Shown one piece after another: positions 1 through 32,000 of a DNA stretch of 32,000 nucleotides. Position numbers and translations under genes: made by a program. The notes under the pieces are model-generated. The model was not told where the DNA came from, made no database searches, and saw nothing but the letters and a program-made list of their open reading frames with translations. Positions within the stretch are counted from its first letter, which is position 1. Each line of letters starts with the position of its first letter. The stretch comes from Nostoc punctiforme PCC 73102. GTDB taxonomy: Bacteria > Cyanobacteriota > Cyanobacteriia > Cyanobacteriales > Nostocaceae. The DNA lies in the NCBI RefSeq assembly GCF_000020025.1, contig NC_010628.1:4950001-4982000 (forward strand), read 5' to 3'.

Positions 1-739
1 TCACGCTAGTAGCTGATGCCGGAGCAAAAAAAGCACCACCCGTCTGCATCAATTCCACAATTTCTGCGCCACCATTGCGGGTTCTTTCTATCAAGCGTTC
101 AATTGTGGCTGCATCCAGCAATTCCGTGATGGGAATGCCGTTGACGGTAGCATAACGAGATAAAGGCACCATTAAATCGCCGTGGCTACCCAATACCATC
201 GCTTTGACATCGGCAGGCAAAACGCCCAATTCTAGGGCAATGAAGGCTTCAAAACGGGCAGAATCTAACACGCCAGCCATACCCATAATGCGATCGCGTG
301 GTAAACCTGTAGCTTGCCAAGCTAAATAAGTCATCACATCCAACGGATTGGTGACGACAATAAAAATAGCATTGGGAGAATGAGCGATCGCATTTTTTGC
401 CGCTTCCACCACAATCTTGGCATTAGTTTTCAGCAAATCATCCCGACTCATCCCTGGTTTGCGGGGAAGTCCTGCGGTAATCACCACAATTTGAGAACCA
501 GATGTATCAGCATAATTATTTGTGCCGATAATCTGGCGATTATGTATTTCAATTCCCCTGGCTTCCATCAAATCCAGCGCCAAACCTTGAGGCATTCCCG
601 CAATAATATCTAGTAAAACTACATCTGCCAGATTTTTCTCTGCAACACGTTGAGCTAAAGTACTACCAACCCTACCCGCACCTACGATAGTGACACGGGG
701 TAAATTACAAGCAATTGGGGAGTTAGGGGAAGAAGACAT
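1..739 (-). CDS. mdh: Malate dehydrogenase (LDH-like MDH family); C-terminal part cut by the window edge
   Basis: My own reverse-strand translation from the ATG at 737-739 reads [62 protein letters not shown]...[19 protein letters not shown]...[12 protein letters not shown]...[11 protein letters not shown]. It has an N-terminal Rossmann GxGxxG and MDH/LDH signature blocks. It is absent from the ORF track because there is no stop codon inside the window. Confidence 0.85.
290..297. repeat. HIP1 (highly iterated palindrome GCGATCGC); one example of many
   Basis: Exact GCGATCGC here and also at 384-391, 1862-1869, 3251-3258, 3314-3321, 6386-6393, 6441-6448, 6796-6803, 7377-7384 and 8118-8125. 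I counted more than 30 in the window by eye. This is a cyanobacterial genome signature. Confidence 0.9.
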
Positions 740-774
740 AATTATTCAAGTGCGATTTTATCAACAAGAATCCA

Positions 775-810
775 GAGTCAGAATAAATGCTAAATTCTGA
801 ATTCTGACTC
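775..810. repeat. 10-bp inverted repeat (gagtcagaat / attctgactc) between the mdh start and the ndhO stop
   Basis: Arms at 775-784 and 801-810 are exact reverse complements, embedded in GAATTCT/GACTCCT heptamer-like sequence. It may act as a hairpin at the ndhO 3' end, but no clear T-run follows. Confidence 0.5.
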
Positions 811-825
811 CTGAATTCTTCCTTA

Positions 826-1041
826 TTATTTAAACTCTTCCAGTTGATCCACACGTAACCAAACGTTTGGTGTTGGCACTTTCCCGAACTTAATCAGGGC
901 GTAATCACCTTTAATATCTACAATTTCGCCCTTGCTATCAAACAAATAAGGAGGAAAGCGAGTATCACTGGCTTTTGCTTCCAGACTGTTTTCCAGTTTT
1001 TCGCGGATAGCGCGAACCATATCTCCCTTTTTAACTGCCAT
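826..1041 (-). CDS. ndhO: NAD(P)H-quinone oxidoreductase (NDH-1) subunit O
   Basis: ORF 826-1080. The sequence [70 protein letters not shown] matches the cyanobacterial NdhO pattern as I recall it. I prefer the internal ATG at 1039-1041 because the 13 upstream residues look like spacer. Confidence 0.75.
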
Positions 1042-1135
1042 GAATTCCCCTCTCAAATTTCTAGATTGTTTTATCTGCATTTTAGGAGACTTCCGAATTA
1101 GAAGTAAAAATTCCTCCTATACGACGCAATTGTAC

Positions 1136-1155
1136 AGACGCGATTAATCGCGTCT
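1136..1155. repeat. Perfect 20-bp palindrome AGACGCGATTAATCGCGTCT, a member of a dispersed palindromic repeat family
   Basis: Exact self-complementarity. Related copies (AGACGCGATAAATCGCCGTCT type) occur at 5129-5154, 5246-5271, 22142-22167 and 22181-22206. The central TAA is the mutM stop codon. Confidence 0.85.
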
Positions 1156-2019
1156 CTCCCGATTCTCCACTCCCCGTAGCGTTTGACACTCAGAGCAAAA
1201 ATGACTAGATCGCCCAGCCAGCCTAATCCGTTGAATTGGCATACCACAAACTCGACAGGGTTCTCCAGCGCGATTATAAACCCACGCAACACCACCATAG
1301 TTGCCGTTAGTACCTTTAACATTTAGGAAATTACTAAATGTCGTACCACCAGCTTCAATGCTGGTTTCTAAAACTTGAATTATGGCTGTTCGCAAAAGCT
1401 CAATTTGTTTTAGCTGCAAATCTATACACAAAGTTTCAGGTAAAATTCCACTCTTAAACAGGGCTTCATCGGCATAAATGTTACCTAATCCAGCCACCAC
1501 CGATTGATCCAGTAACGCAGTCTTAATCGGACGGCGACGGTTTTTGAGTTTGCTTGCTAGATATTCAACACTGAATTCCGGCGAAAATGGATCTGCTGCC
1601 AGTTTTGCCAAACCAGTGATAATACTTTCTACAGCAACACCAGGCGGAACCCACCAAATTTTACCGAAGGTGCGCTGATCGACAAAACGTAATTCCTGCT
1701 GATCCCCAAAGAATAATCTAACCCGCGTGTGCTTATGTAATGGTTCATCTCGATGCAGCCATAGTAATTGACCGGTCATTCGCAGATGAACCCCTAGCCA
1801 ACTGGTTGAGCAAGGGGAAGAGAGTTCGGCCAGGAGATATTTACCGCGACGATGCCAAGTAGCGATCGCATTCTTTTCAATTCCATCAACAAACTCACCA
1901 ACAGAAAACGGGTAGGCGATGGTGCGATTGAGCAACACATCTCCACCCGTAATTTCTTGGTTAAGGGTCAATTGATTTAGACCCTTTCGGACTGTTTCAA
2001 CTTCAGGCAGTTCAGGCAT
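1144..2019 (-). CDS. mutM: Formamidopyrimidine-DNA glycosylase (Fpg/MutM)
   Basis: The N-terminus MPELPEVETVRKGL has the catalytic Pro2/Glu3. The C-terminus has the zinc finger CRVCGMPIQRIRLAGRSSHFCSECQ. At 291 aa the length is typical plus a short tail. Confidence 0.92.
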   Translation of the reverse strand: MPELPEVETVRKGLNQLTLNQEITGGDVLLNRTIAYPFSVGEFVDGIEKNAIATWHRRGKYLLAELSSPCSTSWLGVHLRMTGQLLWLHRDEPLHKHTRVRLFFGDQQELRFVDQRTFGKIWWVPPGVAVESIITGLAKLAADPFSPEFSVEYLASKLKNRRRPIKTALLDQSVVAGLGNIYADEALFKSGILPETLCIDLQLKQIELLRTAIIQVLETSIEAGGTTFSNFLNVKGTNGNYGGVAWVYNRAGEPCRVCGMPIQRIRLAGRSSHFCSECQTLRGVENRERRD

Positions 2020-2263
2020 TTAAGCTGATTAAGCAGACAATTTTGATGTACTTGGGGGTTCAAATAAAGAAGAGATGGGATACTAACTTACACATCCGTA
2101 GATGGCTCGTATTATTACCCAAAAGAAACCGTGAATACCCGCAGGGCGGCTCTCATAGATTAGGGTAGGCTAGGGTGAAGAATGAATGAACTGAAATTTT
2201 CAGATTTCATACTTCAGACTACCCTTCATCATCGCATCAAACAACCCCCTTGTAGCTTTGCTG

Positions 2264-2479
2264 CTATTTTTTAGCTGGTTTAGCCTTTGGTGCTTCAACC
2301 TCGACTAATTCATCTTGGGCAAAGTTGTTGGTATTGATACCAGAGTAATTGACCTTTTCAAAGCGGACAATTACAGGGTATTTGATGCCGCTTTGGTCAA
2401 TGGAAGCCACAGTTCCTAGATCCTGAAACCAGTAGGATTCAGGGCGGAGAATACGTACTTTAGAACCACGTTGAACCAT
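2264..2479 (-). CDS. psaE: Photosystem I reaction centre subunit IV (PsaE)
   Basis: [61 protein letters not shown] is the canonical PsaE SH3-like sequence. Confidence 0.95.
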
Positions 2480-2763
2480 GATTATTTTCCCTTTTAGTTA
2501 TCAATCGCCAATCTAGAGGGCTAATTGATTTCACTCTACAACCTGAAGGTCGCGGCAGGAGTATTTGTTAAGTTATTTGTCTGAATTGGTACTGGGGAAT
2601 GGCGCACAAGAGGTAGAGGGGAGGGGTAAGGGGAGAATTCAAATTATCTCTTTTCCTTCTCCTCTACTCCCCACTCTCCAAAAAATTTAAAAAGGTATCA
2701 GACCCTACTTGACAAGGTGGACATTATAGTTTAGCCTCATTCGCAAACAGTATTTTTGTACAT

Positions 2764-3348
2764 TTATGTTTTACTCAATATAAACACGCTCCCCTCGTTA
2801 CCTCTGCCAATCCGCAGATCGTTATCTATATAGGTGATATCTAACCAGCCTTGCTGTTTATCACTCTTGATTGCAAAATCAATTCCCGCAAATTTTTTAC
2901 CTGCTTCAATTTGTTGGATAAAAGTTACCGGAGAATTGTATTCTATTAAACGTTGTAAGCCGATAATAGACCGCTCAAATTTCACTTGGACACGCCGACC
3001 TGAAACTGGCTCAAATTTAGCAGCAACGCTGACTAATCCTTCTAAATAAGGTAAGCCATAAATCTCAGCTATGTTGTAAACACTGGTAGTCTCTACCCGG
3101 ATACACTGATAGATTTGACCCAGTTTACAAAAAGGTAGACGATCTAAATTTAAAAGAGCCTTGCTAGTGGTGTATAGTAATCGCCAATTGCCATCTAGCA
3201 AATTACCAGCTTCCACCGGGCGGGGTGTAGGATTAAAGTCTTCTAAATTGGCGATCGCTGCTAAGATAGCCTGTTTCTGCGCTTCAGTCGCCAGTAGACC
3301 GCGATTTGTACCAGCGATCGCATCCATGAGAGCCGCTTTTCCCATCAT
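2764..3348 (-). CDS. PAP/fibrillin (plastid lipid-associated protein) family protein
   Basis: The N-terminal block K..L...IAGTNRGLLATEAQKQAILAAIANLEDFNPTPRP......LLDGNWRLLYTTS is the fibrillin family signature. Confidence 0.8.
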   Translation of the reverse strand: MMGKAALMDAIAGTNRGLLATEAQKQAILAAIANLEDFNPTPRPVEAGNLLDGNWRLLYTTSKALLNLDRLPFCKLGQIYQCIRVETTSVYNIAEIYGLPYLEGLVSVAAKFEPVSGRRVQVKFERSIIGLQRLIEYNSPVTFIQQIEAGKKFAGIDFAIKSDKQQGWLDITYIDNDLRIGRGNEGSVFILSKT

Positions 3349-3440
3349 CGCCTGTCACCTCTAAAATCAGTCACTTTCCATCAGCATAAACAAGATATTC
3401 ATAACCTATGTGTAGAGCCATAAAAATTACTAAGAATTGC

Positions 3441-3468
3441 TTGACTTAAGCCTTATGCCTATTAAATA
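3441..3468 (+). promoter_or_regulatory. Candidate sigma70-type promoter for the 3591 gene
   Basis: TTGACT at 3441-3446, a 16-nt spacer, then TAAATA at 3463-3468. This is sequence pattern only. Confidence 0.25.
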
Positions 3469-3590
3469 AAAAATTTCTATCTGAATGCGGATTTATTCAC
3501 TAAAGGGTTGAAAAGATAACTAAATAAATCCGTGCCAAGTGATAGACTCTAAATGTCAACTTACGTAAACCTTTTCTTGTCTTCTTTGAT

Positions 3591-3827
3591 ATGTTGAACT
3601 CTCCATTACGTGAAGAACCCCGTAATCAGCGAGCCCATGTCATCCCCCTCAAGCCAGAGTCCTCTTTGTTGGATTGGTTGGAAAATAAAGGTCGGATCAT
3701 AACACGTGACGTTCACGACCCGGATTTTCAAGATGGTGAAGAAGAAATAGACTCCCTAATGGGTGTAGAAGATGGGATTGGCTACGACCTTGATGATGAT
3801 GACGATATAGGAATCGCCGAGGATTAG
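3591..3827 (+). CDS. Small acidic conserved cyanobacterial protein, possibly DUF3134-type; function unknown
   Basis: 78-aa ORF. The N-terminus NSPLREEPRNQRAHVIPLKPESSLLDWLE is followed by a strongly acidic tail (DLDDDDDIGIAED). From memory it resembles a cyanobacteria-restricted DUF family. Confidence 0.6.
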   Translation: MLNSPLREEPRNQRAHVIPLKPESSLLDWLENKGRIITRDVHDPDFQDGEEEIDSLMGVEDGIGYDLDDDDDIGIAED

Positions 3828-3906
3828 CCTTTTAAGGCTAGGGACTTGGTAGTATCCCTAGCTACTAATATTCAATTTTATAAGTGTGGAGTGAAGGGAA
3901 ACTTCT

Positions 3907-4998
3907 GTGGACGCTAAATTATCTCCTGAGCAAGGACTAAATATTTCTGGAATCGCTCTAGCCTCTTTATTAGCCGTTGGGCTAGGCACAACAGCATTTT
4001 TCTTAGATTCGATGGCCAACAGGCTACCCTGGCAAAGTATGTCACTAACCCTGCCACTGCTGTTGTGTGCTATGGGTTCAGGTGTAGTTGGCTTTTGGGT
4101 AATACCTTTACTCCAAGCACTCAAAACTGGACAAATAATCCGCGAAGATGGGCCCCAAGCCCATCTAAAAAAAGCAGGCACTCCCACAATGGGAGGTATA
4201 TTCTTTATCCCTGTAGGTGTAATTATTGCCTGTATATTGTCTAATTTTGCTACAGATGTCCTTGCAGTTTCAGCATTGACAACCAGCTATGGATTTATTG
4301 GCTGGCTCGACGATTGGCAAATTCTGCGCCGGAAATCAAATAAAGGTATATCTCCCCGAACAAAACTTGCTTTGCAAGTGGGTTTTGCGGCAGTATTTTG
4401 CCTCTGGCTAATGTTTAATCAACCTTCTAATATTACAAATATTGCTTTACCTTGGGTAAGCTTCACACTACCATTAGGATTTCTATTTTGGCCACTAGCA
4501 GGTTTTGTGCTAGTTGCAGAAAGTAACGCGACTAATTTAACAGATGGTATTGATGGCTTGGCAGCCGGAACAGTAGCGATCGCACTTTTGGCATTAGGTG
4601 CCTTAATTGCACCTACAGCACCAGGGTTGATGGTTTTCTGTGCAGCTTTAAGTGGTGGTTGCTTAGGTTTCTTAGCCCATAATCGTAACCCAGCCCGCGT
4701 TTTCATGGGAGATACCGGTTCCCTCGCACTGGGAGGAGCATTAGCTGCTGTAGCGCTGTTGACAAACACCTTAGTAGCACTGTTCATTCTCAGTGGTATC
4801 TTCTTCGTAGAAACTCTTTCAGTAATGGCACAGGTAAGTTATTACAAAGCCACCAAAGGACCTGATGGCAAAGGCAAGCGCCTCTTTAAAATGGCACCCT
4901 TACACCATCATTTAGAACTCACTGGCTGGTCAGAATTGCAAGTGGTTGGAGTATTTTATGTCATCGCGGCTATTTTGGCTGCCATCTGCTTGGCGTAG
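3907..4998 (+). CDS. mraY: Phospho-N-acetylmuramoyl-pentapeptide transferase (MraY)
   Basis: Polytopic membrane protein with the motifs KKAGTPTMGG, NATNLTDGIDGLA, FMGDTGSLALGG and APLHHHLE. GTG start at 3907. Confidence 0.9.
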   Translation: MDAKLSPEQGLNISGIALASLLAVGLGTTAFFLDSMANRLPWQSMSLTLPLLLCAMGSGVVGFWVIPLLQALKTGQIIREDGPQAHLKKAGTPTMGGIFFIPVGVIIACILSNFATDVLAVSALTTSYGFIGWLDDWQILRRKSNKGISPRTKLALQVGFAAVFCLWLMFNQPSNITNIALPWVSFTLPLGFLFWPLAGFVLVAESNATNLTDGIDGLAAGTVAIALLALGALIAPTAPGLMVFCAALSGGCLGFLAHNRNPARVFMGDTGSLALGGALAAVALLTNTLVALFILSGIFFVETLSVMAQVSYYKATKGPDGKGKRLFKMAPLHHHLELTGWSELQVVGVFYVIAAILAAICLA

Positions 4999-5063
4999 GT
5001 GCAGCCCAACCCAGGCATCGCTCCATTCTGAATCATGTTTTGAGAAAATAGTAAAAGATAAAA

Positions 5064-5097
5064 AACAACTCCCTGAAGATGTGGGAGTTGTTTTTTT
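5064..5097 (+). terminator. Rho-independent terminator after mraY, probably bidirectional
   Basis: Stem aacaactccc (5064-5073) pairs with gggagttgtt (5083-5092) around a 9-nt loop. A T7 run follows and an A-run precedes. Confidence 0.65.
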
Positions 5098-5128
5098 ATA
5101 CGGGAAAAATTTTTATCCAAAACCCTCA

Positions 5129-5271
5129 TGTAGAGACGGCGATTTATCGCGTCTTGAAAGACCAATTATCTACACCAATAACCTTTAGCGTATTGCCTCA
5201 TATCTCACTCAATACGCTTGGGTTAAGCGCCACTTGTACAAAATCATGGGTTTTGAGACGCGATAAATCGC
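5129..5271. mobile_element. MITE-like unit: 26-bp perfect inverted repeats of the palindromic-repeat family, separated by 91 bp
   Basis: 5129-5154 (tgtagagacggcgatttatcgcgtct) is the exact reverse complement of 5246-5271. The interior carries a CAATACGCTTGGGTTAAGC block related to sequence at 22118-22137 and 27265-27283. It has no coding capacity. Confidence 0.6.
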
Positions 5272-5348
5272 CGTCTCTACAAGTTTTTTGGTCTTATCTG
5301 AACCGTATTGCGCTCTATTCTCGTTAGCGTAGCCCATTACGAATTATT

Positions 5349-7106
5349 TTAATCGTACCTATTTACATACTCCATAACCCGATTCTTCCCTGTTCGCTTT
5401 GCTTCAAGCATTGCTTGATTTGCTCGATTCAAAAAATCCTTAACTGTAATTCCTGATTCTGATACAGCTATTCCAAAAGAGGCAGTGATCCCTTGAAGGA
5501 TCTGATCGCCATCCCTCAATTGCATTTGTTCAACATCTACTCTTAATTGTTCTGCTCGCTTCCTAAGCACTTCCAGCGTCATATTAGGCATGACAATCAC
5601 AAATTCTTCACCACCCCATCTGCAAGGAATATCAAAAGAGCGAATAGATTTTAATAGCAGCTTTGCTAATTCCTGAATAACAATATTGGCAGTCACATGC
5701 CCATAGCGCGAGTTGTAAGATTTGAAGTTATCGATATCCAGAAAAATAACACTAAGAGGTTCTCCCGATCGTTCCGCTTCAGCTAGCCTTTGTTCAGTTA
5801 TAGTTTCCATATAGCTTTGATTGAATAGTTGGGTCATCCCATCCCGCAAATTCTCATGGGTAAGACGTTGTTTTATCGATAGATTATTTAGTGCAAAGCC
5901 TAAAGTTCTAGCAATAATCTCACTAATTTGTCGATCTTCTGGACTGATATTTTCAAGGGCATAAATGTGTAGAATTCCAACTACTTCGCCTTGTCCAAAC
6001 AATGGAACACACAAATGTGTACCGCTAACAGGCTGGATTAAATGACCGCATACCAGTCCTGATTTACCAGAAGAGAAAAGGTTGAATTTACCTCTCCGCA
6101 ATGCCCAACATTCAGATTGTGAAAATATTTCTTTACTGGTTCTGATTCTTTCATCTCCCCAAATACTATTCATCTGAACATAATTTTTAGAATTAGCAAT
6201 TATACAGATACAACCACTCATATCAGGAAACAGCTTGGAAAAGGTTAAAGCGACTGCTTGATACATCTCATCTTCAGACTCGCAGCAATAAAGCATATCT
6301 GCCATATCTGAGAGATATATAAGTTCCCGTTTTTTGGCTTCTAATTTCAGTGTTTTTTCTTCTAGTTGCCGATTTAGATCGGTGAGCGATCGCTGTGCTT
6401 CTATAGATTCTGTAATATCGATACTGATCCCACCGATGCGGCGATCGCCCGTTGCGCCATCGCTAAACGGAAACTTAAATGATAGCCAGTAGCATGGCTG
6501 ATTATTGCCAGGCATTTTTATCTCTTCAATCAGCTTTAAGGGGCGTAGAGTCTTCAAAACAACTCGATCGTTTTCCATTACCCGTCGCCCCTCTTCGGGA
6601 TCTGGTAAGAATTCACTATCCGTTTTCCCGAACCATTCTTGTGAATCTACTGAAAATCTAGACTGTATTTCCTGGTTATAGTAAAGCACTCTAGATTGCT
6701 CATCTTTGATATAGGCTCCAAACGGCCCTTGATCTAGAAATAGCCGTTGCATCTGCTGGCTGCGTTGAAGTTCGCGGGTATCTTCTTGATATTTGGCGAT
6801 CGCCTCTACAATTTGATAAGCCGTTGGCATTAAGTAGAGTAAGGCAGACAAAGAAACAAACGCCATTACATCAAGCACGACTAAGTGTAACAGCGACACT
6901 GCCAAATGTTTCTCAAAAATTGCCAAAAGGTGATGAAATCCGCAAAATAGTACGAATCCACCTGATAAGAAAAAGGCTAGCCAAAACTTAGGAGGGATAG
7001 TTGCCTTCGTTTTGGCAAAGAAAACCCCTATTATTATGGGGATACCAAAGTATGAAAATGCAGTAATGCTATGAGCAATTATGCAATTCCAGTAAATAGG
7101 TTCCAT
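5349..7106 (-). CDS. Membrane-anchored diguanylate cyclase: ethylene-binding-domain-like 3-TM module, then PAS, GAF and GGDEF
   Basis: The C-terminal GGDEF domain has an intact GGEEF and an I-site RSFD five residues upstream. A GAF-like block (ECWALRRG...CGH...CVPL..GEVVGIL) and a PAS-like block lie centrally. The N-terminal ~100 aa has three hydrophobic helices with YFGIP (aa 19-23) and CGFHH (aa 55-59). Confidence 0.88.
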   Translation of the reverse strand: MEPIYWNCIIAHSITAFSYFGIPIIIGVFFAKTKATIPPKFWLAFFLSGGFVLFCGFHHLLAIFEKHLAVSLLHLVVLDVMAFVSLSALLYLMPTAYQIVEAIAKYQEDTRELQRSQQMQRLFLDQGPFGAYIKDEQSRVLYYNQEIQSRFSVDSQEWFGKTDSEFLPDPEEGRRVMENDRVVLKTLRPLKLIEEIKMPGNNQPCYWLSFKFPFSDGATGDRRIGGISIDITESIEAQRSLTDLNRQLEEKTLKLEAKKRELIYLSDMADMLYCCESEDEMYQAVALTFSKLFPDMSGCICIIANSKNYVQMNSIWGDERIRTSKEIFSQSECWALRRGKFNLFSSGKSGLVCGHLIQPVSGTHLCVPLFGQGEVVGILHIYALENISPEDRQISEIIARTLGFALNNLSIKQRLTHENLRDGMTQLFNQSYMETITEQRLAEAERSGEPLSVIFLDIDNFKSYNSRYGHVTANIVIQELAKLLLKSIRSFDIPCRWGGEEFVIVMPNMTLEVLRKRAEQLRVDVEQMQLRDGDQILQGITASFGIAVSESGITVKDFLNRANQAMLEAKRTGKNRVMEYVNRYD

Positions 7107-7237
7107 TACCGATCTGATATTAGTATTTCATCCGTTGTGACTATAATTCTGGGTAGCCTCAATATGTAAGTGGATAAAGGATGATTTCAGGGCTTCATAC
7201 CTGAATTTTATGGTGGCTTTCTGAAAGCTTGCTCATT

Positions 7238-7744
7238 TCAAGCCTTACAAACCTGACTTACCAAGTGAGTGAGTTCGGGTAAAATCAGTTTTTCCATCGC
7301 CAGTCGCACAGCATTACTGGAACCAGGAAGCGAGAAGATTAATTTATCTTGATAAACACCAGCAACAGCGCGAGAAGCGATCGCTCGCGAACCAATTTCT
7401 TGATAACTTAAAAAACGGAATAGCTCACCAAATCCTGGCAAGGTTTTCTCCAATAACTTTTCAATGGCATCATAAGTAGTATCTCTTGGCGCAATACCTG
7501 TGCCACCATTAAAAATTACAGCATCCAAATTTGAGCTTTTACCCAAATTTTCTATTTGCTCTTGAATCTGTGTTGGTTCATCTTTGATAATCGTATAAGC
7601 TCCAACAGCATAGTTAGCACCAAAGAGTAACTGCTGAATTAGCTGGCCACTTTTGTCTGTTTCGGGTGTGCGTGTATCGCTGACAGTAACCACAGCGCAA
7701 GTTACCGTAATCCCAAGCAAATCTGGATGTGGTTGTTGTGTCAT
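7238..7744 (-). CDS. MogA/MoaB-family molybdenum cofactor biosynthesis protein
   Basis: 168 aa with the motifs [19 protein letters not shown] and LPGSSNAV, typical of the MoaB/MogA fold. Confidence 0.8.
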
Positions 7745-7845
7745 GGATTAAGGGTTTTAACTTTTGATAAAGGGCAATTGGGCACGGAGAATGGCGCATT
7801 GGACATGAAAAAATTACCTATGCCATTCGCCCTATGCCCTACACA

Positions 7846-8187
7846 CTATTTTTCAGCTTTGCTGAGTCCTAGATCGTTTTCTTCAGCATACCGTTCCATG
7901 AAGCGCATAAAGCGATCCCATTCTTGGGCAGATTTCATCACATAAAGTGCTTCTAATGCTTCCGGTTTCCCGTTGACAAATTTTGCCTTAACTTCACGGG
8001 TAATTATCTCTCCTTCTTCATCACTCAAGTACATTCCGGTGATGTCTTCGGTGCTACCTTGATCTAAAATTTTCGGATTCGTAAAAATAAACGTGGCTGT
8101 ACCACTGTCACCAGTGCGCGATCGCGTCAGCCGCACTTCTGGAATTACTACTTCGTCAAGACCTCTAGAAAACTGGATTTTCGCCAT
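7846..8187 (-). CDS. psb28: Photosystem II assembly factor Psb28
   Basis: [38 protein letters not shown]...[38 protein letters not shown] matches Psb28 (about 113 aa). Confidence 0.9.
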
Positions 8188-8290
8188 GATGAATGAACTT
8201 AAACTTTTGTGATGGTTAATTTAATATTCTCTCATCAATTAGAACTCCACTGTCTATAGGCTCCTGTTATTCTTTTTCTAGTGTATATAC

Positions 8291-8743
8291 TTAAATTGCC
8301 TTTTTGTCTAGTATTAAAGTCACAGGGCCATCATTTTCAATTGTAACTTTCATCATTGCACCAAATTGACCAATTTCCACTAGCAAACCACTAGCTCTTA
8401 ATTTGGTAACAAAACGATTATACAAATCTGCTGCTGATTGGGGAGGGGCTGAACGGTCAAAAGAAGGACGGCGGCCTTTGCGACAATCACCATAAAGGGT
8501 AAACTGACTGACTACTAATAAATCTCCACCAATTTCTTGCACAGATTTCTGCCAACGGTCGTCTCCTTCCTCGTCAGGAAACAGGCGCAATTCCAAAGAT
8601 TTACGTACCATCCAGTCAATTTCAGTATCGGTATCAGTATTAGCAATACCCACAAGTAAATTTAGCCCCCGCCCAATTTTGCCGACAATTTCACCGTTAA
8701 CTGTAACTTGAGATGATTTAACTCGCTGGATAACAACGCGCAT
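8291..8743 (-). CDS. dtd: D-aminoacyl-tRNA (D-Tyr-tRNA) deacylase
   Basis: MRVVIQRV...[18 protein letters not shown]... is the Dtd signature. I prefer the ATG at 8741-8743 over the ORF-track start at 8764, which is seven residues further upstream. Confidence 0.9.
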
Positions 8744-8800
8744 TTTAATTTCAACTTTCATCAACGTTTAAATTTTATAGCGATGTCTACGACGGGCTAT

Positions 8801-8900
8801 GACGCTTCTGCGTCACTCTAAGCGTAAAGCCTACGGGATAGATTCGCTTAGGGCGCAGCCTCTCGTAGAGAAGCCATGCCGCAGGCTTTACGCTACGCTA
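8801..8900. repeat. Small dispersed repeat (SDR-like) with internal hairpins
   Basis: It contains agcgtaaagcctacgg (8821-8836). That 16-mer recurs exactly at 12023-12038 and pairs with ccgcaggctttacgct (8879-8894, one mismatch). A gacgc-ttct-gcgtc hairpin also lies at 8801-8814. Confidence 0.6.
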
Positions 8901-8950
8901 TCGGTGTCCCATTCTTAAACCGCAAACTAAATATAGAAATACAGAATTAA

Positions 8951-9106
8951 CCCCTTCTGAACGGTCTTGCTGAAGGAGTGCGGCGTGTGACAGTGAATTT
9001 GCTCAAAGAGGAAATGTCTGTGGAAATCGTGACGAAAGTTACGGGTTTATCCGTGGAGCAGATACAGCAGTTGGCGGGTGAAGAAGCTGGTAATGTAGGG
9101 GAGTGA
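8951..9106 (+). pseudogene. Orphan C-terminal fragment resembling the tail of Rpn-family (PD-(D/E)XK) putative transposase/nuclease proteins
   Basis: The open frame has no start codon: PLLNGLAEGVRRVTVNLLKEEMSVEIVTKVTGLSVEQIQQLAGEEAGNVGE*. The ...NLL.EGMS.E.I...TGLS.EQ.QQL pattern is one I recall from C-termini of these abundant cyanobacterial proteins. This is memory-based only. Confidence 0.3.
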
Positions 9107-9199
9107 GAAAGCAAACCATCACAATTGATGGCGGAGCCATTGGGAATATATTCCCAGGTGAAACCTGGGAACAAGTAGTAAGCTTCTCACTCCTAACTT

Positions 9200-10315
9200 T
9201 TATTTCCCAAACCCTTTACCGCGAGAGGTTGAAGGTAGACAAATACAGTTTTCGAGTTGACTAATTAAAGCCTCACGATCCAAATTTTGACCAATCAGCA
9301 CTAGTTGGTTTTTCAATTTACCTTGCCATTCATCATCATCCAAGGTAAAGCGTTTACCACAAAGGTGGAAAATATGACGCTTCGGACTTTCATCAAACCA
9401 CATAATCCCCTTTGCTCGGAAGATATTTGAGGGTAGCTGGTTATCTAAGAAATACTGAAACTTCCTAATAGAAAAAGGCTTGTCACTTTGGAAAGAGATG
9501 GAAGTAAAACCATCATTTTCTAAATGGTCAGAATGATGATGATCGTGGCGATCGTGGTCATGGTCGTGATGATCGTGACCGCATGTTGAGTGGTCATGAT
9601 CGTCATGATGATCGTGATGTTCATGAGCGTGATGATCGTGTTCATCCGCCACTGTGTCAAAATATTTATCCGACTCAAACAGACCAACACTCAAAATTAA
9701 AGGAAGTGGCACTTGCGATCGCGTCGCGCGGATAATTCTTGCTCCTTCCTTCACCTCGTTAATTTTTGTTTCTAACTCGTTCAAAGTGGCTTCATCAACC
9801 AAATCAGCCTTATTCAGCACAATTACATCACCATAGGCAATCTGGCTGTATGCTGCTTCCGAGTTAAATAAATCTAGGCTGTAATTAGCCGCGTCTACCA
9901 CGGTAATAATCGAATCCAAGCGGGTTAAATCCCGCAATTCTGTGCCCAGAAATGTTAGAGCTACTGGTAGCGGGTCTGCTAATCCAGTTGTTTCCACTAC
10001 TAGATAATCTAGATTTTCTTGGCGTTCTAAAACTTTGTAAACTGCATCTACTAAATCATTATTAATAGTGCAGCAAATACAACCATTATTTAGTTCCACC
10101 ATGTTCTCACCAGTGGAAACAATTAGCTCGTTGTCGATGCCAATTTCGCCAAATTCATTCACGAGAACAGCGGTTTTCAAACCCTGTTGGTTGTTGAGGA
10201 TATGATTGAGTAAAGTCGTCTTGCCACTACCGAGGAAACCCGTAATAATTGTTACTGGCATTCCTTGTTTGGGCGTATCCATTGCCGAAGATTCGGGTGT
10301 AACTGCTGATTGCAT
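9200..10315 (-). CDS. COG0523 (CobW/ZigA/YjiA-like) G3E GTPase metallochaperone with a His-rich insert
   Basis: Walker A GFLGSGKTT, the CxCC motif GCICCT, NKADL, and a His/Asp-rich stretch DEHDHHAHEHHDHHDDHDHSTCGHDHHDHDHDRHDHHHSDH ahead of the CobW C-terminal domain. Confidence 0.88.
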   Translation of the reverse strand: MQSAVTPESSAMDTPKQGMPVTIITGFLGSGKTTLLNHILNNQQGLKTAVLVNEFGEIGIDNELIVSTGENMVELNNGCICCTINNDLVDAVYKVLERQENLDYLVVETTGLADPLPVALTFLGTELRDLTRLDSIITVVDAANYSLDLFNSEAAYSQIAYGDVIVLNKADLVDEATLNELETKINEVKEGARIIRATRSQVPLPLILSVGLFESDKYFDTVADEHDHHAHEHHDHHDDHDHSTCGHDHHDHDHDRHDHHHSDHLENDGFTSISFQSDKPFSIRKFQYFLDNQLPSNIFRAKGIMWFDESPKRHIFHLCGKRFTLDDDEWQGKLKNQLVLIGQNLDREALISQLENCICLPSTSRGKGFGK

Positions 10316-10452
10316 AGCGCTGTTATCAAATAGTCAAAAAATAGTAATGTAGCGCAGATAGTCCAGAAAACACTAGCATAGGGATGCTGGACTGTCATCC
10401 CAGCTGCTTTACCCTATTATTACGTATCTCCTTATTTCAGCATTACTCTGTT

Positions 10453-11958
10453 ATGACCCTAACCCTTTACAATACCCTCACCCGTCGTCAAGAACCGTTT
10501 GAAACAGTTGAAGCAGGCAAGGTTAAGATGTATTACTGCGGCGTGACGGTGTACGACTACTGCCATTTGGGTCATGCTAGAGCTTGCATCGTTTGGGACG
10601 TAGTACGCCGATACCTCCAGTTTATCGGTTATGAAGTGCGATATATCCAAAATTTTACCGATATTGATGACAAGATTCTCAATCGAGCTTGTGTTGAACA
10701 TTCCTCAATGGAAGCTGTAGCCAATCGCTTTATCAAAGCATATTTTGAGGATATGGCGCGGCTAGGAATCAGAGAAGCTGATGAATATCCCCGTGCTACC
10801 CATACGATGAATGGCATTCAACGGTTAATTCATGAGTTGGAAAAGAAAGGTTTTGCTTACCCTGCTGACGGCGATGTGTATTATGCAGTGCGGCAATTTG
10901 CTGAGTATGGCAAGCTTTCTGGACGCAAGTTAGAGGATATGCAAGCCGGGAAAAGCGAGCGCGTCAATGTAGAAGATCCAGAGTACCAGAAAAAGAAAGA
11001 CCCCTTTGATTTTGCTTTATGGAAGGCAGCAAAACCGGGAGAAACCGCTTGGGAATCACCTTGGGGCGCAGGTCGTCCGGGGTGGCATATAGAATGCTCG
11101 GCAATGGTGCGCGATCGCTTGGGTGACACTATAGATATTCATGCTGGTGGTGCTGACTTAATTTTTCCCCACCACGAAAACGAAATTGCCCAATCTGAGG
11201 CTGTAACCGGAAAACCCCTAGCACGTTACTGGTTACATAACGGTATGGTGAAGGTAGATGGTGAAAAAATGTCCAAATCTTTGGGCAACTTTATCACTAT
11301 TCGAGAATTACTGGATCGGGGAGTTAACCCGATGGCAGTGCGCTTATTCGTGCTAACTGCTCAATATCGTACACCCATAGATTTTACCGACGAAGCGATC
11401 GCCGCAGCAACCAACGGTTGGCACACTATAAAAGAAGGTTTACTTTTCGGCTACCAATACGGCGAAAAACTAGGATGGGATTTAGGGACTGGGGACTTGG
11501 GACTAGGGACTGAGGAAGAGTTTTCCCAATCCCCAATCCCCAATCCCCAATACCCAGTACCCAATCTTTATGTTGAGCGTTTCCAAGAAATTGTGAATAA
11601 TGACTTTAATTTTCCTGGTGGGTTAACAGTACTCTTTGAATTAGCTAAAGAACTGCGCCGTGAGGGGCATATTCTTGTGCATGAAGGGAAAACCGAAACA
11701 TCCCCAGATAAGTTAAAGCATCAATGGCAAACTCTTGTCACATTGGCTGGAGTTTTGGGTTTAGAAGCCGAGATAGAAGCGGAAACTGACAAGATTAATG
11801 GTTTAAGCGATGCGGAAATTGAAGCGAAAATTCAGCAAAGGCAAGAAGCGCGTCAAGGCAAAAATTTTGCCGAAAGCGATCGCATTCGTGACGAACTCCA
11901 AGCAGAAGGTATTACGCTAATTGATAGCCGTGATGGTACACGCTGGCATCGGAATTAA
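10453..11958 (+). CDS. cysS: Cysteinyl-tRNA synthetase
   Basis: MTLTLYNTLTRRQEPF..., the HIGH-type motif HLGHAR, KMSKS, and the Zn-ligand contexts YCGVT, GWHIECS and HHENE. I prefer the ATG at 10453 because the 23 upstream residues of the ORF-track call look non-native. Confidence 0.92.
   Translation: MTLTLYNTLTRRQEPFETVEAGKVKMYYCGVTVYDYCHLGHARACIVWDVVRRYLQFIGYEVRYIQNFTDIDDKILNRACVEHSSMEAVANRFIKAYFEDMARLGIREADEYPRATHTMNGIQRLIHELEKKGFAYPADGDVYYAVRQFAEYGKLSGRKLEDMQAGKSERVNVEDPEYQKKKDPFDFALWKAAKPGETAWESPWGAGRPGWHIECSAMVRDRLGDTIDIHAGGADLIFPHHENEIAQSEAVTGKPLARYWLHNGMVKVDGEKMSKSLGNFITIRELLDRGVNPMAVRLFVLTAQYRTPIDFTDEAIAAATNGWHTIKEGLLFGYQYGEKLGWDLGTGDLGLGTEEEFSQSPIPNPQYPVPNLYVERFQEIVNNDFNFPGGLTVLFELAKELRREGHILVHEGKTETSPDKLKHQWQTLVTLAGVLGLEAEIEAETDKINGLSDAEIEAKIQQRQEARQGKNFAESDRIRDELQAEGITLIDSRDGTRWHRN
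11477..11566. repeat. STRR1-type heptamer arrays forming an imperfect inverted repeat inside the cysS coding sequence
   Basis: Left arm: four GGGACTN heptamers at 11485-11512, plus a gggattta unit at 11477-11484. A 12-nt spacer follows. Right arm: six CCCAATC/CCCAGTA heptamers at 11525-11566. The whole unit is 90 nt and in frame, encoding GWDLGTGDLGLGTEEEFSQSPIPNPQYPVPN. Confidence 0.85.
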
Positions 11959-11986
11959 AGGAAACTGGGAAGTAGGAATTGAATTC

Positions 11987-12141
11987 TTCCCAATTCCCAA
12001 TTCCCAATTCCCACTTGCCCTGAGCGTAAAGCCTACGGCATAGCTTCGCTTAACGCGCAGCGTCTCCGTTAGGAGAAGCCGTTCGCGTAGCGTCTCGCAG
12101 AGAAGGGATTCCCAATGCCCAATTCCCCATTCCCAATTCCT
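11987..12141. repeat. STRR heptamer array (TTCCCAA type) interrupted by an SDR-like element
   Basis: ttcccaattcccaattcccaattccca at 11987-12014 and attcccaatgcccaattccccattcccaattcc at 12107-12141 flank 12021-12106. That interior shares the exact 16-mer agcgtaaagcctacgg and further blocks with 8821-8880. Confidence 0.7.
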
Positions 12142-12147
12142 TAAATT

Positions 12148-13587
12148 ATGTGGTCTGAACTTAAAAAAGCGATCGCTAGTTTCGACATTCCTGCTGATTG
12201 GATCGGTATCAGAGCCGTAAAAGAGACTTCTACAAGCCGTTCAGTACGTGACGGCTTACCCCAGACAAATGGCAAATCCTTCACTGTTGGAGCCATGCTG
12301 GAAGTTTTGGTCAACGGCTGTCTGGGTTATGCAGCTACTAACTCTCTGGAACCGTCTTCCCTAGAAGCTGCTGCTCAAACAGCCTATAAACAGGCACTAG
12401 CAGCCAGTGAATGGTGGATACATCCCTTTCGTGAAAGTGAGCGCCCTAAAGTCGTTGGTGAATATAAATCTCCATTCCTTGAACCTTTTGATGCTTTGAG
12501 TCCGGGAGAAATCAACGATTTACTGGTTCGTATTTGCCAAACGCTGAAAGTTGACGACAAGATTGTGCAAACCATAGCCGGTGCTAGCACCATTGAGAGA
12601 GAGTCTTGGTTTGTTAGTAGTAATGGCTCAGAAGTTTATCAAAAAATTCTATCTATAGCTACTCATTACGGAGCCACCGCCCAAGATGGGTCAATTGTAC
12701 AGCAGCGCAGCAACAATGGCTCCCAAGCAAACTGTTACCAAGGCGGACTCGAACTATTAAAACAAGAAAACTTATGGCATCGGGTGCGGCAAATTGGCGA
12801 ACAAGCAGTAGAACTCTTGACAGCAGAAGAATGCCCAACTACCCGTACCAATTTAGTTTTAGCCCCAGATCAAATGATGCTGCAAATCCATGAAAGTGTT
12901 GGGCATCCCCTAGAAATTGACCGAATTTTGGGAGATGAGCGTAACTATGCTGGGGGCAGCTTCGTTAATAAAAGTGATTTTGGCAACCTAGTATATGGTT
13001 CGCCACTGATGAACATTACCTTTGACCCCACCGTGGCTGGTGAATTTGCTAGCTATGGCTTTGATGATACTGGTGCTGTAGCAACGCGGGAATATTTGGT
13101 CAAAGAAGGAGTACTTCAACGGGGTTTGGGCAGTCTAGAGAGTCAAGCTAGAGCAGGTGTATCAGGAGTAGCCTGTGCCCGTGCTTCTTCATGGAATCGA
13201 CCAGCGATCGATCGCATGGGTAACTTGAATTTAGAACCTCTAAACGCTAGCTTTGAAGACATTATTAGCGGCATAGAACACGGCGTTTATATGGAATCTA
13301 ACCGATCTTGGTCAATTGACGATCGCCGTTACAAATTCCAATTTGGTTGTGAGTACGCTAAATTAATTGAAAATGGTAAACTCACTAAAACCCTCCGCAA
13401 TCCCAACTATCGCGCCACAACACCAGAATTTTGGCATAGCTTAATCCAAGTAGGAAATGCTGAAAACTGGCAAATGTATGGTACTCCTTATTGTGGTAAA
13501 GGAGAACCAAATCAAGCCATTTGGGTAGGACATGGTTCCCCTGTTTGTGTATTTGCTAATGTCGAAGTTTTTGGTGGAGGAAGTTGA
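12148..13587 (+). CDS. tldD: TldD-family metallopeptidase (peptidase U62)
   Basis: 479 aa with the HExxxH motif in IHESVGHPLEIDR and a C-terminal GxC...G block typical of TldD. Confidence 0.8.
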   Translation: MWSELKKAIASFDIPADWIGIRAVKETSTSRSVRDGLPQTNGKSFTVGAMLEVLVNGCLGYAATNSLEPSSLEAAAQTAYKQALAASEWWIHPFRESERPKVVGEYKSPFLEPFDALSPGEINDLLVRICQTLKVDDKIVQTIAGASTIERESWFVSSNGSEVYQKILSIATHYGATAQDGSIVQQRSNNGSQANCYQGGLELLKQENLWHRVRQIGEQAVELLTAEECPTTRTNLVLAPDQMMLQIHESVGHPLEIDRILGDERNYAGGSFVNKSDFGNLVYGSPLMNITFDPTVAGEFASYGFDDTGAVATREYLVKEGVLQRGLGSLESQARAGVSGVACARASSWNRPAIDRMGNLNLEPLNASFEDIISGIEHGVYMESNRSWSIDDRRYKFQFGCEYAKLIENGKLTKTLRNPNYRATTPEFWHSLIQVGNAENWQMYGTPYCGKGEPNQAIWVGHGSPVCVFANVEVFGGGS

Positions 13588-13598
13588 AAAAGTTAATA

Positions 13599-13810
13599 GT
13601 TAGGAGTTAGGAATTAGGAGTGAAGAGGTGGTACTTTAGGTAGGCATAATTAACATAAAATAAAATCCTAGTTAGTAGTGAGCGATTTATCGCCCAAAAC
13701 AAGGATTATTAAGACTAAAGTCCTTACTACAAGGTTTAATTTATTTATACCTAGCTACTTAAGAGTTTTGAGTTCAAAAACTCTTCAACTCCTAACTCTT
13801 AATTCCTAAC
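13599..13810. repeat. Long-range inverted repeat of TTAGGAG/TTAGGAA heptamers enclosing a nested hairpin element
   Basis: gttaggagttaggaattaggagtgaagag (13599-13627) pairs imperfectly with ctcttcaactcctaactcttaattcctaac (13781-13810). An inner 8-bp stem is gtagtgag (13674-13681) with cttactac (13723-13730). An AGCGATTTATCGC core is related to the palindromic repeat family. Confidence 0.6.
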
Positions 13811-13846
13811 TTTCCCCGGCTTATTCCCTATTAATCTTTAATATCC

Positions 13847-15193
13847 ATGAAAATTGAGGAATTATCTGCGTTAGAAGTCAGCTTTAATCGACTGATTGAA
13901 ACTCTGCTGATAAAAAAAGCAGAAAATGAACAATTCACTGTCAAACTCAGTAGTGAAAGAAGTCAATTCACTCGTTTCAATCATGCGAAAGTGCGACAAA
14001 CTGGTTGTGTTGCTGATGGTTGGATCGAACTGACTCTGATGGCAGATCAACGCAGTAGTGTTAGGCAGTTTCCCTTTACTGGAAATTGGGAGTTGGACTG
14101 GCAATTAGCATATTCTGCTTTGCAGGAATTACGCGACGAACTGATTTTATTACCCATCGATCCATATCTAGTTTTACCATCAGGAACTAATACCAGTCGT
14201 GAAGTACATTCTGGGAATTTATTGCCAGAGGAAGCAGTAGTATCAAGTGTATTAGAACAAGTTAATGAATTAGATTTTACTGGTATATATGCTGGAGGAA
14301 TAGTAATTAAAGGTTATGGTGATTCCAGTGGTCAAAAACACTGGTTTGCTACTGATTCTTTTACCTTAGATTATTCTCTATTTTCCACTTCTGGGCAAGC
14401 CGTTAAGGGCACATTTGCAGGAAGTGATTGGAATAAATCTGCTTATATAGCCAAAATCAGCGAAGCTAAAAAACAACTCGAATTGCTTGCTCGTCCATGT
14501 AAAGAACTGCCACGAGGACAATACAAAACTTATTTTGCACCTGCTGCTGTTGCAGATTTATTAGTCATGCTTTCTTGGGGAGCTATTAGCGAAGCTGATA
14601 TCCAACAAGGAAATAGTGCTTTAGCTGCTTTATCGCGTCAAGAAAAACAACTTTCGCCAGCATTTAGTTTGAAAGAAAACTTTCAGCGCGGATTAGTACC
14701 CCGATTTAATGAATTGGGAGAAATGGCAGCACCGGAGTTACCTGTAATAGAAAAAGGACTTTTGGTAAACACTCTGGTTAATTCTCGCACTGCTAAGGAA
14801 TATCAGAAAACTGCCAATGGTGCTAATGGTTCAGAGACTCTCCGTGCGCCAGAAATCAGTCCCGGAAATTTAGTATTTGAGCAGATTCTTCCGAGATTGG
14901 ATACAGGATTGTATCTATCAAATTTGCATTACTTGAATTGGAGCGATCGCCAAACTGGTAGAATCACAGGTATGACCCGTTATGCTTGTTTTTGGGTAGA
15001 AAACGGAGAAATTATTGCTCCCATTGAAAACTTACGTTTTGATGAAAGTCTCTATCGCTTTTGGGGAGAAAACCTAGTAGATTTAACCAATTTTCAAGAA
15101 TTTATTCCCGAAGTAGGCACTTATGATAGTCGCCAACTAGGAGGTAGTTTAGTTCCCGGTATGCTGGTAGAAAATTTTACTTATACTCTGTAA
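13847..15193 (+). CDS. pmbA: PmbA/TldE-family protein, partner of TldD (no HExxxH)
   Basis: 448 aa directly downstream of tldD. The overall TldD/PmbA fold pattern is present (C-terminal ...GMTRYACFWVENGEI...LGGSLVPGMLVENF), but it lacks the metal motif, as expected for the TldE subunit. Confidence 0.72.
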   Translation: MKIEELSALEVSFNRLIETLLIKKAENEQFTVKLSSERSQFTRFNHAKVRQTGCVADGWIELTLMADQRSSVRQFPFTGNWELDWQLAYSALQELRDELILLPIDPYLVLPSGTNTSREVHSGNLLPEEAVVSSVLEQVNELDFTGIYAGGIVIKGYGDSSGQKHWFATDSFTLDYSLFSTSGQAVKGTFAGSDWNKSAYIAKISEAKKQLELLARPCKELPRGQYKTYFAPAAVADLLVMLSWGAISEADIQQGNSALAALSRQEKQLSPAFSLKENFQRGLVPRFNELGEMAAPELPVIEKGLLVNTLVNSRTAKEYQKTANGANGSETLRAPEISPGNLVFEQILPRLDTGLYLSNLHYLNWSDRQTGRITGMTRYACFWVENGEIIAPIENLRFDESLYRFWGENLVDLTNFQEFIPEVGTYDSRQLGGSLVPGMLVENFTYTL

Positions 15194-15297
15194 TCAGATA
15201 TTAATTGCGTTTTTGATGAATTTGCAACACCCAGCTCCCCGATTTATCAAAGAAGTAGGGGATCTGGTTGAACAAGAATATTTTAGTGGTAAAAATT

Positions 15298-15339
15298 GTT
15301 GGGTTTTGCTATTGCTTAACCCAACTTATAATTTTTATT
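15298..15339. terminator. Bidirectional rho-independent terminator between convergent pmbA and the 15359 gene
   Basis: Stem gttgggtt (15298-15305) pairs with aacccaac (15318-15325). T-rich sequence follows on the + strand (ttataatttttatt) and on the - strand (aattttta). Confidence 0.55.
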
Positions 15340-15358
15340 CATCTCTTACTTAGAGCCT

Positions 15359-16027
15359 CTATCTTTTTTTGCTAGGAGGTGAATTGCGCTGAGTAAGGTT
15401 ATCAATTTGCAATTGTTGCCGTCCGTTAGTGACAATTCGCAACATATCTTTGAGATCCTGCTCGATATTGCCCAAAATGCCATCAGCATAAGCATCAGCA
15501 CCATCTTCAATGTCTTGAGCCTGAGCGATCGCAGTTTGTCGCATTTGCTCTAATTCTTGCTGACAAACATATCGCTTGCGCTCAATCTCGGTGAGGGTTT
15601 CTTGCATTATTCCCTCACACTCTTGTTGCACTTGTCGCCGCAGTTGTTCAGCTTCTTGTTCAGCCTGTTGAATAATATCGCTTTCAGCTAAGATTTGCGC
15701 TCTTTTTGCTTGCGCGGCTTCAACAACCTGTTGTCCATACTCTTCCGCTTCTAACAGAATTTCATCCTTTTGCTCAAGGATGGCTGCTGCTTCTTGAAAA
15801 AGTGATGGTAAAGCAAGCCGAATGTAATCAAGCTGTTCCAGCAGCTTTTCTTCATCTATGAGCGTGCGTCCCGTCAGAGGAATCCTGAGACTAGAGAGAA
15901 CTATTTCCTCTAGGCGGTTGAGTTCCTGCTGAATATCTATGCTTCCCTCTCCACCGAGATATTCTTCAGGGGGGGGATTGCTTCCGTTGAGATTGGGTTC
16001 AACATTGGAGAGTTGTGATTGTAGCAT
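15359..16027 (-). CDS. Coiled-coil protein (DivIVA-like / ATPase-subunit-H-like class); function unknown
   Basis: 222 aa. The block ...[38 protein letters not shown]... is followed by a long Q/E/A-rich heptad region. The only canonical start, ATG at 16025-16027, overlaps coaD by 91 nt. Confidence 0.55.
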
Positions 16028-16488
16028 TGGTATATATCTAGGGCAATGTGTGGGGGAACGAGATGATCGATAGAGCCGCCAAACCTTGCAATCTCTCTTA
16101 CCACACTACTACTTAAAAAACTATACTCATTTGAGGTTGCTAGAAAAACTGTTTCTATTTGGGTAGAAAGAGTTTTATTGGTGTGAGCCATTTGCAGTTC
16201 CACTTCAAAATCTGACACAGCCCGTAAACCCCGAAGCAAAACTTGTGCGTGTCGCATTTGGGCATAGTTTACGGTAAGACCATCAAAACTGTCTACTTCT
16301 ACATTAGGTAGATGTTGTGTAGAAAGACGGATCTGCTCTAGCCGTTGCTGGACGCTAAAAAGTGGCGTTTTGTTTGGGTTCCGCAGTACAGCGACAATTA
16401 CCCGCTCAAACAGCCGACTACCGCGCTGAATGAGGTCAAGGTGTCCCAAGGTGATGGGGTCGAAGCTACCAGGATAAATAGCAATCAC
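15937..16488 (-). CDS. coaD: Phosphopantetheine adenylyltransferase
   Basis: (GTG start) [33 protein letters not shown]... carries the nucleotidyltransferase H/T-x-G-H motif. About 25 extra C-terminal residues run into the next gene. Confidence 0.9.
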
Positions 16489-16751
16489 AATTTTAGATAT
16501 ATCAAAGTTGTTTAGGTGATTATATCGAAACTCTTTTGTGTAACTTACTCAAATCTACCATCTTGCGCTCTGAGCAAGAATGCTAAACTCAATTGTTTTT
16601 GTGACACAAGTTATGCTCAACTAGGCGTTAGGAATTAGACTCCTAAATATGGATGCTGGATTTTAAGCGTAGTTTCAGTATTCGAGATGTAAAAAACTCC
16701 GTACTTAGCAAAGTGCGCGGGTAGTTAACAAACTTTTCTAGGTAATTTCTC

Positions 16752-17627
16752 ATGGCACTGGATTTTTCCACCTTGCCCTTGGCGTTTCAATTTACTTCTC
16801 CAGGACCTATTCTGGTGAAATTAGGGCCACTAAGTATCCGATGGTATGGCTTATTGATTGCCACAGCAGTGTTAATTGGCGTAATCCTTTCTCAAGAATT
16901 GGCAAAGCGCCGTAATGTTAATCCTGAGTTGCTAGGCGATTTGTTTTTTTGGTTGTTGATTGGGGCAATTCCCGGCGCACGGCTATATTACGTTTTCTTT
17001 GAATGGTCAAAATATGCCCCAACTCCAGGAAAAATTTTCGCTATCTGGGAAGGAGGTATTGCCATTCATGGAGCAATTATTGGTGGCGTTTTGGCTGCGT
17101 TAATCTTTGCCAAAATCAAGCAGGTTTCTTTCTGGCAACTGGCAGATTTAGTAGCACCTTCGCTGATTTTAGGGCAGGCGATCGGACGTTGGGGCAATTT
17201 CTTTAATTCTGAAGCTTTTGGCGATCCTACTGATTTACCCTGGAAGCTGTATATACCACCAGACCATCGTCCTTTAGAATATGCTAGTTTCGATTACTTC
17301 CATCCCACCTTTCTGTATGAATCTCTATGGGATTTAATGGTGTTTACACTACTCATAACGTTGTTTTTCCGGTCTTTATCCGGTAAGCCACGTTTAAAGG
17401 TAGGCACTCTGTTTTTAGTTTACTGGCCAGCCTACAGCTTAGGACGCTTGTGGATTGAAGGTTTCCGTACTGATAGCTTAATGCTGGGGCCATTACGAAT
17501 GGCACAAGTAGTCAGTAGTCTAGGAATTTTATTTGGATTAGTTGGATTAGCTTGGCTTTACTTACTCAAACGCCCTTTACCCGATGTAGTGCCTACTCCC
17601 AAGGGAAATGGAGAGATGAGGGGATAA
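16752..17627 (+). CDS. lgt: Prolipoprotein diacylglyceryl transferase
   Basis: Polytopic protein with [37 protein letters not shown] and [10 protein letters not shown], which are Lgt signature blocks. Confidence 0.9.
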
Positions 17628-17630
17628 GGG

Positions 17631-17666
17631 AGACAAGGGGCTGTTTTTCCAATTCCCAATGCCCAA
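17631..17666. repeat. Left copy of a 36-bp inverted repeat bracketing cobM
   Basis: The reverse complement of agacaaggggctgtttttccaattcccaatgcccaa matches 18624-18659 at about 33 of 36 positions. Confidence 0.8.
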
Positions 17667-17797
17667 AAATAAAAAATGCCCCAGAATATTTTCTAGGGCT
17701 TAACCAGGGTGCATCTACCATTACTCTCTACTAGGGAAAGAGGGTGAATCCGGAAAGATACTGAGAAAATATCAAAAAAGTTTTTTGAGGGATTGCC

Positions 17798-18622
17798 GTG
17801 GGTTCTTCTAAAAGTGAATATACAGAAAACCTGAGTTATAAAAAAACGCTATATGCCATAGAACCATCTGTGTATATTGTCGGAGCAGGCCCTGGAGATC
17901 CGGATTTATTGACGGTGAAGGCGCAGAAACTACTTGCTGTTGCTGATGTGATTTTATTTGCTGATTCTCTAATACCCGAACAGATTTTAGAACTTTGCCG
18001 AAAAGATGCGGAGATAATTAGAACTGCGAATCAGACTTTAGAAGAGATTTTGCCGATTATGATCGATAGGGTGCGATCGCAGCAAAAATCTCTAGTCCGT
18101 CTCCATTCTGGCGATCCTAGTCTCTACAGCGCCATTCACGAGCAAATGCACCTCCTCGCAGAGGCAAATATTCCTTTTGAAGTCATACCTGGTATCAGCG
18201 CTTTTCAAGCTGCTGCTGCCAAACTCAAAGTAGAACTAACTGTGCCCGGTTTAGTCCAAACCATCATTTTGACCCGCATCAGTGGACGTACAGAAGTCCC
18301 AGCCAATGAGGAATTAGCTTCTCTCGCAGCACATCAAGCTAGCCTCTGCTTATATCTCAGTGCGCGTCACGTTGAAAATGCCCAAGCTAAACTACTCGAA
18401 CACTATCCGGCTGAAACCCCCATTGCAATCTGCTTTCGTATCGGATGGCCTGATGAAAAAATTAAGGTTGTCCCCCTGAATGAAATGGCGGAATGTACTC
18501 ATAAAGAAAAACTAATTCGTACTACGCTTTATATAATAAGTCCAGCCCTCTCGACAGCAAAAGGGCGATCGCGTTTATATCATCCCGAACATAGTCACCT
18601 GTTTCGCTCATCTCATAACTGA
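17798..18622 (+). CDS. cobM: Precorrin-4 C11-methyltransferase (CobM/CbiF)
   Basis: VYIVGAGPGDPDLLTVKAQKLLAVADVILFADSLIP...VRLHSGDPSLYSA is the tetrapyrrole methylase family pattern with a CobM-like arrangement. The start is uncertain: GTG at 17798 or the in-frame GTG at 17870, just before YIVGAGPGD. Confidence 0.82.
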   Translation: MGSSKSEYTENLSYKKTLYAIEPSVYIVGAGPGDPDLLTVKAQKLLAVADVILFADSLIPEQILELCRKDAEIIRTANQTLEEILPIMIDRVRSQQKSLVRLHSGDPSLYSAIHEQMHLLAEANIPFEVIPGISAFQAAAAKLKVELTVPGLVQTIILTRISGRTEVPANEELASLAAHQASLCLYLSARHVENAQAKLLEHYPAETPIAICFRIGWPDEKIKVVPLNEMAECTHKEKLIRTTLYIISPALSTAKGRSRLYHPEHSHLFRSSHN

Positions 18623-18623
18623 A

Positions 18624-18659
18624 TTGGGAATTGGGAATTGGGAAAACTGCCCCTTGTCT
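18624..18659. repeat. Right copy of the 36-bp inverted repeat bracketing cobM
   Basis: ttgggaattgggaattgggaaaactgccccttgtct begins two bases after the cobM stop codon. It is the partner of 17631-17666. Confidence 0.8.
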
Positions 18660-18728
18660 AGCTTATTCCCGTCATCTGCTGTGCGGTTCGGTAAACTTAA
18701 CAGTGTGAATAATTTCTAATTTAGTACT

Positions 18729-19082
18729 ATGCCATTAATTAAAGTGCAAACTTCTGTATCTGCTCCTCAAAAAGCTGAAATTGAATCAATGCTTTTAAAT
18801 CTATCTGCCAAGTTAGCGAAACATTTGGGAAAACCAGAATCTTATGTAATGACTGCTTTTGAGCCAGAAATTCCTATGACCTTTGCGGGAAATACAGACC
18901 CGGTTTGCTACATTGAGATTAAGAGCATTGGCACGATGAAGCCAGACCAAACCGCAGCAATGAGTCAGGAATTTTGCCAGCAGATTAACCAAACTCTAGG
19001 TGTACCTAAAAATCGCATTTACATCGAGTTTGCAGACGCTAAGGGGGCAATGTGGGGCTGGAACGGCACAACCTTTGGTTAA
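18729..19082 (+). CDS. Macrophage migration inhibitory factor (MIF)/tautomerase-superfamily protein
   Basis: 117 aa. It starts MPLIKVQTS, giving the catalytic Pro1 after Met removal, and shows the beta-alpha-beta pattern ...ESYVMTAFEPEIPMTFAGNTDPVCYIEIKSIG.... Confidence 0.78.
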   Translation: MPLIKVQTSVSAPQKAEIESMLLNLSAKLAKHLGKPESYVMTAFEPEIPMTFAGNTDPVCYIEIKSIGTMKPDQTAAMSQEFCQQINQTLGVPKNRIYIEFADAKGAMWGWNGTTFG

Positions 19083-19124
19083 TTCCCCATGTTCTTTGGT
19101 CAAGGCTAACTTGATCTTGGCAGG

Positions 19125-19162
19125 TGTAGGATAGAGATCCTACATCAATTCTTGATTTTTTT
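19125..19162 (+). terminator. Candidate terminator after the MIF-like gene, immediately before rlmN
   Basis: Stem tgtaggat (19125-19132) pairs with atcctaca (19137-19144) around the loop agag. A T-run lies at 19155-19162, about 10 nt beyond the stem, which is not ideal geometry. Confidence 0.4.
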
Positions 19163-20257
19163 ATGTCTGCTACACCTCTTGTATCTCAGGTTGACTCACA
19201 CAACCCAGAAAAATCAAAATTAATCCCTCCCCTTCTCGGTGCTTCTGTTGCGGAGTTAAGTGCTTGGGTGCAGCAACAAGGACAACCTGCTTACAGAGGA
19301 AAGCAACTGCATGAATGGATCTACGATAAGGGAGTGCGATCGCTAGCTGATATTTCTGTCTTCTCTAAGCAATGGCGTGCGGAAGTAGCAGAAATCCCCA
19401 TTGGGCGCTCAACTTTACACTACCGCTCTGTGGCTCCCGATGGCACAGTCAAATATCTTTTACGATTAACAGATGGCCAAATTATTGAAACTGTTGGTAT
19501 CCCCACCTTCGCAGAAAGGGGAGAAGGCCCAAAAGCCCGTCTGACAGTTTGCGTCTCTACTCAGGTGGGTTGCCCAATGGCGTGTGATTTCTGTGCTACT
19601 GGTAAGGGAGGCTACAAGCGCAACCTAGCACGGCATGAAATTATCGATCAGGTGTTAACCGTGCAAGAAGATTTTCAGCAACGGGTTAGCAATGTCGTGT
19701 TCATGGGACTAGGTGAACCGTTGTTGAATACTGAGAATGTCCTCGCAGCGCTGAAATCTCTAAATCAAGATATTGGTATCGGACAGCGATCGCTTACAGT
19801 TTCTACAGTTGGTATTCGCGATCGCATTCGTCAGTTCGCGCAAAATAATTTGCAAATCACTCTGGCTGTCAGTCTCCATGCACCCAACCAAGCACTGCGA
19901 GAAAAACTCATCCCCAGCGCCCGCGCCTATCCTCTAGAAGAGTTGTTGGCTGAATGTCGAGAATATGTAGAAATCACTGGACGGCGCGTTACCTTTGAAT
20001 ATGTTCTCCTGGCTGGTGTCAACGATTTACCAGAACACGCATTAGAACTTTCAAAATGTATGCGAGGATTTCAAAGTCATGTGAATTTGATTCCTTACAA
20101 CCCCATCCAAGAAGTGGACTACAAACGCCCCAACCGCGATCGCATTGAAGCGTTTGTTAACGTCCTTAAGCAACAAAATACTGCTGTTAGTGTGCGTTAT
20201 TCGCGTGGTTTAGAAGCCGATGCTGCTTGCGGGCAATTGAGAGCAAGTAAAAATTAA
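19163..20257 (+). CDS. rlmN: 23S rRNA/tRNA adenine-C2 methyltransferase RlmN (radical SAM)
   Basis: Radical-SAM cluster [11 protein letters not shown], plus the blocks [11 protein letters not shown] and ADAACGQL typical of RlmN/Cfr. Confidence 0.9.
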
Positions 20258-20296
20258 ACTTGTTGCAGCCAATTCTATGAATGAATATTAAACCGC

Positions 20297-20339
20297 AGAT
20301 AAACACAGATATATCTAAGAAATTATCTCTGTTTATCTA
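20297..20339. repeat. 14-bp imperfect hairpin of the CAGATAAACACAGAT type downstream of rlmN
   Basis: agataaacacagat (20297-20310) pairs with atctctgtttatct (20326-20339) with one mismatch and a 15-nt loop. No T-run follows. Confidence 0.4.
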
Positions 20340-20825
20340 TGGTGTGAAATCGCCTGAAATGCTTTGTAGAGAAGTTTTCAGATATTGAGACTATGACGGG
20401 CGATAGAGAACAGAAAATGGTGTAGTTCAATTACTTGAAAAGCTTCGTAACTGAACCGTACCAGGTAGATGGATTACGGAAATCCGACAACCTATGTAAA
20501 AAATTTGAATGTATAATTTAATTAGTGATGAATATATGAAAAGCGAGAGTTTTATGCAAAATCAACATAATGCACTAGATATAATCTTGATTTAGCAAGC
20601 TATTCTCAATACACTAATATTTAGAAAAAGTTATGGACTGAAGAATATTAAGCACGTTGGCGTAGTCAGACGTAAGTATCGCGCAAGCCCATAACGGTAA
20701 ATAAAACATTAGCTTTAGTGAACTATTCCAAGCCCCTGTATTTATCTTGTATAAGGTAATTGTGTTGAGATTTTAAGGGTTTAGCGATCGTTCAACCCAA
20801 CCTATAACAATGAGGAAATAACTGT

Positions 20826-21332
20826 ATGTTAAATCGCTTGTCGCTATTTAAAGCATGGCTACTATTAATTGTGCTTGCAAAAGCTTTATCGATTAGTTTT
20901 CCTGCTAATGCCCAAATAATTCAGACGAATCCCCAGACGCAAGATTCATTTGAAGAAAGAATTAGACAACAACAAGATTCATTTCAAGAAAGAATCAGAC
21001 AACAACAAGAAGAGCAAAATCAGCAAACACAAGAACGAATGAGGGAAGCATGGCTACGGCAAAACCTTCAACAACCTCAACTACTACAACCACAACAGAC
21101 AATACAACAGCAACAATTTACACGGCAACGGCAAGAAATGCTCCGCCAGCAACAATTTAGACTACAACAAGACCAACTGAGAATACAACAACAAGAATTT
21201 TCTCGACAGCAACAACTGAGAATACAAGATCAACAACTCAGACAAGATCAACAAATTAGACAACAGGAAGAATTTAGATTACAAGAACAGAGACGACAGC
21301 AACAATTCAGACAACAGAATAAGAACTTGTAA
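20826..21332 (+). CDS. Secreted Gln/Arg-rich low-complexity repeat protein; function unknown
   Basis: Sec-type signal peptide MLNRLSLFKAWLLLIVLAKALSISFPANA-Q. The rest is Q/R/E repeats (DSFEERIRQQQ twice, then LRIQQQEFSRQQQLRIQDQQLRQDQQIRQQEEFRLQEQRRQQQFRQQ). A GAGGA Shine-Dalgarno sequence lies 9-13 nt upstream. Confidence 0.6.
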   Translation: MLNRLSLFKAWLLLIVLAKALSISFPANAQIIQTNPQTQDSFEERIRQQQDSFQERIRQQQEEQNQQTQERMREAWLRQNLQQPQLLQPQQTIQQQQFTRQRQEMLRQQQFRLQQDQLRIQQQEFSRQQQLRIQDQQLRQDQQIRQQEEFRLQEQRRQQQFRQQNKNL

Positions 21333-21364
21333 AGCCTTCAGAATTTATCATAAGTGACTTTATT

Positions 21365-21407
21365 ATTAAAAATTAGAGAAAACATTCTCCAATTTTTAAT
21401 TTTTATT
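21365..21407. terminator. Bidirectional AT-rich terminator hairpin between convergent genes
   Basis: attaaaaattagaga (21365-21379) pairs with tctccaatttttaat (21386-21400) with one mismatch and a 6-nt loop. A T-run follows on the + strand, with A/T runs on both sides. Confidence 0.5.
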
Positions 21408-21409
21408 AT

Positions 21410-21589
21410 CTAGCGTTGTGCATAAATTCCTGGTGCATAAGCCTCAATGACTTTGCCAGTACGAGTACAACTAATCATCAAGTAGTCACAACTAGAGCAT
21501 TGTGTTCGAGTTAATTGACTATCAGAAATATAATAACGTTCTGCTTGGCAGCCGCAATTTGGGCAGTAAATCTTTTGTACTGTCTGCAT
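21410..21589 (-). CDS. 59-aa zinc-ribbon miniprotein (CxxC...CxxC), missing from the ORF track
   Basis: My translation is MQTVQKIYCPNCGCQAERYYISDSQLTRTQCSSCDYLMISCTRTGKVIEAYAPGIYAQR*. GGGG lies 7 nt upstream of the ATG. The GC content is higher than in the surrounding spacer, and the gene ends at the shared terminator. Confidence 0.55.
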   Translation of the reverse strand: MQTVQKIYCPNCGCQAERYYISDSQLTRTQCSSCDYLMISCTRTGKVIEAYAPGIYAQR

Positions 21590-22041
21590 TTTAAAACCCC
21601 TGGTTGTAATTTATTTTTATTTGAGAAAACTGCCAGTTAAAGTAGCAATAATTTTGGTCTGACCCAACTTAACAAACGACCTTAATATTGGCTGATTATT
21701 TTAAACAAAATTTCAGGTTTGAAAATTTTCGATATCTTTGTATATTATCCTAGAATTTAAGTGATCTTACCCTCCTACTTTAGATACATAAATTATTTTT
21801 TAGTTAAATTCCGCTTAGAGATTTACTGATCCCTATGACGAATGCCTTGAGAGACCCCTATTTATAGTCATTTCAGACTAATACAAAAAAAGCCGTTCTT
21901 GTATTCAAAAATTAAAACCAATAAATTACTGTATCTTTAGTCACAAAATTTCTATCTTAAGATTTAGTTAATATTTACTAGCAAGATTGATGACGTTAAA
22001 TTCTAATGAAATAATTTAATTAAAATTAGCATACTTGTGAG

Positions 22042-22061
22042 ATACCGTAAATTTACGGTAT
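22042..22061. repeat. Perfect 20-bp palindrome ATACCGTAAATTTACGGTAT
   Basis: Exact dyad symmetry inside an AT-rich, ORF-free spacer. Its function is unknown; it could be an operator or a hairpin. Confidence 0.9.
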
Positions 22062-22141
22062 TTACACATCTTAAATATTCGCAGACAACCTTGACTGAAT
22101 TCTGTGTGAGAGTGGAACCAATACGGTTCGGTTAAGGCAAG

Positions 22142-22206
22142 AGACGCGATAAATCGCCGTCTTTACAATAATCAGTCCTTTGTAGAGACGGCGATTTACC
22201 GCGTCT
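22142..22206. repeat. Hairpin pair of the palindromic repeat family (26-bp arms, 13-nt loop) downstream of uvrC
   Basis: agacgcgataaatcgccgtctttaca (22142-22167) and tgtagagacggcgatttaccgcgtct (22181-22206) are complementary at 24 of 26 positions. CAATACGGTTCGGTTAAGG precedes them at 22118-22137. Confidence 0.75.
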
Positions 22207-22289
22207 TTGCGATTTTATTGTCTAAGCACTCAATTATTTACTACAAAATTTTTACCCATTAATTGAAATTTGACAAACTATTGTTTTCC

Positions 22290-24173
22290 TCAAGCAGGAT
22301 GAAAATAATCGTAAATTTCTTGAGCTAAACGCGGCCCAATTCCTGGAACCTCAGCGAGTTGTGGGGTTGTTGCTTGGCGAATATAATCAACTGAGCGAAA
22401 ATGCCCTAGTAACTGCTTTTGTCGATGATGTCCTAAGCCAGGAATTTCATCTAAACGCGATCGCTTCAATTTATCACTGCGTTGCTGACGATGGAAACTG
22501 ACTGCAAACCGATGTGCTTCATCTCGTAGCCGCCGCAACAATTGCACCCCTGGTTGTTCTGCATCAGTTGACGAGGGTTTAGATTCTCCCGGTAAAAAAA
22601 TCTCTTCTCGCTGCTTTGCTAAACTTACAACTCGCAAGTCTTCTAATAAATTCATCTCTTGCAAAACGGCGGTAACTGAAGATAACTGACCTTTACCTCC
22701 ATCAATCATGATTAAATCAGGCCAATCTGGATTACCCAAACGTGACAATTGTGGATCTTCCGCATACTTACGGAAGCGTCTCTGGATAACTTCAGCAAGA
22801 CTAGCAAAATCATCTGAATGTCCCGCCGTCACAGTGGGATTTTTAATTTTGTAGTGGCGATAATGCTGTTTAGCGGGTAAACCGTCGATAAACACAACTT
22901 GGGAAGCTACAGCATTTGACCCTTGAATGTGGGAAATGTCATAACCTTCGATGCGATGGGGTACATCTGGTAAATCGAGAATCGCTGCTAAATCTTGCAT
23001 TGCTTGGTGATTGCGATCGCCAAATTTCTGCATTCTTTGCAATTCATACTGAGCATTTCGCTCTACCATCTCAATTAATTCTGCCTTAGTTTGCCGCAAA
23101 GGAGTCAAAATCGTGACTTTTTTGCCTTTACGTTGAGTTAAGACATCCGCCAATATGTCGCTATCTGGTAAATCATGCTGTACCAGAATTTCTAAGGGTA
23201 TTTCTACTGAGTCAGCAGTTTGATAATGTTCCTCCAAAGCTCGTTGTAAAATAGCTCCTAGTTCTGCATGAGCATCAGCCACAAAAGCTAAACGCCCTAC
23301 CAATTGTCCAGCGCGAATCTGGAATAGTTGAATACAGGCGTGTTCTTCGTTAGCTGCCAGTGCGATCGCATCCCGTGAAACTGTATCATCTGGTAAAGAT
23401 ACCTTTTGGTCAGCAGTCAGCGACTTTAACCCAGAAATTTGATCGCGAATTCGCGCCGCTGACTCAAAATTCAAGTTTTCAGCAGCTGCGTTCATCTGTT
23501 GGGTCAAAATATCAATCAGTTCCTGAGTTCGACCTTGAAAAACCATCGCGATTTTTTGGACAATTTTGCGATATTCTTCTGGTGAAGTCAGCTTTTGACA
23601 CACACCCGGACAACGCCCTAAATCATAATTTAAGCACGGACGGTCTTTGAAAAGTGGTTGAGGTCGTTGTCGCTGAGGAAAGATGCGCTTGCAGATACGG
23701 ACAATCTCTCGCAATAAACCAGCATCAGTATAAGGCCCATAAAATTTATCTTTTTCTTTGCCCAATTGACGTTTACGGGTAATAAAAATTCGCGGATAAT
23801 CTTCTGACCAAGTAATGCAAAGATAGGGATATTTTTTATCATCTTTGAGCAGCACATTGAAGTATGGCTGGTGCTGCTTAATCAAATTGGCTTCTAGCGC
23901 TAAAGCTTCGGCTTCAGTATCAGTGACGATGAATTCAATTTCTGTCACTAACTTAACCATCGTGGCAATGCGTTCAGTCTTGTTGTAGCCATCCCGGAAA
24001 TAGGAACGAACACGCGATCGCAATTTACGTGACTTACCTATATATATAATGCGATCGCTGTTGTCCCGCATGAAATAAACCCCCGGTTCCGGTGGAATTT
24101 CGGCTAGACGATTTTCCAGTCGTTCCGGCTCTTTAACCAGTGGTAGTATTTGAGTAGATATTGTCACAACCAA
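22290..24173 (-). CDS. uvrC: Excinuclease ABC subunit C
   Basis: GIY-YIG N-terminus (PGVYFMRD...IIYIGKS...LRSRVRSY), a UVR domain, an Endo V-like domain and a C-terminal (HhH)2 (IPGLG...[12 protein letters not shown]). The start is non-ATG: TTG at 24171-24173 or GTG at 24165-24167. Confidence 0.92.
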
Positions 24174-24797
24174 AATTAGGTAATCTTTCTCTATTTTAAG
24201 AAAAATTCTTTTTTCGTGCCGATTTCATAGAGTAATTATCAATTAAATATAAAGTAAGAATACTTTTAGTCTATAGATATTTCTGTGGCTACCTACGAGT
24301 TCTCCAACGGAGTACCCGCAGATTGGTTTACAATCTGATATAAATCCCGCCACTATCTCAATTAACAAGACTTGGGGCAAAATCCCCTTGTAAAGAAAAA
24401 TCAGCCACTTCCGCCACAGTTTCCTAGATACCTTACTACACACATCACAATTTTGGAGCAGATAAGAGTTTATGGAGCTACTATCTTATTTGCCATCTGT
24501 TACTGTCAGAATCAAAACTTGGCTTTTTTAATCTCTAATTAATATTTAGAAACAGATAATATTTTATTATTTAAAACTTTATTTTATTGAGTTATTAACT
24601 TTATATGTTCTTGGCTAAAATTAATGAAGATCAAAATTTCTGATTATATAAATACAATGTAATTAATTATAAATAAACAGTAATTTTCATTATCAATTCA
24701 ACTTGTAATATTAAGCGATTTAACGGATTTAGGAAGTTATATTTACGAATATGATTATAAATATAGTTATGATAATAATTAAGGTAACAATTAAATT

Positions 24798-24977
24798 ATG
24801 AACCTACAAGACTTTGAAGCCCAGTACCGTGAAGCTATGGCTGAAACGCTCAATGAGCTGCAAACCGCAGTTTTGCTGTTAGCACAAGTACAAAATAAAA
24901 TTTTAACAATTGGCACTTCTGTACAACATATTAGTCAGCAAGTTGAAGAGTTCATTGAAGAGCAAAAAGCCGAATAA
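24798..24977 (+). CDS. 59-aa predicted all-helical acidic miniprotein, missing from the ORF track; function unknown
   Basis: My translation is MNLQDFEAQYREAMAETLNELQTAVLLLAQVQNKILTIGTSVQHISQQVEEFIEEQKAE*. This is a clear GC-richer block within about 20-25% GC spacer. There is no strong Shine-Dalgarno sequence. It ends 21 nt from the stop of the convergent receiver gene. Confidence 0.45.
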   Translation: MNLQDFEAQYREAMAETLNELQTAVLLLAQVQNKILTIGTSVQHISQQVEEFIEEQKAE

Positions 24978-24998
24978 AGGTATGCCAAGTAAAAAACT

Positions 24999-25421
24999 CT
25001 ATCTATGGCAACAAGTCAACTCTTCTTCAATTGTAAGTATAAGATCCTTGAGTTTTAGAGGTTTGACAAAATATCGGCGTGCGCCTAAACTCATAGCTAA
25101 TTCTTGATCTGCTTTAAAAGCAAAAGCGGAAACCACAATGATAGGTATTTTTGACAAATCAGGTTTTTGCTGGACTTGTTTTAAGAGCGAATAACCGTCA
25201 ATATCTGGTAACTTCAAATCTAATAACATTAAATCTGGTTTAAATTTATCTATAGTCGAGAAAAAAGTAGAGCCTTCAGATAAGCTTTGGACATCGTACC
25301 CACAGTAACTTAGATAGTCACTCAGTAACAACCTATTGAGATAATGGTCTTCAACTAGCAAAATTCGTCTAACTTTGTGTGACCGCAATGGCTGATCTGT
25401 ATTGAAGAATTGTGCTGTCAT
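24999..25421 (-). CDS. Stand-alone CheY-like response regulator receiver domain
   Basis: 140 aa. It has the acidic pair in ILLVEDH, the phospho-acceptor context DLMLLDLKLPDIDG, then IIVVSA and the conserved Lys in YFVKPLK. There is no output domain and no kinase in the window. Confidence 0.85.
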   Translation of the reverse strand: MTAQFFNTDQPLRSHKVRRILLVEDHYLNRLLLSDYLSYCGYDVQSLSEGSTFFSTIDKFKPDLMLLDLKLPDIDGYSLLKQVQQKPDLSKIPIIVVSAFAFKADQELAMSLGARRYFVKPLKLKDLILTIEEELTCCHR

Positions 25422-25940
25422 TGCTACCTATTATCTGATTATCTTAAGTAAAAACCAACAATTATTACCATAAACTAAAATGATAGTACATTTAAATTGT
25501 AAGATTAATAGAAAATTGACTTATGTAATTTAGCCAAAAATATTAATAAATTAAATCTAGCTGTACTCCAATACTTAATAATAGTACGATTAAATATAAT
25601 ATTAATCAATTATTAAGCTTTTCTTTACGAGTTTTTTACAATTAATAGTATTAAATAAAAGACTGGTTTTAAAAGTCAACCTAGCAATTTTTATAAGTGA
25701 AATTACTTAAGCAACACTAGAAGCAATAATAGGCTACTTGCCAGTCATAGAATAGGTTTTATCTGGATTTGAAGTAAAATAATACAATTGTACAAAATTG
25801 CTGTTATAAATACGCTGGTAAGGATCTAAATATATAGATATAGGCTCTTACAAAGAATTCATTTTTTGGGAATATTATTAAATATACATAACTGAGAAAA
25901 TTAAATTATCTTCTCGCTGGAAAAAAGTATTCATAAAAAA

Positions 25941-25962
25941 GGGAGCTAACAGCTCCCTTTTT
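25941..25962. terminator. Rho-independent terminator of the PEP-CTERM gene; bidirectional geometry
   Basis: gggagct (25941-25947), loop aac, agctccc (25951-25957). An A6 run precedes and a T5 run follows, so a T-run follows the stem on both strands. Confidence 0.7.
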
Positions 25963-25990
25963 CATTTGTAGTTTTAAACTTGCAATCTTC

Positions 25991-26938
25991 TTAAATAGAT
26001 GCTTTTTTCAATTTGCGTTGTGTGGCAAAAACACCAGCCACACCCAATAGACCCAGCATAACTGATGGTTCTGGGACTGCTGCGGGAGGTATACCTTGGA
26101 TGGTAACTTCATAGTTACCACTGTGAGACTTGCCATCAGCACCCGGCCCCGAATTGTTGCTTAGTCCGCTTTGTGTAGCAGAAAAGCTGTAACGGAAATC
26201 AGTCTTGCCATTGTATGTAACTTTAACAACTTCACTAGCTTGAAATCCATCTTTAAGAAAATTACCAAAACTTCCTAACAGAGGCGCATAGTAATCTTTT
26301 AAATTGTAGTGACCCGCTAACCCAATTTTAATATCGCCAGTGGTGTCATTTTGATTAACGTAAGAAATATTAGGATCGCTAGAGCGTTGGAAACCACCAA
26401 TACCATAAAATGCGTTAAAGGCTTGCTGACGAATAAACGAGCTAGGAGTAAAACTTGGTAGATTTAGTGCTAATTTAATTGCAGATTCATTACTTGCGAG
26501 ACCAGCTGCATCATAAAATTGGTTAAACCAAGTATTTGCAAAGTTATTTACCCCATAGCTTGTACTCAATACTGATCCGGTACTAAACCAATCTGTTGCT
26601 GTCAGACTACTCAAGGTAATACTTTTGTCACCAATTTGTCCTGTCAAAGTGGTATTCTTGCTGAAATCAAAACCAGACTGCTCACTGCTGGCTCGTAACT
26701 CTACGTTTCCAGTGGGGTTTGCAGCATTGCCATCTAGGACTTTCTGGACGTTTGTCTGGGTATTTGGCACCAGTACAGTACTGTTACCTGACATATCATA
26801 TACTAAGTAATCACTGGCTGCTGTTCCACCAATAGTAGCGCCGGTGAGGGTTCCAGCTTGTGCTGGTACAGTAGCGATCGCGCCCACACCAATAGCCATT
26901 GAAGCGCCAATTACAAGTTTCTGAAAAGTCATCTTCAT
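25991..26938 (-). CDS. Secreted PEP-CTERM sorting-domain protein
   Basis: N-terminal signal peptide (MKMTFQKLVIGASMAIGVGAIATVPAQA). C-terminal VPEP, a hydrophobic helix and a basic tail (VPEPSVMLGLLGVAGVFATQRKLKK) form the PEP-CTERM/exosortase sorting signal. I prefer the ATG at 26936-26938 over the TTG at 26947. Confidence 0.8.
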   Translation of the reverse strand: MKMTFQKLVIGASMAIGVGAIATVPAQAGTLTGATIGGTAASDYLVYDMSGNSTVLVPNTQTNVQKVLDGNAANPTGNVELRASSEQSGFDFSKNTTLTGQIGDKSITLSSLTATDWFSTGSVLSTSYGVNNFANTWFNQFYDAAGLASNESAIKLALNLPSFTPSSFIRQQAFNAFYGIGGFQRSSDPNISYVNQNDTTGDIKIGLAGHYNLKDYYAPLLGSFGNFLKDGFQASEVVKVTYNGKTDFRYSFSATQSGLSNNSGPGADGKSHSGNYEVTIQGIPPAAVPEPSVMLGLLGVAGVFATQRKLKKASI

Positions 26939-27264
26939 TGTTTTCAAGTCTCTGTTAGTTTGGAAGTTAAGTTTTAAACTATTGCCGTTTATAGGCTTGG
27001 GCTGTCTTGACTACAGGCTTTTGGCAATACGGCAGCTTGAAAACGCCACCTGCATTGTTAGCCATCTTTGGTAGCTGAACGTACAAACCCACTTTACGAG
27101 ACGGGGAGACCTGATTGGGTGAAGTTCCTTCGGATTATCAATAAAAATATGAAGAATATTTCTAGATTTTTATAAGTCTAATTACATACTTTTAAGAATA
27201 TTGGCAGTAACAAAAGCTATAAAAAAATTAGTTTAATCTCAGTACAATACAGTTATTTATAGGG

Positions 27265-27336
27265 CAATACGGTTCAGTTAAGGTTTTTATGGCGAACTGA
27301 ACCGTATTGATTCATGGGGGCGCACGGCTGTGCGCC
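27265..27336. repeat. Two adjacent hairpins of dispersed-repeat type, 3' of the aminotransferase gene
   Basis: caatacggttcagtt (27265-27279) pairs exactly with aactgaaccgtattg (27295-27309), a 15-bp stem. A GC hairpin follows: ggcgcac (27319-27325) with gtgcgcc (27330-27336). The CAATACGGTTC motif recurs at 5298-5310 (reverse complement), 22118-22130 and 27037-27046 (partial). Confidence 0.7.
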
Positions 27337-27402
27337 TTTGCTGCGTCTTCTATACATAGACTTTGCCGCAAAAAATACTTGGCGTTCAGCTTAAGAAGAA
27401 AT

Positions 27403-28614
27403 TTAATAAAGGAACTGGGCAATTCTTTCCACAGCAGTTTCTAACAAAGGTGGCTCATGTACCAAGGCAAAACGGACATACCCTTCGCCAGATTTGCCAA
27501 AGCCAGCACCAGGCGAAGCAGCTACACCAGTTTGTTTAACTAGCTGGGTACAAAATTCTATGGAGTTTTGACTCCAAGCTGAGGGTAATTTTGCCCAGAT
27601 GTACATTGTGGCTTTGGGAGTAGGAACATTCCAGCCAATGGAGTGTAAAGCAGTAATGAAGGCATCACGGCGTTGCTGGAAGATAGCGACAGCAGATTTT
27701 ACCCCAGCTTGAGGACCAGTTAGGGCTGCGATCGCACCATTCAAAATTCCCCGATACTGATTAAAATCAACGGCAGCTTTTACCTGACGTAAGGCGTTAA
27801 TTAACTCGGCGTTACCGATGGCGTAGCCAATGCGGAAGCCGCCCATATTGTAGGACTTGGAAAGGGTAAAAAATTCAATCGAAACGCTTTTCTCTGGATC
27901 GGCTTGCAGAATAGAAGGGACTAAAGATTTTGGATTGGGAGAAGAATCTGCCCACTCCCCAGTTTCCTGAAATACTAAATCTACGTAGGGGAAATCGTGA
28001 ACCAGGATGAGATTGTGTTGTTGACAGAAGGCTACAGCTTCTTGGAAGAAAGATAAAGGAGCGATCGCTGAGGTGGGATTGTGAGGATAACTTAATACCA
28101 TCATTCGCGACTGGGCCAAAACTGGGGCAGGGATATCCGCAAACACTGGTAAAAAAGCGTTTTCTGCCCGTAATGGCATCGGGTAGATTTGACCACTGGC
28201 TAGGTGGACTCCCCCGGCATGAGAGGGATAACCTGGATCGAGCAACAGGGCAAAATCTCCTGGATTGAGCAATGCTAGAGGTAAATGGGCTGTACCCTCT
28301 TGAGAACCAATCAGAGGTAGTACCTCAGTTTGGGGATCTACTTTGATGCCAAATTTTTGTTCGTACCAGTTGGCTGCGGCTTCACGAAACCCAAGAGTAC
28401 CGTTAAACAACAAATAGCCGTGGGTACTGCGATCGTGAAGAGATTGGGCGATCGCCTCAATGACGTGTGCCTCGACTGGTAAATCAGAAGACCCCAACGA
28501 CAAATCAATTACTTCTTGTCCAGCGGCCAAAGCGATTGCCTTGGCTCTGTCCATATCAGCAAATACATTAGATTGCAGGGGTTGTAAACGCTTTGCAAAT
28601 TGCATGTTAGTCAT
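27403..28614 (-). CDS. Class I/II PLP-dependent aminotransferase (AspC/DapC-like)
   Basis: 403 aa with LSYPHNPTSA and the PLP-lysine block FTLSKSYNMGGFRIGY. The start ATG at 28612-28614 lies in the first STRR heptamer; an alternative ATG is at 28603-28605. Confidence 0.85.
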   Translation of the reverse strand: MTNMQFAKRLQPLQSNVFADMDRAKAIALAAGQEVIDLSLGSSDLPVEAHVIEAIAQSLHDRSTHGYLLFNGTLGFREAAANWYEQKFGIKVDPQTEVLPLIGSQEGTAHLPLALLNPGDFALLLDPGYPSHAGGVHLASGQIYPMPLRAENAFLPVFADIPAPVLAQSRMMVLSYPHNPTSAIAPLSFFQEAVAFCQQHNLILVHDFPYVDLVFQETGEWADSSPNPKSLVPSILQADPEKSVSIEFFTLSKSYNMGGFRIGYAIGNAELINALRQVKAAVDFNQYRGILNGAIAALTGPQAGVKSAVAIFQQRRDAFITALHSIGWNVPTPKATMYIWAKLPSAWSQNSIEFCTQLVKQTGVAASPGAGFGKSGEGYVRFALVHEPPLLETAVERIAQFLY

Positions 28615-28652
28615 TTGTCATTTGTCATTGGTCATTGGTCATTAGTCATTAG
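28611..28652. repeat. STRR2-type heptamer array (TCATTGG, a rotation of TTGGTCA), six units
   Basis: tcatttg tcatttg tcattgg tcattgg tcattag tcattag, in strict 7-nt register. Confidence 0.9.
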
Positions 28653-28673
28653 TTATGGACTATTAACTATTGA

Positions 28674-29009
28674 CTAATTACTATTTAAGTGCGTATCTAA
28701 GAGTTCAAGTAACTTATCTTTACCGATGACTCCCTCAGTCGAAATTAAAACTTCCTGGCCCTGAAATAGTCTCAGAGCCGGAACACCTTCCACTTGGTAC
28801 TGCTTAACAGTGAGTGGGTTGGGGTCAATTTCCATTTTCACGACTTTGAGGCGATCGCTATATTTGCTAGCAGCTGAGTTAATCATGGGCGACATCAATT
28901 GACAAGGCCCACACCAGGAAGCCCAAAAGTAAACTAATACAGGCTGTTCAGCTTTTAACACTTCTGTTTCAAACTCAGCATCAGTTATGGTGATTACAGC
29001 CTTACTCAT
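28674..29009 (-). CDS. Thioredoxin (WCGPC active site)
   Basis: MSKAVITITDAEFETEVLKAEQPVLVYFWASWCGPCQLMSP...GVPALRLF.... I prefer the ATG at 29007-29009, which has GGAG 7 nt upstream, over the ORF-track start at 29048. Confidence 0.9.
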   Translation of the reverse strand: MSKAVITITDAEFETEVLKAEQPVLVYFWASWCGPCQLMSPMINSAASKYSDRLKVVKMEIDPNPLTVKQYQVEGVPALRLFQGQEVLISTEGVIGKDKLLELLDTHLNSN

Positions 29010-29108
29010 TGCAGTCTCCATCCGGTGGCGATCAAAGTTGGCACACACAATACTTTATCCCAAAGTAGTCAATAGTCCATAATCAATAATTCATAGTTAT
29101 TTTGACTG

Positions 29109-29124
29109 TTAACTATTGACTAAT
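29109..29124. repeat. 16-bp exact direct repeat TTAACTATTGACTAAT, partner at 28663-28678, flanking the thioredoxin gene
   Basis: The 16-mers are identical on both sides of the gene. In addition, agtcaatagtccataa (29067-29082) is a near reverse complement of ttatggactatt..gact at 28653-28675. Confidence 0.8.
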
Positions 29125-29126
29125 GA

Positions 29127-29156
29127 TATAAAATCCCACAACCAATAGGCGTGGGA
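29127..29156 (-). terminator. Candidate terminator of vipp1
   Basis: Stem tcccac (29134-29139) pairs with gtggga (29151-29156). On the minus strand it is followed by ttttatatc. Confidence 0.45.
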
Positions 29157-29183
29157 CTGGCTCAAATAAGTTTTCTGGCAATT

Positions 29184-29960
29184 TTATAGTTGATCCAATT
29201 GCTTGCGTAGGGAATCCAACTCGGCATCAACCACTTCATTCGACTTAGCAGGAGTAGTTTCTTGTTGGGGTGGAAGTTGTGCTTGAGTTACTGGAGTAGC
29301 TGGTGGTAGCATTTGCGCTTTCAAAGCTGCTAATTCATCATCAACATCGCTACCACCTTCCAACTGGGCAAATTGGGTTTCTAAATCTGCACCTGCTAAC
29401 TCTCCTAGTGCCTGGGCCCGGGATTCTTGCATCAAGACTTTTTCTTCCATCCGCTCGAAGGCAGACATTGCACTGCTGGTATTCATCCCACGCACCATGC
29501 CTTGGAGTTGCTCTTGGGCTTTGGCAGTTGTGATCCGAGCTTTAAGCATTTCTTTCTTGGTTTTAGCCTCAGAAATTTTGCTTTCCAGCTGGATTAAGTT
29601 GCGCTTGAGGGTTTCAACTTGAGTGCTTTGGGTATCTAAACTAGCTTTGAGGGCGGCGCTGGTGTCAGTATAGGTTTTTTTCCGCTCTAAAGCTTGTCGT
29701 GCTAAATTCTCATCACCTTTTTGTAGGGCGAGTTGGGCATTGCGTTGCCACTTATTGATTTCATTTTGGGCATCATTGTACTGTTTCTCACTGCGTTTTT
29801 GGGCGGCGATCGCTTGGGCTACTCCCTGACGCAGCTGCACCAAGTCTTCCTGCATTTCCAGGATGGCTTGTTCTAGCATTTTTTCGGGGTCTTCGGCTTT
29901 GTTAACCAGGTCGTTGAGGTTAGAACTAACTACTCGCTTAATGCGATCGAATAATCCCAT
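29184..29960 (-). CDS. vipp1: Vipp1/IM30 (PspA family with a Vipp1-type C-terminal extension)
   Basis: MGLFDRIKRVVSSNLNDLVNKAEDPEKMLEQAILEMQEDL... is the PspA/IM30 fold. It continues into a Pro-rich linker and a terminal amphipathic helix (...PPATPVTQAQLPPQQETTPAKSNEVVDAELDSLRKQLDQL), characteristic of Vipp1. Confidence 0.85.
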   Translation of the reverse strand: MGLFDRIKRVVSSNLNDLVNKAEDPEKMLEQAILEMQEDLVQLRQGVAQAIAAQKRSEKQYNDAQNEINKWQRNAQLALQKGDENLARQALERKKTYTDTSAALKASLDTQSTQVETLKRNLIQLESKISEAKTKKEMLKARITTAKAQEQLQGMVRGMNTSSAMSAFERMEEKVLMQESRAQALGELAGADLETQFAQLEGGSDVDDELAALKAQMLPPATPVTQAQLPPQQETTPAKSNEVVDAELDSLRKQLDQL

Positions 29961-30122
29961 AACTTTGTTTTTCCTTGTTTGGTTTACGCTTTTTGTTGGA
30001 CAGTTAGCTTTTTTACTTTTTAATAGCTACCTATTTCAATGTAATCTTTCCGGTTGGAATCAGTACGTTATAACAACTCTTAATTGTTAAGATATCTCCA
30101 AACTGGGGTAATTAGCCGAAGT

Positions 30123-30878
30123 TCAAGAGTCTTGAGTTTTGGGTAACTGCTGTTGGGGAGGCTGTGCCGTGTTCTGCTTCGCCTCGGTAAGCAAACTGTT
30201 GTGCTGTATGTTTTCTGCCTGATTTAAAACCTGTACCTTCATCGCTGCTAATTCGGCATCCACATTATTAGTAGATTCCAAGGAAGTAAATTGTGTTTCC
30301 AAGTCGTCGCTACCGAGTTGAGCGATCGCTTCTGATTTAGCTTCTATTTGCAAAACTTTTTCTTCCATACGCTCAAAGGCGCTCAGACTGCTGGTAGCAG
30401 AAACTCCCCCAAGCATTTCCTGGAGGCGAGAAGATGCTTCAGCAGAACGGGCGCGAGCAATATACATATCTTTTTTTGTTTTCGCCTCGGAAATTTTTAA
30501 CTCTAGCGATCGCATATCCTTTTTTAGCCTAGCGACTATATCGTTTTGCTGCTCTATCTGAGAAAAGAGGGCTGTACTGGTTTCTTTATAAGCTTGGCGC
30601 TTAGTCAAAGCTTCCCGTGCTAGAGGTTCATTGCCTTGTTGTAAGGCCAATTGGGCGCGGCGATACCATTCTTCTGTTTGAGAGTTGGCAGCCGCCGCCT
30701 GTCGTTGGGTGCGTTTTTGGGTAGCGATCGCTTGTGCTACACCCGAACGCAACTGCACCAGATTTTCCTGCATTTCTAGGACAGTTTGCTCTAGAATCTT
30801 TTCTGGATCTTCTGCACCACCGATCAAACTATTGAGATTAGCGCGAATCACCCGCAGAATACGCTTGATTAATTCCAT
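30123..30878 (-). CDS. pspA: PspA-family paralogue
   Basis: MELIKRILRVIRANLNSLIGGAEDPEKILEQTVLEMQENLVQLRSGVAQAIA... is collinear with the adjacent Vipp1. Its Q/P-rich tail lacks a terminal amphipathic helix. Confidence 0.8.
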   Translation of the reverse strand: MELIKRILRVIRANLNSLIGGAEDPEKILEQTVLEMQENLVQLRSGVAQAIATQKRTQRQAAAANSQTEEWYRRAQLALQQGNEPLAREALTKRQAYKETSTALFSQIEQQNDIVARLKKDMRSLELKISEAKTKKDMYIARARSAEASSRLQEMLGGVSATSSLSAFERMEEKVLQIEAKSEAIAQLGSDDLETQFTSLESTNNVDAELAAMKVQVLNQAENIQHNSLLTEAKQNTAQPPQQQLPKTQDS

Positions 30879-30905
30879 GTCGGCTCTCCATTCACGAAAC
30901 TCAAT

Positions 30906-30933
30906 GCTGAGTAATGAGTGCTGAGTAATGAGT
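30906..30933. repeat. Tandem 14-mer (two heptamers, GCTGAGT AATGAGT), two copies, with inverted partial copies downstream
   Basis: gctgagtaatgagt at 30906-19 and again at 30920-33. Reverse-complement fragments (actcagcac, gcactcat) occur near 31040-31090. Confidence 0.75.
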
Positions 30934-31127
30934 ATAAAAATTTTGTAGGAGGGTAGTTATGGAGTGCTGAATACTCAGTCAAAGTACTGGGTATAAAATT
31001 TTTGTCGTAGTGTCATAAACAAGTCAGATTTTGTATCTACTACTCAGCACGGGCTAAACCTTAGCTATCCGCTAACAGCACTCATAAGTCAGGACTGTTA
31101 TCTCATGGTATCGTAGATTTTTGCAAC

Positions 31128-32000
31128 TTATGGTTGCTGAACTCGTGCCTTAATTCCCTTTGCCTGTAATAATTGCATTTGTTTTTGTACTTGCTCTTTA
31201 GTCTTAAAAGCACCAAGATAAATCAATTCTTTGTTGGGTGATAAATAAGCATCAGGAATTACTTGCCGTGCTGAAGCAAAAGCTGCACCTTTATTATCTA
31301 TCACGACATGGTAGAACCCATCTGTTCCTGGTTTGATTTCTGCATTAGGCTTTGGTGAGGCTGCTATTGGCTGGGGTGAGGTTTTTGCCGTTGAAATGGG
31401 AGGTAAATTTAGGGGAGGTAAGGGTTGTACAGTTGGTACTGGCGCTAAAGCGATCGGATTTGTCGGTTTTAGGGCTGTATTGGGGTTAGACAATGGCGCT
31501 TGAGGATTTACAGGGTTTTGGCGAACGCCTGGATTAGGCACTACTGCGACGGTTGGTTGGACTTTAGGTTGTAAGCCAACTAGATCGTTAGGATCTCTCA
31601 CATCAGGAAACTCTTGGGCAGCTAGATTGGGATACATAGATGATGTGCTTGGTGGCTGGATCTGAGGCTGGACATTACTCCCAACTTCTTCAGTATTTCC
31701 TGGTGCGGGAGACGAGTTTCCGTTAAACAAATTGGCTAAATTCCATTGAGGCAAACCTTTAGGATTGAATACTACATAACCCAAGGTAAGACTTGCTAAC
31801 AATAGCAGCAACATTGAGCCGATACCTAAAGGTGATAGCAGACTGTCACTAGAATTGCTTGGTTTTTGGGTTTCTGGTTGTTCTTCTGTCAGACTTCGCA
31901 GTAGTGCTTCACTAGATTCTAAGTAGTCATCTGGGTGCTTAGGGGTGTTATCTGTCTGCAAAAGATTTTCGCTCTTAGTATCTTTAACAATTGCTGGCAC
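31128..32000 (-). CDS. Membrane-anchored Pro-rich protein with a SPOR-like C-terminal domain; the N-terminus may extend beyond the window
   Basis: One TM segment (LLSPLGIGSMLLLLLASLTLGYVVF), a long P/Q/N-rich linker, and a C-terminal FYHVVIDNKGAAFASARQVIPDAYLSPNKELIYLGAFKTKEQVQKQMQLLQAKGIKARV. That tail resembles the SPOR peptidoglycan-binding fold pattern. The first codon, GTG, sits at the window edge. Confidence 0.55.
   Translation of the reverse strand: MPAIVKDTKSENLLQTDNTPKHPDDYLESSEALLRSLTEEQPETQKPSNSSDSLLSPLGIGSMLLLLLASLTLGYVVFNPKGLPQWNLANLFNGNSSPAPGNTEEVGSNVQPQIQPPSTSSMYPNLAAQEFPDVRDPNDLVGLQPKVQPTVAVVPNPGVRQNPVNPQAPLSNPNTALKPTNPIALAPVPTVQPLPPLNLPPISTAKTSPQPIAASPKPNAEIKPGTDGFYHVVIDNKGAAFASARQVIPDAYLSPNKELIYLGAFKTKEQVQKQMQLLQAKGIKARVQQP

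Follow-up and report, generated by a model that had tools for sequence, protein, structure and literature searches.

The open reading frame at positions 5349 to 7106 of the analyzed window, a stretch of 32,000 nucleotides from Nostoc punctiforme, raises the question of whether a cyanobacterial enzyme couples an ethylene receptor-type membrane module to cyclic-dinucleotide output. A first-pass annotation had described it as a candidate ethylene-to-c-di-GMP sensor. Based on our analysis, the protein is a conserved variant of a known sensor family in which an ETR1_N module is combined with a GGDEF domain, and its input may be ethylene or a small molecule related to it. Of the proposed label, the homology to ethylene-binding domains (EBDs) and the Cys/His pair stand; it is only partly supported, however, because the Asp25 and Lys91 positions of ETR1 are replaced and the family score is the weakest, and Asn474 in the GGDEF domain also counts against it. 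Neither the ethylene input nor the c-di-GMP output can be read straight from homology. Bacterial ethylene perception has so far been demonstrated for histidine-kinase receptors only (SynEtr1, AzoEtr1), and a literature search turned up no case in which a domain of the ethylene-receptor type was shown to act on cyclic-dinucleotide signalling. GGDEF-type outputs of ethylene-binding domains have been listed in surveys; in line with the earlier remark that such fusions are uncharacterized, the search returned no characterization paper, and on ethylene in Nostoc it returned acetylene-reduction assays only.

The gene starts with ATG and encodes 585 amino acids. This sequence is identical to a protein of Nostoc punctiforme ATCC 29133 (ACC82322.1, WP_012410290.1, UniProt B2J5G5), for which the existing annotation is diguanylate cyclase only. 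The Pfam scan bears out the proposed order of PAS, then GAF, then GGDEF, and the following features were assigned:

5349..7106, minus strand: whole gene, encoding a membrane-bound ETR1_N-PAS-GAF-GGDEF protein (ORF list, Pfam)
6807..7106, minus strand: ETR1_N module, aa 1-100 (PF25487, hhalign, AF2, dN/dS)
7071..7073, minus strand: His12, at the ETR1 Asp25 position (alignments; His in 80/80 Nostoc sequences)
6930..6944, minus strand: Cys55-Gly-Phe-His58-His59 (C55 and H59 are invariant columns in alignments A1 and A4)
6870..6887, minus strand: His74 to Leu78-Asp79 in helix 3 (MAFFT and hhalign register, anchored by A82/S85 = ETR1 A95/S98)
6738..6806, minus strand: signalling helix, aa 101-123, the cytoplasmic extension of TM helix 3 (AF2)
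6405..6737, minus strand: PAS_4, aa 124-234 (PF08448, E 1.3e-18)
6282..6404, minus strand: PAS-to-GAF linker, aa 235-275, heptad-like and helical (sequence IEAQRSLTDLNRQLEEKTLKLEAKKRELIYL)
5889..6281, minus strand: GAF_2, aa 276-406 (PF13185, 31 bits against a GA of 28.6)
5379..5846, minus strand: GGDEF, aa 421-576 (PF00990, E 1.4e-39)

The orthologue set comprises 79 full-length Nostoc loci (80-96% identity) and one partial sequence, and residue counts refer to 80 Nostoc sequences. The gene is kept in at least 80 Nostoc genomes, many of them of lichen or plant origin, and its product is a membrane-anchored signalling enzyme found Nostoc-wide, which is probably dimeric. The PAS-GAF linker, a putative coiled coil judging from its sequence, shows a dN/dS of 0.12 over aa 235-275. 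The neighbouring genes (Fpg, fibrillin, MraY, MoaB-like, Psb28, Dtd, COG0523 GTPase, CysRS, TldD/PmbA) are housekeeping genes that show no functional link, no response regulator is adjacent, and a promoter and terminator scan returned nothing beyond chance expectation.

The first half of the question concerns the membrane module. ETR1_N (PF25487) matches aa 5-100 with 36.5 bits (E 6e-9, profile positions 3-95 of 97), above the gathering score of 27 bits, and the profile-profile comparison (hhalign) of the His-type alignment with 57 canonical members gave a probability of 99.95% (E 2e-37). The proposed homology to ethylene-binding domains is upheld by both, and from these comparisons we take the module to be a genuine, strongly diverged member of the ETR1_N family. 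It is the most divergent member examined, with 36.5 bits against 66-137 for the others (canonical members 117-137; other His, Asn or Asp/Glu variants 66-89), and it lacks the N-terminal PHGxC...W motif, which hardly varies among canonical bacterial members. AF2 models three helices (residues 3-33, 39-63 and 68-119; mean pLDDT 93.5), matching the three hydrophobic helices initially described, with helix 3 unbroken to residue 119. The loop of residues 31-40 carries three Lys, and its positive charge fits a topology with the N-terminus outside and the C-terminus in the cytoplasm. A PDB fold search returned nothing under E 0.9 and matched no EBD structure; a PDB sequence search gave chance matches only (rhodopsin, NMDA receptor), again with no EBD structure.

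The sequence landmarks that had suggested an ethylene receptor were all recovered, namely AFSYFGIP (aa 16-23), IPPKFW and GGFVLFCGFHHL, the last holding Cys55 (nt 6942-6944) and His59 (nt 6930-6932). These two residues are equivalent to Cys65 and His69, the Cu(I) ligand pair of ETR1, and keep the i/i+4 spacing in helix 2, while the intervening His58 takes the place of ETR1 Thr68. As the sensor proposal would expect, the pair is conserved in orthologues (Cys55 in 79/80 and His59 in 80/80 Nostoc sequences); His58 is present in 76/80, and a single orthologue (L010) carries Cys55Ser together with His58Asp. Wang et al. in 2006 reportedly identified seven ETR1 binding residues, Tyr32, Ile35 and Pro36 among them. 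Five of the seven required residues are identical in the Nostoc protein. Y19, I22 and P23, equivalent to those three in helix 1, occur in 78, 80 and 77 of the 80 Nostoc sequences, and the ETR1 Ile62 position shows a conservative change to Val52 (70/80; Ile in 9/80). Across 119 family members, Y19, I22, F51, C55 and H59 are invariant, and P23 almost so. The polar residues H12, H59, D79 and S85 lie within the membrane and are each found in all 80 Nostoc sequences, and the membrane module has a dN/dS of 0.20, close to the 0.18 of the PAS domain. Since these polar residues are fixed and the constraint is PAS-like, the module appears to be more than an anchor.

The departures from ETR1 are equally well conserved. 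The His noted earlier at the Asp25 position is His12. In helix 3, Leu78 occupies the Lys91 position and Asp79 follows one residue on, both in 80/80 Nostoc sequences. The first-pass annotation read the Asp25 replacement as a minor difference and overlooked the loss of Lys91, but both positions matter for binding by ETR1. We considered whether Asp79 is the Lys91 position shifted by a one-residue alignment slip, and rejected this, as MAFFT and hhalign both hold the A82/S85 anchor. His74, one turn before Leu78 and equivalent to ETR1 Met87, is present in 76 of the 80 sequences; His67 varies (His in 54, Tyr in 19 of 80). Among 1,221 published EBDs, the Asp25 position holds Asp in 93.55% and Asn in 3.67% (PMC10266040), and His is therefore rare there. 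Within our sample of 188 members, His at this position was restricted to the Nostoc clade (4 entries) and the members P0006, P0008, P0009, P0010 and P0017, and all of these lack a basic residue where ETR1 has Lys91. The additional histidines at positions 58 and 74 point to a metal site that has been rewired.

The Arabidopsis ETR1 sequence used for comparison reaches 116.6 bits against ETR1_N, and its residues D25, C65, H69 and K91 are numbered as published (PMC10266040). Both proteins have three TM helices, with Y32/I35/P36 matched by Y19/I22/P23 in helix 1, F61, C65, G66 and H69 by F51, C55, G56 and H59 in helix 2, and A95/S98 by A82/S85 in helix 3, which enters the cytoplasmic signalling part in both. 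The exchanges from ETR1 to Nostoc are Asp25 to His12, Lys91 to Leu78, Thr68 to His58, Met87 to His74 and Ile62 to Val52. BLASTP against the ETR1 N-terminus opens gaps at three positions between helices 1 and 2, where the loop is three residues longer, as first described, whereas the helix 2-3 loop is shorter than in ETR1. The ETR1 Cys4/Cys6 pair is missing; a lone Cys8 is kept in 75/80. The output is a GGDEF domain instead of the histidine-kinase-like domain of ETR1.

Among bacterial proteins, SynEtr1 of Synechocystis (slr1212) and AzoEtr1 of Azospirillum brasilense likewise begin with an ETR1_N module, behind which lie PAS and/or GAF-type domains. They possess all seven key residues, bind ethylene and have been tied to surface behaviour such as biofilm formation, phototaxis and root colonization (PMC6682694, PMC11819568). 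By published descriptions they keep Lys91 in addition to the seven residues (D35, C75, H79 and K98 in AzoEtr1), and they signal via a histidine kinase to a response regulator, whereas the Nostoc protein lacks a kinase. The helix-1 Asp is also replaced naturally in the mostly cyanobacterial Asn25 variants described by Azhar et al. 2023, for which the authors proposed fast-kinetics sensing; ETR1-D25N is functional with an approximately 100-fold lower ethylene affinity (PMC10266040, PMC11971883). The Nostoc residue, however, is His and not Asn.

The second half of the question concerns the output domains. As stated previously, the GAF domain (aa 276-406) lacks the cyanobacteriochrome pattern: it has neither a CH dipeptide nor DXCF, but VCGH instead, and a cyanobacteriochrome GAF was rejected for this reason. 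PF01590 reaches 20.9 bits, below the cut-off of 22.4, whereas GAF_2 exceeds its own; the bilin-binding Cys of phytochrome-type GAFs is likewise missing. The GGDEF domain had been called apparently active, and the motifs behind this call are present, with GGEEF at aa 498-502 (nt 5601-5615) and the RSFD I-site at aa 489-492 (nt 5631-5642), five residues ahead of it. The call is weakened by Asn474 (nt 5685-5687), which in the alignment to PleD (1w25) occupies the position of Asp344, the residue reading the Watson-Crick face of guanine, in 80/80 orthologues. Ala473, also in 80/80, replaces the Gly of the usual GHxxGD. Based on the list of functional PleD residues in PMC6629876, D327, K332 and N335 correspond to D457, K462 and N465, E370 and K442 are unchanged, and Lys stands in for R446. 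The match to PleD has an E of 3.6e-25, and the domain has in common with PleD/WspR-type cyclases GGEEF, the Mg and phosphate ligands and the RxxD I-site at identical spacing; the PleD input consists of receiver domains, whereas here it is the membrane ETR1_N module. As GGEEF and I-site are kept but Asn474 is invariant, c-di-GMP is a likely but not a certain product.

According to the family architectures, which were taken from an exhaustive search and Pfam scans, other ETR1_N-GGDEF fusions exist: the short metagenomic proteins P0007 and P0008, and P0010. The order ETR1_N-PAS-GAF-GGDEF is found in P0006 and P0010. P0006 is alike in its full architecture and, with a module 40% identical, keeps H12, C55, H58, H59, H67, H74, L78 and D79. 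The residues at the Asp25/Lys91 positions are Asp/Glu in P0007, His/Asn in P0008 and His/Gln in P0010. Unlike the Nostoc protein, P0006, P0007 and P0008 retain the canonical Asp344 of the GGDEF domain, while P0010 has Asn.

Taken as a whole, we give an about even chance to the explanation that a diverged, metal-bearing ETR1_N module with a small-ligand input controls a GGDEF cyclase. In helix 2, the conserved residues Cys55 and His59 would hold a metal, most likely Cu(I), as cofactor in a site completed by His12 and possibly by His58, His74 and Asp79, with the Asp25-Lys91 bridge absent. A small membrane-permeant ligand would bind the metal and shift helix 3. The foremost candidate is ethylene, with affinity and kinetics probably unlike those of ETR1. 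The shift may then pass through the cytoplasmic signalling helix to PAS, helical linker and GAF and set the activity of the cyclase, which retains GGEEF and could be subject to product feedback via the RxxD I-site. The predicted product is most likely c-di-GMP, and Asn474 at the base-reading position leaves room on nucleotide specificity. Against this explanation stand the replaced Asp25 and Lys91, the low ETR1_N score, the missing PHGxC...W motif, Asn474 and a gene neighbourhood that lends it no support; moreover, a His-rich, fuller coordination sphere could leave the metal without a free position for an alkene. In other cyanobacteria, motility and biofilm formation are under c-di-GMP control.

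It is conceivable, although unlikely, that the outer-leaflet residues His12, Cys55, His58, His59, His67, His74 and Asp79 report metal or redox instead of a gas, the signal being the availability of copper or another metal, or the redox state of the bound metal or of Cys55. The module has four His more than ETR1, at the equivalents of D25, T68 and M87 and in the loop, and in the ETR1 model T68 and D25 adjoin the copper (PMC10266040). The extra His are conserved in Nostoc and all present in the distant P0006, and the conserved GAF cysteines Cys333, Cys353 and Cys366, found in P0006 and P0010 as well, could add redox sensitivity. However, His67 is variable, no functionally linked metal-homeostasis genes were found, and neither the COG0523-type GTPase at a distance of 2 kb nor the cation ATPase beside P0006 is more than a weak hint. 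Literature searches gave no metal-sensing precedent for the ETR1_N family.

Independent of the input, there is a minor chance that the GGDEF domain differs from an ordinary diguanylate cyclase, with nucleotide choice relaxed or altered or catalysis crippled via Asn474. Use of ATP could give cGAMP or c-di-AMP-type products, and a crippled form could act mainly as an I-site receptor. The invariance of both Asn474 and Ala473 and the Asn shared by P0010 are consistent with this, as is the observation that Hypr GGDEFs are set apart from canonical ones by Ser348 instead of Asp at this position, and that S348D drives GTP specificity (PMC6456294). The remaining catalytic residues and GGEEF are nevertheless intact, and Asn, being isosteric with Asp, could still form a hydrogen bond with guanine. 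The label of a Hypr (cGAMP-forming) GGDEF was rejected, since these enzymes pair Ser/Thr with GGDEF (PMC6456294) and not Asn with GGEEF.

A canonical receptor, in which ETR1-like high-affinity ethylene binding via Cu(I) directly switches c-di-GMP synthesis, is improbable. N. punctiforme lives with plants, which emit ethylene, and the established family membership, the Cys55/His59 spacing and the retained Y19, I22 and P23, with V52 for Ile62, agree with such a receptor, as does the occurrence of the same domain in proven bacterial ethylene receptors. Against it, only five of seven required residues are identical, His replaces Asp25 and Leu its coupled partner Lys91, whereas the validated receptors cited above all retain the seven. 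In ETR1, Asp25 and Lys91 are evolutionarily coupled and mutation of either lowers ethylene binding, K91M leaving approximately 6%; all Asp25 substitutions tried lose most Cu binding (none in D25A, minimal residual in D25N/E/Q), and in yeast ethylene binding of D25A/N/Q was undetectable (PMC10266040). The His12 and Leu78-Asp79 site offers a natural test of the ETR1 model of binding and signal transmission by Asp25-Lys91. Ethylene binding by the Nostoc module would mean that the Asp/Lys pair is dispensable; absence of binding would mean that ethylene is not all that the family senses, and that "ethylene receptor-like" annotations need care.

These departures can also be read jointly, as a rewired His-rich centre (His12, Cys55, His58, His59, His74) with Asp79 as a relocated acid, a non-canonical ligand and, via Asn474, a product that replaces or accompanies c-di-GMP; we consider this combination doubtful. 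If the site is indeed rewired, the ligand could be another alkene, a diatomic gas or an organosulfur compound, or the module could perform fast low-affinity ethylene sensing. N. punctiforme ATCC 29133, a symbiont of plants, is genetically tractable, and such a reading, if true, would give a new pairing of input and output in a tractable organism that lives in symbiosis with plants and in lichens.

Finally, a degenerate relic, in which the membrane module is an anchor and dimerization device and signals enter via PAS and GAF, is very improbable: these two are classical ligand-binding domains, the ETR1_N score is the lowest among the members examined, Asp25, Lys91 and the PHGxC motif are gone and L010 has lost Cys55 and His58, but the buried H12, H59, D79 and S85 are invariant, C55 is kept in 79/80, the module has a dN/dS of 0.20, and the polar set persists in P0006 at 40% identity, where a plain anchor would lose intramembrane His, Cys and Asp.

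Counted from its first possible ATG, the ORF at 5349..7106 (-) encodes 585 aa identical to the Nostoc punctiforme ATCC 29133 protein ACC82322.1 / WP_012410290.1 / UniProt B2J5G5, which is publicly annotated merely as “diguanylate cyclase (with PAS/PAC sensor)”. While an NCBIfam scan recognised the GGDEF part alone, Pfam assigned four domains:

Pfam domains of the sensor protein
aa 5-100, (-), ETR1_N, 36.5 bits (gathering score 27, E 6e-9)
aa 124-234, (-), PAS_4
aa 276-406, (-), GAF_2
aa 421-576, (-), GGDEF, E 1.4e-39

Pfam already assigns PF25487 (ETR1_N) to close relatives of the protein, so there is no novelty in identifying the domain as such. Scanning one genome per species, we detected 95 relatives of the gene; the best 80 all carry it at 80-96% identity, nearly all under a Nostoc label. 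Copies of 86-88% identity on contigs labelled as Acetobacteraceae or Chroococcales MAGs (L042, CAZZZY010000213.1; L017/L033) probably reflect metagenome binning or classification error. The neighbouring genes (Fpg, fibrillin, MraY, MoaB-like, Psb28, Dtd, COG0523 GTPase, CysRS, TldD/PmbA) are housekeeping genes offering no visible functional clue, and promoter and terminator matches did not exceed chance expectation. The CobW/COG0523-type GTPase (putative metallochaperone family; 9200-10315 (-)) shares the strand of the sensor gene and lies ~2 kb upstream of it; this proximity is probably coincidental, but would be relevant should the membrane module depend on metal loading.

The first-pass annotation likened the membrane module to the ethylene-binding domain (EBD) of Arabidopsis ETR1, and all the landmarks it listed were found in place. 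BLASTP against the ETR1 N-terminus gave 35% identity across 49 residues and opened 3 gap positions within the loop joining helices 1 and 2, which the first-pass annotation had described as longer than in ETR1; the ETR1 query scores 116.6 bits on ETR1_N and its numbering matches PMC10266040. Comparing a His-type profile with that of 57 canonical members returned 99.95% probability (E 2e-37). An AF2 model of aa 1-120 (119-sequence alignment; mean pLDDT 93.5) has helices at 3-33, 39-63 and 68-119, the last continuing unbroken into the cytoplasmic linker, and loop 31-40 holds three lysines, compatible with an N-out, C-in topology. No EBD structure was among the PDB matches to the module. Judged by sequence, homology to the EBD is solid.

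Conservation was counted in a set of 80 Nostoc sequences, made up of the window's copy and 79 orthologues. His12, Ile22, His59, Leu78, Asp79 and Ser85 are kept in 80/80, Cys55 in 79/80, Tyr19 in 78/80, Pro23 in 77/80, and His58 and His74 in 76/80 each, so that the proposed Cu-ligand pair Cys55/His59 (ETR1 Cys65/His69) is indeed conserved among orthologues. With the window gene as reference, the membrane module has a dN/dS of 0.20, PAS 0.18, GAF 0.34 and GGDEF 0.13; such constraint on buried His, Cys and Asp residues argues against a role as a mere anchor. The sole orthologue with Cys55Ser, L010 (Nostocales cyanobacterium LEGE 12452), also carries His58Asp; either the sequence is in error here or this one strain has naturally lost the metal site.

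MAFFT and hhalign give the same register, in which His12, Val52, His58, His74 and Leu78 correspond to ETR1 Asp25, Ile62, Thr68, Met87 and Lys91, with Asp79 one residue past the Lys91 position. Across 1,221 EBDs, position 25 is Asp in 93.55% and Asn in 3.67%; ETR1 D25A binds no Cu(I) in vitro and D25N/E/Q show minimal residual binding, ethylene binding by D25A/N/Q is not detectable in yeast, and D25N is functional in planta at ~100-fold lower affinity (Azhar et al. 2023, PMC10266040). The same study finds strong evolutionary coupling between Asp25 and Lys91, which were proposed to form a bridge passing binding on to helix 3; K91M leaves ~6% of ethylene binding, and in the ETR1 model of these authors Thr68 and Asp25 adjoin copper and His69 (PMC10266040). 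Among 188 sampled family members, the 25/91 pair is Asp/Lys in 141 and Asp/Arg in 7, an association of Asp25 with a basic partner (Fisher p = 4e-13, kinship uncorrected). His25 is confined in this sample to the Nostoc clade (4 entries) and the members P0006, P0008, P0009, P0010 and P0017, and position 91 is non-basic in all of these.

The validated bacterial receptors SynEtr1 (PMC6682694) and AzoEtr1 (PMC11819568) keep all seven ETR1 binding residues, AzoEtr1 retaining the Lys too, whereas the Nostoc module has His12 and Leu78 at the Asp25 and Lys91 positions. By ETR1_N score it is the most divergent of the members examined (36.5 bits, against 66 for P0010, 76 for P0008, 83 for P0007, 89 for a Bacillus Asn-type kinase and 117-137 for canonical members including ETR1). 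Neither the Nostoc protein nor plant ETR1 has the N-terminal motif PHGxC...W, which in canonical bacterial ETR1_N proteins (P0019-P0185 alignment) is nearly invariant, lies directly before helix 1 and supplies one more His and Cys.

The metagenomic protein P0006 (576 aa) shares the ETR1_N-PAS-GAF-GGDEF architecture. Its module is merely 40% identical, yet retains His12, Cys55, His58, His59, His67, His74, Leu78 and Asp79, a pattern suggesting that selection maintains a His-rich site in the outer membrane half, together with an acid on helix 3. The shared residues point to a coherent variant, not decay. As one structural reading, which we only infer, ETR1's proposed carboxylate-His-metal arrangement may be rebuilt with other helices.

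As noted earlier, the GAF domain (5889-6281 (-)) contains neither the CH nor the DXCF bilin motif; with a PF01590 score also under threshold, nothing suggests a bilin photoreceptor. Cys333, Cys353 and Cys366 (motifs ECWALRRG, VCGH and HLCVPL) recur in the distant relatives P0006 and P0010, which hints at a redox- or ligand-reactive subfamily.

The GGDEF domain aligns to the reference diguanylate cyclase PleD with E 3.6e-25. From the functional PleD residues (PMC6629876) it retains D327, K332, N335, E370 and K442, with R446 replaced by Lys, and its I-site RSFD has PleD's spacing. The description as “apparently active” stands on these points and weakens at the base-reading Asp: PleD Asp344, which faces the guanine Watson-Crick edge, is Asn474 here (5685-5687 (-)) and Ala473 takes the place of the Gly before it, both in 80/80 Nostoc sequences, and P0010 likewise has Asn. 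The base-reading residue of this cyclase is, from the alignment, unusual. Hypr enzymes differ from canonical GGDEFs by Ser348 replacing Asp at the Watson-Crick-face position, S348D drives GTP specificity, and activity is governed by the match of this residue with GGDEF or GGEEF (PMC6456294). Our literature search found no data for Asn at the Asp344 position. Asn474/Ala473 could change nucleotide specificity or lower activity; the product is most likely c-di-GMP, though this is not assured.

The proposed path from ethylene to c-di-GMP thus has only partial support: the module retains its fold and the Cu-ligand pair, but carries substitutions at the Asp25 and Lys91 positions, shown in ETR1 to determine ethylene affinity and signal transmission. 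Literature searches on EBDs with diguanylate cyclase, GGDEF or c-di-GMP turned up no characterised fusion, in agreement with the first-pass annotation; ethylene goes unmentioned in a survey of the c-di-GMP proteins of cyanobacteria, and searches on Nostoc ethylene signalling returned acetylene-reduction assays alone. In reviews from the Binder laboratory, the putative ethylene receptors of bacteria reportedly include some with GGDEF-type outputs. The host is tractable, and the deciding experiments would be straightforward there.

Elsewhere in the window, Rfam matched one copy, at gathering score, of NsiR1, a nitrogen-stress-induced sRNA of heterocystous cyanobacteria (17670-17720 (-), 52.2 bits, gathering score 39). 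G+C is low at 20001-22000 (0.347) and 24001-26000 (0.307), compared with about 0.42-0.45 in the rest of the window.
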